Below are positions 1 to 64,000 of a DNA stretch of 64,000 nucleotides, piece by piece (within the stretch, counting starts at the first letter, position 1; every line of letters begins with the position of its first letter). The notes under the pieces were generated by a model. It was not told the DNA's origin and did not search any database. It saw nothing but the letters and a program-made list of their open reading frames with translations. Position numbers and translations under genes: made by a program. The DNA is taken from contig OZ250150.1 in assembly GCA_965237675.1 (NCBI GenBank), forward strand, positions 1,312,001 through 1,376,000, written 5' to 3'. This stretch comes from Candidatus Latescibacterota bacterium. Lineage in GTDB: Bacteria; Latescibacterota; UBA2968; GCA-2709665.

Positions 1-2
1 AG

Positions 3-1742
3 GTCTTCAAGATGGCGGCGGAGTTGCTTTCTCTCTACGCGGAGCGTAAGGCGACTCCCGGCACGGAATTTTCGGATGACACAGCGCTCCAGGGAGCCCT
101 TGAAGCCTCGTTTCCATTCCAGGAAACGAGGGATCAGCTTCACACGATTCAGGATGTCAAAAAGGACATGGAACATTCGGCGCCGATGGATCGACTGGTG
201 TGCGGCGACGTGGGATATGGTAAGACCGAAGTGGCGGTACGTGCTGCGTTCAAGGCCGTGGCCGATGGAAAGCAGGTTGCGGTTCTGGCGCCAACGACCA
301 TTCTCGCGCAGCAACACTTCCGGACGTTCAGGGAGCGAATGGACGGCCTACCCGTTACCGTCGAAGTGTTGAGCCGCTTCCGCACGCCGAAAGAGCAACG
401 GATGGCGCTCAACGGCCTCGCGGCCGGACGGGTGGATGTTGTGGTCGGTACGCACCGCCTTCTGTCGCAGGACGTTCAGTTTCGGGATCTCGGGTTGCTC
501 GTGATCGATGAAGAGCACCGGTTCGGCGTACGACATAAGGAGCGACTCAAGCAGATACGGCGGCAGGTGGATGTGCTGACGCTGACCGCCACGCCGATTC
601 CCAGGACGCTTCACATGTCCTTGATGGGAGCCCGGGATATGTCAATCATCCGCACGCCCCCCAAGGACCGGCTGCCGATTACGACCGAAATCCTGCCGTT
701 TGACGAAGAGAGGGTTGCGGAGGCCATTCTGCGGGAGATTGATCGAGGGGGGCAGGTGTATTTTGTCCACAACAGGGTGCGGTCGATGCCAGCCATCGTG
801 AATTTTCTCGAGCAGCTTGTCCCACAGGTGCGGTTTGGGGTGGCCCATGGACAGATGCCGGAAAGACAACTCGAAAAGGTGATGATGGATTTTCTTGACA
901 GCAGGTACGACTGCCTGGTTTCCACGATGATTATCGAGTCGGGGTTGGATATTCCGAGTGTGAATACGCTAATTGTAAACCGGGCGGACCGGATGGGGCT
1001 CGCGCAACTCTACCAGCTCCGCGGCCGCGTGGGCCGATCCACGCAGCAGGCGTATGCGTATCTGCTGATTCCTTCGTGGAAATCACTGAAGAAGCCGGCG
1101 GTCCGCCGCCTGCGCGCGATAGAAGAATTCGCGGATCTGGGTTCCGGGTTCAATATCTCGATGCGAGACATGGAGATCCGCGGGACAGGCAATCTTCTGG
1201 GCGCGCAGCAACATGGGCATATTACGGCGGTTGGTTTCGAGCTCTATTGCCGGTTGCTGGATGAGGCGATCGCTCAGAACCTTGGGAATGAGGCCGAACC
1301 TGCGGCCGAGCCGGAGGTTCAGGTGGCCGTATCCGCGTATATTCCGGAGGTGTATATATCAGACGAAGATCTGAAGATGCAATTTTACCAGCGGCTCAGC
1401 GAGTGCCGGCAGACGGTGGAGGTCCTGGCATTGGAAGAGGAATTGGAGGATCGGTTCGGTCCGTTACCGGGGCCCACGACGGCCCTTCTGGATACAATCA
1501 TGGTGCGGATACTGGCACGGCAGCTTCGGGCGGATACGGTAAGGACAGGTCGAACTCTGGCGGTCAAATTTCCGAAGGATAGGATGTTGACACGGAAGCA
1601 GGTGGAGGACTGGGTGGCGGCTGCGCCCGTACCGCTGCAATTTTCCCTGGGCGACCAGGTGCGCATTGAAGCGGAGTTGGAGGGCAACGGCCCTGGCGAA
1701 CGCCTTGCAAATGCCAAAAAGGTGTTGCAGAGCCTCGTTTGA
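3..1742 (+). CDS. mfd: Transcription-repair coupling factor, 5'-truncated by window edge
   Basis: Motifs [35 protein letters not shown] and C-terminal TRCF domain; the frame is open back to the window start. Confidence 0.97.
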
Positions 1743-1799
1743 GCGCATATATTCTCGTGTGAACGCGGAACCATACGATGCTCGGGCAGTCAGCTATAA

Positions 1800-1961
1800 G
1801 AAGCTGTCTTAAAACCCCCAGCGGTCTTCGCGCGGCTGCAAAAGCGTCGGTCGGCGTTGGTCAAACCCACCCGTATCTTTTGATAGGAGCGGGTTCTCCC
1901 GCCTTGACCGACACATTTTCGCTCGCGCTCGGGAACTCGCCAGGAATTTTAAAACAGCTTC
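1800..1961. mobile_element. MITE-like element (162 bp)
   Basis: Terminal IR GAAGCTGTCTTAAAA / TTTTAAAACAGCTTC (1 mismatch) with TAA on both flanks; the left end recurs inverted at 10687-10733. Confidence 0.65.
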
Positions 1962-2036
1962 TAAGGGCGACGGGTTGAAAATATGCGATCGCCGTGAGGC
2001 CGTGGAGACGTTTCGGACATTCGGAGACAATACATT

Positions 2037-3338
2037 ATGGTTACAAACCTTGCAAAAGGTGTGTGTGGCACCTTGGTCGCGGCTCTGGTGTTGATTTGCA
2101 CGGCGGGCGCCGCGGCGAAACCACAACTCCTCGATCAGATTGTGGCGGTGGTGGACGATCAGATCGTGTTGCGTTCTGACGTGATGTCGAACATGGCGCT
2201 GGTTGCAATGCAGCAGGGGCTGAGCCAGGAGGAACTCACGCCGGATAGGGTCAGTGAGATGTTCGAGCTTATTCTGGGAAACATGATCCAGGAAAAACTC
2301 CTGCTGGCCAAGGCGGAAGAGGACAGCATTGAGGTGGACGGGGAGGTAATCGAACGCGCGGTCCGGTCCCGCGTCCGGGAACTCAAGGCGGAGCATGGCG
2401 AAGAAGTGTTTGCCAGCCAGCTTGCCGAAGGCGGCGTATCGGAACGGGATCTTCGCGAACAGTTTCGGCAGGAGTTTCGGAAGGATTTTTTGCGGCAGCG
2501 GATGTACACACACCTGAACCAACAGGTCGAAGTGTCGTTCAAGGACGTTCAGGATTATCTGACGCGGTATCAGGACCGGCTTCCGCCGTTGGTGAGTATC
2601 AGTCATATTCTGGTGGCAATCGAAGCATCCGACGATCGCGATGCGGAGGTCAGGGCGCAGGCAGACGCGATCATTGACCGCTTGCGAAAAGGCGAAGATT
2701 TCCCAGGATTGGCACAGCAGTATTCGAGCGACATGGGAAGCAGGGAAGATGGCGGCGACCTGGGTTTTTTTCCGCGCGGAACCATGGTTCCGGCGTTTGA
2801 GGAGGCGGCTTTCGCGCTACGGCCCGGGGAGATCAGTACGCCGGTCAAGACGAAGTTCGGTTACCACATCATCAAGGTGGAAGCGGTGGCCGGCGACCAG
2901 GTACGGGCACGGCACATTCTTATTCCGTTGCAGTCCTCGGCACGGGATGTGAAGACGGCCTACGACAGGGCGTTGGAATTGGCAAAAAAGGCACAGGCGG
3001 GAGAGGATTTCGCGGAATTGGCTCGAAAACATTCCACGCATGAGGAGACGGCCCAAAAGGGCGGGCGGCTTCCCGGGCTGAACACGCCAGAAAACTTACC
3101 AGCCGAATTCTCGGATGTCCTGAAAACCATGCGCATGGGCGAAGTGAGCGCGCCGATTCAGACGGAGTACGGATGGCATGTCGTAAAGGTGAATGACGAC
3201 CAGGGCGTCGTTAAGGAAATCATACAACAGGAGCGCCTGCAAGAGCGGTTTGAAGCGGTGCTCGCGGAAACACGGGCTCGTCTTTACGTGGAGGTTCGGC
3301 CGTACGATTTGGGGTACGGTAGCCCGTCACAAAAATGA
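2037..3338 (+). CDS. surA: SurA-like peptidyl-prolyl isomerase chaperone
   Basis: Signal peptide, DQIVAVVDDQIVL SurA N-domain, two parvulin domains (SHIL...GGDLGFF...FGYHIIK); follows mfd. Confidence 0.88.
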   Translation: MVTNLAKGVCGTLVAALVLICTAGAAAKPQLLDQIVAVVDDQIVLRSDVMSNMALVAMQQGLSQEELTPDRVSEMFELILGNMIQEKLLLAKAEEDSIEVDGEVIERAVRSRVRELKAEHGEEVFASQLAEGGVSERDLREQFRQEFRKDFLRQRMYTHLNQQVEVSFKDVQDYLTRYQDRLPPLVSISHILVAIEASDDRDAEVRAQADAIIDRLRKGEDFPGLAQQYSSDMGSREDGGDLGFFPRGTMVPAFEEAAFALRPGEISTPVKTKFGYHIIKVEAVAGDQVRARHILIPLQSSARDVKTAYDRALELAKKAQAGEDFAELARKHSTHEETAQKGGRLPGLNTPENLPAEFSDVLKTMRMGEVSAPIQTEYGWHVVKVNDDQGVVKEIIQQERLQERFEAVLAETRARLYVEVRPYDLGYGSPSQK

Positions 3339-3446
3339 CGGCCCCTGCAGCCGCGGTGCCATCCTTGACGGTCCGTGTCCTGCGCCGCCGGATCGGGTAC
3401 CGGGAAGTTCCTGAATTCGGCATCGACAACGAGCGTTTAATTCGAT

Positions 3447-3719
3447 ATGCGGCTGGATATATTCTTAAAGCGATGTTGTTTGGTGCGGCGACGGATCGAG
3501 GCAAAGCGCGCCTGCGAGAACGGGATCGTGATGCTTGACGGGCGGCGGGCGAAAGCGGGGCAGGCCGTTGGGCCCGGTAAACGGGTCAGCATCTCCTTTC
3601 TGGATCGGTACCTGGAACTGGAAGTTCTCAAGCTGCCCAACGGGAATGTCTCCAGGGCGGACGCCAGATCATATTACGAAGTGCTTCGGGACGAGGCGCG
3701 TGAGGTCACCGACTTCTAG
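3447..3719 (+). CDS. S4-domain RNA-binding protein (Hsp15/YabO-like)
   Basis: MRLDIFLK...RRIEAKRAC..G.V..DGRRAKAG S4 signature. Confidence 0.85.
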   Translation: MRLDIFLKRCCLVRRRIEAKRACENGIVMLDGRRAKAGQAVGPGKRVSISFLDRYLELEVLKLPNGNVSRADARSYYEVLRDEAREVTDF

Positions 3720-3754
3720 ACGGCATCCGAAGCCAGGACGTCAGGCCGGCGAGT

Positions 3755-3783
3755 CCAGCCCGAGATGGGCTGGGCATTTTTTT
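3755..3783 (+). terminator. Intrinsic terminator
   Basis: CCAGCCC-GAGAT-GGGCTGG stem-loop followed closely by a T7 run. Confidence 0.6.
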
Positions 3784-3856
3784 GGAGCATAACCGGTGTC
3801 GGACAAAAGCGGGCTTGTCGTTTGCCCTTTCCCTGTGACCTGTTTATATTGAATTT

Positions 3857-4672
3857 ATGTTCGGAAGAAAAAAAGACAAATGCAAGGCGCAACCCTACAC
3901 CCGGCTTGCGGCGATATATGATTTTGTGATGCGGCATGTGGATTATGTGCATTGGGCGGATTACGTGGAGTCCGTGTTCGCTCGACATAACGTGACGCCG
4001 ACGCGGGTGCTCGATCTCGCATGCGGTACGGGCAGTATGGCATTGGAATTGCGGAAGCGGTCATATTGCGCTTCCGGGGCGGACGGTTGCCGGGAAATGC
4101 TGGACGTGGCGGAAGAGAAAGCACGAAAGGCGGGGTGCAATGTGGATTTTTTCCATAGAAACCTGCTGGACCTGTCAGACCTGCCGCGGTTCGAAGCGGC
4201 GCTTTGCCTGTACGATAGCATAAATTATCTGATGACGATTGAGGATGTCGCCCGGGCATTGAAGGAGGTCCACGCGATTCTGTTGCCGCACGGCGTCTTC
4301 GTATTCGACGTTTGTACCGAGACGAACTCGCTGCGGTATTTTCGAAGGCTGACGGATAAAGACAGCGGCGATGGGTTTACCTACGTCCGCGAGAGCTTCT
4401 ACAGGAACGGGATCCAATTCAATCGATTTAACATCCGGTTCAAGCAGACGAATGAGGCCGTGGAAGAGGTGCATTGCCAGCGTATATATGCCCTGACGGA
4501 TATATTAACCGCGCTGGAGCGGTCTCCGTTTTCGCTGGAAGGAGCCTACGACGGATTCGGCTTTTGCGAGCCCGGCGAGGGGGCGGATCGAGTGCATTTC
4601 GTGCTGAGGAAGGTCGGCTCGGATGGCGCAATTGGGCCCGGGAAACGTGGCGCAGGGCCCGCGGCCGGATGA
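3857..4672 (+). CDS. Class I SAM-dependent methyltransferase
   Basis: VLDLACGTG motif I; DSINYL; GVFVFD. Confidence 0.9.
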   Translation: MFGRKKDKCKAQPYTRLAAIYDFVMRHVDYVHWADYVESVFARHNVTPTRVLDLACGTGSMALELRKRSYCASGADGCREMLDVAEEKARKAGCNVDFFHRNLLDLSDLPRFEAALCLYDSINYLMTIEDVARALKEVHAILLPHGVFVFDVCTETNSLRYFRRLTDKDSGDGFTYVRESFYRNGIQFNRFNIRFKQTNEAVEEVHCQRIYALTDILTALERSPFSLEGAYDGFGFCEPGEGADRVHFVLRKVGSDGAIGPGKRGAGPAAG

Positions 4673-4684
4673 GAATGCGATAGA

Positions 4685-5302
4685 ATGCCGCCGCGTTCGG
4701 TTGTCAAGCGGCGCACGCTCGCACTGCTGGCGGACGTTGAGCTGATGCATAAACGCTCGGTTCGCCCCGGTGCACTGTCCGGTGGCGAGCAACAGCAATT
4801 GGCGATCGCCCGTGCCCTGGCAAATGAACCGTTTGTACTGCTGGCGGACGAGCCCACTGCAAACCTGGATCCGGAGACGACGGATCTGGTAATGCAAACA
4901 TTGGCCGAGGTTCAGGCGCGAGGAACAACGGTCCTGATGGCGACGCACAACGAGGCCCTGGTGTCGCGGCACCGGCGAAGGGTGCTGCTGCTGGAGGACG
5001 GGCGGATTTCGGGCGCCCTGAGGTTGCAGGCCGTGCGGCACGAACGTCAGAAGGCCCTGTTGAATGTCAAACGGAAAACCGAGGATCGGCTGGCAATCCG
5101 CGTTAGGCGGCGGGAGTCTGAACTGAAACGGCTTCGGGTCGATGCGGACGCTGGCGCGGAGGCGGTTCGAAAGACGAAGGCGGCCGTACTCGGAACGGTG
5201 GGCAGCACCGGTCGGATAGACGGTATTCCGCAACTCCATTTTGAGATTATGCGGGGCAAGGAGCCGATCAATCCGGTGCGGTGGCTTGCGAAGAGTCAAT
5301 AA
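4685..5302 (+). pseudogene. Chimeric relic: FtsE C-terminal half, coiled coil and M23 (EnvC-like) C-terminus
   Basis: LSGGEQQ, LLADEPTANLD and MATHN are present but Walker A is absent; ends GTVGSTG..PQLHFEI.RGKEPINPVRWL. Confidence 0.7.
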
Positions 5303-5336
5303 TTGTGATTCGTTGAGACCGTCCTGAAACTGTGCT

Positions 5337-6296
5337 ATGGATTATACCGAGGCCAGATCCTTCTTCGAGCCGGAAGAACCGTATCTGCTTTCAACCCACG
5401 TGCATGCGGACGGCGATGGGATTGGCAGCCTTCTGGCGTTGAGGGAAATGCTGGTCCAGAAGGATCGGGTGTGTCGGCTTGTGGTTAGCGACGAGACCTT
5501 GAATCCGAAATTTGCTTTTCTCCCGGGATTTGAGCATATTGAGTTATACAGGTCTCTTGCGGATCGACCGGCTATTAACCGTGCGGTATTTGTGGACACG
5601 CCCACACTCGACCCTCGGCGAGTGGGCGACGTGGGTCGCCTGCTCGGTGAGGACGCTCGCACGATGATTATCGATCATCACGCGAGCCGGGGATCGGAGG
5701 GCGACGTCCGGATCATCGACCGTACGGCCAGTGCGGCCAGTGAACTGGTTTACGGGTTGCTTCTGGCGGAGGGAACGGCGATCGATCCGGCGATTGCCAC
5801 CCAGATTTATGCGGGAATCGCTTTCGATACCAAGCTCTTCAGGTTCTCCCATCCGGAAAGGGCGCTAAAGGTCTGCAGCGAACTTGTGGAATTCGGCGCG
5901 GATCCGGAGGCGATCGCCGATGCATTGTTCGCCCGGGAGAGCTATGAAACGATGATTACGCTCGCGGCCGCGTTGGGCTCCCTGGAGCTTCATTTCGACG
6001 GGCGCGTGAACACCCTCGTCGTGGACCACGGGACTTACAGGAAGGGCGGCGATCTGGATCCGGTGGTTGACCATGCCATGGCAATTGACGGGATCCAGGC
6101 GGCGTTGTTTTTTAAAGAGGAGGCGCCCGGACGGTTTCGCGTGAGCCTGCGTTCCCGGGGAATGGTGGATGTGAACCGCATCGCGCTGTCGTTTGGCGGC
6201 GGCGGGCACCGTCGGGCGTCGGGGTGCAAGATTGAAAAGCCGATTGAAGAGGCAAAACGATTGTTGTTGGCCGAGGTAAAGAAGCAGTTGAAATGA
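5337..6296 (+). CDS. nrnA: DHH/DHHA1 oligoribonuclease / pAp phosphatase
   Basis: H..ADGDGIGS, IIDHH, SLRS, FGGGGH motifs. Confidence 0.9.
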   Translation: MDYTEARSFFEPEEPYLLSTHVHADGDGIGSLLALREMLVQKDRVCRLVVSDETLNPKFAFLPGFEHIELYRSLADRPAINRAVFVDTPTLDPRRVGDVGRLLGEDARTMIIDHHASRGSEGDVRIIDRTASAASELVYGLLLAEGTAIDPAIATQIYAGIAFDTKLFRFSHPERALKVCSELVEFGADPEAIADALFARESYETMITLAAALGSLELHFDGRVNTLVVDHGTYRKGGDLDPVVDHAMAIDGIQAALFFKEEAPGRFRVSLRSRGMVDVNRIALSFGGGGHRRASGCKIEKPIEEAKRLLLAEVKKQLK

Positions 6297-7258
6297 ATGG
6301 CGACCGCCAATCGACGAGGCGCCCGGAGGAGGAGGAAGGTCATTCGCCGATGGATTTGATTACGCTCAAGGCATGGTCGACGGAGGATGTCCTGGATACA
6401 GTGGAAGCGGGTCTGTTGATGAAGGCAGACCCGAAACGGTTTTCGGGATCGTTGCGGGGCCGAACGCTGTCGATGTTGTTTCAGAAACCGTCTACGCGGA
6501 CCCGATGTTCGTTTGAAACGGGGATGTACCAGTTGGGCGGGCATGCGGTAAACCTGGATTGGCGCGCCACCAATTTCCAGTTGGCGGATCTCCAGGACGA
6601 AGCGCAGGTGCTTTCCCGTTATTCAAACGCAATTATGGCCCGGATGTTGAAGCATACCGACCTTTTGCAACTTGTCGCCGGGGCCGAGGTTCCGGTCATC
6701 AATGGGTGTTGCGATCGGTACCATCCATGCCAGGCACTTGGTGATTTGATGACGATCCGGGAGATCCGGGGGAAACTGGACGGCGCCCATCTGGTTTACG
6801 TGGGCATCCGGAACAACGTGTGCAATTCGCTGATTGCAGGTTGTACCAAAGCCGGGGTGCGAATCACGTCGGTGACGCCGGAGGTGAACAAACCTTCCGA
6901 TGATGAAGAACTCACCGAACAGGCACGAAAGACGGGTCTTTTTGAGGAGACCCTGGATCTGCAGGTGGCGGTGACCGAGGCGGATTTTCTTTATACGGAT
7001 ACCTGGATCGACATGGAATATTTCGAAGATCCTGGGTATGAAGCAGAGAAGAAGCGACGCGTTGAGGCATTTTCTCCGTATCAGATAAATGCGGACTTGC
7101 TGGACAAGACCGGAGCGCTCGTCATGCATTGCCTGCCCGCACACAAAGGGTACGAGTTGACGGCGGAGGTGATGGCGAGCCCAAGATGCGTGGCGGTGGA
7201 TCAGGCGGAAAACAGGATGCACGTCCAAAAGGCGATTCTGACGCGGTTGCTCGGATAG
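6293..7258 (+). CDS. argF: Ornithine carbamoyltransferase
   Basis: FQKPSTRTR, HPCQ, HCLP, QAENR motifs; the true start may be the internal MDLITL. Confidence 0.9.
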   Translation: MNGDRQSTRRPEEEEGHSPMDLITLKAWSTEDVLDTVEAGLLMKADPKRFSGSLRGRTLSMLFQKPSTRTRCSFETGMYQLGGHAVNLDWRATNFQLADLQDEAQVLSRYSNAIMARMLKHTDLLQLVAGAEVPVINGCCDRYHPCQALGDLMTIREIRGKLDGAHLVYVGIRNNVCNSLIAGCTKAGVRITSVTPEVNKPSDDEELTEQARKTGLFEETLDLQVAVTEADFLYTDTWIDMEYFEDPGYEAEKKRRVEAFSPYQINADLLDKTGALVMHCLPAHKGYELTAEVMASPRCVAVDQAENRMHVQKAILTRLLG

Positions 7259-7296
7259 CGGCGCCACCCACACGCGGCAGGGGAGTATGGATCGGC

Positions 7297-7932
7297 GTGG
7301 CCGGACTGTTTATTACGTTTGAAGGCATCGACAGGAGCGGGAAAACCACGCAGGCCGAACGGTTGGTAGAGCGTCTTGGCGCGGAGGGCCTGGCCGTAGT
7401 GTTCACCCTGGAGCCGGGCGGCACCGGGCTGGGCCGGAAGGTTCGCAGTCTGGTGCTGGCGCGTCGATCGGAGGTGGATCCCGCCGCCGAGATGCTGTTG
7501 TTCGCGGCCGATCGGGCTCAGCATGTCAACACGGTCATCCGGCCTGCGCTGTTGGAGGGGAAAGTGGTGGTTTCAGATCGCTATGTCGATTCGACGGTCG
7601 TCTATCAGGGTTATGGGCGTGGGTTGGATCTGGATCGGATCCGGGCGGTTCAGGAGGTGGCCACCGGGGGGCTCAGGCCGGACTTGACCGTTTGGATCGA
7701 CATGGATCTCGAAACGGCTAAACAGCGGTGGATACCTGGAGATGCGGACCGGCTCGAGGTGGCTGGCGATGCGTTTTTCGATCGGGTAAGGGGAGGGTAT
7801 CGAAAGATGTGGCTGGCGGAACCTGAGCGTGTTTTTCGGGTTGACGGCCGGCTCCCGGTCGAGGATCTGGCGTGCCGCATCTACACCGAGACCCATCGAC
7901 GGCTGGCAGGCGCGGCCCGGTCGAACGCGTGA
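7297..7932 (+). CDS. tmk: Thymidylate kinase
   Basis: FITFEGIDRSGKTTQ, LLFAADRAQH, DRYVDS..YQG; GTG start chosen downstream of the argF stop. Confidence 0.93.
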   Translation: MAGLFITFEGIDRSGKTTQAERLVERLGAEGLAVVFTLEPGGTGLGRKVRSLVLARRSEVDPAAEMLLFAADRAQHVNTVIRPALLEGKVVVSDRYVDSTVVYQGYGRGLDLDRIRAVQEVATGGLRPDLTVWIDMDLETAKQRWIPGDADRLEVAGDAFFDRVRGGYRKMWLAEPERVFRVDGRLPVEDLACRIYTETHRRLAGAARSNA

Positions 7933-8074
7933 TATTCAGGAGATGTGGCCGCATGGGTGGATACCCCGGCGCCTGCCTGTGCGTGCTGCCTCACGCACGC
8001 AGACAGGGAAGAATGGTGACATATTTCTGGGACAGGACACTGGCCGCAGCGCTGCGGAATAGCGGGACCAGACA

Positions 8075-10012
8075 ATGCGGAGGCGGAATATGAGCGGACG
8101 GAAACGCAAACGACTTTGGGTAGGATTGGGGCTAATCGGCCTCTTGGGGACCTGCCTGGTTCTGGACTCGCGGCTTGTCAAAGGGGAAGACGGGTACGCC
8201 ACTGTTTCACGTAGTATAGACGAATACGCCGAAACGCTGAAACTGCTGACGACAAGCTACTATAAACCCCTGGCATCCGACTCGCTCACGACGTCCGCCA
8301 TTGAAGGCATGCTGGACGCACTGGATCCGTATACGCAAATCCTCAATCGGCGCGGTTTCGAAGATCTTATGATCGATACCCGGGGCAAATTTGGCGGTTT
8401 GGGCATCACCATCAGCACCATGAAGAAGAATGGCGTCGAAGTGCCCGTCGTTCTGAGTGTGATCGAAGGTACGCCCGCAGACACGTCCGGACTGGTGGTC
8501 GGCGATCGGATCGTTGCGGTGGATGGCGATCCCACGCTCAATAAGAAATTAGAGGAAGTGGTGGATGTGCTGCGTGGAAGGCCGGGCAATCGGGTCGTGA
8601 TTACAATTGACCGAGCGGGTCAGCCCGAGCCGTTCGACCAGGAGATTATCCGGGCGCACATTCGTGTAAAAAGTGTCGCTAGCATTGTAGGAATTGAAGG
8701 CGGCGTCGGTTACATCGCGATGTCCGGTCTGATTAGCAGCCGGTTCTCGGAAACCACCCCCGCGGAGCTGAAGGCGGCAGTCGATGAACTGAAAGCGAAG
8801 AACATGCAGGGCATTATCCTGGACTTGCGGGGAAATCCGGGCGGGTTGCTGGCGCAGGCCGTCGCGGTTGCCGACGTGTTTCTGGAACCCGGTCTTCTGG
8901 TTGTCACCACCAGGGGCCGGGTGGAATCCCAAAATAAGGAGTACCGTACAAAAGAAGGGTCTCGGGTTAAGGATATTCCACTGGTGGTTCTGGTCAATGC
9001 ACACAGCGCCAGCGCTTCGGAAATTGTTGCGGGCGCGATTCAGGACTCGGACCGCGGCTTAATCCTGGGGGTACCGACCTTTGGAAAGGGATCTGTGCAG
9101 TCCTTCCAGAGGGTTAGCGAGGGAAAAGCGCTGAAATGGACAACGGCCCTCTACTATACGCCCAGCGGGCGGAGCATCCACAAAAACAGACGGTTTGGAC
9201 GGCTGGGCAACCTGGCGCTGAACGTGGGGGACTCTAAGGTGCCTCTGTACCAAACGGTTGCGACGATTGCCGGGGAAGAGAGTCGGGAGGACGCCATCAC
9301 GCGGCTTTTCGAACAGTTCGATCTGGAATCCACAAAGCACGCGGAGGAGCTTTTCGAGATGGAACTGGGGCAGGTGCTGGGGATGGCGTTGAGAGAGGAT
9401 GGCGTTGATTCCGAGTTGTCCGACCCGGCCAGAGCCTTCAAGACCGTTGGGGGGCGCACGGTTTACGGCGGAGGCGGTATCACACCCGACGTGGTGGTGA
9501 AGCCGAAGCGCAGGCCACGGCTTGTACTCGAAATGTACAGAGCCGGACTCTTTTTCGATTTTGCCGTTGAATACGCCGCGCGGAACATGTTTCCGAAGCG
9601 TCCGGAGGGATTTGACGTGGGGGATAAGGAAATCGCCGCGTTCCGGGCATTTCTCGCAGACTCGTCGAATCTCGGGAACTTCAGCCGTTACCGAACGCCG
9701 GCCGGAAACGAACTCGAGAGTCTGACCCGGGCGCTGGCGTCCGCAGGCCTGGAGGCGAATGCGGGCCAGGCATTGGAAGTCCTGCGGAACGTTGTTGAAA
9801 CGGAACGGGAGGCGGAATTTGAAGAGGCCGAACCGTTTATCATGCTGGAAATAGGCAGGCAACTGGGAAATCGGGTCTGGGGCAAGAAGGGGCGTATTCT
9901 GGCGCGGCTAAGGGGTGATGAGCAGTATCGTGAGGCCGTCCGGATTCTCAAAGATCCCGAACGGTACAGAAAGAGCATGAAGTTGGCGCTTGCCGGAGAG
10001 AGCGGGCCCTGA
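8075..10012 (+). CDS. ctpA: S41 C-terminal processing protease with PDZ domain
   Basis: LDPYT, FGGLGI, DLRGNPGG, SASASEI, TFGKGSVQ, YYTPSGRSI, GITPD. Confidence 0.92.
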   Translation: MRRRNMSGRKRKRLWVGLGLIGLLGTCLVLDSRLVKGEDGYATVSRSIDEYAETLKLLTTSYYKPLASDSLTTSAIEGMLDALDPYTQILNRRGFEDLMIDTRGKFGGLGITISTMKKNGVEVPVVLSVIEGTPADTSGLVVGDRIVAVDGDPTLNKKLEEVVDVLRGRPGNRVVITIDRAGQPEPFDQEIIRAHIRVKSVASIVGIEGGVGYIAMSGLISSRFSETTPAELKAAVDELKAKNMQGIILDLRGNPGGLLAQAVAVADVFLEPGLLVVTTRGRVESQNKEYRTKEGSRVKDIPLVVLVNAHSASASEIVAGAIQDSDRGLILGVPTFGKGSVQSFQRVSEGKALKWTTALYYTPSGRSIHKNRRFGRLGNLALNVGDSKVPLYQTVATIAGEESREDAITRLFEQFDLESTKHAEELFEMELGQVLGMALREDGVDSELSDPARAFKTVGGRTVYGGGGITPDVVVKPKRRPRLVLEMYRAGLFFDFAVEYAARNMFPKRPEGFDVGDKEIAAFRAFLADSSNLGNFSRYRTPAGNELESLTRALASAGLEANAGQALEVLRNVVETEREAEFEEAEPFIMLEIGRQLGNRVWGKKGRILARLRGDEQYREAVRILKDPERYRKSMKLALAGESGP

Positions 10013-10131
10013 TCGCGGAACACGTGGCGCAATTCTTATTGGGTTAACGGAAGTGCGTTCCATTGAGACTCCATACGAAAATCGCGAGACGTTTCAGTCT
10101 TGGAGTCCGGGATCCGGCATGGAGTTTTGGC

Positions 10132-10160
10132 TTGCCAATTTTCAATGCGTGGTTTATACT
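10132..10160 (+). promoter_or_regulatory. Sigma70-type promoter
   Basis: TTGCCA-N17-TATACT upstream of the ORF at 10240. Confidence 0.6.
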
Positions 10161-10239
10161 TAGAGCGCTGGATAGAATTCAAGTACTTTAAGAAACAATA
10201 GCTTAGAACGTCGACATCGTCAATGCGTGGGTGGAGATA

Positions 10240-10686
10240 ATGGACGGATCAAACGGCGAACGGGACAATCTTTACGAACAGGTGCTGGAGCACGCCCGGC
10301 GGGAAATAGATGCCTCCGCCTCTCAGGTTGAGGAACTGAGGCGCACGCTCGGCCTTCTTGAAGCACGCGTCGAGGCGGCGAAAGCGGTATACGAGGCCGC
10401 TGCCGCGCGTCTGAATCTGGAAGATGAATCGGATGGTCAGGGTCTTTCGGTTTCGGATACATTGTCATCCGTTCAGGCGCTTCTGTCTGTTGACGAACCC
10501 GCCGTGCCGCGGTCTCGCGCCCGAACCCCGCTGCCCGCCGGGGTGGAGGCCGGGGAACAGAGCGGCGAGTCCGGCGACACGCGAGAACCGTGGCGGCAGC
10601 TGCAGATCGGCGGATCCACCGTGGTTTGGAAAAGAGTGAAGAGGCCGAAGCGGCGTCAGCGCCAGAGCGGGGGCCGGACATCCTGA
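10240..10686 (+). CDS. Hypothetical protein with N-terminal coiled coil
   Basis: GGAG RBS, upstream promoter, heptad-like first 60 aa, low-complexity tail. Confidence 0.6.
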   Translation: MDGSNGERDNLYEQVLEHARREIDASASQVEELRRTLGLLEARVEAAKAVYEAAAARLNLEDESDGQGLSVSDTLSSVQALLSVDEPAVPRSRARTPLPAGVEAGEQSGESGDTREPWRQLQIGGSTVVWKRVKRPKRRQRQSGGRTS

Positions 10687-10733
10687 GCTTTTGCAGCCGC
10701 GCGAAGACCGCCGGGGGTTTTGAGACAGCTTCT
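10687..10733 (-). mobile_element. Solo end of the MITE seen at 1800-1961
   Basis: Reverse complement matches 1799-1845 at 45 of 47 positions. Confidence 0.7.
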
Positions 10734-10956
10734 CCAGGCGAAACCCGGATGCCGGGGCAGGGAATGTCATTTAATGGCACATTCCCTCTTTTTTTGCTAT
10801 CTTACATTTGCGACGGGCCAGCGCGTTGTTTCGGGCAATGTTGCAGGTTTCGACGCCATCCTTTCGCGCCCTTACCGCGACAATTAGCCGACAACGGGTA
10901 TCCGTGCCCGCCATCAATGAGTCGTTTTCGGACACCACCCTGTCAGGTGATCACGT

Positions 10957-12405
10957 ATGGGAATCTGTGCAAGAGAAAAACCGATTGAAGAGACGGATGC
11001 GAAGGAGCGCAGCCTCTGTATTGACAGGATGACGCCCTCTGGCGGCCTGTATACGGATGTCCGGCGCGCGGTGCATCCCAACTCGAACAGTCCGTGGCGG
11101 GTATCGCCCGAACCGTTCTGGATGCCGCAGCGGGTTATAGACGACCTGGAACGGCTGGGCCGTCATCTGTACGATTTCTATAAGGCCTGCAACCTTCTGT
11201 ATTCTCAGAGCGTCAGGAATATTCAACCCGCCTGGGTAGCGGCTTACCTGGACCAGGGAAAGCCGGAAACCGTGATCGGATACGGTCGGATGAACCGTTT
11301 CAAGCAGCATCTGCCCCTGGTGATCCGGCCGGACCTCATTCCAACACCGAAGGGAACGATCGCTTCGGAGTTGGATTCGGTCCCGGGGGGCATCGGGTTT
11401 ACGGCCAGCCTGGCGGAACGGTACGGCCGATTCGGGTTTGAAATTGTGGGTGGTTCCGACGGAATGGTGAACGGATTCATAGGGATGGTACGGTCGGTTG
11501 CCGGGATGGGGGAGCCGGTACTGGGCGTAGTGGTTTCTGAGGAATCATCCGGCTACCGTCCCGAAATGACCTGGTTGGGTGAAGCCTTGAACCGCGCCGG
11601 ACTTGAGACCTATGTTGTGCGCCCCGACGAGGTGTTTTTCAGCGAGGCCGGGCTGTTCGTAAATGGCGCGGACGGAAGGCGGCAGATCGATGTGCTTTAC
11701 CGGTTTTTTGAATTGTTCGACCTGAAAAATATCCCGAAGATGGATCTGATACTCTATGCCATTCGAAAGGGAACGGTAAAAGCAACACCGCCGCTGAAGC
11801 CCCATCTGGAAGAGAAAATGCTTATGGCCCTGTTCCACCACCCCCTTTTGCGTTCGTTCTGGCTCCGCGAACTTGGAGACGAAGGGGTGGATTTCCTGAT
11901 GCAGACCTTTCCGAAAACGTGGATTCTGGACCCGCGTCCCCTGCCGCCGCACGGCGTCATTCCAGGATTGAAGGTAGACGGCCGGGTTTTCGGGAACTGG
12001 CACGCCCTCGGCTCTTTAAGACAGAAACAGCGCCATTTTGTCATCAAACCGTCCGGGTTCTCGGATCAGGCCTGGGGAAGCCGGGGCGTCGCGGTCGGCC
12101 ACGATATGTCCGAGGCGGACTGGCAGGCGACCATCGGGTCCGCGATCGCCGATTATTACAAGTCGCCCCATATTCTGCAGGAGTTCCACACGGGTTCCCG
12201 CTTTTCGGTGGCGTACTACGATTTCGAGTCGGATCGCATGATGCGCCTCAAAGGGCGGGTGCGTATCCAGCCTTACTATTTCGTTTTGGACGGGCAGCCC
12301 GTGTTGTCGGGCGTGCAAGCCACGGTTTGTCCGCCGGACAAGAAAGTATTGCACGGGATGGTCGATGCGGTGGTGATGCCGGGTGGGGTGGGCAATCCAG
12401 GGTGA
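10957..12405 (+). CDS. Uncharacterised circularly permuted ATP-grasp / Gsp-synthetase-like ligase
   Basis: IRPDL, ELDSVPGG, VIKPSG..AWGSRGV, ILQEF pattern; start uncertain. Confidence 0.6.
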   Translation: MGICAREKPIEETDAKERSLCIDRMTPSGGLYTDVRRAVHPNSNSPWRVSPEPFWMPQRVIDDLERLGRHLYDFYKACNLLYSQSVRNIQPAWVAAYLDQGKPETVIGYGRMNRFKQHLPLVIRPDLIPTPKGTIASELDSVPGGIGFTASLAERYGRFGFEIVGGSDGMVNGFIGMVRSVAGMGEPVLGVVVSEESSGYRPEMTWLGEALNRAGLETYVVRPDEVFFSEAGLFVNGADGRRQIDVLYRFFELFDLKNIPKMDLILYAIRKGTVKATPPLKPHLEEKMLMALFHHPLLRSFWLRELGDEGVDFLMQTFPKTWILDPRPLPPHGVIPGLKVDGRVFGNWHALGSLRQKQRHFVIKPSGFSDQAWGSRGVAVGHDMSEADWQATIGSAIADYYKSPHILQEFHTGSRFSVAYYDFESDRMMRLKGRVRIQPYYFVLDGQPVLSGVQATVCPPDKKVLHGMVDAVVMPGGVGNPG

Positions 12406-12425
12406 GGTCTTGAGGGGGTCGCCTT

Positions 12426-13280
12426 ATGAGTGAAGATACGGGAGCCAGGCACTTGCAGGCTGAAGAAAAACTGCGGCGGCTCGAGAACCTCCTCGAGCGG
12501 ATGGGGAGCGTCGTCGTGGCGTTCTCAGGGGGTGTGGACAGCACGTTTCTGGCCGCGGCGGCGCACAGGGCGCTGGGAACGAAGGCGCTGGCGGTGACGG
12601 CGGTTTCGGCCAGCTACGCTACAGGAGAACTCGAGAACGCGCAGGCTCTCGCGGCACGGATCGGTATTTCGATGGAAGTGGTCCACACGCGGGAAATGGA
12701 GAATCCGGACTACGTAAAAAACGAGCCCGACCGATGCTATCATTGCAAGACGGCGTTGGCAGACAAGCTGGATGAAGTCCTCGAAAAGTATGGGGGACGG
12801 TATCGATTTCTGATTTACGGGGCCATCGCGGACGACTTGGGTGACTTCAGGCCAGGCATGAGGGCAGCCCAGGACCGGGGGGTCCGGGCGCCGATGGTCG
12901 AGGTGGGCCTGACAAAAGAAGACATTCGGCTGTTGTCCAGAATCTGGGGCTTGCCCACCTGGGATCAGCCAGCGTCGGCGTGCCTGTCATCCCGCATATC
13001 CTATGGTACGCCCGTCACCGCGGAAGCGCTGTCGATGGTTGACCGGGCAGAGGCCTTTCTCAAAATGCAGGGATTCAGCCTGGTCCGGGTGAGGCACCAT
13101 AACGATATCGCCCGCATTGAAGTTCCGCCCGAAGAGATCGGCCGATTTTTTCTGGATGGACTCGTCGACCGGGTCGTGGCGCAGTTGAAAGAAATCGGAT
13201 ACCGGTACGTCACGGTGGATCTGCAGGGGTACCGAAGTGGGAGTCTGAATGAAACGTTACTGACCATTCGGGGCAAGTAA
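12426..13280 (+). CDS. larE: ATP-dependent sulfur transferase LarE
   Basis: PP-loop SGGVDS, RCYHCK, DFRPG, SACLSSR, RVRHH, GYRSGS. Confidence 0.92.
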   Translation: MSEDTGARHLQAEEKLRRLENLLERMGSVVVAFSGGVDSTFLAAAAHRALGTKALAVTAVSASYATGELENAQALAARIGISMEVVHTREMENPDYVKNEPDRCYHCKTALADKLDEVLEKYGGRYRFLIYGAIADDLGDFRPGMRAAQDRGVRAPMVEVGLTKEDIRLLSRIWGLPTWDQPASACLSSRISYGTPVTAEALSMVDRAEAFLKMQGFSLVRVRHHNDIARIEVPPEEIGRFFLDGLVDRVVAQLKEIGYRYVTVDLQGYRSGSLNETLLTIRGK

Positions 13281-13322
13281 TCATCACCGCGGAAGACGGC
13301 CAACATCCACGGAATCTGAACA

Positions 13323-13919
13323 ATGGCTCTGCTCGAGATAAAAAAATTCGGGTGTCCGACACTCAGAAGGAAGGCGCAACCGGTTGAGGCCGTTACGGAA
13401 GAGGTGCAGAAACTTGTGGACGATATGTTCGAGACGATGTATGCGGCGGAAGGAATCGGGCTGGCGGCCCCCCAGATAGGCGTAAGCCGGCGCGTCGTGG
13501 TTCTGGACGTGAGCCCCAGCGACCCGGCGGTCGAAACAATGGTGTTGATCAACCCGGAATTGGCCCGGGGAGAGGGGGAGGTCGTGGGCGAAGAGGGGTG
13601 CCTGAGCCTGCCGGGGGTTGTCGGAGATGTAAAACGCTGGGCGCAGGTGCATGTAAACGCCCTGGATCGGGACGGCAACGTTGTCAGTGGGGTGATGACG
13701 GATATTGCCGCCCGCGCGGTTCAACACGAGGTCGATCATCTGAACGGCGTTCTGGTGACGGACCATTTCAGCGCAATCAAACGGAATCTTCTTCGCGGCC
13801 AACTCGTTACCTTGAAGCGAGAAGGCAGCCGCCAGCGGCGAGGGTTGACGTACCTGGAAGCAATCCGTCCGGCCAGCGCGGAAGGCGGCCGTCCGAGTAA
13901 ACCGAAGGTCGGGCCATGA
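13323..13919 (+). CDS. def: Peptide deformylase
   Basis: GIGLAAPQIG, EGCLS, QHEVDHLNG. Confidence 0.97.
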   Translation: MALLEIKKFGCPTLRRKAQPVEAVTEEVQKLVDDMFETMYAAEGIGLAAPQIGVSRRVVVLDVSPSDPAVETMVLINPELARGEGEVVGEEGCLSLPGVVGDVKRWAQVHVNALDRDGNVVSGVMTDIAARAVQHEVDHLNGVLVTDHFSAIKRNLLRGQLVTLKREGSRQRRGLTYLEAIRPASAEGGRPSKPKVGP

Positions 13920-14746
13920 ACCCGCATATTGACCTTCATCTGCACTCGACATGCTCTGACGGTACATTCACTCCCCGTGAAGTGGTGCGTCGGGCCGCAG
14001 ACGCCGGACTCAGCTTGATCAGTCTGACAGATCACGATTCGACCGAAGGTGTTTCCGCGGCGCAGGCAGAAGGCGAACGGCTGGGTGTCGAGGTGGTGCC
14101 AGGGACCGAGTTGAGTGCCCAGGCCGACGGCACCGACGTGCATATCCTGGGGTACTTTATAGATCCCAATCATCCGGACCTGATTGCCTGTCTTGAAACC
14201 TATCGAAACGCGAGGTTGCTGCGGGCAGAACGAATAGTGATAAAGCTGAATCGTATGGGGTTACGGGTGTCCATGGAGCAGGTCCTTGCGCGGGCGGGTT
14301 CCGGCTCGATCGGACGTCCGCACATCGCCGATGTGATGATGGAAGAAGGCCTGGTTTTCACCGTCGACGAAGCGTTTCATAGGTACCTGGGTTATTCGAA
14401 ACCGGCTTATCAAAGCAAACATTCGTTGTCCCCGTTGCGGGCTATTCAGGTAATCAGGGCCGCGGGCGGGCTGGCCTGTCTTGCGCATCCGGGGCTGTAC
14501 CGAAGGGACGATCTGATTTCGTCAATGGTCTCAGACGGGCTGGATGGCATCGAGGTGCGACACACCAAGCACAACGCCTCGCAGGTCGCTCGGTATTCGA
14601 AGATTGCGAGGCGGCACAACCTGTTATGCTCCGGCGGCTCCGACTGCCACGGCGACGGCAGGGGGGATCCGGTGATCGGGAGCGTCGAGGTGCCGATATC
14701 CTATGTCGAGGCGATGCGGGAGCGGCTGAAAACCGGAGAAACCTGA
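13916..14746 (+). CDS. PHP-domain phosphoesterase
   Basis: DLHLHSTCSDG, TDHD, GRPHIA, LAHP, GGSDCHG. Confidence 0.92.
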   Translation: MNPHIDLHLHSTCSDGTFTPREVVRRAADAGLSLISLTDHDSTEGVSAAQAEGERLGVEVVPGTELSAQADGTDVHILGYFIDPNHPDLIACLETYRNARLLRAERIVIKLNRMGLRVSMEQVLARAGSGSIGRPHIADVMMEEGLVFTVDEAFHRYLGYSKPAYQSKHSLSPLRAIQVIRAAGGLACLAHPGLYRRDDLISSMVSDGLDGIEVRHTKHNASQVARYSKIARRHNLLCSGGSDCHGDGRGDPVIGSVEVPISYVEAMRERLKTGET

Positions 14747-14833
14747 GGATGCGATGCAGGAACGCGGAAAACGCGGGCACTTGCCAGGCGCACCGCCGGC
14801 ATCACGACTTTCGAGTCTGGATGGAACCAGCCA

Positions 14834-15814
14834 ATGCGGTCGGGAAATGTCTTTTTTGACGAAGACCGGGCCGATCTCTATTTCCTGAATACCCGAGAAG
14901 TGTTATCTCGCGAGGAGATCGATCCCGTTGTGGCGATGGAGGTGTTTCCGAACGGGAATGGTATCCTTTGCGGTATGGCAGAGGTGCTGGAGAACCTCGC
15001 GTCGGTGTGGGCCGATGACACGTCCGTATGGGCGCTGGGCGAGGGCCAGACGATGTCCCGCAAGGAGGTCGTGCTTCGGATTCGGGCCCGTTACAGCAGT
15101 TTTGGTATCTTCGAGACCGCTTTTCTCGGCACGCTTGCCCAGAAAAGCGGCTGGGCGACGGCGGCGCGGACGTGCGTGGCGGCCGCAGCGGGCATTCCGG
15201 TCATCAGCTTTGGCGCGCGGCACGTCCACCCGGCGATTTCCGATCACATGGAGTATTCGGCCATGGTGGGAGGGTGCTCCGGTTGCGCCACGCCGGCGGG
15301 GGCGCGGTTGGCCGGCCGGGAGGCGACGGGCACCATGCCCCACGCACTGATGTTAATCATGGGAGACACGTTGACCGCCGCCCAGGCCTTCGACCGGCAT
15401 ATGCCGGAGTCGATCCGGCGGATTGTGCTGGTGGATACATTTATGGATGAGGCGGACGAAAGTGTTCGGTTGGCCCGGGCGATGGGAGGACGGCTGCTGG
15501 GCGTGCGCCTGGACACACCCTCTGAACTGGGTGGCGTGACCCCCGATCTCGTGGGTCGGGTTCGAAACCGGCTGGATCGCTCTGGTCGTCCGGATGTGAA
15601 GATCTACGTAAGCGGTGGGATGACGCCGGAACGGATCCGGGAATTCGTAGAGGCCGGGTCCGCGGTGGATGGGTTCGGCGTGGGCAGCGCAATCAGTGGA
15701 GCGCCCCCGATCGACTTTACGGCGGATATCAAAGCCGTTGGAACGCGGACCGTAGCGAAGCGGGGGCGGAGGGCGGGGGTGACGGAGAACGCCAGGCTGA
15801 GCCGCGTGCGTTGA
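14834..15814 (+). CDS. pncB: Nicotinate phosphoribosyltransferase
   Basis: DLYF, SFGARH, GTMPHA, LVDTF, GVRLDTP, SGG, FGVGS. Confidence 0.85.
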   Translation: MRSGNVFFDEDRADLYFLNTREVLSREEIDPVVAMEVFPNGNGILCGMAEVLENLASVWADDTSVWALGEGQTMSRKEVVLRIRARYSSFGIFETAFLGTLAQKSGWATAARTCVAAAAGIPVISFGARHVHPAISDHMEYSAMVGGCSGCATPAGARLAGREATGTMPHALMLIMGDTLTAAQAFDRHMPESIRRIVLVDTFMDEADESVRLARAMGGRLLGVRLDTPSELGGVTPDLVGRVRNRLDRSGRPDVKIYVSGGMTPERIREFVEAGSAVDGFGVGSAISGAPPIDFTADIKAVGTRTVAKRGRRAGVTENARLSRVR

Positions 15815-15867
15815 CGGAGCGATTTCACAGCCGTCTGATATTCCAACTACAGGGGTGGAGAAGGGCG

Positions 15868-16128
15868 ATGGAGGTCAAGGTACTTTTTTTTGCGTCGTGC
15901 AGGGATCTTGTTGGAAAACGCGAGGCGTCGATTTCGCTGCCCGAAGGTGCCGGTGTGGCCGACCTGCTGGCGCGGTTGGCGGCCGATCAACCCCGGTTGC
16001 TGGAAATGGAAGCCAGCCTGATGGTGTCGGTCAACCAGGCGTACGTGGATAGATCTCAGCGGCTTAATGATGGCGACGAGGTGGCGTTTATCCCGCCGGT
16101 AAGCGGAGGAAGCGCCGATGGCCGGTGA
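15868..16128 (+). CDS. moaD: Molybdopterin synthase sulfur carrier with 5-aa tail after GG
   Basis: VKVLFFA...VNQAY...GDEVAFIPPVSGG-SADGR. Confidence 0.9.
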   Translation: MEVKVLFFASCRDLVGKREASISLPEGAGVADLLARLAADQPRLLEMEASLMVSVNQAYVDRSQRLNDGDEVAFIPPVSGGSADGR

Positions 16129-16570
16129 TCTGTACCGGATTCAGGAGGATCCCATACCAGCCGATGCGCTGCACGACGCTGTGCTGAGAGATTCGGATGG
16201 CGCGGTGGCGACGTTTGCCGGGGTGGTGCGGAACCATGCAATGGGCCGCCAGACCAGATATCTGGTGTACGATGCCTACAAAGAGATGGCCGAGAAGAAG
16301 ATGTCGGAGATTGGCGGGGAGGTCAGGGAAAAGTGGGAGGTGGATGCTGTTGGCATGCTGCATCGTTTGGGACGCCTGGAGATTGGCGAGATCAGTGTGT
16401 TGATTGCGATATCCGCGCCGCACCGGAAGGCCGCTCTGGAGGCCTGTCACTACGCGATTGACCGCTTGAAGGAAACGGTGCCCATCTGGAAAAAAGAGGT
16501 GTGGACGGACGGAGAAGAATGGATTGAAGGCGATCCGTCGGCGTCTCATGGGATAGCGGGCAGCAGATAG
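16118..16570 (+). CDS. moaE: Molybdopterin synthase catalytic subunit
   Basis: GAVATFAGVVR, HRLG.L.IGE, HRK, LKETVPIWKKE. Confidence 0.95.
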   Translation: MAGDLYRIQEDPIPADALHDAVLRDSDGAVATFAGVVRNHAMGRQTRYLVYDAYKEMAEKKMSEIGGEVREKWEVDAVGMLHRLGRLEIGEISVLIAISAPHRKAALEACHYAIDRLKETVPIWKKEVWTDGEEWIEGDPSASHGIAGSR

Positions 16571-16766
16571 CTGTCAGCGGTCAGCAATCAGCTTACAGCG
16601 GTCGGCAATACGGCCCAGCGATGGCAATTTACGGATGTCTGGTTTTTGTAGGGGCGGTTCGCGAACCGCCCTGTCTTTAGCGTCCAACAGACAGCTGTCA
16701 GCCGTCCGCGATGTGGACAGTCGATGTTAATTCATTTTGTAGGGGCGACCGGCCGGTCGCCCCTAC
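16561..16766. repeat. CAGC-type degenerate heptamer run plus two GTAG-tagged REP-like palindromes
   Basis: GTAGGGGCGGTTCGCGAACCGCCC (16648-16671; also at 49929) and GTAGGGGCGACCGGCCGGTCGCCCCTAC (16739-16766; identical at 62548). Confidence 0.8.
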
Positions 16767-16800
16767 AGATACCGCGCAGCGGTCCTGCCCGGTCTACCAA

Positions 16801-17697
16801 ATGACCTTACAGTCCCGGAGCACAACCGATCATTCGCCTTTCCGAATTTCCCCGGCCCTTTGCCATCTGTTGGGCATCACGGTGTTGGTTCTAGGCGTTT
16901 CTGCCGCAGTGGAGGCGGCGGCGTCGGACTCGAGCACGCTCCGGACGGCATCCGGTGACAGTATCGTCACATCTTATGCGGATTCGGCGATCGCGGGGAA
17001 GCCGCGTCGCTACACATACCGCGTAGTACATACGTATCCGCACGATCCCGGCGCATTTACGCAGGGCCTCGTCTATGAAGATGGATATTTGTACGAGGGA
17101 ACGGGGCTTTTCGGGCGGTCCTCGTTGCGCAAGGTCGTACTGGAAACGGGCAAAGTTACGCGGATGCATCCGCTGGAATCCCGGCTTTTCGGAGAAGGAA
17201 TAACAATATTCGGAAATCGTATCATTCAGCTGACCTGGGTGGCCCGGACCGGATTTGTCTACGATAAGGAACGGTTCGAGCGGTTGCGGTCTTTCACCTA
17301 TTCCACCGAGGGGTGGGGGATAACGCACGACGGCCGGCGGTTGATCGTGAGCGACGGGTCGTCGACCCTGTATTTTAGAAATCCCGAGACGCTTGAGGAG
17401 GTCGGACGGGTTGAGGTCCGGGACGATATGGGTCCGGTAACCCGGCTGAATGAATTGGAATTCGTTGAAGGCGAAGTCTACGCGAATGTATGGGAAACGG
17501 ATCTGATCGCCAGGATCGATCCGGAGTCCGGCGGGGTGGTGGGCTGGATCGACCTGACCGGGTTGTTGGAGGGACGGGAGCGACTCGGCGCGGATGCCAC
17601 GTTGAACGGAATAGCCTACGATTCAACGAGAAAGCGCCTGTTTGTGACCGGGAAACGATGGCCGAAGCTGTTCGAGATCGAAACGGTGCCTAGGTAA
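16801..17697 (+). CDS. Glutaminyl-peptide cyclotransferase (type I, beta-propeller)
   Basis: YPHD..AFTQGL, FGEGIT, EGWG, SDGS, LNELE, LNGIA, TGK.WP; N-terminal hydrophobic segment; start uncertain. Confidence 0.9.
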   Translation: MTLQSRSTTDHSPFRISPALCHLLGITVLVLGVSAAVEAAASDSSTLRTASGDSIVTSYADSAIAGKPRRYTYRVVHTYPHDPGAFTQGLVYEDGYLYEGTGLFGRSSLRKVVLETGKVTRMHPLESRLFGEGITIFGNRIIQLTWVARTGFVYDKERFERLRSFTYSTEGWGITHDGRRLIVSDGSSTLYFRNPETLEEVGRVEVRDDMGPVTRLNELEFVEGEVYANVWETDLIARIDPESGGVVGWIDLTGLLEGRERLGADATLNGIAYDSTRKRLFVTGKRWPKLFEIETVPR

Positions 17698-17771
17698 AGA
17701 CGGAACGGTCGTTCGGGACGTGGGCCCCCAGGCCCGGTGGGAGATGTCAGAGGCACGGTGAAAGCCGTGCC

Positions 17772-19160
17772 TTATCTGTTATGGCGCCATTTGAGCAGCG
17801 TGCCAATATCCATCAGATAGGTGTGGTCTGATTCTTCACTTCCGGTGAGATTCTCCAGGGATTCGATCCTGGCCGTGGTGGAACGGCAGAGACCGTTGAA
17901 GATATTGGGCGGCACGGGCACGCGGTTGCGGATCTTGTAGAAGGCGCGGATGAGTTCGGCGCGGGCGGCGCCCGCGTTGCCCACGGGGTTGCCCCCGCTG
18001 TCGAGATGGAAATCCCGGTCGTATTCCCAGCCCATGCAGTAGTCCCCCGACGCAGTTTGCAGAAAGGTGGCGAAGTTGAGGGCTGCGCAGAGCCGGGCCC
18101 TGAGCGGCTCGCAAAAGGAATGGTCCGGGGGCAGGACGTCGTACAGAGAGGCGAGTCCGTTGGCGGTAATGGACTGATAGCCGATATGGAAGTTGTGACC
18201 CGGCCACCCGCCGCGGGGAAGCTGCGCAAAGAAGACGCCGCCTCGGGTACGCCAGATAGCCGTCTCCAGGTATTTGTCTTCGCCGGTGAAAGCATACAGC
18301 AGGGAGAGAAACCACAGGGCGAATGCATCGTAATTGTTGTTTCCGGTAAAGGGGCAGGTCATCGTCCAGTCGGCGGCCCTTCGAACGGCATCGAGGTATT
18401 TTTCTTCTCGGGTGACGCGATGCCCTTCTGCAAGGGCGAGGCCGGCCCAACCCGTGTCATAGAAATTATCTCGCTGGTTCATCACGCCGCCCGGAACGCC
18501 TTTGTACCACCAGCGGAAGGCGCCGTTCTCATCCTGCTCGGCAAGGAGATAGTCCAGGCCGCCGAGAGCGATCTCTTTGTATTGCTCGTTGCCGAGGGCC
18601 TCATACGCGTAGAGATACCCGAGCGTGACATTGGCGGGCCAGCGGTACGCAGGTTTTGCGAGGTTCGGGACCTTGCCCCAGCCGCCGTCCGCGTTGCGGC
18701 AGCGTTGGCAGGCGGTATGGGCCGTATGAAACGCCGCCGCGAGCGTCTCCGGGTCAACGGGTTCAAAGGTACAGGAAGCGTCGACGATGCAGTCCCGGGG
18801 CGCAACCGGGAAGCCGTCGGGCATGCGGCGCCCGGGCACGACCACCTCGAAGGATTCGGTGGCGATTGCCCTGGTATTCTGCAATTCCGAGAGGACCTGC
18901 GCGGTGATGAGATATGCGCCAGGCGGAAAATCGGGTTCCAGGTCGCAGTGGAACGGGAGGACAGAGTGCTCGCCGTCCAGGTCCCGGTCTACATCGCGGA
19001 ATGAGAGCCGCGTGGCGCCGAGGGGATCGTTCACAGAGAATCGGACGCGGACCGTTTGCTTGTCCAGCCCGATGACGTGAAGATCAATGGAGATCCGCTG
19101 GCCGGGAACGAAGCCGATGCTCTTTTCGGGGATAGATATGAGGAGAAGGGGTTCGGGCAT
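17772..19160 (-). CDS. Hypothetical protein with probable (alpha/alpha) barrel C-terminal domain
   Basis: Repeated motifs YEALGNEQY, QDENGAF, TREEKYLDA, TGEDKYLE; co-oriented with the hydrolases. Confidence 0.6.
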   Translation of the reverse strand: MPEPLLLISIPEKSIGFVPGQRISIDLHVIGLDKQTVRVRFSVNDPLGATRLSFRDVDRDLDGEHSVLPFHCDLEPDFPPGAYLITAQVLSELQNTRAIATESFEVVVPGRRMPDGFPVAPRDCIVDASCTFEPVDPETLAAAFHTAHTACQRCRNADGGWGKVPNLAKPAYRWPANVTLGYLYAYEALGNEQYKEIALGGLDYLLAEQDENGAFRWWYKGVPGGVMNQRDNFYDTGWAGLALAEGHRVTREEKYLDAVRRAADWTMTCPFTGNNNYDAFALWFLSLLYAFTGEDKYLETAIWRTRGGVFFAQLPRGGWPGHNFHIGYQSITANGLASLYDVLPPDHSFCEPLRARLCAALNFATFLQTASGDYCMGWEYDRDFHLDSGGNPVGNAGAARAELIRAFYKIRNRVPVPPNIFNGLCRSTTARIESLENLTGSEESDHTYLMDIGTLLKWRHNR

Positions 19161-19239
19161 GTCCGGAAGCTCTTTTCATGCGCGCTGGGTCGGGACGGGA
19201 GGGACGCCGCCCGCCAGCCGCCTTTACGGGTCTTGATAG

Positions 19240-20916
19240 TTATGTTGCCGGAATAACCGGCAGGACGATGTGGGACGGATATTCCTTTGAGTGATGGACG
19301 GTCTGACGGGCCTGGCGCATTTCGGTCTCGCTTCCCAGGCTGCGGCCCGTGTTGAGATTGCGGTCGAACCGCGGAAAGTTGGAAGACGAGATCTCGAGGC
19401 GGACGCGGTGACCTTTCTTGAAGACGTTTCCCGTGACGCCCAGGTCGATTTCATAGGCGTAGACGCTGCCGGGTTCAAGCAGGGATGGGCTGGCAAAGCC
19501 TTCACGAAAACGGGCTCTCAGGATGCCGTCGCAGAGGTTCATGGCGTACCCGGAGGGGGATACGTCCACCAGTTTGGCGGTCCAGTCCGTGTCCGTGCAA
19601 TCGGTGGCGGCGTAGAGTACGGCCTTGACGGGTCCCGTGACTTCCAGGTCTGTTTCCACAGGGTCGCTGGTATAACAGAGCACGTCGCTCCGCATTTCGG
19701 CCGGGCGCTGGTCCTGCGGCCCCCAGGGGACGATATGTGGCGAGCAGCAGTTGTTACCGCCCATCGTCGGCGCGGGGTAGCGCGGATCATAGGTGTAATG
19801 ATCGGGGCGCTCCTGGCCCGGTGGATCGGTCGAGAGGCAGCCGTCGCCAAGCAGCGTGTTGGCGTGGCCGGCGGAATGCAGTTGCCATTTTTGCCACTGG
19901 GTTCGTGCCAGGGGCCATTCGCATTCATCTCGCCACTGGTTGACACCCATGATGAACAGCCTCAGCGGCGGTTCGTCCACGATGCCGTTGTCGATGCCCT
20001 TGAGCCAGTAATCGAACCAGCGCTGTTCGAGGCTTTCGAGGTCGACCATGGAAGGCGCTCCGAAGTCGACGTCGCCGGTTTTTGGCGACGTGCTGAGGGC
20101 ATGCGGCCAGGGCCCCACGATGAGTTTGCTCTTCCTTGCCTCTTCCGTGCCTCCATTCAGACGAAGACCGTTGTAGTTGCTGAAGGTCTGGGCGGCATAG
20201 AGGTCGTACCACCCGCCCATATTGAACGCGGGGGCGGCAATTTCGCCCCACCGGGTCTCGTCGTTGAATTCTTCCCAGTAGTCGTCGTAGGCTGCGTGTT
20301 CGACCCAGTCTTTCCAGAACGCGACGTCCCGGCCCGCGTGTTCGTCCATTCTGTTGAGGGGCAGCGCGCGGAAGGCTTCTGTCCAGTTGTGAAATTCGAT
20401 GGTCTGGCCGGTGCGTGAGTTGGTGCGCATGCCCCAGGTAAGCATCACGTTGAGCTGAAAGGCGCCGCCGGGGTGGACGAGGCCGGTGTAGTAGTCGGTG
20501 CAGATGACCCGGGGCGTCATGCATTTGAGATAACGATTCCCGTACGGCGCGCTGCGCCACTGTACGGCGCCGCCGTAGGAACTGCCGGCCATCCCGATAT
20601 TGCCGCTGCACCATTCCCGTGTTCCGATCCACTCCTGGGTGTCGTACCCGTCTTCACCTTCGCGAAACGCGTAATAGGTGCCTTCGGAGTCCCAGCGCCC
20701 GCGGCAGTCCTGGAGGACGCAGGCGTATCCGTTATTGGCCAGCCGCCGGGCCTTGTCGACCATCCCGTCGGCATTATTGCTGTAGGGCGTGCGCATGAGT
20801 ACCGTGGGAAATCTTCCATGCGCACGAGGCACGTATATGTCGGCCGAAAGATTCACCCCGTCGCGCATGGGGACCTTAACGTCCAGCCGCATGTCAACAT
20901 CGTAGTTTGGCAGCAT
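19240..20916 (-). CDS. CocE/NonD family hydrolase
   Basis: VPMRDGV.L.AD, RTPY, QDCRGR..SEG, GSSYGG, GWYD, GPWPH, SSNFPRFDRN; GGAGG RBS before ATG 20916. Confidence 0.93.
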   Translation of the reverse strand: MLPNYDVDMRLDVKVPMRDGVNLSADIYVPRAHGRFPTVLMRTPYSNNADGMVDKARRLANNGYACVLQDCRGRWDSEGTYYAFREGEDGYDTQEWIGTREWCSGNIGMAGSSYGGAVQWRSAPYGNRYLKCMTPRVICTDYYTGLVHPGGAFQLNVMLTWGMRTNSRTGQTIEFHNWTEAFRALPLNRMDEHAGRDVAFWKDWVEHAAYDDYWEEFNDETRWGEIAAPAFNMGGWYDLYAAQTFSNYNGLRLNGGTEEARKSKLIVGPWPHALSTSPKTGDVDFGAPSMVDLESLEQRWFDYWLKGIDNGIVDEPPLRLFIMGVNQWRDECEWPLARTQWQKWQLHSAGHANTLLGDGCLSTDPPGQERPDHYTYDPRYPAPTMGGNNCCSPHIVPWGPQDQRPAEMRSDVLCYTSDPVETDLEVTGPVKAVLYAATDCTDTDWTAKLVDVSPSGYAMNLCDGILRARFREGFASPSLLEPGSVYAYEIDLGVTGNVFKKGHRVRLEISSSNFPRFDRNLNTGRSLGSETEMRQARQTVHHSKEYPSHIVLPVIPAT

Positions 20917-20977
20917 TAAGACCTCCAATTTTGCATTTTCATTGTTTTCCGCCTTTCTCTCCAGTGCCATGGAACGA

Positions 20978-23302
20978 TTAAACCAGCACCGGACCGTTCC
21001 TGTCGGACCAGTCCATTCTGATTCGATCCGCCTTCCCGTCCGGATGCGCGATGCGCACGTTCCAGGCCTCGCCCCGGCGGGTGATCCTTGAGGTGACGCC
21101 AGCGCTGACGCCGTCCGTGAAAGGCACGAGGGCGTAGCCGGTCCGGAAGGGCAGCGCCGTGCGTTTCTTGTAGACGACGACCGGCGCGGGAACGTCCTGC
21201 CCGCCGATCGCGAGCCAACCCTGTACCGGATCGTTCTGGCCGCAGACGACGCGGGGCGTCATCTTGACGAGGGGAAGGATTTCCAGATTGGGCGGATTCA
21301 TCCGGCCCGTACGGACGGCGCGGGTGTCCGGGTCGATCAGCACCCGGTAGGGCATGAAGTGGAAGAGGGCTTCATAGGTGCGGCGGCCTTCGCCCGTGAG
21401 TTCATCGAAAATCAGGAAGTAATCGGGCTTGACGAACATGACAATCCGGCGGTGGGCGACGGACGCGTCCAACCCGGCATACCCGGCATCGTATGTGGCG
21501 ATGGCGACGTCGGAGCGGTCATCCGAGCGCCACACGGTCTTGTCCCGGGCGGACTCAACCCATTCCGGGATGGTACGGGCCCGGCGGTTCTGGCCGCAGC
21601 CGTCCACCAGTACCGTGTTGTGCGCTTCGGTTGTCCTGTAGAACGAGGTCCACGCATTCGGGTAGTACGACGTAATACCGGGGTCCACGATGAAGGGCAG
21701 GCCGTGGGCGTAGAGATCGAAGGAGAGCATGTCTTCGTGCTGGTGAAAACGACCGAACGGGCCTCCTTCGAACAGGAGGTAGCGGGCGTCCCGATCCCAG
21801 CCGCTGCGCATGACGAAGTAACCGGAATCCCGGCGGGCGATCGAGGTGTAGCCCGGAACGCTGCCTTCTTCACCCTCGCTGGCGATCCATGTGGCGGCTT
21901 CGATGTTTAGGATGGCGCCCGGGTCGGCGAGAGCGCCTGCGTATTTTCCATCCAGGCTGCCGGCGTCGGAAATGGAGGGACAGGAAAAGTCGGGTCGGTT
22001 GATGGAGACGCACCAGTCGTACATGCGCCGGATGCCGGCTTCCAGTTCAGGATCCAGCGATCGGCCGAACTTTTCTGCCACCTTATAAGCATCCAGGAAC
22101 CAGGAGGCGATTGAGATCTGGTAGCCCGGGGTGAGTTCGTACGAGGCCCCGTCCGGCATGACCTGGATGTTCATGTCGTCCAAAAGACGCCGGCTGGCCG
22201 CGTCGTACCAGGCTTCGGCCGCTCGAAGTTCGGGGAAGGAGCAGGCGACGGCGAGAAGGGCCCTGCCTTCGGAGATGGTTTTGTTCGAAGGTGGAAAAGA
22301 TTCGAATTTCAGGAGGTAGACCGCGTGTTCGTAGACGGATTTGAGCAGATTCAGGATCGTCCGGTCTTCGGTTTCCGGGCAGTCGCACAGCACGGTGAAT
22401 GCGTCGACAAGCGTGCTGAACGCCCGCATGCTCACAATCAGAGAATGCCCCCAGGCCAGGCCGCCGGCGCGGACGCCGTAGGGCATGGGGGTCTTGCGCA
22501 TCCAGTCGCGCAGGATGGCTTCAATGCCTTTCGCGTATTTCGGATTTCGGGTCTTTTCCCACGCGGACTCGAGCGGTTTGAAGTACGAAAAAAAGTGGAT
22601 GATGATGGACCACTCGATGTATCCGTAAGGATTGGCGTCCCAGTCCACGCCGTCGGGCCAGTGGTGGCCCATAATGTGGCCGGCGAGGATGCGGTCCGCT
22701 TCTTCAATATTGGCCTCGGGATCGGGATCGGGTGTGACGTGGCGCCGGTCGAAGGCGCTGGAACGGAAGTGCGCCGCGATTGCGGCAAGCTGGGTCTCTC
22801 TGTTTGTGGCCTGTGCCGCAGCTTCGAGCCCGGGATGGCTCAAATCAACGGCGGCGACGAGGGCGTCATCCGTCATGCGCGGACCCTGGACGATCCGGCG
22901 CTGGATCAGACGGATATTTCGGATGCGGCTGCCGGGTGGCAGACGGATCTCGCCTGAGGACATGTCCCCCCACCCCGCGGACGGGATGCCCCGGGTGTAA
23001 AAACACTCGGCGGGAAATCGGAATTCCCGCCATCCCCGCCAGACGTTGCCGCCGCGGGGGGAGACGATGGCGTTGAAGTGATACCCGTCGTCTTCGCTCA
23101 TACCCTCGGTACGATGTCCCGAGGTGAGGGTACAATAGATCTGGTCGTCCACTCCCTCGGGCAGGAAAATCTCGGCGCGGATCCCGTTCGCCCGGCTCCA
23201 GTCGCCGGCTTCCATGGCGAGATCGATCCGTTCCCCCTGTTCGGCCTCCGACAGGTTCCATTCGGCTACGATGGCGTCATCCTGAAACCTGGATAGGTCC
23301 AT
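20978..23302 (-). CDS. Heparinase II/III-like polysaccharide lyase
   Basis: QVMPDG.SYELTPGY, SGYFVMRSGW, HQHED.LS, IVDPG, AHNTVLVDG; AAAGGAGG RBS. Confidence 0.85.
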   Translation of the reverse strand: MDLSRFQDDAIVAEWNLSEAEQGERIDLAMEAGDWSRANGIRAEIFLPEGVDDQIYCTLTSGHRTEGMSEDDGYHFNAIVSPRGGNVWRGWREFRFPAECFYTRGIPSAGWGDMSSGEIRLPPGSRIRNIRLIQRRIVQGPRMTDDALVAAVDLSHPGLEAAAQATNRETQLAAIAAHFRSSAFDRRHVTPDPDPEANIEEADRILAGHIMGHHWPDGVDWDANPYGYIEWSIIIHFFSYFKPLESAWEKTRNPKYAKGIEAILRDWMRKTPMPYGVRAGGLAWGHSLIVSMRAFSTLVDAFTVLCDCPETEDRTILNLLKSVYEHAVYLLKFESFPPSNKTISEGRALLAVACSFPELRAAEAWYDAASRRLLDDMNIQVMPDGASYELTPGYQISIASWFLDAYKVAEKFGRSLDPELEAGIRRMYDWCVSINRPDFSCPSISDAGSLDGKYAGALADPGAILNIEAATWIASEGEEGSVPGYTSIARRDSGYFVMRSGWDRDARYLLFEGGPFGRFHQHEDMLSFDLYAHGLPFIVDPGITSYYPNAWTSFYRTTEAHNTVLVDGCGQNRRARTIPEWVESARDKTVWRSDDRSDVAIATYDAGYAGLDASVAHRRIVMFVKPDYFLIFDELTGEGRRTYEALFHFMPYRVLIDPDTRAVRTGRMNPPNLEILPLVKMTPRVVCGQNDPVQGWLAIGGQDVPAPVVVYKKRTALPFRTGYALVPFTDGVSAGVTSRITRRGEAWNVRIAHPDGKADRIRMDWSDRNGPVLV

Positions 23303-23744
23303 GGCGCCTCCTTTCGATTGTGCCAATGTACGAAATGTGGGTCCGGTATTCAAGAATCATCCCACGCGCGGGAAGAACACCCCGTGAGCCCGAAATCCCG
23401 ACCGACTGTTCTCTCGGACATTTCAAGGGGAGGACAGGTTTAAGGCTTGCGCATTGTGTGTCTGGTGCATTTCTTATCGGTCATGGGCGAGGTCTCGTCA
23501 GTAACACGTTGGCAAGGGAAATCGCGAAATAGTCGGATTTTCACCACCCCCCTCTCCACCACCGGGCGGGCGAGAGGTAAGTAGAGAGGCCGCAAACCCA
23601 TTCGCCCCGTCATTGGATTATGTAGCGGCAACCCTTGTGGTTGCCCACGTCGCGGCGTGCATATCGCAGATTGACGTCGCCGGTCCGTATCGCTAACCGG
23701 TTTTAGCTGACTGCTGTCTGCTGATTGCTGTTTATGAGGTAATT

Positions 23745-24941
23745 ATGGGCATCCGTGTTGGGATCTGTGGGACCGGAGCGTTCGCGAATTCGTTCATCCC
23801 TCTTTTCAAGGCGCATCCGGAGGTGGACCACCTGGTATTGTGCGACCTGGACGCGGAGAAACTACGGGAGAAGTCAGCGCGTTTCGACGTTCCGGATACA
23901 TATCCGTCTCTCGATGCGCTGTGCGGATCCGAGGTCGATGCGATTGCGATTATCACCCAGCATCATCTGCACGGGCCCCAGGCGGTGCAGGCGTTGCGCA
24001 GCGGCAAGCATATTTACTCGGCGGTGCCGTCGGCGGTGAGCCTGGATGAGGTCTCCGAGCTTGTACAGGCCGTGGAGGAGACCGGTTTGATCTATATGAT
24101 TGGCGAGACGAGTTACTATTACCCGTGTACGATCTACTGCCGGGATCGTTTTCAGACGGGAGATTTCGGACATGTCGTTTACGGGGAGGCGGAGTATTAC
24201 CACGATTATTTTCATGGACTGTATGCGGTGTCGCAATGGCGGCACGGCGACCAATGGAAGCGGTATTACGGGGCGCCGCCCCTCTATTATCCCACCCATT
24301 CCACGAGTATGATCGTGTCGGTCACCGGGGCGCACGCCACGCACGTGAGTGGAATGGGGTTTGAGGACCGCCATGAAGATAATCTATATGCGCGTGAAGA
24401 CAATGTCTGGAAGAACCCGTTCAGCAACCAGACGATGTTGTGCAAGATGTCGGATGGGAGTATGGCGCGTTTCAACGAGTTCCGGCGGATCGGACATCCG
24501 GGCACGGTGGGGATGAGTCTGTATGGAACGGAAGCCGGATACGAGGAGCAGGTGGGCGGGAATGTCTGGATCACTAAGGACCGGAAAACGTGCGTGGATT
24601 TGACGGCGGAATTGTCGTGTGAAGGCGTGCCGGCCGGACCGGCCGACGACCCGATGGGCGCGGTCACGGGAGATGATGGCACGCACCAGGGGGTGTCGCG
24701 GGTACATCCGGTACACCGGCTGCCGAGGGAGTTTATCGGCCTGGGAAACGGGCACAAAGGTGCCCATCAGTTCCTGGTGCATGATTTCGTGACGTCGTGT
24801 GTGACGGGCGAAACGCCGCCGAATAATGTTTGGCAGGCGACGCGGTACCTGGTCCCGGGGTTGGTGGCGCACGAGTCCGCGATGAATGGAGGCGCGTTAA
24901 CGGCAGTGCCCGATTTTGGCGACGGCACGAAAGAGCCGTGA
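23745..24941 (+). CDS. Gfo/Idh/MocA oxidoreductase
   Basis: VGICGTGAFA Rossmann start; ALRSGKHIYSAVP. Confidence 0.88.
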   Translation: MGIRVGICGTGAFANSFIPLFKAHPEVDHLVLCDLDAEKLREKSARFDVPDTYPSLDALCGSEVDAIAIITQHHLHGPQAVQALRSGKHIYSAVPSAVSLDEVSELVQAVEETGLIYMIGETSYYYPCTIYCRDRFQTGDFGHVVYGEAEYYHDYFHGLYAVSQWRHGDQWKRYYGAPPLYYPTHSTSMIVSVTGAHATHVSGMGFEDRHEDNLYAREDNVWKNPFSNQTMLCKMSDGSMARFNEFRRIGHPGTVGMSLYGTEAGYEEQVGGNVWITKDRKTCVDLTAELSCEGVPAGPADDPMGAVTGDDGTHQGVSRVHPVHRLPREFIGLGNGHKGAHQFLVHDFVTSCVTGETPPNNVWQATRYLVPGLVAHESAMNGGALTAVPDFGDGTKEP

Positions 24942-25160
24942 GAGGTAAGACGCAAGAGGGCAGGAAACGGCAGGAGATCAGCACCTGGAACCAGGCGGGT
25001 GAGGGCCGGCACGTCACAAAAAGCGGCCAGCCTTCTGCTCTCAGCGGTCAGATCACCCATTATCTCCACCACCGAGGTGCAAGAGGCGAACCTGGAAAGG
25101 AAGTGAACATTAAAGAGACGCATGGTTGTTCTTTCAGGCTGTCTTTACGGGAGAAATATC

Positions 25161-25478
25161 GTGATTAAGCGAACTTCAGGAGAGGGATGGGCGTTTGTTT
25201 CCGAGGATGTGTTTGACACTGACGAGGAAGTGCTGGTCTCCCGCGCGCCGGAGGAGCAGCGGATTCGGATTTCGCTGGAGAAACGGAAGAGGGGCAAGGT
25301 GGTGACGCTGGCTGGCGGTCTGGTGCTGGCGAAGGGAGATATGAAGGATCTGGCGCGGGCCTTGCGAGAAGCGTGTGGAACGGGCGGGACGTTTCGGCGG
25401 GATACGATTGAGTTGCAGGGAGATTGCCGGCAAAAGGTTCGCGCCTGGCTGGTGGAGAATGGTTGGGGGGTTCGATAG
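25161..25478 (+). CDS. yciH: SUI1/YciH translation factor
   Basis: RRISLEKRKRGKVVT-like basic segment, ACGTGGT, IELQGD. Confidence 0.8.
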   Translation: MIKRTSGEGWAFVSEDVFDTDEEVLVSRAPEEQRIRISLEKRKRGKVVTLAGGLVLAKGDMKDLARALREACGTGGTFRRDTIELQGDCRQKVRAWLVENGWGVR

Positions 25479-25763
25479 TGGAAGCGACACGAAGGACGCG
25501 GGACGGGAACGGAACACGAGCCCTCGCCCGCTGATCACTGACCGCTGTCAGCCGCCCGGGGCGGAAAGGTGCGGCCCTCTTACGTCTCCCGTCTACCCTC
25601 TCACTGCATGAATTGACCCATCGCAAATCACTGACTGCTAACCTGAATACTTCATGAATTGTCACGGATTGCAGTTTCACGAAGCAGAAACAGCTTCCGA
25701 GTGAATAGAGAAAGTGAATCCCCATGTGTAATACATTCTGGAGTTGGATCGTTTGAAACAGAC

Positions 25764-26017
25764 GAGACCTACCCCCTAACCCCCTTCCTGAGAGGAAGGG
25801 GGAACTGTGATCGGCTGATGAACGGTTGGATTGGATGAAGGCGTTTCGATTGATGAAAAATCCGGTCGAAACCTGGTGATTGGTCGGCGAGTTGCGCTTG
25901 GGAAAGTGACGAGATGGCGTTCTCCAATCAATCAGAGCTTATATAATACAGCATTTACGTAACGCTTAGATCAACTCCCCCTCTCCTGCAGGAGCGGGGG
26001 TCGGGGGGAGAGGTCTC
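25764..26017. repeat. Inverted pair of C/G-rich palindromes around about 170 bp of non-coding DNA
   Basis: GAGACCTACCCCCTAACCCCCTTCC..GGAAGGGGG versus CTCCCCCTCTCC..GGAGCGGGGGTCGGGGGGAGAGGTCTC. Confidence 0.7.
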
Positions 26018-26063
26018 TTTCACTGACTGCTAACAGTGCAACACTCATAGTGGAGAATTCAAA

Positions 26064-27602
26064 ATGGCCACGGTAGATTGCGATGCGGTGATCCTGGGAG
26101 GCGGGCATAACGGGCTTGTTGCGGCGTCCTACCTCGCGGATGCCGGAATGGATGTGCTGTTACTGGAACGGCGGGACCTCCTGGGCGGCGCTTGTACGAC
26201 CGAAGAACTCTTTCCCGGTTACCGGTTTTCGTCCTGCTCCTACATTTGCCACCTGTTGCAGGACCGGGTGATCGACGAGTTGGAGCTGCGAGAACACGGG
26301 TTCGACGTCTATCACCTGGACCCGTCCCGGTATCAGCCCTTCCCCGATGGCTCCGCCCTCCGCCTCTGGGACGACGTGGAACGCAGCCAGGCGGAACTCG
26401 CCCGATTCTCGCGCCGGGACGCTGAGGCCTATCCGGATTGGCTTTCCTTCTGGGAACGTGCCGCCGGTATCCTCTATCCCTATTTTCTGACGCCGCCGCC
26501 CACGATCAGCGAGATTGCCTCGCGGGTGAGGGGAACGCCGGATGAGGCGCTTCTGGACCGCCTGCTGACGACGAGCATGGCCGATATCGTGACGGACTAT
26601 TTCGAATCCGACCACGCGCAGGGCGCGTTTATCCAGGCGCAGGACGTGGGCGATCCCGCGGCGACCGGCAGCGCATGGTGTTATGCGTATATCAAATGCA
26701 ACGTGTTCGGCCGGCCGGAGAACATTGGCATTGTGAAGGGGGGAATGGGCGGAATCGCCAACGCCCTCGCGAGGGCGGCACGGGCGCGTGGAGCGGTGTT
26801 GCAGACAGGCGCCGAGGTGTCAAGAATCCTGGTCAGAAACGGAAGCGCGTGTGGTGTGGCGCTTGCCGACGGCACGGAGATTCGCAGCCGGATCGTGGTC
26901 TCCAACGCGGATCCGAAACGCACGTTTCTGAAGCTGCTGCCGGCCGAGGCGCTGGATGCGCGATTCCTGGCCAGGGCGGGCCGTCTGAAGACCAGAACGG
27001 CCTATCTGAAATTCCACGCGGCGCTCACGGGCTTGCCGGATTTCGCGCGGGGCGAATCGGATTTTGATCCGCGCTGGATGGCCGAGATTAAAATATGCCC
27101 GTCCATTGACTACTTCGCCCGCGCCTGGGACGACGCCCGGCGTGGAGATCCCGCCAGGGAACCGGTGATGGAAGTGCAGATTCCATCGGTCTTCGACGAC
27201 ACGATGGCGCCGCCTGGCCACCATGTGATGTCCGTCTGGGTCCTGTATGCGCCCGTGCGCCCTCGCGACGGCACCTGGGAGGAGAGACGGGAAGAGGTGG
27301 GCGAACGGCTGATCGATACGCTGTCGGTCTATGCGCCGAACCTTCGGGATATTATGGTGGACTGGTCTCTCTTCACGCCCCACGACCTGGAGGACCGGGT
27401 GGGCCTTACCGACGGCAATATCAGGCATCTGGACATCGTGCCGGACCAGTTCCTGGCGCAGCGGCCGCTTGGCGGATGGGCGCACTACGCGACGCCGATT
27501 CAGAACCTCTATCTCTGCGGTGCGGGCACCCACCCCGGTGGCGAGGTGACCGGGGCCCCGGGGCACAATGCAGCAAAGGCCATACTGGAGGATTGGGGGT
27601 AG
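26064..27602 (+). CDS. FAD-dependent oxidoreductase, phytoene desaturase/PYROXD2-like
   Basis: GGGHNGLVAA, LGGAC.TEE, GGMG, LYLCGAGTHPGG.VTGAPGHNAA. Confidence 0.9.
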   Translation: MATVDCDAVILGGGHNGLVAASYLADAGMDVLLLERRDLLGGACTTEELFPGYRFSSCSYICHLLQDRVIDELELREHGFDVYHLDPSRYQPFPDGSALRLWDDVERSQAELARFSRRDAEAYPDWLSFWERAAGILYPYFLTPPPTISEIASRVRGTPDEALLDRLLTTSMADIVTDYFESDHAQGAFIQAQDVGDPAATGSAWCYAYIKCNVFGRPENIGIVKGGMGGIANALARAARARGAVLQTGAEVSRILVRNGSACGVALADGTEIRSRIVVSNADPKRTFLKLLPAEALDARFLARAGRLKTRTAYLKFHAALTGLPDFARGESDFDPRWMAEIKICPSIDYFARAWDDARRGDPAREPVMEVQIPSVFDDTMAPPGHHVMSVWVLYAPVRPRDGTWEERREEVGERLIDTLSVYAPNLRDIMVDWSLFTPHDLEDRVGLTDGNIRHLDIVPDQFLAQRPLGGWAHYATPIQNLYLCGAGTHPGGEVTGAPGHNAAKAILEDWG

Positions 27603-27675
27603 TGGCCACTTGAGTGCTCTCAGCCTGAAGCTTGACTCAAATGCAACAAAATTCGCCCACCCTGCAGGCTAGAGG

Positions 27676-29019
27676 TCAGAATCGGAGGGTAAATACGGTT
27701 TCTTCTTCGGGTGTGGACCGGACACTGATGCCGCCGCGGTGCTGGCGCATAATCTGGCGGCACAGCGACAGACCGATACCCGATCCTTCGCGTCTGGTGG
27801 TAAAGAACGGGATGAAGATGCGCTCCTGCACGTCTTCGAGGATGCCCGGTCCGTTGTCCCGTACTCGGATGAGTACCCGGCCTCTTCGGTCGAGAAGGGC
27901 AACCAGGTCGATGCGGGCCCCGTCGCGTCCGTCCAGCGCGTGCATGGCGTTGCGCAGAAGATTGATGAGCACCTGCTCGATGAGGTCGGGGTCGGCCGTG
28001 GCCTCGAGAGACTCGGGATCGACTTCAGTGCGCAGCGCGATGCGTTTTCTCTCGCATTCCGGTTGCATGAGAGACACAACGCGGTCGAAGAGTTCGGCGA
28101 CCGGACAGATTTGAAAGTCCGGGCTGGGTATCCGCGTGAGCTGGCGATAGGTGTCCACAAAGTGTTGCAAACCTTCGCTGCGGGATTGTATGGTCTCAAG
28201 GGCGGCGTGCACGTCTGTCACGGTTTGGGGATCGAGCGACGACGCGCGTCCGGGTTCGGGAAAATGGCCGCGCACGGTTGAAGCGAGGGACGAAATGGGA
28301 GTGATCGAGTTCATGATTTCGTGGATAAGCACGCGGATGAGTTTCTGCCACGCCTCTATTTCCTGCTCTTCGAGTTCGCTCTGTATGTCCTGTACTGAGG
28401 CCAGAATATACGTATCGCCCCGCATTCGAATCTCGGTGCCGTGGATGATGATCTGCAGAAGTTCGTCCTCGTCCTGAACTTTGACCAGGGTTCTGTCGCC
28501 CGGGCGAAGGCCGAGCAATGTTTCAGAGAGGATTTTGCTTACCGGTTCAAGTTCGTGCACATTGTGGATATGGGGTCTGCGAAGCAGGCGCTGGGCCGCG
28601 GTGTTCATCAGTTCGATGCGTCCGTTGGGATCGTAACAGACCAGTCCCACGCCCACGTGTTGGACCACGGTCTGGAGGTATTGGAAGTTTTCTTCTTTTT
28701 CCGCCCGTGTCCTCCGGAAGGCGTTCAACACGTCGTTGAACGCCTTCCGGAGGTCGTCGAAAGCGGACCCGAGTCCGCGGCCGCTGAAGGATTGGGAGAA
28801 GTCTTCGTACCGGATGGCCTGCAAAAAGCGGGTGAGATCCCGGTTCGTGCGCTCCACGTAGTGGATGAGGGCATAGGCCTGGTAGAGCGCGATGCCGGCA
28901 AGGATGATGACGGTGGTGTAGTACGACGTCTGAAAGAGGACGAACACAAGGGCGCAGATCGTGGCGCACAGAAAGGCCACCCGCACGATGCAGAGCGTCC
29001 GGAAGTGTCTATAGACCAT
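27676..29019 (-). CDS. Sensor histidine kinase
   Basis: Two N-terminal TM segments, PAS-like region, HEIMNS H-box, NLLRNA, DNGPGI, GSGIGLS. Confidence 0.93.
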   Translation of the reverse strand: MVYRHFRTLCIVRVAFLCATICALVFVLFQTSYYTTVIILAGIALYQAYALIHYVERTNRDLTRFLQAIRYEDFSQSFSGRGLGSAFDDLRKAFNDVLNAFRRTRAEKEENFQYLQTVVQHVGVGLVCYDPNGRIELMNTAAQRLLRRPHIHNVHELEPVSKILSETLLGLRPGDRTLVKVQDEDELLQIIIHGTEIRMRGDTYILASVQDIQSELEEQEIEAWQKLIRVLIHEIMNSITPISSLASTVRGHFPEPGRASSLDPQTVTDVHAALETIQSRSEGLQHFVDTYRQLTRIPSPDFQICPVAELFDRVVSLMQPECERKRIALRTEVDPESLEATADPDLIEQVLINLLRNAMHALDGRDGARIDLVALLDRRGRVLIRVRDNGPGILEDVQERIFIPFFTTRREGSGIGLSLCRQIMRQHRGGISVRSTPEEETVFTLRF

Positions 29020-30385
29020 ATTTTTCCAGCCTGCGGTATAAAGCGCTGCGTGTGATGCCCAGTTCCCGGGCGGTGTGGCTGATGTTGCCTTTATACTTCT
29101 CGATGGCTTTGCGAATCGCGGTCTTCTCGATGCGTTCGAGGTTGAAGTCTTCGCAGTGGATGTGGTCGCCCGTGGTGGTTTCTGATGTGCTGAGCGGAAA
29201 GTCCGCCGGTTGCAGCGTGCCGTTTTCGTTCATGATGACGGCGCGCTCGATGGCATGCTGGAGTTCGCGGACGTTTCCTGGCCAGGAATAGGTTTTGAGT
29301 TTTTCCATGGTGCGGGGATGCAGGCCGATGCGGTGCTTTTTGTATTTCCTGCAATACCTGTCCAGGAAATTGCCGACGAGGAGCGGCAGGTCTTCGCCGC
29401 GGTCCCGGAGCGGCGGCAACTGGATTTCAACGGTGTTGATGCGGTAGAGCAGGTCCTGGCGGAATTCGTTCCGGGTGGCCAGTTCGTGGATGGGCGTATT
29501 GGTGGCGCAGACGAGCCTGATATCGATCGGGACGGGCTTGTTGGTGCCCAGACGAAAAACGGTGCGTTTTTCGAGTACGGTGAGCAGTTTGGCCTGAAGC
29601 GGTAAAGAGAGGTTGCCGATTTCATCCAGGAAGAACGTTCCGCCCGACGCGGTTTCAAACCGCCCCGCCCTGCCTTCTTTGGCGTCTGTAAAGGCGCCTT
29701 TTTTGTGCCCGAAAAGTTCGCTCTCGAAAAGGGTCTCGGGGACGGCGCCGAGGTCGACGTGGATGAAGACCTGGTCCGCGCGGCCGGATCTCCGGTGAAG
29801 GGCGCGCGCAACCGCGTCTTTGCCCGTTCCGTTGTCGCCCAGGATGAGCACGTTGGCGTCGGTGGCGGCGACCTTCCGGATGGTTTCGAAGACTTCGCGC
29901 ATGACCGGCGAGACGGCCACGATGCCGGGAAACTGCCTGTCCAGGTCGGCGTGGAGTTGCTTCTGGCGAGAGCGAAGCCGAACGACGTCGAGGCGCGACC
30001 GGCGGAGGCTGGCTGCCGAGGACAGCGTGGCCAGCAGTTTCTCGTTCTGCCAGGGTTTGAGGACGAAGTCAGTCGCGCCTTCCTTGATGGCCTGCACAGC
30101 CGTCTTGACGTCGCCGAACGCCGTGATGAGGACGACCACGGCGGAAGGATCGATCTCCAGAATCCGCCGCAGCCAGTGAAACCCTTCCCTCCCCGAGGTG
30201 GCGTCCCGGGCAAAGTTCATATCCAGGAGGATCACGTCGTAGGCGTCGTTCTGCAGCAGTTCGGGAATACGGTCGGGATCGGTTTCGGTATCCACCCGCC
30301 CGGCGTGCTGCTTGAGAAAGAGCTGTGCGGCCAACAGCACGTCGCGGTCGTCGTCGACAATAAGGATCTTATCGAATGATTTCAT
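29009..30385 (-). CDS. Sigma54-dependent response regulator (NtrC family)
   Basis: Receiver domain, GDNGTGK, ESELFGH..GAFTDA, FLDEI, WPGNVREL, Fis-type HTH. Confidence 0.95.
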   Translation of the reverse strand: MKSFDKILIVDDDRDVLLAAQLFLKQHAGRVDTETDPDRIPELLQNDAYDVILLDMNFARDATSGREGFHWLRRILEIDPSAVVVLITAFGDVKTAVQAIKEGATDFVLKPWQNEKLLATLSSAASLRRSRLDVVRLRSRQKQLHADLDRQFPGIVAVSPVMREVFETIRKVAATDANVLILGDNGTGKDAVARALHRRSGRADQVFIHVDLGAVPETLFESELFGHKKGAFTDAKEGRAGRFETASGGTFFLDEIGNLSLPLQAKLLTVLEKRTVFRLGTNKPVPIDIRLVCATNTPIHELATRNEFRQDLLYRINTVEIQLPPLRDRGEDLPLLVGNFLDRYCRKYKKHRIGLHPRTMEKLKTYSWPGNVRELQHAIERAVIMNENGTLQPADFPLSTSETTTGDHIHCEDFNLERIEKTAIRKAIEKYKGNISHTARELGITRSALYRRLEKYGL

Positions 30386-30497
30386 TGAAGCCTCATGCGT
30401 TCAGGCATGAATAGGCAGACGATACCCGAACGCGGGAACCCGCGCGAAGGGTACGACGACCAATCATGCTGGAAATGTCTCATTCCTTAACAAGAGG

Positions 30498-30513
30498 TGC
30501 ATTTTTCGTGCCA
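30498..30513 (-). promoter_or_regulatory. Sigma54 -24/-12 promoter for the regulator-kinase operon
   Basis: TGGCACG-AAAA-ATGCA on the minus strand. Confidence 0.65.
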
Positions 30514-30600
30514 ATATGCCTCTTGAATCGAATTTGCGTACAACCATAATGATCACAGAGACTTATCCTGTCAAGCAGTTCGAGGGCCGGCGTCTCTTAT

Positions 30601-30717
30601 GTGTTCAATTTCGAACACTGCTGTATCATTATCGGACACTTAAAGGCTGGCTTTTTCGACGGAACAGTGCTAAGTACCTGTAAAATCGGGCGAAAAGCAC
30701 GTGGCACGCCTGTTGCT
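30601..30717 (+). promoter_or_regulatory. Tandem-palindrome enhancer (30601-30640) plus sigma54 promoter (30702-30717)
   Basis: TGGCACG-CCTG-TTGCT; the 40-bp motif recurs at 50241 and 53593. Confidence 0.85.
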
Positions 30718-30801
30718 TCAGGTACGGATGGATCAGCGTGTCGCCAGGGAGTGCAATGCGGGCGCGGGCATTGTCGGTTACAACCAGAAAGGAGTCGGGT
30801 G

Positions 30802-33279
30802 ATGTTCTGGAATTATCTCAAAGTAGCTTACCGAAATCTGGTGCGGCACCCCCTTTATGCCGCGATCAACGTGGTGGGCCTGGGCATCGCGATAGCGTTC
30901 TGTGTACTGGCGTTCCTTTATGTACGTCACGAGTGGACTTACGATGCGTTTCATAAAAATGCTGATCGCATTTACAGGGTCTACGCGGAATTTGAAAGCA
31001 GCCGAACTTCAGACAATACACCAAGGGCATTGGGGCCTACGATGTCGGAGGCGTTTCCGGACGTCCGTTCCGTTAGAATGAATTCCGTGGCGCGCCTGAT
31101 CCGTCATCGAGATCAAACGACTCGTGCAGGCTTTCTTCAGGCAGATCCATCAATTCTGGAGGTTTTCTCCTTTCCTCTGATCAAGGGAAATCCGGCCACC
31201 GCGTTGGAGGCTCCGGACTACGTGGTGATTACCGAAACCATGGCTGAGACATATTTCTCAGGACAGGATCCGATCGGAAAGTCGATTTCCGTCCGGGATG
31301 TCGAACCGAAAGTGATAGAATTGGCTGGCGGAGGATCCGGGGTGCGTATGATCTCCTTCGGACTAACGCAACCGTCACCTGAAACCAAGCAGGAAGAGTC
31401 GGATAAACTTCCGACTCAGGAATTGACTGTAACCGGTGTGATCAGGGACATTCCCAAAAACTCCACCCTTCGCTTTGACTTTCTCTTTGCTTTCAACCCT
31501 GCGGTGCAGAAACGGGAATGGGACATCGTGAACACTTACGTTTTGCTACCGGAAGATCTGAGCCCCCTGGAAATGGAGCGCCGGCTTGACGACCTTTCGA
31601 TACCGTGGCCCGGGAGCCGACGCCCGGAGAAGCTGAAGTTGCAGCGACTTAGAGACATTCACTTTAATTCTGGAGACATCGGCCCCGACCTTAGCGTCGG
31701 TCGCGTAATTAGCCGTCCCGGAAAGCCCGTCCATTCGTATATCCTGGCGGGCATTGCGATCCTCGTGCTGATCGTGGCCACAGTCAACTATACGAGCCTT
31801 TCGGTGGGCCGGTCGTTTTCTCGCGTCCGCGAAGTCGGAATGCGCAAGGTGGCCGGGGGTATACGAACGCAACTGGCGAGGCAGTTTCTGGCGGAATCGG
31901 TTATGCTGACACTGATCGCGGTTGCGCTCGGGCTGGCTCTGGCCGAACTGTTCATGCCGGGTTTCAACAGTCTGATCAGCAGGAAATTTGCCCTGTCCGA
32001 TCTGGCGGATTCGACCTCTCTCGTGTTTCTACTTGTCCTGGCTCTGATTGTAGGCATCGTCGCCGGTGGTTACCCGGCAATATTCATGTCCGGATTCCTT
32101 CCCGTCGACGCGTTAAAAGGGCGGTACAAGGTGGATCGAATGGGCTTTTTCAGCCGTGCGCTCGTGGCATTCCAACTGACCATCTCCACGTCATTGGTGA
32201 CATGCATGACCATAGCGTCCATACAGATGAACATGCTGAAATCAAAACCGCTTGGTTTCGAGCCCAGCCATGTCGTCGTCGTTCGGCTATTCGGGATATC
32301 CCAGAGAATGGACTTGGCCAAAGCGTTCGAGACGGCCATCCGGCCATACCATTCCGTCTTGAATACTACGAGAACAGCACACGGATTCAGCAGTTTAATG
32401 CGAAGTAGTTCTCACATCAGTTGGAAGGGGACGACACTGAAAGGTGTTGAGAGCATTTTCTGTGATACGCGTTTCCTCGAAACAATGAGTATAGGGCTAA
32501 TGGAGGGTCGAAATTTCGAGCTAGATAGCGACGCGGAGACATCGGTAATTGTAAACGAATCTCTCGCCAGGAGACTTGGATGGGAAGCGCCTATCGGCGA
32601 GACGATTCGACTTGGCAGGAAGGAACAGACGGTTATCGGTGTCGTCCGGGATTTTCATTTCCGGTCCCTTCACCACGCCATCGGCCCCGCGGTGTTGCAA
32701 TTGCAGGCGACCTCGTCGTCCGCCCGGCCCCGGGCGGACTTCAGATTCCTGCTCATGATTCGGATTCGCCCGGACAATGTCCACGACACACTTGATTACC
32801 TGAGAGAGAAGTGGGTTGAAATCGTACCGGATGTTCCGTTTAACCATAATTTCCTGGATGAGGAAATAGAACGACAATACCGGGAGGAACGACGGTGGTT
32901 CAGAATCGCGGGCTACGCGACTTTCTTTGCCGTATTCATTGCATGCATGGGCGCATTCGGGCTGACGTCGCTCACCGTCGCCAGGCGAACCAAAGAAATC
33001 GGGATTCGGAAAATCCTTGGCGCGCCGACATCACGTATCGTGTCTTTGCTGACCCGGGAATATGTGATCCTGGTCGCAATCGCCGGTCTGATTGCATGGC
33101 CGGCGACCTACGTCGCGGCGGAGCACTGGCTGCGAGATTTCGCGTATCGCGTGGATCCCGGGATAGGCACCTTTCTGCTGGGAGGCCTGCTCATGCTTCT
33201 CGTGGTGCTTCTGGCGGTAAGCCTGCAGGTCGCCCGTGCCGTCCGTTCGAATCCCGTGGACGCGCTGCGGTATGAGTGA
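30802..33279 (+). CDS. MacB/FtsX-type duplicated ABC permease (paralog 1)
   Basis: NYLKVAYRNL, R.REVGMRK..G, RRTKEIGIRKILGA, NPVDALRYE; AAGGAG RBS. Confidence 0.93.
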   Translation: MFWNYLKVAYRNLVRHPLYAAINVVGLGIAIAFCVLAFLYVRHEWTYDAFHKNADRIYRVYAEFESSRTSDNTPRALGPTMSEAFPDVRSVRMNSVARLIRHRDQTTRAGFLQADPSILEVFSFPLIKGNPATALEAPDYVVITETMAETYFSGQDPIGKSISVRDVEPKVIELAGGGSGVRMISFGLTQPSPETKQEESDKLPTQELTVTGVIRDIPKNSTLRFDFLFAFNPAVQKREWDIVNTYVLLPEDLSPLEMERRLDDLSIPWPGSRRPEKLKLQRLRDIHFNSGDIGPDLSVGRVISRPGKPVHSYILAGIAILVLIVATVNYTSLSVGRSFSRVREVGMRKVAGGIRTQLARQFLAESVMLTLIAVALGLALAELFMPGFNSLISRKFALSDLADSTSLVFLLVLALIVGIVAGGYPAIFMSGFLPVDALKGRYKVDRMGFFSRALVAFQLTISTSLVTCMTIASIQMNMLKSKPLGFEPSHVVVVRLFGISQRMDLAKAFETAIRPYHSVLNTTRTAHGFSSLMRSSSHISWKGTTLKGVESIFCDTRFLETMSIGLMEGRNFELDSDAETSVIVNESLARRLGWEAPIGETIRLGRKEQTVIGVVRDFHFRSLHHAIGPAVLQLQATSSSARPRADFRFLLMIRIRPDNVHDTLDYLREKWVEIVPDVPFNHNFLDEEIERQYREERRWFRIAGYATFFAVFIACMGAFGLTSLTVARRTKEIGIRKILGAPTSRIVSLLTREYVILVAIAGLIAWPATYVAAEHWLRDFAYRVDPGIGTFLLGGLLMLLVVLLAVSLQVARAVRSNPVDALRYE

Positions 33280-33607
33280 TGGCGGGCAGACAGAAATGTC
33301 TGCCCCACCTTCACGCCCGCCTGTCATTCTGAGCGGAGTCGAAGAATCTCCCGTCTGCTCGATTGTCCTTAGGCCGGAAACCCACGGTAACACATTTGCG
33401 CGGAGACATCCTCAGCCTGATGGCATCCTCAGCATGACAATCTTGGCCAACGAATGGCGGATGCATTACCCTGATTGTTATTAGATAGCATGTCATTCTG
33501 AGCGAAGTCGAAGAATCTCCCGTCTTTTCGGTTGTCCTTAGGCCGGAAACCCACGGTAACACATTTGCGCGGAGACATCCTCAGCCAGACGGCTTCCTCA
33601 GCATGGC
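33280..33607. repeat. REP-like hairpin plus two tandem ~117-bp GTCATTCTGAGC...CTCAGCATGAC elements
   Basis: Copies at 33322-33439 and 33491-33607; same family at 42618, 42827 and 46704 (left end only). Confidence 0.8.
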
Positions 33608-34934
33608 CGTGCAGGCGCAGGGCGGGCTGGGCCTGGCGAAGCCGCGCCACGGAAGACGCAGGAGGTCGCCCTACATGATCGCAAACTACCTGAAAGTCGC
33701 CATACGCAACCTGATGAGGAACAAGACCTTTTCGGCGATCAACATCCTTGGTCTTGCAATCGGAATCGCGTGCTGCATCCTCATTTTACTCTATGTTCAG
33801 GATGAACTGAGCTATGACCGACACCATAAAAACGCGGATCGAATTTTCCGGCTTGCCGATGAGGTTCGCGTGAGTGGGAAGACGCTTCGTATTCCGATGA
33901 CGTCGTTCCAGATGGGTCCGGCTCTCGTGCAAGATTATCCTACGGTGTTAGATGCTGTCCGGTTTCACAGATTTGATGAAAAATTGCTGGTCGGAAACCG
34001 CCTAAATCAATCCTATGAGCGCGGTGTGTTGTTTGCGGATGCCAATGTATTCCGGGTATTCGATTTTCCCCTGAGCAAGGGAAATCCTCAGACAGCACTA
34101 AAGGAGCCCAAATCTATTATCCCTACGGAAGCGATGGCGCGAAAATACTTCGGGGACGACGATCCGATGGGACGGATCCTTTCGGTGGGCGGGAAGACGT
34201 ATAACATCACCGGTATCCTGGAGGGCGGTTCCTACAATACCCATCTGCGGTTCGATTTTCTGGCGTCGCCCGTTGAGCGTAACGATTGGATCTCTCGCGA
34301 TTATTACACCTATCTGCTCCTTCAGGACAAACACGCTGCCGACGAGTTAGAATTGCGTTTACCTGAATTTATCGACAGACACATTGGGAAAGTACTCAAG
34401 GCGGGAGGTATGCAGCTGAAGCCCTTTCTCCAGCCATTAACAGATATTCATTTGTATTCCGGTTTGGAATGGGAAGTCAGTCCAAACGGGGATATTCGAT
34501 ACATCTATCTCTTCCTCGTTATCGCCTTTTTCGTTTTGCTGCTTGCCTGCATCAACTTTATGAACCTCTCGACCGCGCGCTCCGTGTACCGGTCAAAGGA
34601 GATCGGCATACGGAAAGCGGCCGGCGCAAAACGGCCGCAATTGATGTGTCAGTTTTTAGGCGAGTCGACTTTGGTAGCTTCAATCGCCATAATTATCGCC
34701 GTTGCGCTGGTCGAAATTTCGCTGCCCTCGTTTAGAGCCATTGTAGAACGCGACCTGGTTTTAGATGTTCTGAGAAGTGGGGACGTTTTGTTGGTTCTGG
34801 TTGGCATTGTTCTGATTGCGGGGGCGCTCTCCGGAAGTTATCCCGCCCTGTTCCTCACTGCCTTTCAACCAGTCGCCGCGTTAAAAGGCGTTACGGATGC
34901 CAGTCTGAAAAAACCGTGGACGCAAAAGACGCTA

Positions 34935-36115
34935 GTGTTTTGTCCCTAAAGTAACTTGACTATTTATTGAGCCTGTCCTATGTTCTCTCTACACGCTTCT
35001 TACACCCATCGGGAAAGGAGAGAACCATGGGACGCGGTCGTCCTCGGAAGCCCATTGTGTTGTCTGGCCAGGTCCGTGAGGAACTCAACTCACTTTCAAC
35101 CTCTCGTACGTTGTCGCATGGTCTCGTGCGACGTGCCAAGATCGTCTTGATGAGCGTCGAAGGTCTCAGTAACCGGGTGATTGCCCAAAAAGTCGGGCTG
35201 AGCCAGCAGAGCGTCATCACCTGGCGTAACCGCTTTCTCCAGCAAGGATTAATGGGTCTGTATGATGAACGCCGTTCGGGCAGACCACGCACGGTTGAGG
35301 CCGAAGACATCACCGCACTGATCCGCAAGACGCTGACCACAAAACCCGAAGACGGCAGCACCCATTGGACGTGTCGTTCCATCGCTGCCGAAACGAAGAT
35401 ATCCAAATCCGAGGTGCAACGTATCTGGTCCACATTGGGGATTGCGCCACACCGTCAGAAGCACTTCAAGCTATCTAACGATCCCTTCTTCACAGAAAAA
35501 GTCCACGACATCGTCGGTCTGTATCTGGACCCACCGGATTCTGCGATAGTGCTTTGTGTCGACGAGAAAAGCCAGACGCAGGCGTTGGAGCGTACCCAGC
35601 CGCTTTTGCCGATGGGGCTGGGATATGTGGAGGGCGTGACGCACGATTACCGCCGCCACGGCACCACGACGTTGTTCGCTGCCCTGGACATTGCCTCGGG
35701 CGAGGTGTTGACGCAATGCAAGCGCAGGCACCGCCACCAGGAGTTTTTGCAGTTTCTCAACCACATCGACCAAAACGTCCCTGATGATCTCGATGTGCAT
35801 TTGATCGTCGACAACTATTGTACGCACAAACACACCAAAGTGAAACGATGGCTTTCACAAAGACCCAGATACCACGTTCACTTTACACCGACCTACGCAT
35901 CCTGGCTCAACCAGGTCGAGATCTGGTTCAATATCATCACTCAGAAGGCCATCAGGCGCGGCTCCTTCAGATCTGTCAATGAACTTATCGACAGAATACA
36001 AACCTTCACCGACAACTACAACGACACGTCGAAGCCTTTCCTCTGGACCGCCACCGCACAATCGATCATCCAAAAAGTCGAACGATTTTGTAAAGCTATT
36101 TCTGGGACGGGACAC
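34935..36115 (+). mobile_element. IS630-family element
   Basis: Imperfect IR GTGTTTTGTCCCTAAAGTAACTTGAC versus GTGTCCCGTCCCAGAAATAGCTTTAC; TA duplication within CTAG. Confidence 0.95.
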
Positions 36116-36118
36116 TAG
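35027..36118 (+). CDS. IS630 transposase
   Basis: CVDEKSQ, DNY..HK, SWLNQVE DDE motifs; the stop codon is formed by the target TAG. Confidence 0.95.
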
Positions 36119-37339
36119 GCGTAGTTCAATTTACCATCTCCATTGTTCTTGTGATTGGGACCGGCGTGGTATATGACCAGGCGGGTTTTATTCGCAACAA
36201 GCGCCTTGGATTTCAAAAGGAACAGGTAGTTGTAATGCCGGCCGTCAGTCGCCAGGCAATGAAGCGATATGGAGACATGGTATCGACACACAGCGCCGTA
36301 TTAAACGTATCCGCATCGTCGACCGTGCCGGGCCGAGAAATCGCCAGTCATTTTTTCCGACCCCTCATGGACGACGGACACAATGACGTACTGGTGATGA
36401 ATGTAATGTTTGTAGACCATGAATTTATCGAGGCGTTTGGTATTGAAGTTGCAGATGGAAGGGCTTTTTCGGAGGATTTCGAAAGCGATCGACACGGGAC
36501 ATTTATGCTAAATCAAGCGGCCATGCAAAAATTGGGGTGGGCTTCCAGTGAGGATAAAGACTTCGCGCATGTCTATAATGAATCTGGTGAAATTAAAGTG
36601 AACGTTCAGGGAGACGTGGTGGGGGTTGTAAGGGACTTTCATTATAAATCTCTCCATCATGAAATCGAGCCGCTTGTGATCATGTTGGTAGACGGTGCAT
36701 GGACAAATTACCTGTCGATCCGGATACGCCCGGATGATGTTGCCGTCACACTGGATTTTCTCAAAACCCAGTGGCGCGAGGCCGTACCGAATACGCCGTT
36801 TGAATATTCCTTTCTGGATACGTCATTCGACCGGCTATACCGGACGGAAGCTCGGTTGGGGATGCTATTCGGCAGTTTCTCCGTCCTGGCGATTGTTGTG
36901 GCAGGTCTTGGTTTGTTTGGCCTGGCGTCCATTAGCGTCCAACAGCGTACCAAGGAAATCGGTGTCCGAAAGGCGGTGGGGGCATCTGTTTCCAGTATTG
37001 TTTTGCTCTTGTCCAAAGAATATGTCCTGCTTGTGGGGGCTGCCAATTTGATCGCCTGGCCAGTCGCCTACTATGCGATGAACCGGTGGCTGGAGAATTT
37101 CGCATACCGGGTTGATCCGGCGATCTCGACGTTTGTTCTCGGTGGCCTTCTGGCGTTGTGCATAGCGCTTTTCACCGTGAGCTACGACACCTGTAAAGCA
37201 GCCGGGGCGAATCCCGTGGACGCGATGCGGTATGAGTAGAAGCACCGAGGTTACCGGGAGACGTTAGACCTTACAGTAAGACTTCAACGCAAAGTGCGTG
37301 CATGTCAATTCACGCTGCTTGCATACGGTCAGGCGTTGA

Positions 37340-37428
37340 ACTCCCCCCACCGCATCAGCCGTCGCCGACCCTTCGACAGGCTCAGGGGACCGGCTCGGCT
37401 TCTGCGACTCCCCTTCAAGGGGGGAGTG
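37340..37428. repeat. Composite palindromic intergenic element
   Basis: ACTCCCC...GGGGAGT terminal hairpin with internal CCCTTCGACAGGCTCAGGG. Confidence 0.5.
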
Positions 37429-37579
37429 ATCCGAGCGCCAAACGGGCTCCCGTTCAGTTCCACCCATTTGGTTGCGGCTGAACAACGCCAATCCGCGATA
37501 GGCGTAAGTTTACGGGAAGTTTGAAGGCGACGGACGAAGAACGGTTCCTTGAAGAATCCAATCCGCGAGGAGTCGATTG

Positions 37580-39952
37580 ATGTTCTGGAATTATCTCAAG
37601 GTAGCCTGGCGGAATCTGCTGCGGCATCCGCTTTATGCCGCGATCAACGTGGTGGGTCTGGCCGTCGGGCTTGCGTGTTGTCTGTTGGTTCTGATACTCG
37701 TATTGGACGAAGTCAGCTACGACAAGTTTCACGAAAAGGCGGACAGAATCTATCGCGTCCTCTGGGACGGGCAGTTCGGGGACAACGCATGGACTACGCC
37801 ATTGAGTCCTGTTCCGGTGGCTGAAGCGCTGTCCAGCTTTCCTGATGTGGAGCGCACGGTACGCATGCGTCGGGAACGGCGCACGCTTCGGGCCGGACAA
37901 ACGCGCACAAACGAGTCCGGCTTTTTTTACGTGGAGACGGGCTTCTTCGACGTGTTTACCGTGCGTTTTATAGCAGGAGATCGGGTGACCGCGCTTCGGG
38001 ACCCCGATTCTGTTTTGATTACCGAACAGACGGCGCGGCGATACTTCCGGGGTCAGGACCCACTGGGACAGCCGTTGAACCTGGCCGACGGTTCGACGTT
38101 GCGGGTCACGGGCGTGGTGCGAGAGTTTCCTCAGCAGTCCCATTTTAAATTCGACTTTCTTGCACCATTGTGGACGCTTCCCATAGTAGAGCAACGCAAG
38201 ACGCAATGGGGATCGGCTACCACTTATACATATGTCGTTTTGAGGGACCAAACCAACGCTTCCGATGTGGAAACGAAACTCCGCGAGTACGTCAAACGTC
38301 GAGGGCTGGCGGCAAGCGCTACCCGATCAGGGGGTTACAGCCGGTTCCGTTTGCAACCGATGACGCAAATTCACCTGCGCTCACACCACAATTACGAACT
38401 CGAGCAGAATGGCGACATTGTGCAGGTTTATATCTTCAGCCTGGTTGCCGTACTTGTTCTGTTCCTGGCGTGCGTGAATTTCGTGAATCTGCACACGGCG
38501 TTGTCAACCAGCCGGACTCGGGAAATAGGTATTCGAAAGGTGCTGGGTTCCCGACGCGGGCGACTTGTCCGCCAGTTTCTCATCGAGTCGTCAATGCATT
38601 TTGTTCTGGCGCTCGTTCTGGCACTGGGGCTCAGCGAATTGGTGTTACCCCAACTGGTGAACCTCACCGGAAAACATTTGTCGATGAGTAGCCTGAGTTC
38701 TCCGTCGGTCGTTCTGGCGTTGAGCGTAGTATTCGTGGTAGTAGCCGCACTGGCCGGCACATATCCTGCACTCTTGCTGTCGTCCTTTCGGCCTGCGGAC
38801 GTGTTTACAGGGCGAATTGCGGCGGGCCTCGGCGGTAAGCGGTTGCGTAATGGGCTCGTTGTGGCGCAATTCTCCATCTCGATCGGAATGCTCATCGGGG
38901 TTTTGGTGATTCGTGACCAACTTCGTTATTTGCAGGATAAACCACTTGGTTTCGACAGAGAAAACGTACTTGTGGTTCACGGGGCCAGGAGTCTTGGGCG
39001 GCAGTCCGACGTATTCCGGGAACAACTCGAAGCGCTTGCCCCGGTGGTCGCGGCCTCAGTTACCCAAAGCGTTCCCGGCAAAGACTTCGACTCTACGTTG
39101 TTCCAGCCCGAACAACCTGCCAACTACGAAGAGACCTCGCTCACCTACGCGACAGTTGATGAGCATTTTGTGGAAGCCGCGGGGCTGGAGGTCATTCAGG
39201 GCCGGAATTTCGATCCTGCAGAATTCCCTTCGGACTCCACGGCGTACCTGATCAACCGATCCGCCGCCTCGATACTCGGGTGGGACGACCCGGTTGGAAG
39301 GCGCATGACGTTTGCGGGCCGTGAAGGAAAAGTTATTGGAGTGGTCAAGGACTTCCATTACCAGTCACTCCGGTACCGGATCGAACCACTGGTGCTTCCT
39401 TTTCTCCGCTGGGGCCGTTCTTATGTCGTCGTGCGGTTGCATCCCGGCAGCGTGGCCGATGCTGTATCATCGGTGCGAGGCTTGTGGGAGGAATTCGCAC
39501 CCGATCAGCCATTCGAATATACCTTTCTGGATAGCGACTATCTCCGGCTCTACGAAAACGAACAACGGATGATTCTTGTAGTGCAGATATTCTCCGGCCT
39601 CGCGATTTTCATCGCCTGCCTTGGTCTCCTGGCGCTGGCTTCCTTCGCGGCTGGAAAGCGGAAAACAGAGATCGGCATTCGTAAGGTGCTGGGGGCCACA
39701 GTGGCGAGCATTGTGTTCCTGCTGTCCAGGGACTTTGCGCGGCACGTGCTGATCGCATTTGTTTTCACGTCGCCAATCGCGTATTACGTCCTGTCTCGGT
39801 GGCTGCAAGATTTTGCCTATCGCTCGGACATCGAATGGTGGATGTTTGCGGTCTCCGGGGGCCTGGCGATGGGTATTGCACTCTTGACCGTCAGCGGACA
39901 GGCGGTCCGGGCCGCGACGGCCAACCCTGTGGAAGCACTGCGCAGCGAATAA
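37580..39952 (+). CDS. ABC permease paralog 3
   Basis: Same MacB/FtsX architecture; GAGGAG RBS; ends NPVEALRSE. Confidence 0.93.
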   Translation: MFWNYLKVAWRNLLRHPLYAAINVVGLAVGLACCLLVLILVLDEVSYDKFHEKADRIYRVLWDGQFGDNAWTTPLSPVPVAEALSSFPDVERTVRMRRERRTLRAGQTRTNESGFFYVETGFFDVFTVRFIAGDRVTALRDPDSVLITEQTARRYFRGQDPLGQPLNLADGSTLRVTGVVREFPQQSHFKFDFLAPLWTLPIVEQRKTQWGSATTYTYVVLRDQTNASDVETKLREYVKRRGLAASATRSGGYSRFRLQPMTQIHLRSHHNYELEQNGDIVQVYIFSLVAVLVLFLACVNFVNLHTALSTSRTREIGIRKVLGSRRGRLVRQFLIESSMHFVLALVLALGLSELVLPQLVNLTGKHLSMSSLSSPSVVLALSVVFVVVAALAGTYPALLLSSFRPADVFTGRIAAGLGGKRLRNGLVVAQFSISIGMLIGVLVIRDQLRYLQDKPLGFDRENVLVVHGARSLGRQSDVFREQLEALAPVVAASVTQSVPGKDFDSTLFQPEQPANYEETSLTYATVDEHFVEAAGLEVIQGRNFDPAEFPSDSTAYLINRSAASILGWDDPVGRRMTFAGREGKVIGVVKDFHYQSLRYRIEPLVLPFLRWGRSYVVVRLHPGSVADAVSSVRGLWEEFAPDQPFEYTFLDSDYLRLYENEQRMILVVQIFSGLAIFIACLGLLALASFAAGKRKTEIGIRKVLGATVASIVFLLSRDFARHVLIAFVFTSPIAYYVLSRWLQDFAYRSDIEWWMFAVSGGLAMGIALLTVSGQAVRAATANPVEALRSE

Positions 39953-40125
39953 TGTGAAACCTGGTCGCCGAATAGGGTGGGAGCCCTGAACGCTTCAAGC
40001 GATCGACCGGTCAACATGACCCTCGATCAACTCAGGGGCTTCCCGCCCGTGAAATTGCCGTTTAGTGGTTTTGCGCGAGGACGATACGCGACTGAATTCG
40101 CTGAAGACGCCCGGTGCGAGTTGAC

Positions 40126-42510
40126 ATGATCGCAAACTACCTGAAAGTCGCCATTCGCAACCTGATGAGGAACAAGGTATTTTCGGCGATCAATATCCTT
40201 GGTCTTGCAATCGGCATGGCCTGCTGCATGCTTATTCTTCTGTACGCTCTGGATGAACTCAGCTATGACCAACACCATAACAATGCGCACCGGATCTACC
40301 GGCTTGCCGAAGAGATACAATCGGGAGGGGTGCCCCGTCGGTTCGCCATTACATCGTTCCCGATGGGTTCAACTCTCGTTCAAGAATTTCCGTCAGTAGA
40401 AGATGCGGTCAGATTTCTCCGGAAAGATGAAAAGACGCTTGTTGCAAATGAGCAGCGTCATTTCTACGAAAGAGGCGTCCTGTTCGTGGATGCGAACGTC
40501 TTCCAGGTCTTCAATTTTCCCCTGAGCAAGGGAGATCCTCAAACCGCACTCCTGGAACCAAATTCCATTGTCTTGACGGAAGCGATGGCTCGGAAATATT
40601 TCGGCGACGAGGATCCGATGGGGCGGACGCTTTCGGTGGGCGGCAATACGTATAAGATTACGGGTGTGTTGAAGAACTCCAAACACAGATCGCATTTGCG
40701 GTTCGACTTTCTGGCATCGCTAAACATCAGCAAGGGTTGGCTTAGCATGGACTTTTATACCTATCTGCTCTTGCATGCCACGCAGGCTGCCGACGAGGTC
40801 GAAACGAAGTTGCCGGATTTTATCGAAAGACACATCGGAGCAGAAATGGAAGCTGCGGGTATACATTTGAAACTCTTTCTGCAGCCCTTGACCGATATTC
40901 ATTTGCATTCCAGCATGGAATTTGAAATCAGTCCCAACGGGGATATCCGGTATGTCTATCTCTTTCTGGTTATCGCGTTTATTGTTTTGCTGCTTGCCTG
41001 TATGAATTTTATAAACCTATCGACCGCCCGCTCGGTGTACCGCGCAAAGGAGATTGGTTTGCGAAAAGTGGTCGGGGCAAAACGCGGAGAGCTGATCGGT
41101 CAATTTTTGGGCGAATCGATGTTCCTGGCTTCATTGGCCGTTATTTTTACCGTTGTGGCGGTCGAGATCCTGCTGCCCTCATTTAAGGGCTTTGTCGAAC
41201 GCGACCTGTTTTTTGATTATTTGAAAAGCCGGGACGTTTTGTTGCTCTTGATCGGCATTGCGCTATTTACGGGCGTACTATCCGGGAGCTATCCCGCCCT
41301 TTTTCTCTCGGCGCTTAACCCGGTCGTGGCATTAAAAGGGTTGGTGGACGCGGGTTCGAAGAAATCTGCTATGCGAAAGACGCTTATTATTGTCCAATTC
41401 GCAATATCCGTCATTCTGGTCATTGGGACCGGTTTGGTCTATGACCAGGCCGAATATATTCGAAACAGGCGCCTTGGATTTCGGAAGGAACATATCGTTG
41501 TCATGCCGAACGGCGGTGGAGAGCCGGAGCGACGCTACCGAAATAAAGTGTCGGCACACAGCGCCGTACTGAATGTAACAGCCTCTTCGACTGTACCAGG
41601 CGGAGGGATGTCCGCTAATGTCTTTTACCCCCTCACGGATGGTACATACAAAGATGCTGTGCTGATGAATGTGTTTTATGTGGATCACGGGTTTATCGAG
41701 ACGTTTGGTATTGAAGTATTGGAGGGGAGGGCATTATCGGATGACGTTGCAAGCGATCGCAAGGGGGCCTTTATGCTGAATCAAGCAGCGATGAGTAAAC
41801 TGGGGTGGACTTCCTGTGCGAATAGACAGTTTGGAATGGACGTCCATGGAGAAGGTGCTGAAATGAGAGCGGGACTCCAGGGAGACGTTGTGGGGGTTGT
41901 AACGGACTTTCATTACAAGTCTCTCCATCATGAGATTGAACCGCTGGTGATCATGATGGGCGGGGGGTGGACAAGAGACTACCTTTCCATCCGGATACGG
42001 CCGGACGACGTTGCCGGCACGCTGGATTTTCTCAGAAACCAGTGGCGCGAGGCCGTACCGAATACGCCGTTTGAATATTCCTTTCTGGATACGTCATTCG
42101 ACCGGCTATACCGGACGGAAGCTCGGTTGGGGATGCTATTCGGCAGTTTCTCCGTCCTGGCGATTGTCGTGGCAGGTCTTGGTTTGTTTGGCCTGGCGTC
42201 TATCAGCGTGCAACAACGTACCAAGGAAATCGGTGTCCGAAAGGCGGTGGGGGCATCTGTTTCCAGTATCGTTTTGCTCTTGTCCAAAGAATATGTCCTG
42301 CTTGTGGGGGCTGCCAATCTCGTCGCCTGGCCGATCGCCTACTATGCGATGAACCGGTGGCTGGAGAATTTCGCATATCGGGTTGATCCGGAGATCTCGA
42401 CTTTTGTGTTAGGGGGATTGCTGTCGTTGTGCATTGCGCTTCTCACCGTGAGCTATGAGACGTGCAAAGCAGCTCGGGCGAATCCCGTGGACGCGTTGCG
42501 CTATGAGTGA
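40126..42510 (+). CDS. ABC permease paralog 4
   Basis: MIANYLKVAIRNL ... NPVDALRYE. Confidence 0.93.
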   Translation: MIANYLKVAIRNLMRNKVFSAINILGLAIGMACCMLILLYALDELSYDQHHNNAHRIYRLAEEIQSGGVPRRFAITSFPMGSTLVQEFPSVEDAVRFLRKDEKTLVANEQRHFYERGVLFVDANVFQVFNFPLSKGDPQTALLEPNSIVLTEAMARKYFGDEDPMGRTLSVGGNTYKITGVLKNSKHRSHLRFDFLASLNISKGWLSMDFYTYLLLHATQAADEVETKLPDFIERHIGAEMEAAGIHLKLFLQPLTDIHLHSSMEFEISPNGDIRYVYLFLVIAFIVLLLACMNFINLSTARSVYRAKEIGLRKVVGAKRGELIGQFLGESMFLASLAVIFTVVAVEILLPSFKGFVERDLFFDYLKSRDVLLLLIGIALFTGVLSGSYPALFLSALNPVVALKGLVDAGSKKSAMRKTLIIVQFAISVILVIGTGLVYDQAEYIRNRRLGFRKEHIVVMPNGGGEPERRYRNKVSAHSAVLNVTASSTVPGGGMSANVFYPLTDGTYKDAVLMNVFYVDHGFIETFGIEVLEGRALSDDVASDRKGAFMLNQAAMSKLGWTSCANRQFGMDVHGEGAEMRAGLQGDVVGVVTDFHYKSLHHEIEPLVIMMGGGWTRDYLSIRIRPDDVAGTLDFLRNQWREAVPNTPFEYSFLDTSFDRLYRTEARLGMLFGSFSVLAIVVAGLGLFGLASISVQQRTKEIGVRKAVGASVSSIVLLLSKEYVLLVGAANLVAWPIAYYAMNRWLENFAYRVDPEISTFVLGGLLSLCIALLTVSYETCKAARANPVDALRYE

Positions 42511-42944
42511 TGGCGGGCAGACAGGAATGTCCGCCCCACCTTCACATCGGCTTCCTCAGCATGACAGTTCGGGCGAGTGGGTGACGAAGACGTTTTGCCG
42601 ATGATGATAGGCTGATCTGCCATTCTGAGCGAAGTCGAAGAATCTCCCGTCTACTGCCGTTCCACGCAGGAGGCGGCCGTGCTGCCTCTCAGGTATTGAC
42701 ACGTGCAAATCGCGTGGGGATGATCCAATGCCGCAGTAGATCCTTCGTCTGCCTGGCGGCTTCCTCAGGATGACAGTTTGTACCGACACTTGACCGACAG
42801 TTTTCGTCAACGGTTATTGCAAAGCATGTCATTCTGAGCGGAGTCGAAGAATCTCCCGTCTACTCGATTGTTCGAAAGGCAGATACCCACGTAAACACAT
42901 TGGCGCGGATACATCATCAGCCGTTCGGCCTCCTCAGCATGACA
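42511..42944. repeat. REP-like hairpin plus GTCATTCTGAGC-family elements
   Basis: 42511-42540 matches 33280-33309; elements at 42618-42775 and 42827-42944. Confidence 0.8.
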
Positions 42945-43844
42945 GTGGGGCGCACGAATAGCGGATCCGTATCGCGGCTGATTCGCCGGCGCGATACAAA
43001 GAACGGTCCTTGAAGAATCCAATCCGCGAGGAGTCGGTCGATGTTCTGGAATTATCTCAAGGTGGCTTATCGGAATCTGCTGCGGCACTGGCTTTATGCC
43101 ACGATCAACGTGGTGGGATTGGGCATCGCGATTGCGTTCTGTCTGCTCGCGTTCCTGTATGTGCGTCACGAGTGGACCTACGATGCGTTTCACGAAAACG
43201 CGGATCGGATTTACAGGGTCTACACGGAAAACGATCGAGGACGAAGGTCTGCAAGCGCTCCGGCCGCATTGGGGCCGGCGTTGGCGGAGGCGCTTCCGGA
43301 TGTTCGCATCGTGCGAATTGATTTTGATTGGAAATACCGATTCATTCAACACCGAGGTACGAAGATAGCGGAAACGATATACGTTGCAGATCCCGACATA
43401 TTCGAAGTGTTCTCCTTTCCGCTTCTGAAAGGGGACCCGGCAACGGCACTTAAGGATCCGCAGAGTGTCGTCATTACCGAAAACATGGCCGAAAAGCATT
43501 TCCCGGGTGAAGACCCGATTGGGAAAACGCTATCAATCCGGACTGATCGTGACGCGATATCCGGAAGCCTGGATTTAACGGTTACCGGATTAGTTGAGCG
43601 GATTCCCAAGAATTCGAGTATTCAATTCGGATTTCTTTCCAGGCTCGATCTTGTGGGCAATGAACCTCGTAGGAGACGCAGTTTTTTTAAGACCTATTTA
43701 TTGCTGCCAGACGACGTGAGCCCCTCCGAAGTCGAGCGGCGGTTGAAAGATCTTGTGTCGACATGGCCCAAAAGCCCAATATGGGAGAAATTGAAACTGC
43801 AGCCGCTTAGCGACATTCACTTCGATTCCAGGGGCGTCGGACTA

Positions 43845-45066
43845 GTACCCATTGACGGCTAAAGCGCCGCGTAGTCTGGGTACAGCTTTCTCAGTTTGAT
43901 CCGAGCATCGTTGGTCGTGAACCGCCAATGGACAGCCTTGCTTTTGTTGTTGCGATCGTTCGTCCAGGCGGAAATCTGCTCTTTGAGGGATTCAATATCG
44001 GGGATGCGTTCCTTCAAGCATTGGTTGCTCAAGACGCTGAGTTCGATCTCGGCGATGTTGAGCCAGCTCCCGTGTTTGGGCGTGTAGTGGATTTCGAGAC
44101 GCTTGGCCAGACGGCGAGCTTCTTCGGGTGAGAACGCCTTGTAGAGTGCCGCGGGCGTGTGCGTGTTGAGGTTATCACACACCAAGACGACGGTTTCGGC
44201 TTCACGGTAGTGAGTATCAAGGAGATCCTTGATCTCTTGGGCCCAGTCCACCGCGGTCTTGCGTTGTCTTACACGGACCTTGCGCCAGCCCGCCAGCGGT
44301 TCGGTGAACATGAAGTTCACGGCGGTTCCGTTACGTTCATACTCGTAGTCGTAGCGTTCAGGTTTGCCCGGACGTGTTGCGATCACAGTACGCGTCTCCC
44401 TGACCAACTGGACCGGGTGTTCGTCCATATTGACAACGGGCCTCTTGGCGTCGTACGGCCGCTGATAGACGTCCAGGATATCCTCCATCGCGGCGACAAA
44501 CGCGGCGTTTTGCTTGGGCGGAATCACCCAGCACGTTCTCAGGTGAGGCCTAAGTTTGTTTTTTTTAGCGTCCGCTGCACCGTTCGGTATGAGATGCTAT
44601 CGATGATCTCCAGGGCCACGAGTTCATCGGCCAGCAGCTTCAGCGTCCACCGCTTATGTCCCTTTGGAGGTTCACTGCAAGCCAACGCGATCAATCGGGC
44701 TTCCTTAGCACCATCCAGCTTTCTTTCGGTGGGAGGATGGGCTCGCTTCTTTCGCTCAAGGGCCGAATCCAGGCCCTCCAACACAAAACGCTTCCGGATG
44801 CCCTCAACCGTAGACCGATTGCACGAAAAGGCCTCCGCGATCTGCCGATCCAGCCAAGCCGGACCCTCTGCATCGGCCTTGAGAAGTACGTGGGCGTGCC
44901 TTATTCGGTAGGCTTGCGTCTTGCCTTTGCTTACCAGATCCTGCAGCCGCTCCCGTTCTTCGGGCGTCAGACGTACAACGTATTTCTTCGGCATGCCGAT
45001 GGCTCCTTCGTCTTGAGGGGAGACATCAAACTATAGGCACGCGCAGTATTAGAAGTCAACAGGTAC
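43845..45066 (-). mobile_element. IS630-family element (second, distinct type)
   Basis: Imperfect IR GTACCCATTGACGGCTAA versus GTACCTGTTGACTTCTAA; TA duplication within CTAG. Confidence 0.95.
43859..44994 (-). CDS. IS630 transposase in two frames joined by a probable -1 frameshift
   Basis: HTH ORF 44539-44994 and DDE ORF (MDE, DNLNTH, SWLNIAE); A8 run at 44559-44566 gives LKKNKLRPHLRTCWVIPP. Confidence 0.88.
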
Positions 45067-46792
45067 TAGATCCCGCAGGCAATCCCGTGTATTCGTACAT
45101 CCTGGCGTGCATTGCAATGCTTGTGCTGGTTGTAGCCTCGGTCAATTATACAAACCTCTCGGTAGGCAGGTCATTCTCCCGTGCCCGCGAAGTTGGATTG
45201 CGCAAAGTGGCCGGTGGTCTGCGAACCCAATTGGCAACGCAGTTTCTGACAGAATCGGTACTGCTGACATTGATCGCGCTTGGGCTTGGCCTGGCGCTGG
45301 CCGAACTGTTCATGCCGGGCTTCAACAGTCTGACCCGAATGGAGTTTTCAATTTCCGATCTGGTGGATTCCACCGCACCGGTTTTTCTGGTTATCCTGTT
45401 GTTGGTGGTAGGCATCGTTTCGGGCAGTTATCCCGCGCTTATTGCGTCAAGATTTCTGCCGGCTGATGCGCTTAAAGGGCAGATGAGATTGGAACGATTG
45501 GGGCGCGTTAGACGGGTGCTTGTGGTATTCCAGGTTGCCATCTCGATTTTATTGGTTGGGTGCACGACTGTAGTCGGCCGGCAATTGAATCTGATGACGA
45601 CAAAACCGTTAGGTTTTAGTCCGAAGGATGTTTTAATAGTCCATAAAATGGATAAACTGGATGACAAGGGCGTTGCCGGAGCCTATCAGGAGGCAGCCCA
45701 GTCCTACCATGCCGTGTTGAAGACCACAAGAACAGGGCACGCCTTCAGCAACAGGGTCCAGACCTTTGCAGATGTAAGATCAAACGGTACTATCTTGAAC
45801 GACGTCGAGATCCTTGACGGTGATCTGGGCTTGCTGGAAACGCTGGGTGTGCGGCTGAGATCGGGTCGGGGATTCGAGAGAGACGGCGACGCCAAAACAT
45901 CCGTACTCGTTAATGAAGCACTGGTTGAAAAGCTGGGATGGCAAGCGCCTCTGGGAAAGACACTACAGTTAGGCAGCGGTAGCCGGAAATTTACCGTGAT
46001 CGGCGTGGTTCGCGATTTTTACTTTCATTCCGTTCATCGTTCCGTAAAGCCTGCTGTGATGAGCCTCAATCCCAGATCTCGTCGTACAAGAATGCTGATG
46101 GTTCGCATCCGACCGGACGACAGGGCAGGCGCCGTTCGTTTCCTGAAAGAGAAGTGGGAGGAAATGGCGCCCAACGAAGTGTTTTACTCTTCCTTTCTCG
46201 AGGACGACATTGACCGTCAATACCGGGAGGAACGGCGGTGGTTCAAAATCGCGGGCTACGCGACTTTCTTCGCGGTATTCATCGCCTGCCTTGGCGCCTT
46301 CGGGTTGACGTCGCTCACCGTTGCCAGGCGTACCAAAGAAATCGGGATTCGTAAAGTCCTGGGGGCGCCAACAATCGGTATCATCTCCTTGCTGACCCGT
46401 GAATATGTGGTCCTCGTTGGTATAGCCTGCTTGGTTGCGTGGCCCGTGACCTACGTCGCGGCGGATCGCTGGCTTCAGAATTTCCCGTATCGCGTGGATC
46501 CGGGGATAGGTACTTTTCTGCTGGGGGCCTTGCTCACGCTTCTCGTTGTGCTCCTCGCGGTAAGCCTGCAGGTGACCCGGGCAGCCCGGGGGAATCCCGT
46601 GGACGCGTTGCGGTATGAGTAACGGCAGGGCGTGGCGTTTACCGCGTGCCTGCCACGCCAGGAAACGTTGAAGGGATCCCAACGGCCTGATGACTCGCCG
46701 CCCTGTCATTCTGAGCGGAGTCGAAGAATCTCCCGGGCTCTTGCCGCATAAACAGCATCTGGCGCTCGATGAATAGCGAGGGAGGAGAGCAA

Positions 46793-48166
46793 ATGGAGAC
46801 TGAATTTTTCGAACGTATCAAGACCTGCAATGTGGGCGACCCGTTCGCCGCTGCCAATCGAAACCGCGGCGACGCCTTGCTGTCCGTGATCGCTGGCGAA
46901 CGCGCAAGCCAGGGGCCGGGGAATAAGATTGTTGTCTGCTGCGGTAGAACCCACATTGCCTGGCAGGACTCGTACAATCAGAGGTACTTCGCTCGGGTAC
47001 GCACGCTCGATCATGAAACGCGCAGGTGGACCGCCGGTGCCATCCTGGCCGAGGGCGTCGACGAGCATTCTCGTCCCACCCTTGCGGTCGATAGCCAGGG
47101 CTACCTGCACGTGGTCATGGGCGGACACAACTCGCCTCTGCAGTACCAGCGATCGCTGCGGCCGCACGATGCGTCGGCCTGGACCTCCGTCGAGGCCTTT
47201 GGCCGAAACACCTATCCCGTGCTCCTGTGTGGCCCCAACGACACGCTTCACCTCACCGCCCGCGACGGCAGCCACAACGGCATGGAGCTTTGGGAGAGAC
47301 CGTCTGCCGGCCCGTGGCAAAGCCGTGGCCTGATCGTCACCCGGCAGCGGCGTTTCACCGGGTACACCGGCATGAACAACGACGTGGCCTGGGGCCCGGG
47401 CCGGAAGACAATGCACATGAGCATGGCCTTTTTCCTGGGTCGCAAGCCGAATGCGGGGGAGCACTCACGTGACGTATCCGGTCTGTACCAGGCCGTGGGC
47501 TACATGCGCTCCTTCGACTTCGGCCTAACCTGGCAGAAAGACGACGGGACGCCGGTTCCGCTTCCGGCGACGTCGGACACGCTTGACCTGCTAGAGGAGG
47601 GTGAGAGCAACAACCCCAAGCCCGGCATTGAGCACTGCGGCCTGGCCGTCGATTCGAAGGACCGACCCTACGTCGGCTACGTTCGTCACACACCCACGCC
47701 CTGTCGTGCCTTCTTGAAGACGTCCGACGCCGGGAGGTGGCGTGGACTGCCGTTAAGTGAGGCCGTGGCGTCGCACTGGCCCGGTTGGGGGGTACTCGCC
47801 TTCAAGCCGGTAATGACGTCCGATGACGTCCTTTGCGTTCTCGCCCAGCTCGTTGCCCTGGGGCACCCGGATGAGAACTGGGCCCCGGGTATCCATGGCC
47901 TACCCTCCTTCTGGCTGCGCGACCATCCGGAACTCTCACGCGTCGTCTGGCTCGAATCGTCCGATTACGGGGAGACATTCACGCCGCGTGAGGTACTCGC
48001 ATTCGACCCTGAACAAGGTCAGGTTATGCCTTCCTTGGAACGCCCAAACGGCTCCAACCCTATCCCACCAGGCACCCGTCCTTCATTCATCTACATGCTG
48101 GGCGAATCCCGATACGCGGACGAGGGCGAGACCATCGACAACCACCTGTACTGGGTGCGCGTCTGA
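46793..48166 (+). CDS. BNR/Asp-box repeat (sialidase-like propeller) protein
   Basis: DEH..P.LAVDSQGYLHVV.GGH, RSFDFGLTW, SSDYGETF; GGAGGAG RBS. Confidence 0.75.
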   Translation: METEFFERIKTCNVGDPFAAANRNRGDALLSVIAGERASQGPGNKIVVCCGRTHIAWQDSYNQRYFARVRTLDHETRRWTAGAILAEGVDEHSRPTLAVDSQGYLHVVMGGHNSPLQYQRSLRPHDASAWTSVEAFGRNTYPVLLCGPNDTLHLTARDGSHNGMELWERPSAGPWQSRGLIVTRQRRFTGYTGMNNDVAWGPGRKTMHMSMAFFLGRKPNAGEHSRDVSGLYQAVGYMRSFDFGLTWQKDDGTPVPLPATSDTLDLLEEGESNNPKPGIEHCGLAVDSKDRPYVGYVRHTPTPCRAFLKTSDAGRWRGLPLSEAVASHWPGWGVLAFKPVMTSDDVLCVLAQLVALGHPDENWAPGIHGLPSFWLRDHPELSRVVWLESSDYGETFTPREVLAFDPEQGQVMPSLERPNGSNPIPPGTRPSFIYMLGESRYADEGETIDNHLYWVRV

Positions 48167-48352
48167 ATCGATGCGCCTGCAGGGACCGGCACCGAGGACG
48201 ACTTCAAGCCGGGTGGATCGTTCGGTCGCACGTTTCATGCGTCGTCTCGCTCTCGTAAGGCGTCTGAGATAGTCTACGAACCGTTGCTGATTCCGGGAAT
48301 TCTAATTGTCGTCAGACCAGAATTCCAATTGTCGCTAACTGGCTTGATATTT

Positions 48353-48440
48353 GTCATTCCCTGAATGACCAGTCCGGGTTATCTTGGTGCAATCCGAATC
48401 CGGAGATTAAGTAAGCGGTCATTCAGGACCGCTTTTCATT
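48353..48440 (+). promoter_or_regulatory. Riboswitch/attenuator-like leader with terminator and antiterminator
   Basis: AAGCGGTC/GACCGCTT hairpin with T-rich tail; CTGAATGACC can pair with GGTCATTCAG instead. Confidence 0.55.
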
Positions 48441-48452
48441 TGCGGGTAACCA

Positions 48453-49634
48453 ATGTCCGGGAAACGCCAGGAAGAACGATTCCAGACCACCGACGTGATG
48501 ATGCTTTCCGGCGGGCACGCCGTGCATGACACGTACAGCGGATTTCTTGCGCCCCTGTTACCGGTCTTTATTCAGACCCTGTCTTTGACCAAAACCGAGG
48601 CAGGCATGCTGATGGTGGTCAGGCAGGCGCCGTCCGTGTTTCAGCCGATTGTCGGGCTTCGGGCGGACCGCTCGAATCTGCGCGCCCTCGTCATTCTCGG
48701 ACCCGCCGTCACGGGCATCGCGATGAGTCTGCTCGGCGTGGCCGGTGGGTACGCGACTCTCGTAGCCCTCCTGGTAATCGTCGGCTTCAGTTCGGCCGCT
48801 TTTCACGCGGTTGGACCGGCAATGGCCGGAACACTCTCAGGACCGAATCTGGGTCGCGGCATGGGAATCTGGATGTTGTGCGGTGAACTCGGCCGCACGA
48901 TGGGGCCGATTCTGATCGTGAGCGTCATCGGCCTGTGGGGCGTCGCCGGAACAGCCTATCTTCTCCCCGTGGGCATTGTGGCCTCGCTCGTCCTGTTGTT
49001 GCGGATGAGACGCGTTGCGGCTGAGGATATGTCATTCTACAGGGCGCTGCCGTGGCGTTCCGCGCTGAAACGCATGGCGCCGGTTATGGTACCGCTGTCC
49101 GGCATCGTGTTCGTCCGCGCGTTTACAATGGCCTCCCTCACCGCATTTCTGCCCACGTTCCTGAGCGAAGAGGGCGTGAGCCTGTGGCTGGCTGGCGCGT
49201 CGCTTTCCGTACTCGAAGGCGCCGGCATCGCAGGGGCCCTTATCGGCGGATGGGCGAGCGACCGGTTGGGGCGCAAGCAGGTACTTGGCTTCTCCATGAT
49301 TGCAACACCCATCCTGTTGTTTGTTTTTCTCGAGAGCCAGGGCTGGGTCCTGTTTCCCGTCCTGGTCGTCCTGGGCTTTGTCGCGCTCGCGACCGGCCCC
49401 GTGGTTATGGCGATGGTCCAGGAGAGCTGCCCCGAAAACCGGGCATTCGCCAATGGGATCTATATGGGCGGGGGTTTCACGCTTCGGGGAGTGGCGATGT
49501 TGCTGCTGGGTATGATGGGAGACGCCTATGGCCTGCGGCGGGCGTTCGAAGTCAGCGCCGTTTTGATGTTGATCGGCGTCGCGCTGGTATTGAAGATACC
49601 GGAAAGGCGGGGAGACGGGAGACGGGAGACGTAA
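48453..49634 (+). CDS. MFS transporter (Fsr-like)
   Basis: H..HD.Y..FLAPLLP, QP..G..ADR, AAFH, GG.ASDRLGRK; about 12 TM segments. Confidence 0.9.
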   Translation: MSGKRQEERFQTTDVMMLSGGHAVHDTYSGFLAPLLPVFIQTLSLTKTEAGMLMVVRQAPSVFQPIVGLRADRSNLRALVILGPAVTGIAMSLLGVAGGYATLVALLVIVGFSSAAFHAVGPAMAGTLSGPNLGRGMGIWMLCGELGRTMGPILIVSVIGLWGVAGTAYLLPVGIVASLVLLLRMRRVAAEDMSFYRALPWRSALKRMAPVMVPLSGIVFVRAFTMASLTAFLPTFLSEEGVSLWLAGASLSVLEGAGIAGALIGGWASDRLGRKQVLGFSMIATPILLFVFLESQGWVLFPVLVVLGFVALATGPVVMAMVQESCPENRAFANGIYMGGGFTLRGVAMLLLGMMGDAYGLRRAFEVSAVLMLIGVALVLKIPERRGDGRRET

Positions 49635-50160
49635 GAGGTCCACACCCGACCGCCAAACCATTGGCGATATGGACACGTGATATATTTCGGCAGCGTACGC
49701 CTTTGTAGGGGCGACCCATGGGTCGCCCGCCTGTCCTGAAGGCGGTGAGAAGGCAGACGGTAGACGTAAGACGACCACACCCCGCCGCCGAACCAGGTTA
49801 ACGATAGGGCCTGCCGGTATCACGTCACCAATGCCCGCGCCGTAACGTGGGCAAACCTGGTGGGTTGCCCATACGAATACAACGACGGCGCGCAACGCGT
49901 CGATTTCAATATCGCGGATTTTTGTTTTGTAGGGGCGGTTCGCGAACCGCCCGCCTGTCAGCTCAACCGCCGCCTTCCCGCCCGACCTCACCCCAATGTA
50001 GTGTCCGACCGTAACGCGAACTGTTAGTTCGCGGGTTATAGTCACACGCGCGCTACGAATCTTCAGCGGTGAGCGAAACGCGGTGAGAGGGAAGACGGTA
50101 GAAGGGAGACGGTAGAGGGGAGAGGTGAGACGTGAAGGGCGAGATGTCAGAGGCGAGTAA
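49607..50160. repeat. GAGAC-type heptamer runs and GTAG REP-like palindromes
   Basis: GGGAGAC x3 + GTAAGAG overlapping the MFS stop; REPs at 49705 and 49929; heptamer run 50080-50155. Confidence 0.75.
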
Positions 50161-50240
50161 AGACAGGTGTAAAATGGTCCGTTGGGTCGGTACTCAAAAA
50201 GGCCAATTGATAATCCGCGGATAGCAGAATTATTGGCGAA

Positions 50241-50358
50241 GTGTTCGATTTGGGACATTAGTGTATCGTTTTCGAACACTTATTATTGGGTCGAGAGCAC
50301 ACCATGTGTTTTAAATATCTGTTAATTAACAAATTGAAGCATTGGCACGTTACTCGCT
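50241..50358 (+). promoter_or_regulatory. Enhancer (50241-50280) plus sigma54 promoter (50343-50358)
   Basis: TGGCACG-TTAC-TCGCT with the same upstream motif and spacing as at 30601. Confidence 0.8.
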
Positions 50359-50590
50359 AAAGATATGGAGCATGAAGGTGTCCGGCGTCCTTCATCGTCG
50401 CGTCCAGCGCGGTCTCAGGGGAATGCGTGGTTGATGGCGGTGTGTGTGCGCGGGCTCGCCGGTGCATGTAGATTTCACGATCGTACCGTGAACCTGGGCA
50501 TGCGGTGTACTGCCGGAAGTCGAAGCAGTCACGAAGATCGCGAGATCCAGGTCAGACTTCGCGGCTCAAATCAATGGAGGTTGTGACGCA

Positions 50591-50713
50591 ATGCAGCCGA
50601 TTTCCGTTCTGTTCGTGATGTTCAGCGTGTGTTTGACATTTGTTGGCTGCGGGGCGGGCGATTACGTGCAGGAGGAGGTCATCGAGCGTTCAGCAGTCAT
50701 CCAACCTTCTTAA
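50591..50713 (+). CDS. Small 40-aa putative lipoprotein (not in ORF track)
   Basis: GGAGG RBS; MQPISVLFVMFSVCLTFVG-CGAGDYVQEEVIERSAVIQPS. Confidence 0.45.
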   Translation: MQPISVLFVMFSVCLTFVGCGAGDYVQEEVIERSAVIQPS

Positions 50714-51118
50714 TTCAAAAAGCGGGAATTTACATGGATGGACAGGATGGACGGGATAAAGCCCCAAAAGCCGGAAGAATGCTTTCGATCCTGGGCATTA
50801 GCGATAAATCCATCCACCATAACCTGCGCGACAAAACTCAGATGACGCCGGTCCCACGGTGCAGAATCCATCCCATGCACGATGCCGATCTGCAACCCCA
50901 CCCCCCCAACGGCCAGCGCGCCACCATCGCCTGTCGGCCTGTGCCGTTGGCACGGCAGACAGGTCTCTCCCTTGAAAGTCGCATGACGCCAGGGGAAGTC
51001 CACAGCCCCACAAGGCCGCCCGACCTGGGCTTTTAAACAGCATCCAATAGAGCTGATAGTGAACGGCTAAATGCAGTACTGAGGAATTGCAAATCACGAC
51101 CCAGGAGGCACGAGTCCC

Positions 51119-53470
51119 ATGCTCCGAAATTACCTGATCGTGGCGTACCGCAATCTCATGCGGCACAAGGTCTACTCCGTGATCAACGTGGCAGGCCTCT
51201 CAATCGGGATCGCATTCTGCATTCTGACGTTCCTGTACGTCCGGCGCGAGTGGACGTACGACACGTTCCACGAGAACGCGAAACGGATCTACAGGGTCTA
51301 TGTCAATTCCCGTTTCGGGCCGTCAGCTGAAACGCCGGACCCGCTGGGGCCGGCGCTGGTGGAGACGTTTTCGGACGTCCGGACCGTGAGGATTGGCGGG
51401 GGCGCTTCCTTTGCGAAGTATCAGGAAAGGACCCTTCGCGGAAGTTTTCGCTTTGCCGATCCGGCGATTCTGGAGGTGTTCACGTTTCCACTGCTGCAAG
51501 GAGACCCCGCGACGGTTCTGGAGGATCCGTACTCTCTCGTCATCACAGAAGCGGCGGCGCGGAAATACTTCGGAGATGAAGACCCCCTCGGCAAGGTCCT
51601 TTCAGTGAAACTATGGGGGCCACCGGCGGTGGACCGGGATTTCGTCATAACCGGGGTTGCAAAGTCGGTGCCCAAGACCTCCAGCATCCGGTTCGATTTT
51701 GTGGCTCCGTTTTCGGCCAGAGGCGAACCCAGAGGTTGGAATATAAGAGCTATCCGGACGTTCGTATTACTTCCTCAACACGGACGTCCGTCGGAACTCA
51801 GCGCACGGTTTTCGAATTTGTTACCCAAATATCTGCCGGCATGGATGGGAGAACAGTCGGACACCTCTGTGGGCCTCCAGCCACTCCTGGAGATGCATCT
51901 CGGACGGGGAATACCGGGACTCAGGGGAGCAGGCAATCCGGCATTTTCTTATATTCTTCTGGGAATTGCTCTGCTCGTTCTGGTGAATGCCTGCGTGAAC
52001 TTCATAACCCTTGCCGTGGGCCGGTCATTCTCCCGCGACCGCGAAGTGGCGATGCGAAAGGCGGCCGGTGCGTCGCGGACACAGTTGATGGTACAGTTCA
52101 TGGGAGAGTCGATGCTCTTGAGCGTGGTAGCCATGGTGGCCGGGATCGGTTTGGCGGAACTCGTCCTGCCGGCCTTCAACAACCTGGTGGGCAAGGACCT
52201 CGCCCTGGGCGATCAGGCCGACGGCGCGGGTCTGGCGTTTCTGTTCGGACTGGTGGCGGCCGTCGGGATGGCCGCGGGCGGCTATCCGGCCTACGTGCTG
52301 TCGGGGTTTCAGCCGGTTGCGGTGTGGAATCGACAGCGCAGGATGGGAGCCTCCAGCCTGTTTGGACGGGCGCTCGTAGTTTTCCAATTCGCCCTTTCCG
52401 TCTTCCTGGTTGTCAGTACGTTGCTGATGGTCCGGCAACTGGAGTACCTGAGGACGAAACCGCTCGGCTTCGAGAGTGATTACGTCCTGCGCATCCGGGC
52501 GTGGGACCTGTTTGAACGAGATTCAGACCTGCTTGGGGTGTATCGCAACGAGGTGATGCGACACCATTCTATCCTGGGGACCACGACGACGAGTCACGCG
52601 CTGAGCAACAGGACGAGGTACCTTACCGACATCGAGTACAAAGGCGAAGGAATAGACGTCGAGCAAGTCAATGTCGGCTACGACTTTCTGGCGACGATGG
52701 GGGTCTATCTTCTGGAGGGCGCGGATTTTGATCCACAGAGTTCGGGTTCCCGGGCTTCAATTATCGTGAACGAGGCCCTTGTCCGGCATTTGGGATGGCA
52801 AAGTCCGGTCGCGGGCAGGATGCTGCGCATGAATAAACGGGATGTTACGGTGATTGGGGTGGTAAAGGATTTTCATTTTCGCTCTCTGCACCATACGATC
52901 CGGCCGGCGGTGTTGCAGTTCGACCCGAACGGATATGGCGCCGTGCTTGTCAGGGTCCGCCCGGAGAATATCCCCGGCACGCTGGCCTTCCTCGAGGAGA
53001 AGTGGCTTGAAGTCGCTCCCGACATTCCGTTTCAGTTATCATTTCTTGACGACGAAGTGGATGGGCAATACAGGAAGGAGGAGCGCTGGAACCAAATTGT
53101 CATGTATTCTGCGTTGCTCGCGGTCTTCATCGCCTGTCTCGGGGCGTTCGGGCTAACCGCTCTTGCCGTTTCGCGCCGGACCCGGGAGATCGGGATCCGG
53201 AAGGTCCTGGGAGCCCATGGAACCGAAATCGTCTCACTCTTATCCGGGGATTTCGTTAAGCTCGTGGTCATTGCGAGTCTGATTGCCTGGCCGGTGGCGT
53301 ACTATGCGTCGGACCGATGGCTGCAGGACTTCGTGTATCGGATAGAACCGGGCATCGGCACGTTTGTATTGGGCGGGATATTGATGCTGGTGGTTGTGTT
53401 GTTGACCGTGAGTGTCCAGGCCATCCGGGCGGCGTGGGCGAACCCGGCGGACGCGCTGCGGACCGAGTGA
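51119..53470 (+). CDS. ABC permease paralog 6
   Basis: MLRNYLIVAYRNL ... NPADALRTE; AGGAGG RBS. Confidence 0.93.
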   Translation: MLRNYLIVAYRNLMRHKVYSVINVAGLSIGIAFCILTFLYVRREWTYDTFHENAKRIYRVYVNSRFGPSAETPDPLGPALVETFSDVRTVRIGGGASFAKYQERTLRGSFRFADPAILEVFTFPLLQGDPATVLEDPYSLVITEAAARKYFGDEDPLGKVLSVKLWGPPAVDRDFVITGVAKSVPKTSSIRFDFVAPFSARGEPRGWNIRAIRTFVLLPQHGRPSELSARFSNLLPKYLPAWMGEQSDTSVGLQPLLEMHLGRGIPGLRGAGNPAFSYILLGIALLVLVNACVNFITLAVGRSFSRDREVAMRKAAGASRTQLMVQFMGESMLLSVVAMVAGIGLAELVLPAFNNLVGKDLALGDQADGAGLAFLFGLVAAVGMAAGGYPAYVLSGFQPVAVWNRQRRMGASSLFGRALVVFQFALSVFLVVSTLLMVRQLEYLRTKPLGFESDYVLRIRAWDLFERDSDLLGVYRNEVMRHHSILGTTTTSHALSNRTRYLTDIEYKGEGIDVEQVNVGYDFLATMGVYLLEGADFDPQSSGSRASIIVNEALVRHLGWQSPVAGRMLRMNKRDVTVIGVVKDFHFRSLHHTIRPAVLQFDPNGYGAVLVRVRPENIPGTLAFLEEKWLEVAPDIPFQLSFLDDEVDGQYRKEERWNQIVMYSALLAVFIACLGAFGLTALAVSRRTREIGIRKVLGAHGTEIVSLLSGDFVKLVVIASLIAWPVAYYASDRWLQDFVYRIEPGIGTFVLGGILMLVVVLLTVSVQAIRAAWANPADALRTE

Positions 53471-53592
53471 AGAGACTTGGCGTGCCCGTGTATTGAGTCT
53501 GTCACCCTCCCCAGCCTGGTAATCGGGGTTATACCGAGGGGCGCAGGCGGATCTTGCAGTTGGACCCTTGCTTCGTTGCGGGTCGCCGCCAA

Positions 53593-53711
53593 CTGTTCGT
53601 TTTCGGACATATATGTATCGAAATCGAACACTTTATTGTCGTTCGCTTGAAAGCGGTTTCGCATAAGTCTTTAAAAATTAACAATAAACAGTCAATGGCA
53701 CGGTTGTCGCT
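53593..53711 (+). promoter_or_regulatory. Enhancer (53593-53632) plus sigma54 promoter (53696-53711)
   Basis: TGGCACG-GTTG-TCGCT; third copy of the motif. Confidence 0.8.
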
Positions 53712-53773
53712 GCTTATATTCAAGGGCTTGGTACCTTGTAGGCATTCGACATGAAAACGGAGTTTGTCCCGTT

Positions 53774-54394
53774 GTGATGAAAATGAAAAGCGAATACAAG
53801 ACGCTACAATGCGCGCCTGAGTCCGACGCGACGATGATCGAACGGGCGCTTGCGGGCGATGAGTGGGCCTATACGTACCTTTACAGGGCGCATCGCGACC
53901 GCGTGCGGGCGCTCGTGCACCGAAGTGCAAGGAACGCAGATGAGACCGAGGATCTGGTTCAACTGGTCTTTATAAAGGCTTTTCAGGGACTGGCTGGGTT
54001 TCGGGGACAGGCCGCGTTCTCCACGTGGCTGACGCGCATTGCCATGAATGTGCGTACATCCCATTCTCGGTCCTTGAGAAAGCGGAAGAACTGGCTGAGT
54101 GAGGTTGAGGATGCCGTACCCGCGCTCCAGGCGCGGTGGTACGCGTCGCCTCACGAGGATCCCGAAGCGGTGATGGTGCGGAAGGAGCGCAGGGAAATTG
54201 TGATGCGGAGCATCCGGGCGCTGCTGGAACGGCATCGGGAGGCGGTCTGGTTGCATTATGTGGGTGAACGGTCCTATCATGAGATCGTCGAAGAACTCCA
54301 GGTGCCCATCGGAACGTTGAAAGTCTGGCTATACCGAGGAAGGCATCAGTTGAGACGGGAGGTTGAGCGGCTGGGGATGGCGGTGAGTCTATAG
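53774..54394 (+). CDS. ECF RNA polymerase sigma factor
   Basis: EDLVQ.VFIKA, FSTWLTRIA.N (region 2); SYHEI...L.VPIGTLK..LYRGR (region 4). Confidence 0.9.
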   Translation: MMKMKSEYKTLQCAPESDATMIERALAGDEWAYTYLYRAHRDRVRALVHRSARNADETEDLVQLVFIKAFQGLAGFRGQAAFSTWLTRIAMNVRTSHSRSLRKRKNWLSEVEDAVPALQARWYASPHEDPEAVMVRKERREIVMRSIRALLERHREAVWLHYVGERSYHEIVEELQVPIGTLKVWLYRGRHQLRREVERLGMAVSL

Positions 54395-54460
54395 GAACTG
54401 GAAAGAATCGACCTGGAATGGTTGCACGCCAACGTCTCAGGGGTTGTAAAGGTAAGTCCT

Positions 54461-55909
54461 ATGGCAGAGCGAAAACCACAGAAGGACAAGGGACGGGTGT
54501 TGAAGCTGGATCAGGCAGGCGCGCCGGCCGATCGCCAGACTTCCAGTCGGGAATCGTCCGAGGGAACGTCAGACTCCGTTGGCGGAGATAGACCGATGCC
54601 CGGTTTCGTGGGTGCCGGTACCTCGGCGTCTGAAGGGGCACGCCAGAAAACGATCCCTGGCACGGACCGCAAACTCGAAAAGAAATTTTGGAAGCCGAAA
54701 CGCATCCTGAGCGTTGGCGCGGTCGCGGCATTTGTGGGACTGGTCCTCTATATGGCCATTTTTGGAGACCACAGCGCCAGGCTCAACGTGCAGGTCGAGC
54801 GAATTACGATTGCGGAAGTCACCCGCGGCCCCTTCCAGGAATTCATTCCCCAGCGCGGCACCGTGATGCCCATTCAGTCGCACTACCTGGATGCGCTGGA
54901 AGGCGGGCAGGTGGAGGAGATATTCCTTGAAGAGGGGGCAATGGTAGAAAAAGGCACGCGGATCTTGCGCATGTCGAACCCATCCCTGGAACAGACCGTA
55001 TTGAGCCAGGAAGCGCAGTTGTTCGAGCAGATCAACAGAATGGAAAACACCCGATTGAGCCAGGAGATACAGGATATCCAGCGCAAGCGTTCCCTGATGG
55101 ACATCGAACTGGACCTGCAGAAATCCGAGCGCGATTTTCGGAAACAGAAAGCGCTATTCGAAAACAAATTCGCCTCGAGAGACGAATTTGAAGAGGCAAG
55201 AGACAAATACGGACACGCGCAGAAGCTTAAGGTGTTCATGCTGGAGACCTTGCGGCGCGACTCCCTCTATCGAATCAATGAACTGGCTGCCCTGCAGAAG
55301 CGCGCATGGAGCCTGCAGCTCCAACTGGATGACGTGCGTCGCCCGCTGAGGAATCTGATCGTCCGCGCGCCGATCGACGGTCAACTTTCGCAACTCAACG
55401 CCGAGATCGGCAAGTTGATCGCGAAGGGGACCAGCATTGGCCAGATCGACGTTCTGGACGCTTACAAGATGCGTGCGGCTATCGATGAATTCTACATTAC
55501 CAGAATCACGACTGGGCTGAAAGGGACGATTGAAATTGACGATGAGACGTATGAGTTGAAGATCCGTCGGGTTTTCCCCGAGGTAAAGGAGGGCCAGTTC
55601 GAGGTCGATATGGATTTCACAGGCGAGGCGCCTCAGAGCATTCGTCGCGGCCAGACGGAGCAGATTCGGCTGGAGTTGGACGCGCCCGAAGAAGCGTTAT
55701 TGCTGCCGCGGGGCGCGTTCTATCAGACCACGGGCGGCAACTGGGTCTTCGTGGTCGAGGGCGACCTGGCCGTGCGGCGCCAGGTTCGCATCGGACGCCA
55801 GAATCCCGAGTACTTTGAAGTGCTCGAGGGCCTGTCCCCAGGGGAACGGGTGGTGACCTCGTCGTACGAAAATTATGAAGAAATCGATAAATTGGTCTTA
55901 CAGCGGTAA
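54461..55909 (+). CDS. Periplasmic adaptor (membrane fusion protein, MacA/HlyD-like)
   Basis: Single TM, GGQVEEI..EEG, long coiled coil, RAPIDGQL, EVLEGL.PGERV. Confidence 0.92.
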   Translation: MAERKPQKDKGRVLKLDQAGAPADRQTSSRESSEGTSDSVGGDRPMPGFVGAGTSASEGARQKTIPGTDRKLEKKFWKPKRILSVGAVAAFVGLVLYMAIFGDHSARLNVQVERITIAEVTRGPFQEFIPQRGTVMPIQSHYLDALEGGQVEEIFLEEGAMVEKGTRILRMSNPSLEQTVLSQEAQLFEQINRMENTRLSQEIQDIQRKRSLMDIELDLQKSERDFRKQKALFENKFASRDEFEEARDKYGHAQKLKVFMLETLRRDSLYRINELAALQKRAWSLQLQLDDVRRPLRNLIVRAPIDGQLSQLNAEIGKLIAKGTSIGQIDVLDAYKMRAAIDEFYITRITTGLKGTIEIDDETYELKIRRVFPEVKEGQFEVDMDFTGEAPQSIRRGQTEQIRLELDAPEEALLLPRGAFYQTTGGNWVFVVEGDLAVRRQVRIGRQNPEYFEVLEGLSPGERVVTSSYENYEEIDKLVLQR

Positions 55910-55992
55910 GAGGTGAGAAGGAAGACGTAAGAGGATGGAAGTCTCGCCACTTTGTTCGGCGCTAAAGTCAAATGGGATAGAGCCAAAACACG

Positions 55993-56352
55993 ATGTTGAA
56001 TCTCAGCCACAAAAAGCTTGAAGCATGGAAAATGAGTATTGATCTGGTGAACGAGATTTATACTTTGACCTCTGAATTTCCTTCCACCGAAATCTATGGC
56101 ATTACCAGCCAGTTACGTCGGTCTGCTGTCTCAATACCGTCTAACATCGCCGAGGGATCAGCGAGATCTTCGAATACTGAACGCAGAAGATTTCTCGAAA
56201 TAGCCAGGAGTTCGCTGGTTGAGTTGGATACTCAACTTGAAATTGCACTAAACCTCCAATTGTGTTCGGACGATGACGTTCAATCAATATCAGAAACGAT
56301 GAATCGTTTGTTTGGTTTACTCTCAGGATTGATTAGTAGAGTTTCCTCGTAA
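55993..56352 (+). CDS. Four-helix-bundle protein (23S rRNA IVP / Avd-like family)
   Basis: L.AW..S, FP..E.YG.TSQLRRSAVSIPSNIAEG, FL.IARSSL.EL.TQL; AT-richer than neighbouring genes. Confidence 0.93.
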   Translation: MLNLSHKKLEAWKMSIDLVNEIYTLTSEFPSTEIYGITSQLRRSAVSIPSNIAEGSARSSNTERRRFLEIARSSLVELDTQLEIALNLQLCSDDDVQSISETMNRLFGLLSGLISRVSS

Positions 56353-56400
56353 CCCGTGCCGATTCGTTAGCCATTTTTGTTACGGCCAATAAAACGAACG

Positions 56401-57120
56401 GGCACTCATATCCTCTCCCGTCTAACGTCTTCCGTCTAACTTCGGTAAGAGGTGAGCCGGGAGACGGCAGTGGAAAAACCTTGCCACCGGATGCGGCGCC
56501 AGAGCGAGAAGGGATAGCGCCAAGACACGATGCTGATTTTCAGCCAAATTGCGTTACTGCCAGGACTGACAAATAGGGTTTCGTCGTAATCCGTGCTGAA
56601 AACTCAGCCAATGTCTTTTGCGACTTTTGAGACGATAATGCACTCATATCCTCTCCCGTCTCCCGTCTAACGTCTACCCTTTCATCAGGCACTCATATCC
56701 TCTCCCGTCTCCCGTCTAACGTCTACCCTTTCATCAGGCACTCATATCCTCTCCCGTCTCCCGTCTAACGTCTACCCTTTCATCAGGCACTCATATCCTC
56801 TCCCGTCCAACGTCTTCCGTCTAACTTCGGTAAGAGGTGAGCCGGGAGACGGCAGTGGAAAAACCTTGCCACCGGATGCGGCGCCAGAGCGAGAAGGGAT
56901 AGCGCCAAGACACGATGCTGATTTTCAGCCAAATTGCGTTACTGTCAGGACTGACAAATAGGGTTTCGTCGTAATCCGTGCCGAAAACTCAGCCAATGTC
57001 TTTTGCGACTTTTGAGACGATAAGGTACTCACATCATCTCCCGTCTCCCGTCTAACGTCTACCCTTTCATAAGGCACTCACATCATCTCCCGTCTCCCGT
57101 CTAACGTCTTCCGTCTACCC
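56401..57120. repeat. Two 385-bp-period deleted copies of the four-helix cassette plus three perfect 49-bp tandem repeats
   Basis: Units start at 56443 and 56828; 49-mers at 56640, 56689 and 56738 with no spacers. Confidence 0.9.
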
Positions 57121-57140
57121 TTTTTAAAAGGAGCTCCAAG

Positions 57141-57830
57141 ATGATCAAAACGGTTAATCTACAGAAAGTCTACCGAACGGAAGAAGTCGAAACGACCGCG
57201 CTTCGGAATGTCAATCTGGAGATTAGCGAAGGCGAGTTCGTGGCGGTGATGGGCCCCTCGGGTTGCGGCAAGTCCACGCTTCTGAACGTGCTGGGGCTGT
57301 TGGATAACCCGACGGATGGGGAATACTATCTGAACGACGTGGAGGTGTCGAAACACACGGAGCGGCAGAGAGCGGACACCCGGAAAGAGAATATCGGATT
57401 CGTGTTTCAGAGTTTCAATCTGATCGACGAACTGACCGTGGCCGAGAATATCGAACTGCCGCTGCTGTACCTGAAGATGCCGTCCAAAGAACGCAGGAAG
57501 CGCGTGGATGAGTCGATGGAGTATATGGGCATCAAGCACAGGGAGAAACACTTCCCGCAGCAGTTGTCGGGCGGCCAGCAGCAGCGGGTGGCCGTGGCGC
57601 GGGCGGTCATTTCGAATCCGAAAATGATCCTTGCGGATGAGCCCACGGGGAATCTGGACTCCGCCAACGGCAATGAAGTGATGGGATTGTTGACGGAATT
57701 GAACAAGAACGGGACGACCATCGTGATGGTGACGCACAAAGCCCACGATGCGGGATATGCCCATCGCGTCGTTCACCTGTTCGACGGCCACGTGGTGACC
57801 GAGAATATCAAGGAGCAAGCGCCGAATTAA
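57141..57830 (+). CDS. ABC transporter ATP-binding protein (MacB/LolD type)
   Basis: GPSGCGKST, FQSFNL, LSGGQQQR, ILADEPTGNLD, VTH; AAGGAG RBS. Confidence 0.96.
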   Translation: MIKTVNLQKVYRTEEVETTALRNVNLEISEGEFVAVMGPSGCGKSTLLNVLGLLDNPTDGEYYLNDVEVSKHTERQRADTRKENIGFVFQSFNLIDELTVAENIELPLLYLKMPSKERRKRVDESMEYMGIKHREKHFPQQLSGGQQQRVAVARAVISNPKMILADEPTGNLDSANGNEVMGLLTELNKNGTTIVMVTHKAHDAGYAHRVVHLFDGHVVTENIKEQAPN

Positions 57831-57971
57831 CCGCAGCGCGACGATAGAACGGGGGTCGAAACCGGGTACCTGACCCGAGTCCGGGGGGTTTACTCGTTAC
57901 TCCCCATTTTTCTGTCGCCGCTCATCTCGCCCGTGCCCGCCCGTATTCCTCCGACAGCGACGTTCCCGTCC

Positions 57972-58934
57972 CTACAACGTTCCCTGGTGCCCGGCGCGGA
58001 TGGCCTCGCACAGGCGCATGGTCTGTACGGCGTCGTCCAGGGTTGACCATGGCTCGCGGTCTTCCAGAATGCAGTCGACGAAGTGGACGATCTCGTTGTA
58101 GCCGGACCCGCCCACGGCCTCGATCTCATCGCCCTCCAGTGAAAAAGCCTCGCCCTGATCATAGCCCTCTACTTGCGGCGCCCTTGTCAGATCGAGATAA
58201 ACCGAAAGGTCTTCGCCGTGTACCTCAGCCCACTGGATGCGATAACCCACGCCATAGTGGCTCATCAAAACGCCGAAGGCGCCCGTATCGAAGCGCACCA
58301 CGGCGTTGTGGCGGTGGCATCCGGGGCGCTCGCCATCCTGCACTATCCCCCGCACCTCCACCGGTACGGCCGCTTCCTCGGGGCTGGGACCCGCCAACCA
58401 GCGGATCAGGTCCACGTGGTGAATGGCGTCGCAGATCACCGGATCCGGCGTTGCGGCCTTAAACCGGGTTACCCGTTTGTTGTACGTGGCCGCGACGTGT
58501 ACCGCGCCCCCGCCCGCCTGGATACGCCGCCGGACGGCCAGCACGTGAGGATAGTATCTCCGGTTGAACGATACGATGGCCTTGCCCGTGCTGCGCCGGG
58601 CGGCGTGCGCCATCTGCTCGGTCTCATCGGTGTTCATCCCGGGCGACTTCTCCACCGACGTGTGAATACCGCGTTCCAGGCAATCCAGCACGATGGGCAG
58701 CAGATGACCGGGGTCCGTGACGACGTACACGAGATCCGGCCGGCACGCGTCGAGCATCTGCCGGTAGTCCGTAGAGGCCAGGTCCGGCGCCCATTCCGCC
58801 CTGTTTTTTCGGAGACGCTCCCCGTCGAGTTCCGCGATGCCCGCCAGCTGAAGGCGTGGCTCGTCGGCAATCATCTTGAAATGCGACTGGGCGTGCCCGC
58901 CACAGCCGATAACCGCGGCTTTCAGATCAGTCAT
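57972..58934 (-). CDS. Gfo/Idh/MocA oxidoreductase
   Basis: AVIGCGGHA, VEKSP, FNRRY, DAIHHVD. Confidence 0.88.
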   Translation of the reverse strand: MTDLKAAVIGCGGHAQSHFKMIADEPRLQLAGIAELDGERLRKNRAEWAPDLASTDYRQMLDACRPDLVYVVTDPGHLLPIVLDCLERGIHTSVEKSPGMNTDETEQMAHAARRSTGKAIVSFNRRYYPHVLAVRRRIQAGGGAVHVAATYNKRVTRFKAATPDPVICDAIHHVDLIRWLAGPSPEEAAVPVEVRGIVQDGERPGCHRHNAVVRFDTGAFGVLMSHYGVGYRIQWAEVHGEDLSVYLDLTRAPQVEGYDQGEAFSLEGDEIEAVGGSGYNEIVHFVDCILEDREPWSTLDDAVQTMRLCEAIRAGHQGTL

Positions 58935-59053
58935 GGTGAATTCCTTTCAAGGAGGGTAGACGGAAGAAGGAAATAGATAAGAAAGAAAAACGCGAAGATG
59001 TATAACCTACCCCACCCCCTAACGTCCCCTATTCCCTTGCCCTTTTTCGAAGG

Positions 59054-59486
59054 GCCGGGAGACGGAAGAGGTAAGACGGTAGAGGAAAAACCTTGCCACC
59101 TGATGCGGCGCCAAGCCAAAAAGGATAGCGCCGGAACGCCATATTGAAACATGTGCGCCATGGTCTTGAGATTGACACAACAGCGTTTCCACGTGACCCG
59201 TGCCTATTCAGTAGCCATAGTTGAGTCCACTCCGAAAAGTGAGATTCGCGTGATTTTCTTCCAATTTGGATCAGGAACGGCCATTTTCAATAAAAGCTAT
59301 ATCCCCATAAATCATTATATATAATAGTGTTATATCAAGTATGATTTCGATTTACTTCTGAGTGAAACACCAACTTGGACCTCGTCAGAGAGGATTTTGA
59401 CTTTTCGGAGGAGACTCATAGTTGTTACGGCAAATTAAACGACCAGGCACTCATATCGTCTCACTTCTTCCGTCTAACGTCTCACT
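59054..59486 (+). mobile_element. Third, diverged deleted four-helix cassette carrying a nested MITE
   Basis: Shares GGAAAAACCTTGCCACC.GATGCGGCGCCA, GGATAGCGCC, CCCGTGCC and GGCACTCATATC blocks with the 55904-57120 units. Confidence 0.75.
59223..59417. mobile_element. MITE, 195 bp
   Basis: IR GAGTCCACTCCGAAAAGT / ACTTTTCGGAGGAGACTC (16/18) with 6-bp duplication ATAGTT. Confidence 0.85.
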
Positions 59487-60474
59487 GCCTTTAGAAGAAG
59501 GGCGCCGCTCGGCGCGGGGCCGGTTTTTCCGTGAATTTCCTCAGTAGTGGAATTGGAAATCGGGTGGCCTATGAGCCCTCCAGGAGCTGCCGGTGTACGG
59601 AGATTTACGGAATAACACGGAAAAACCCCCCGCTCCACCTCCGTCCGGTCATTAGTTATTCCTTGAAGTTCTGGCGAGCGGAATGGCGCTTGTACCGCTC
59701 TTTGCTGTATGCCGATAGTTATCTGCCAAATGCTGACCGCTGATCGCTCCTCACCCCCAGGAAACCACACCGTTCTCTAACACGATGCCTCTTGAGAGGA
59801 CTACCAGAGCAGGGCGCGTTTTTCCGTCCCGCTCCAAATTACGATTTCCTCCGTGGTTGGCAGGGCAGCGGATTGGGTGGGTCCCGTGAAGTAATTCGCG
59901 CCATGCATAAAACAGGCCCCGCGCCCAGCGGCGACTATTGCAAAGGCGGTAAGAGGTAAGAGGCGAGACGGTAGAGGGCTAAAAACTCTGTAATATTTCG
60001 CCCTCAAATCCGGTCTGTCACTAACGGGCTAATGGAAATGGATCACGAATGAGGGCACCAAACCGGTGACGGTGTCTTCTCCCCTCTCCCGTCTTACGTC
60101 TCACGGTCTTAGGGAACCCGCCGTAGGCAGGGAATTTGTGGAAAGGTGGATTTTGATTTTGACTTTCCCCTATTGCCTTTGGCTGACCCCTGACCGCTAC
60201 GTAGGGTAACATCTGTTCGGGCACATAGATAACACTTTTCGTGGCGACCCCTGCAGGCTGCCACGTGACCGTTGAGGTGAGAAGTGTCGATAACCGGAAC
60301 GGTCGCGCTCGGGGTCGATGCGGTGCGCCGCAGCAACGTTCGACCGGGGGTAAAGCGAGTGCGAACGCGAGGTGCGTCCCTTTTTCTGTTGACAACTGTG
60401 GAGTTCCAACAGTACCATGACACCTGCAGTTTGCGTTGTTTTCTGGCGATTGTACAACATAGAGGAGGTAAGAA

Positions 60475-62229
60475 ATGGACCGGGAGGAGATGAGCCACGA
60501 GGAGAACTACTGTTTCGATATCTCGGGCTACCTGATCTTACGGGGTGTTTTGACGCCCAAAGAGGTCGAGGCCTGCAATCGGGCGCTCGAGCGCGAGGGC
60601 CGCGTGAGTGGGATGCTGGGATGGCCCGCACCGCATAGGGAGCCGTTCCGGGACCTGATGGCCCATCCCGTGCTGGTTGGGTACCTGAACCAGCTCATCG
60701 GATATGGTTTCCGGCTGGACCGGGAACCGGAGCTGATCGGCAAAGCGGATGGGGCTGCCGGCGGCCTCGTTGGCGGCAATGAACCGATGGACGCCGGCCG
60801 GGCCTACTACATCCTCAACGGCCGCCGGCACTGACAGGGAATACACGCCATCTGGGCGCTGTCCGATACGAGCGCGGGAGATGGCGGGTTTTCGCTGGTC
60901 CCGTGCAGCCACAAAAGCAATGTGGGAACCCCCGAAGATGTGCTGACCGGGAGGGACGACCTGGGACTGACCGTGCAGCCGGTGCTGAAGGCGGGCGACC
61001 TGCTGCTGTGCACGGCGACCCTGCTTCAGGGCGTACGTCCCGGAACGAGGGAGCACCCGCAGCGGCTGCTCTTGTACAAATACGCGGGGCACGCGGCGGT
61101 GCAATCCATCGGCACCGGGCCGAAGACCCGACGGGAGGACCAGCCGGAATGGATGGCGGAATTGACGCCGGAGCAGCGTGTTATGCTGCACAAGCCGGGA
61201 TACGGGGATTCGGACCCGCCTCCCACGCTCAGCTCGGATGGAGAGACCTGTTGGGTGGACCCGGAACCCGACCTGTCCCACCCTTCCATCTATATCAAGA
61301 ATCCGGATTCGAACATCGACGAGAAGGAGTTCTATTTCTGGGACCTGTGCGGTAATCTCGTCCTCCGAAATGTGATGACTCCGGAAGACCTGGCGCTGGC
61401 GAACGAGGCGGTCGACCGGTTTACGGACCGCATCGTGGTTGAAAGCGTAGATCTGGCCAAGGGGTCCAAGAGCCTGGCCGGAACCGGGCGGCCCACCATG
61501 ACCGGCCTGCTTGAAATGCCCAGGCCCTACTGTGAACCGTTCCGGAAGATGCTCGCCCACCCGGCAGTGGTACACCGCCTCACCTGGATGGGCGGGAAGG
61601 GCTTCCGGTGTACGGGCTTTGAGGCGATCTGTACGGCCAGCGGAGGCGCCGGACATTTTCTTCATGGCGGCAACGAGCCGTTGAGTCCATCTCGCAACTA
61701 TACCTTCCAGAACGGCCGCAGCTATGCGCTGGGGGGCCCGTCCGTTGCGGTGGCCTGGCAATTGCGGGATGTCACCGAAAACGACGGGGGGTTTGCCTGC
61801 GTGCCGGGAAGCCACAAGGCGCAGTACCGCATCCCCAAGGGCGTTTGGACCTGCGACGAGGACATGGGGCTGGTGGTACATCCGCTGACAAAGGCCGGGG
61901 ACGTCATCTTTTTTATGGACGGCCCGCAGGCGCACGGTGCACTGGCGTGGAAGAGCGACATCCAGCGCCGCGTAATCCTGACGCGGTACTCCTCGCGGCA
62001 CTTCAACGGGGGAGCGGCAATGGCGACCCCGGAGGAGAGATGGGGGGGTCTTCTGGAGGGGATGGGTGGGGCGCAGCTGGCGGTGATGCGGGGGCCGGAC
62101 CGCGACGAGAAGGCCAGCAACGTGCCGCGGCTGGTTTCGGAGAACGGAAAAATCGAGGTCGTTTACGACCGGAGTCAGGGTGGGCTTTACACCGGGGCGA
62201 CCCCTAAGGGGGCGCCGTCCAGGCGTTGA
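60475..62229 (+). CDS. Tandem-domain PhyH-like Fe(II)/2OG dioxygenase with in-frame TGA at 60832-60834
   Basis: ORFs 60475-60834 and 60922-62229 share a frame; the two internal domains align across the stop (GGNEP, W.L, DGGF..VP.SHK, AGD). Confidence 0.75.
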
Positions 62230-62547
62230 GACCCGAGGCACGTGAGGTTGAAGTTTCCCCACCCCCTCAACGTCCCCTATTCCCTTGCCCTTTTTCTTTC
62301 TCGCCAAAGAAAAAGGGCCAAAAATAACGGCGCCGCTCAGACGCCGCGGGGCTGCTTTTCCGCGAATCACTTCACCGGAAATTACCAGCGTCGTTGCCCT
62401 GCGGCCCATTGGAGCGATCCGGAACCACAATGCTGGACGGATTGGCGCGGAAAAGCCCCCGCCCCGCCTCCGGACGGGCGAGAGTTGGAACGCGAAGGAC
62501 CGCGCCGCTGGATTGGTGGTCGTGCCGCTGAACGACGCATGGTATCC

Positions 62548-62575
62548 GTAGGGGCGACCGGCCGGTCGCCCCTAC
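62548..62575. repeat. GTAG REP-like palindrome
   Basis: Identical to 16739-16766. Confidence 0.8.
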
Positions 62576-62667
62576 AAAACCGGACATCCGAGATATAGAT
62601 ATCGCAATTTGACTCAGGCAGGCCGTATCGATGTCCGGTGCGGTGCGGTCCTCTTCCTTCTACCGTC

Positions 62668-63654
62668 TCACCGCTTTTCCTCCGCCCGCTTCCTCATCGG
62701 ATCGTATCCGATGCTGAGCGGGAGTTCGATGAGTTCACGGGTGCGGGCGGATTCGTGCATGGCCATGAGGAGTTCGGTTGTGGCGCGGCCTTTTTCACCC
62801 GTGCTCCGGTGTTCGGGCCCGCCTTCGAGCCAGGCGATCATTTCACGTGTTTGTTCAAAGAAGCCGGGTTTGGGTTCCTCGCGAAAGCTTGTGATGCCAT
62901 TCTTGTCCGTGAGGACGACTTCGTCCAGGGCGGCGTCTATCGTTGCTTCGCTGCCCAGAACGCGAAAGCGGAACCCGTCTTTTGGTGTCTTTTCGCCCAT
63001 TTCGACGAGGGCGCGGGTCCCGGTCTTGAAAGCGACAAGCCCCATGCTGGATTCTTCGGCGGGCGATCCCTGGTACAGGGTGCCGCGTTTTCGGGAGGCC
63101 TGGCCCATCACCCAGTCCGCGTCCGGGTCGCCCAAAAGGTAGCGCATCATGTCGACGATGTGCGTGCCGTTGTCCACAAGGCAACTGGTGAGATAACTCC
63201 AGACGAGGCGCGGTTCTCCAACGGCGCCGTCCGCGATCAGGCGGCGCGCCTTGTCGAAGTTGGGGTTCTGGCGGTGGCGATGGGCAATGACCAGCCGCGT
63301 ATTGTTCTGCCGGCAGGCGTGGATCATGCCGTCGGCTTCGTCCAGGCTCAGGCACATGGGTTTTTCGCAGAGCACGGCTTTCGCGCCGGCATTCGTTGCG
63401 GCGATGGTCTGCTCGGCGTGGACCTTCGGGTAGGTGCACACGCTGACGAGATCGATGTCGTGCTCGTGCCTGAAGAGGTCCTGGTGGGACGCGTATCGAC
63501 CCGATATGTTGAATTGGTCGCAGGTTCTATTGAGGTTCTCCGGGTTGATGTCACAGGCGGCAACAAGCTGGACGCCGCCCTGTTCCAGGTAGGCCTTTGC
63601 ATGGCGGCCGGAGATGTTGCCGCAGCCGATGAGGGCCGCTCGGTAGGAGGGCAT
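62668..63654 (-). CDS. Gfo/Idh/MocA oxidoreductase
   Basis: ALIGCGNIS, LCEKP, DNGTHIVD. Confidence 0.9.
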   Translation of the reverse strand: MPSYRAALIGCGNISGRHAKAYLEQGGVQLVAACDINPENLNRTCDQFNISGRYASHQDLFRHEHDIDLVSVCTYPKVHAEQTIAATNAGAKAVLCEKPMCLSLDEADGMIHACRQNNTRLVIAHRHRQNPNFDKARRLIADGAVGEPRLVWSYLTSCLVDNGTHIVDMMRYLLGDPDADWVMGQASRKRGTLYQGSPAEESSMGLVAFKTGTRALVEMGEKTPKDGFRFRVLGSEATIDAALDEVVLTDKNGITSFREEPKPGFFEQTREMIAWLEGGPEHRSTGEKGRATTELLMAMHESARTRELIELPLSIGYDPMRKRAEEKR

Positions 63655-63728
63655 TGATGTCGCTCCGTATGACGGGGTTGGACGATGGGCCTGCGAGAAT
63701 CGGCGCCGTACGGTTCAAACGCCGGAGA

Positions 63729-64000
63729 TCAGGGAGTCCAGGATTTCGCGCATTCGGCGTATTCTCGCGCCTGTGCGGGGATATCCACGCCGACCTCCTC
63801 CGACCAGGCTTCGATGAGACGTCGATACACGGGGCCGGGACGGCCCGAGCCGACCGGCTGGAAGTTGAAGCGGGTGATGGGAATCATGCAGATGGTGGTC
63901 GACGTGTACCAGGCTTCTTCGGCGTCGCGGACATCGTAGGGTTCGATATTGGCTTCCCGGACTGGGATGTCCAGCTTTTCGGCCAGTTCCATGCACGCCT
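63729..64000 (-). CDS. Class IV aminotransferase (branched-chain/D-amino acid type), C-terminal part only
   Basis: V.ELAEKL.IPV.E, AEEAWYTST, PI, G.GRPGPV...LI.AW; runs off the window. Confidence 0.8.
   Translation of the reverse strand, partial: ACMELAEKLDIPVREANIEPYDVRDAEEAWYTSTTICMIPITRFNFQPVGSGRPGPVYRRLIEAWSEEVGVDIPAQAREYAECAKSWTP

Follow-up and report, generated by a model that had tools for sequence, protein, structure and literature searches.

An efflux-pump operon in the 64,000-nt window analysed here, taken from a Candidatus Latescibacterota bacterium, has between its HlyD-type adaptor gene and its ABC ATPase gene a nest of repeats (55906–57119) that consists of one full cassette with a gene of its own and, behind it, two short units from which about 100 codons of that gene are missing. 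The question raised by this locus is what kind of element such a nest represents. We consider it probable that the nest comprises three copies of an intervening-sequence-type selfish cassette lodged in an operon spacer, together with a non-autonomous short lineage of that cassette.

The preliminary description had recognized arms, leader, four-helix gene and trailer at 55904–56440, and every one of these parts was found there. Its placement of the cassette between adaptor and ATPase genes also holds, the upstream gene encoding a HlyD-type periplasmic adaptor (54422–55909, + strand; HlyD_3, 4.2e-14) and the downstream gene an ABC-transporter ATPase (57141–57830, + strand; ABC_tran, 2e-36). The full cassette, unit 1, begins with a left arm of four to five tandem heptamers of the type G[GT]NAGA[CG] (55906–55940, + strand), the first of which contains the TAA stop codon of the adaptor gene. 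It is followed by a leader with conserved GCCAC, GGCGC and GGATAG boxes (55932–55992, + strand; alignment, and nhmmer E = 1.2e-17), the intact 119-codon gene (55993–56352, + strand), a trailer reading CCGTGCC ... GGCACTCATATC with a short stem-loop whose stem is invariant (56341–56414, + strand; nhmmer E = 1.7e-19), and a right arm of the same heptamers in inverted orientation (56413–56440, − strand). The arms form a 23-nt inverted repeat that is 83% complementary, and the unit measures 483 nt from leader to trailer. Comparison with empty sites revealed that the T-run and ribosome-binding site of the ATPase gene (TTTTTAAAAGGAG) are retained directly after the last arm of the nest.

The gene encodes a protein of the 23S rRNA IVP type, the ORF at 55993–56352 matching PF05635 (23S_rRNA_IVP; E = 3.9e-36), TIGR02436 (2.6e-34) and PDB 2gsc (2.8e-30). 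PF05635 was its sole Pfam match, and the genome contains no second match to this family. The product is a 119-amino-acid four-helix bundle with no known catalytic motif, and to our knowledge no function has been established for PF05635 proteins since rRNA intervening sequences were first described. The gene is under purifying selection (dN/dS 0.10–0.33 in all 27 pairs with dS > 0) and has the same orientation as both of its neighbours. Scanning 55700–57300 returned a single promoter-like site, on the minus strand (1.3 in shuffled sequences), and three terminator-like sites (1.4 in shuffled sequences), neither number being in excess of chance and no promoter-like site being found on the cassette strand; an Rfam E-value scan of 55000–61000 gave no match. 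Because the cassette shares the strand of its neighbours and has no promoter-like site on that strand, it would be expressed through read-through from the host operon. The RNA libraries (four runs) were assembled contigs, in which transcript ends are invisible and uncovered parts uninformative. One such contig (depth 7), which represents an allele with a single short unit like that of congener G012, extends from the adaptor end straight through the short unit into the ATPase gene, so excision, if any, would be incomplete, and DNA carry-over is possible. A second contig (544 nt, depth 548) contains a short-form trailer from an unplaced source locus; neither contig is proof of transcription or processing.

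The preliminary description had proposed a search for empty sites in relatives, and such sites exist. Three genomes from other genera have an empty adaptor–ATPase spacer (18 bp in G015, 34 bp in G026 and in G024), whereas within the genus this spacer is polymorphic. From adaptor stop to ATPase start it measures 81 bp in G016 and 226 bp or more in those 14 members of the genus that have both ends on one contig. The same gene occupies the spacer in four genomes of the genus, with 89–93% amino acid identity in G008, G003 and G014; in five others (G010, G007, G006, G009 and G004) the same spacer holds a gene of 41–44% identity flanked by GCTGANN arms, and in G009 a stub of a GAGAC-type arm remains beside the stop codon. 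Five congeners have only short forms or other repeats in the spacer, and one more, G011, has a spacer of 3.9 kb that lacks the gene. Decay in place has reduced the orthologous cassette of G012 to one short unit, which still opens with the first ten codons of the gene. Intact cassettes occur at three different loci among the congeners, and the G008 copy is less diverged from the location-2 copy of G006 (dS 0.317) than from the location-1 copy of G014 (dS 0.347). The same cassette is also present in unrelated contexts, including the inside of a methyltransferase reading frame, where the insert would be read through as a segment of 152 residues. In three comparisons of empty and filled sites (adaptor–ATPase, larger-repeat and methyltransferase sites) no target-site duplication was found. 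Short-form matches number 0–6 per congener, a low copy number. In the relatives, inspection by eye of 29 PF05635 genes showed arm type tracking gene subfamily without exception. These comparisons between sister species show a cassette that is gained, lost and exchanged in the manner of a selfish element.

Related loci were searched with a three-sequence alignment as the query. Across phyla, the flanking inverted repeats at 36 of 79 loci exceeded the 99th percentile of mismatched-pair controls, with about one expected, and a period of 7 was seen in both arms at 14 of the 19 top loci inspected. The PF05635 gene is the one constant cargo of these loci, and by crude ORF calls, made with no control, both neighbours lie on the same strand at 61 of 76 of them.

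The heptamers also occur widely in the genome, where exact runs of at least four number 69 (0 in a second-order Markov simulation) and relaxed arrays number 200 (35 and 46 in two simulations). Exact arrays consist of three units (n = 18), four (n = 64), five (n = 4) or seven (n = 1), and the arrays form 54 convergent pairs of about four units rather than open-ended tracts. Over 52 pairs in the genome, cognate arms are no more complementary than non-cognate ones (means 0.749 and 0.742), the observed value being reached in 389 of 2000 permutations. The approximately 75–83% pairing of the arms, low for a long double-stranded RNA substrate, stems from their shared consensus alone. Minimum-free-energy folds do pair the cassette arms, with modest z-scores (−2.05 and −2.27), and 11 short units together yield a weak consensus fold (−12.55 kcal/mol, with compensatory change in 4 of 26 pairs). 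The absence of arm co-variation, a constraint missing from earlier descriptions, points to unit-by-unit recognition in preference to a plain double-stranded RNA stem.

These data bear on the possibility that the arrays are autonomous, slippage-prone simple repeats of spacers and that PF05635 genes are merely co-resident with them rather than part of one unit. Most of the approximately 200 arrays lie far from the single gene, 130 GAGAC-type arrays persist in congener G005, which has no PF05635 match, and co-variation between the arms of one element is lacking; moreover, the literature handles heptamers as simple sequence repeats, and two papers searched for the gene family leave it unmentioned (PMC4692102, PMC4679880). 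We nevertheless regard this explanation as unlikely, given that one and the same spacer has a different arm type when it has a different gene subfamily, that the arrays are convergent pairs of limited size, and that matching inverted flanks recur at unrelated loci across phyla far beyond expectation. The number of GCTGANN arrays, 43–89 in the five genomes with a GCTGANN-armed gene versus 6–41 in the other ten, is suggestive of array number tracking gene presence for this type, the genomes being related, non-independent and uncorrected for phylogeny. Counts of GAGAC-type arrays overlap between genomes with the gene subfamily (32–367) and those without it (15–173) and form no pattern, the search pattern for this type also taking in GGAAGAA arrays of another subfamily.

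The two short units raise a different doubt, namely whether anything at this locus was ever mobile. Unit 2 (56445–56685, + strand; 185 nt from leader to trailer) has its left arm at 56445–56472, its leader at 56468–56538, a residual 19-codon ORF at 56530–56589, its trailer at 56578–56652 and a first right arm at 56651–56685. Unit 3 (56830–57119, + strand; 184 nt), which is 97% identical to unit 2, has its left arm at 56830–56857, its leader at 56853–56923, its trailer at 56963–57036 and right arms at 57036–57063 and 57085–57119. Both lack approximately 298 nt of unit 1, that is about 99 codons, in agreement with the loss of about 100 codons described previously, and both retain the start and the end of the lost gene along with the conserved leader and trailer. 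A 300-nt direct repeat holds the two units (56401–56700 and 56786–57085; 97% identity, spacing 385), and a 49-bp tandem repeat (56640–56807, + strand; 3.4 copies, 100% matches) repeats the end of the unit 2 trailer together with the right arm, with arms at 56651–56685, 56700–56734, 56749–56783 and 56798–56825. At 97% identity, units 2 and 3 stem from a recent tandem duplication in place, not from two insertions.

Copies of the leader and trailer are, however, found beyond the nest, at 59057–59485 in the window and at 5531731–5532073 of contig C1, 4.16 Mb off; over the whole genome, nhmmer returned five leader and seven trailer matches at three loci, the next leader match having E = 1.1. The unit at 59057–59485 (+ strand; arms 59057–59091 and 59458–59485, leader 59080–59148) is a further short form, its trailer split by a 195-bp AT-rich classical MITE (59223–59417); with this MITE and one target duplication subtracted, its leader-to-trailer length is 178 nt. 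The family of that MITE has five copies in the genome with 97–100% identity, 18-bp terminal repeats and 6-bp target duplications, so an active classical MITE is present here. Units of the cassette fall into two size classes with none between, seven non-redundant full ones (473–483 nt) and 12 short ones (173–185 nt), the MITE-interrupted short unit being additional to the 12. A single deletion junction is common to the short units of seven genomes (G000, G002, G003, G005, G008, G012 and G014), demonstrating a discrete short lineage that lost codons about 11–110 once and then persisted and spread.

We therefore consider it quite unlikely that simple local duplication and decay of one resident gene produced the nest with nothing ever mobile, since both the dispersed copies and the empty sites speak against this explanation. 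The 385-bp duplication, the 49-bp repeat and the in-place decay in G012 do speak for local events, but the short units are only 73–78% identical to the resident full unit and yet share their junction with six other genomes and recur megabases away; other genera have no insert at the site, five congeners have an unrelated cassette there, and the intact cassette occupies three loci. The preliminary description had named the lack of other copies and a site fixed in relatives as the signature of local duplication and decay; what we found is dispersed copies and a variable spacer, and its proposal of an element family with complete and internally deleted members is borne out.

The heptamer arms are shared with two gene-less families, of approximately 164 bp and 118 bp. 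A member of the former, 75% identical to the reference copy, lies at 59949–60104 (+ strand). Of 23 copies of a larger conserved repeat, 15 contain the 164-bp module, seven lack it and one is of another kind, and since the 164-bp copies are mostly located within this larger repeat, much of their number may be due to hitch-hiking. Elsewhere in the genome, toxin–antitoxin-like ORF pairs lie between arms. The integron cassette reading that these pairs prompted was set aside, the arms being tandem 7-mers.

A domesticated regulatory module would be a hairpin-bounded insert that uncouples adaptor and ATPase expression by processing or attenuation, with the protein serving as a host-beneficial RNA chaperone. 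Purifying selection on the gene, the exact start of the cassette at the stop codon, the intact downstream ribosome-binding site and the retention of the gene here in four congeners would all suit such a role. It is nonetheless highly unlikely, for ten congeners have a different cassette (five) or short forms or other repeats (five) in its place, the 3.9-kb spacer of G011 lacks the gene, other genera make do with 18–34 bp, the same cassette sits in unrelated contexts such as the methyltransferase frame, and terminator-like and promoter-like sites do not exceed shuffled sequences. Least probable of all is that the cassettes are a classical MITE family which a transposase from another locus mobilizes and in which the four-helix gene is passenger cargo: the arms would be its terminal inverted repeats, gene-less copies do outnumber the gene-bearing one and an active MITE is at hand, but the three site comparisons lack the target duplication that the genome's true MITE makes, the ORF listing of 13 longer arm-bounded intervals has no obvious transposase-length ORF, and the cargo stays constant across phyla.

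On the favoured reading, a selfish cassette of the intervening-sequence type occupies the stretch between the adaptor stop codon and the ATPase ribosome-binding site. A full unit is built of four to five heptamers, a leader of 60 nt, the PF05635 gene, a trailer hairpin of 60 nt and heptamers in inverted orientation. Unequal exchange or slippage between arms raised the copy number at this locus, as the 385-bp duplication and 49-bp repeat show. The arms, as RNA or single-stranded DNA, could join the two ends and make the insert tolerable, and the four-helix-bundle protein, presumably as an oligomer, may recognize its own heptamers and be required for the cassette to spread or be retained. If the protein does act on the arms, the short forms and those gene-less families that share the arms would be riders. 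Movement probably proceeds without a classical transposase, templated replacement or recombination at hairpins being the likelier route; an RNA intermediate is possible but unsupported. The observations of the preliminary description are confirmed, and its interpretation is supported in part, the idea of mobilization in trans or through RNA lying outside that part.

Going further, it is conceivable, although we offer this only tentatively, that the four-helix protein is the trans-acting factor of a class of transposase-free elements, each subunit of its ring reading one 7-nt single-stranded unit. The protein–arm complex would then drive copying, templated by hairpins, not only into short spacers but also into rRNA loops and even reading frames, and short and gene-less forms would ride along. 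We know of no mechanism for bacterial heptamer repeats. If true, reading of 7 nt per subunit would explain the four to five units per arm and the period of 7 across phyla, as well as the change of arm sequence with protein subfamily and the tolerance of imperfect arm pairing, and it would account for the long-noted excess of heptamer repeats in bacteria. One genus provides here an unusually complete natural experiment, with empty sites, a full cassette, a discrete short lineage, decay in place, exchange for a cassette whose protein and arms differ, and a sister cassette inside an ORF. Its defined cognate and non-cognate pairs make protein–heptamer binding and trans-mobilization directly testable.

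Cyanobacterial STRR and small dispersed repeats are among the heptamer repeats of bacteria. Convergent pairs of GGGAATC heptamers, 70–75 in number, have been reported from Xanthomonas (PMC4692102), and TAACTGA heptamers from Beggiatoaceae and cyanobacteria (PMC4679880). Like these, the arrays described here are intergenic tandem 7-mers, often in convergent pairs and patchy across phyla; unlike them, they go together with a gene family. In neither paper do the words 23S, S23, four helix or intervening occur. Avd of diversity-generating retroelements is homologous in fold and family (PDB 2gsc versus 4dwl) and works with nucleic acid and a reverse transcriptase (PMC10053308). In contrast to that system, no reverse transcriptase is adjacent to any cassette in this genome. 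The preliminary description had suggested a search for a co-occurring one, and the four RVT_1 matches (contig C1, 0.52, 2.69, 3.96 and 4.79 Mb) lie at distances above 700 kb from every cassette (1.37 and 5.53 Mb). A GIIM domain is present in both of the matches that were checked, which are of the group II intron type.

The term MITE-like of the preliminary description is a loose fit for the short copies: like classical MITEs, they are small, non-coding, bounded by inverted ends and internally deleted relatives of a longer unit, but they lack target-site duplications, units 2 and 3 were duplicated locally, and the full-length parent encodes PF05635 instead of a transposase. In REPIN/RAYT systems, a single-copy gene lies between inverted copies of a repeat, further copies of which are scattered around the genome without the gene, and the RAYT is a Y1 HUH transposase. 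The cassette resembles them in having a single gene between inverted copies of a repeat dispersed gene-less, and differs in that the gene is a PF05635 four-helix bundle of 119 amino acids and the arms are tandem heptamers, not REP hairpins.

The only literature parallel that we found for the cassette architecture is the rRNA intervening sequence (IVS) of Coxiella, which comprises an S23p ORF, tandem heptamers (GACAGAT, variable in number between strains) and a 28-bp terminal stem and is excised by RNase III (PMC4990558). ORF-bearing IVSs of 23S rRNA (Coxiella burnetii, Leptospira) have no transposase, have long been suspected to be selfish or mobile, and show ORF decay and deletions between strains (PMC4990558). 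The cassette likewise has an ORF of the PF05635 family with tandem heptamers beside it, and its arms are predicted to close a stem, albeit an imperfect one, around the ORF. It differs from those IVSs in residing in an mRNA operon spacer rather than in helix 25 or 45 of 23S rRNA, in a gene kept under purifying selection rather than decaying, and in arms that are only 75–83% complementary and do not co-vary; the only 23S gene of the genome (C1:3467365–3470396) contains no period-7 window. The 23S rRNA of enterobacteria and Campylobacter carries short, ORF-less IVSs, gene-less hairpin inserts that exist beside ORF-bearing relatives. The 173–185-nt short form is the analogue of such an ORF-less IVS, from which it differs in keeping the ends of the gene and the leader and trailer and in lying outside rRNA.

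Three units occupy the 1.2 kb separating the HlyD-type adaptor gene (54422-55909, + strand) from the ABC ATPase gene (57141-57830, +), which follow a MacB/FtsX-type permease gene (51119-53470, +) and an ECF-type sigma factor gene (53774-54394, +). Unit 1, the full cassette, comprises a left arm of four to five tandem heptamers (55906-55940; consensus G[GT]NAGA[CG]), a leader of about 60 nt, an intact gene of 119 codons (55993-56352; PF05635, 3.9e-36; TIGR02436, 2.6e-34; PDB 2gsc, 2.8e-30), a trailer of about 60 nt and a right arm with the heptamers inverted (56413-56440). Units 2 and 3 keep the arms, leader and trailer, with the gene reduced to a 19-codon remnant. The arrangement given in the preliminary description, a repeat-bracketed four-helix gene and two gene-deleted units between adaptor and ATPase, was confirmed at the 55906-57119 locus. 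The first heptamer of unit 1 contains the adaptor TAA stop codon, and the ATPase gene's T-run and ribosome-binding site come immediately after the last arm. Units 2 and 3 share 97% identity across 300 nt and are spaced 385 nt apart. In unit 2, the end of the trailer has been multiplied together with the right arm, as a 49-bp tandem repeat (3.4 copies, 100% matches). The number of units here is accounted for by local unequal exchange.

The genome under study (G000), of 5.6 Mb and with the window at C1:1312001-1376000, has only one PF05635 match. Profile searches of it found five leader and seven trailer copies at three loci; besides the adaptor-ATPase spacer, these are 59057-59485 and, 4.16 Mb away, C1:5531731-5532073 (contig position), so copies do exist elsewhere in the genome. 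Leader-to-trailer lengths were taken from the window and every fetched locus after removal of overlapping duplicates; they were 473-483 nt in seven full units and 173-185 nt in 12 short units, with no intermediates. A thirteenth short unit (59080-59458) measures 178 nt when a 195-bp MITE is subtracted along with one 6-bp target-duplication copy. Eleven short units from six genomes, the distant G000 copy included, align with one common deletion junction, which is also seen in the adaptor-ATPase spacer of the related genome G002. Because this junction is common to the short units, the short form arose once, then persisted and spread as a short form. Its DNA matches 0-6 places per congener, on many different contigs and positions; the family is dispersed yet low in copy number. 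The MITE inside the short-unit trailer (59223-59417) is of the classical kind and AT-rich (36% GC); its terminal inverted repeats are 18 bp and its target duplications 6 bp long (here ATAGTT), and it is present in five copies of 97-100% identity. Separately, a 544-nt contig from a size-fractionated metatranscriptome (run X19, record 7) matches 56341-56417 and contains a short-form trailer, at a depth of 548 versus 2-50 for neighbouring contigs, and may represent an abundant RNA carrying a short-form unit.

The adaptor-ATPase spacer, taken between stop and start codon, was measured in 21 genomes. It is 18 bp (G015), 34 bp (G026 and G024) or 81 bp (G016) in other genera and, within the genus, no shorter than 226 bp in any of the 14 genomes that have both ends on one contig; the G004 contig stops inside the spacer. 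Within the genus its content varies. Three spacers (G008, G003 and G014) hold the same gene as G000 at 89-93% amino-acid identity, five (G010, G007, G006, G009 and G004) hold a PF05635 gene that is 41-44% identical and has GCTGANN heptamer arms, and in G009 a GAGAC-type arm stub is left next to the stop codon. The G012 spacer has a single short unit starting with the first ten codons of the gene, short units are present in those of G002 and G005, other repeats occupy those of G013 and G001, and that of G011 is 3.9 kb long and lacks the gene. The cassette is therefore not fixed at this site in relatives. The empty 34-bp spacers (loci L029 and L031, from G026 and G024) start TAAGCTGATTGC or TAAGCTAATCGC, like a single unit of GCTGANN, the arm type filling this site in five congeners; the likeness might be a footprint or a seed, or be coincidental.

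Comparison of eight genes of the G000 subfamily indicates that the intact cassette has moved as well. The gene is found between adaptor and ATPase in G000, G008, G003 and G014 (location 1), upstream of a conserved gene starting MKIILTETL in G006, G011 and G014 (location 2) and at a third site in G013; G014 thus has it at both of the first two, and G000 has other repeats and no gene at the second. The synonymous divergence (dS) from the G008 copy is lower for the location-2 copy of G006 (0.317) than for the location-1 copy of G014 (0.347). Since dN/dS was 0.10-0.33 in all 27 gene pairs with dS > 0 (dS was 0 in the remaining pair, G014 versus G011), the protein is maintained. The location-2 genes of these two species-level genomes (L036 from G014, L035 from G011) have dS 0.000 and dN 0.004, and the first 81 nt of the gene downstream differ at three positions; recent transfer could account for the near-identity, as could gene conversion. 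The comparative data show that cassettes have been gained, lost, swapped and relocated. The earlier view of a mobile element stands in this respect, across genomes; the local copies are put down to unequal exchange.

Families without the gene share the same arms. One, of about 164 bp (a copy lies at 59949-60104), gave 39 BLAST matches, 20 covering at least 153 nt, and another is about 118 bp long. The 164-bp copies lie mostly within a larger conserved repeat, found 23 times: 15 with the module, seven without and one with something else. Because the larger repeat occurs both with and without it, the module is a discrete insert, though hitch-hiking may account for a large share of its copies. 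The module is also one component of intergenic 'repeat islands' (C1:1546750-1549000 and many other spacers), built of several short modules that each occur 20-70 times in the genome. Small ORF pairs lie between or beside heptamer arrays at C1:1463425-1464185 and C1:1486992-1488967; by eye, we take them to resemble toxin-antitoxin modules.

Heptamer arrays exceed chance: runs of four or more exact heptamers number 69 in the genome, whereas a second-order Markov simulation gave 0, and relaxed arrays number 200 versus 35 and 46 in two simulations. Exact arrays have three, four, five and seven units in 18, 64, 4 and 1 cases, and 54 convergent arm pairs lie within 2 kb. GAGAC-type arrays number 130 in G005 versus 15 in G012, both without a PF05635 match, and their counts overlap between genomes with and without the GAGAC-armed subfamily. 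GCTGANN arrays number 43-89 in the five genomes with a GCTGANN-armed gene versus 6-41 in the other ten, these genomes being related and not independent.

We infer the movement mechanism and the PF05635 protein's putative part in it. Three empty/filled comparisons of heptamer-armed units revealed no target-site duplication, in contrast to the clear 6-bp duplications of the classical MITE in the window, and the description of the copies as MITE-like is a loose one. Nor was a co-occurring reverse transcriptase found: none of the four RVT_1 matches in the genome is within 700 kb of a cassette, and both of those checked belong to group II intron reverse transcriptases. A simple RNA stem formed by the arms is also disfavoured. 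Mean arm complementarity is 0.749 within the same element, a value reached in 389 of 2000 permutations, versus 0.742 between different elements, fold z-scores are only -2.05 and -2.27, and the consensus fold of short units is weak; the lack of excess pairing between cognate arms and the modest folding argue against this model.

PF05635 matches (E ≤ 0.001) were present in 19 of 31 genomes, with 0-5 per relative at varying loci. By eye, tandem short-repeat arrays flank all 29 genes inspected in relatives, with a repeat unit that varies with protein subfamily (GAGAC, GCTGANN, CAGTGGT-like, purine-rich, GGGGCTS, GTCCGGR, AATTCTT and GGAAGAA). Among 79 loci from many phyla (one of 80 was dropped for too short a flank), flanking inverted repeats exceeded the 99th percentile of mismatched-pair controls at 36 and the 95th at 45. 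The 19 top-scoring loci had period 7 in both arms (14) or one arm (2), period 8 in both (2) or another period (1). Both neighbouring long open frames lay on the strand of the gene at 61 of 76 loci, by crude ORF calls with no control.

In another subfamily (L045-L048, from G002, G014, G004 and G013), the AATTCTT-type arrays on the two sides share one orientation, and the gene has copies of its own 3′ end both before and after it. A second subfamily thus repeats the pattern of a full copy beside partial tandem ones. In G010 (L034/L137, C1:1101421-1103562), G023 (L043/L138) and G021 (L042/L144), a cassette with CAGTGGT-like arms lies inside a DNA-methyltransferase-like reading frame, where it replaces the 10-16 or so codons that separate ...FGEPDI from GVDVFHPNTGE.... 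In G010 and G023 the insert, of about 152 residues, leaves the host frame open, with the PF05635 gene in a different frame; in G021 the host frame is broken. The insert is absent from seven orthologues examined; the G000 orthologue (C1:4244241-4245899) is uninterrupted.

Full-text searches, covering the main text of articles in non-subscription journals, turned up no account of PF05635 cassettes with heptamer arms other than in rRNA. Papers on heptamer repeats (Xanthomonas, Nostoc; Beggiatoaceae; PMC4692102, PMC4679880) do not contain 23S, S23, four helix or intervening. PF05635 genes have been reported inside cas operons, for example between cmr3 and cmr2, in passages on the family that make no mention of arms (PMC3936711), and the family is homologous to Avd of diversity-generating retroelements (PMC10053308). 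The closest likeness is the Coxiella 23S rRNA intervening sequence, which is built of corresponding parts, an S23p ORF, tandem heptamers of variable number and a 28-bp terminal stem, and is excised by RNase III (PMC4990558). That paper quotes an old idea that the ORF serves mobility of the intervening sequence. The Coxiella ORF is decaying, whereas the cassette protein is maintained. The element is best filed with the intervening-sequence kind, as a variant that sits outside rRNA, has a leader and a trailer that are both conserved, includes a discrete, non-autonomous lineage of short units and shows replacement of one cassette by another at a fixed spacer.
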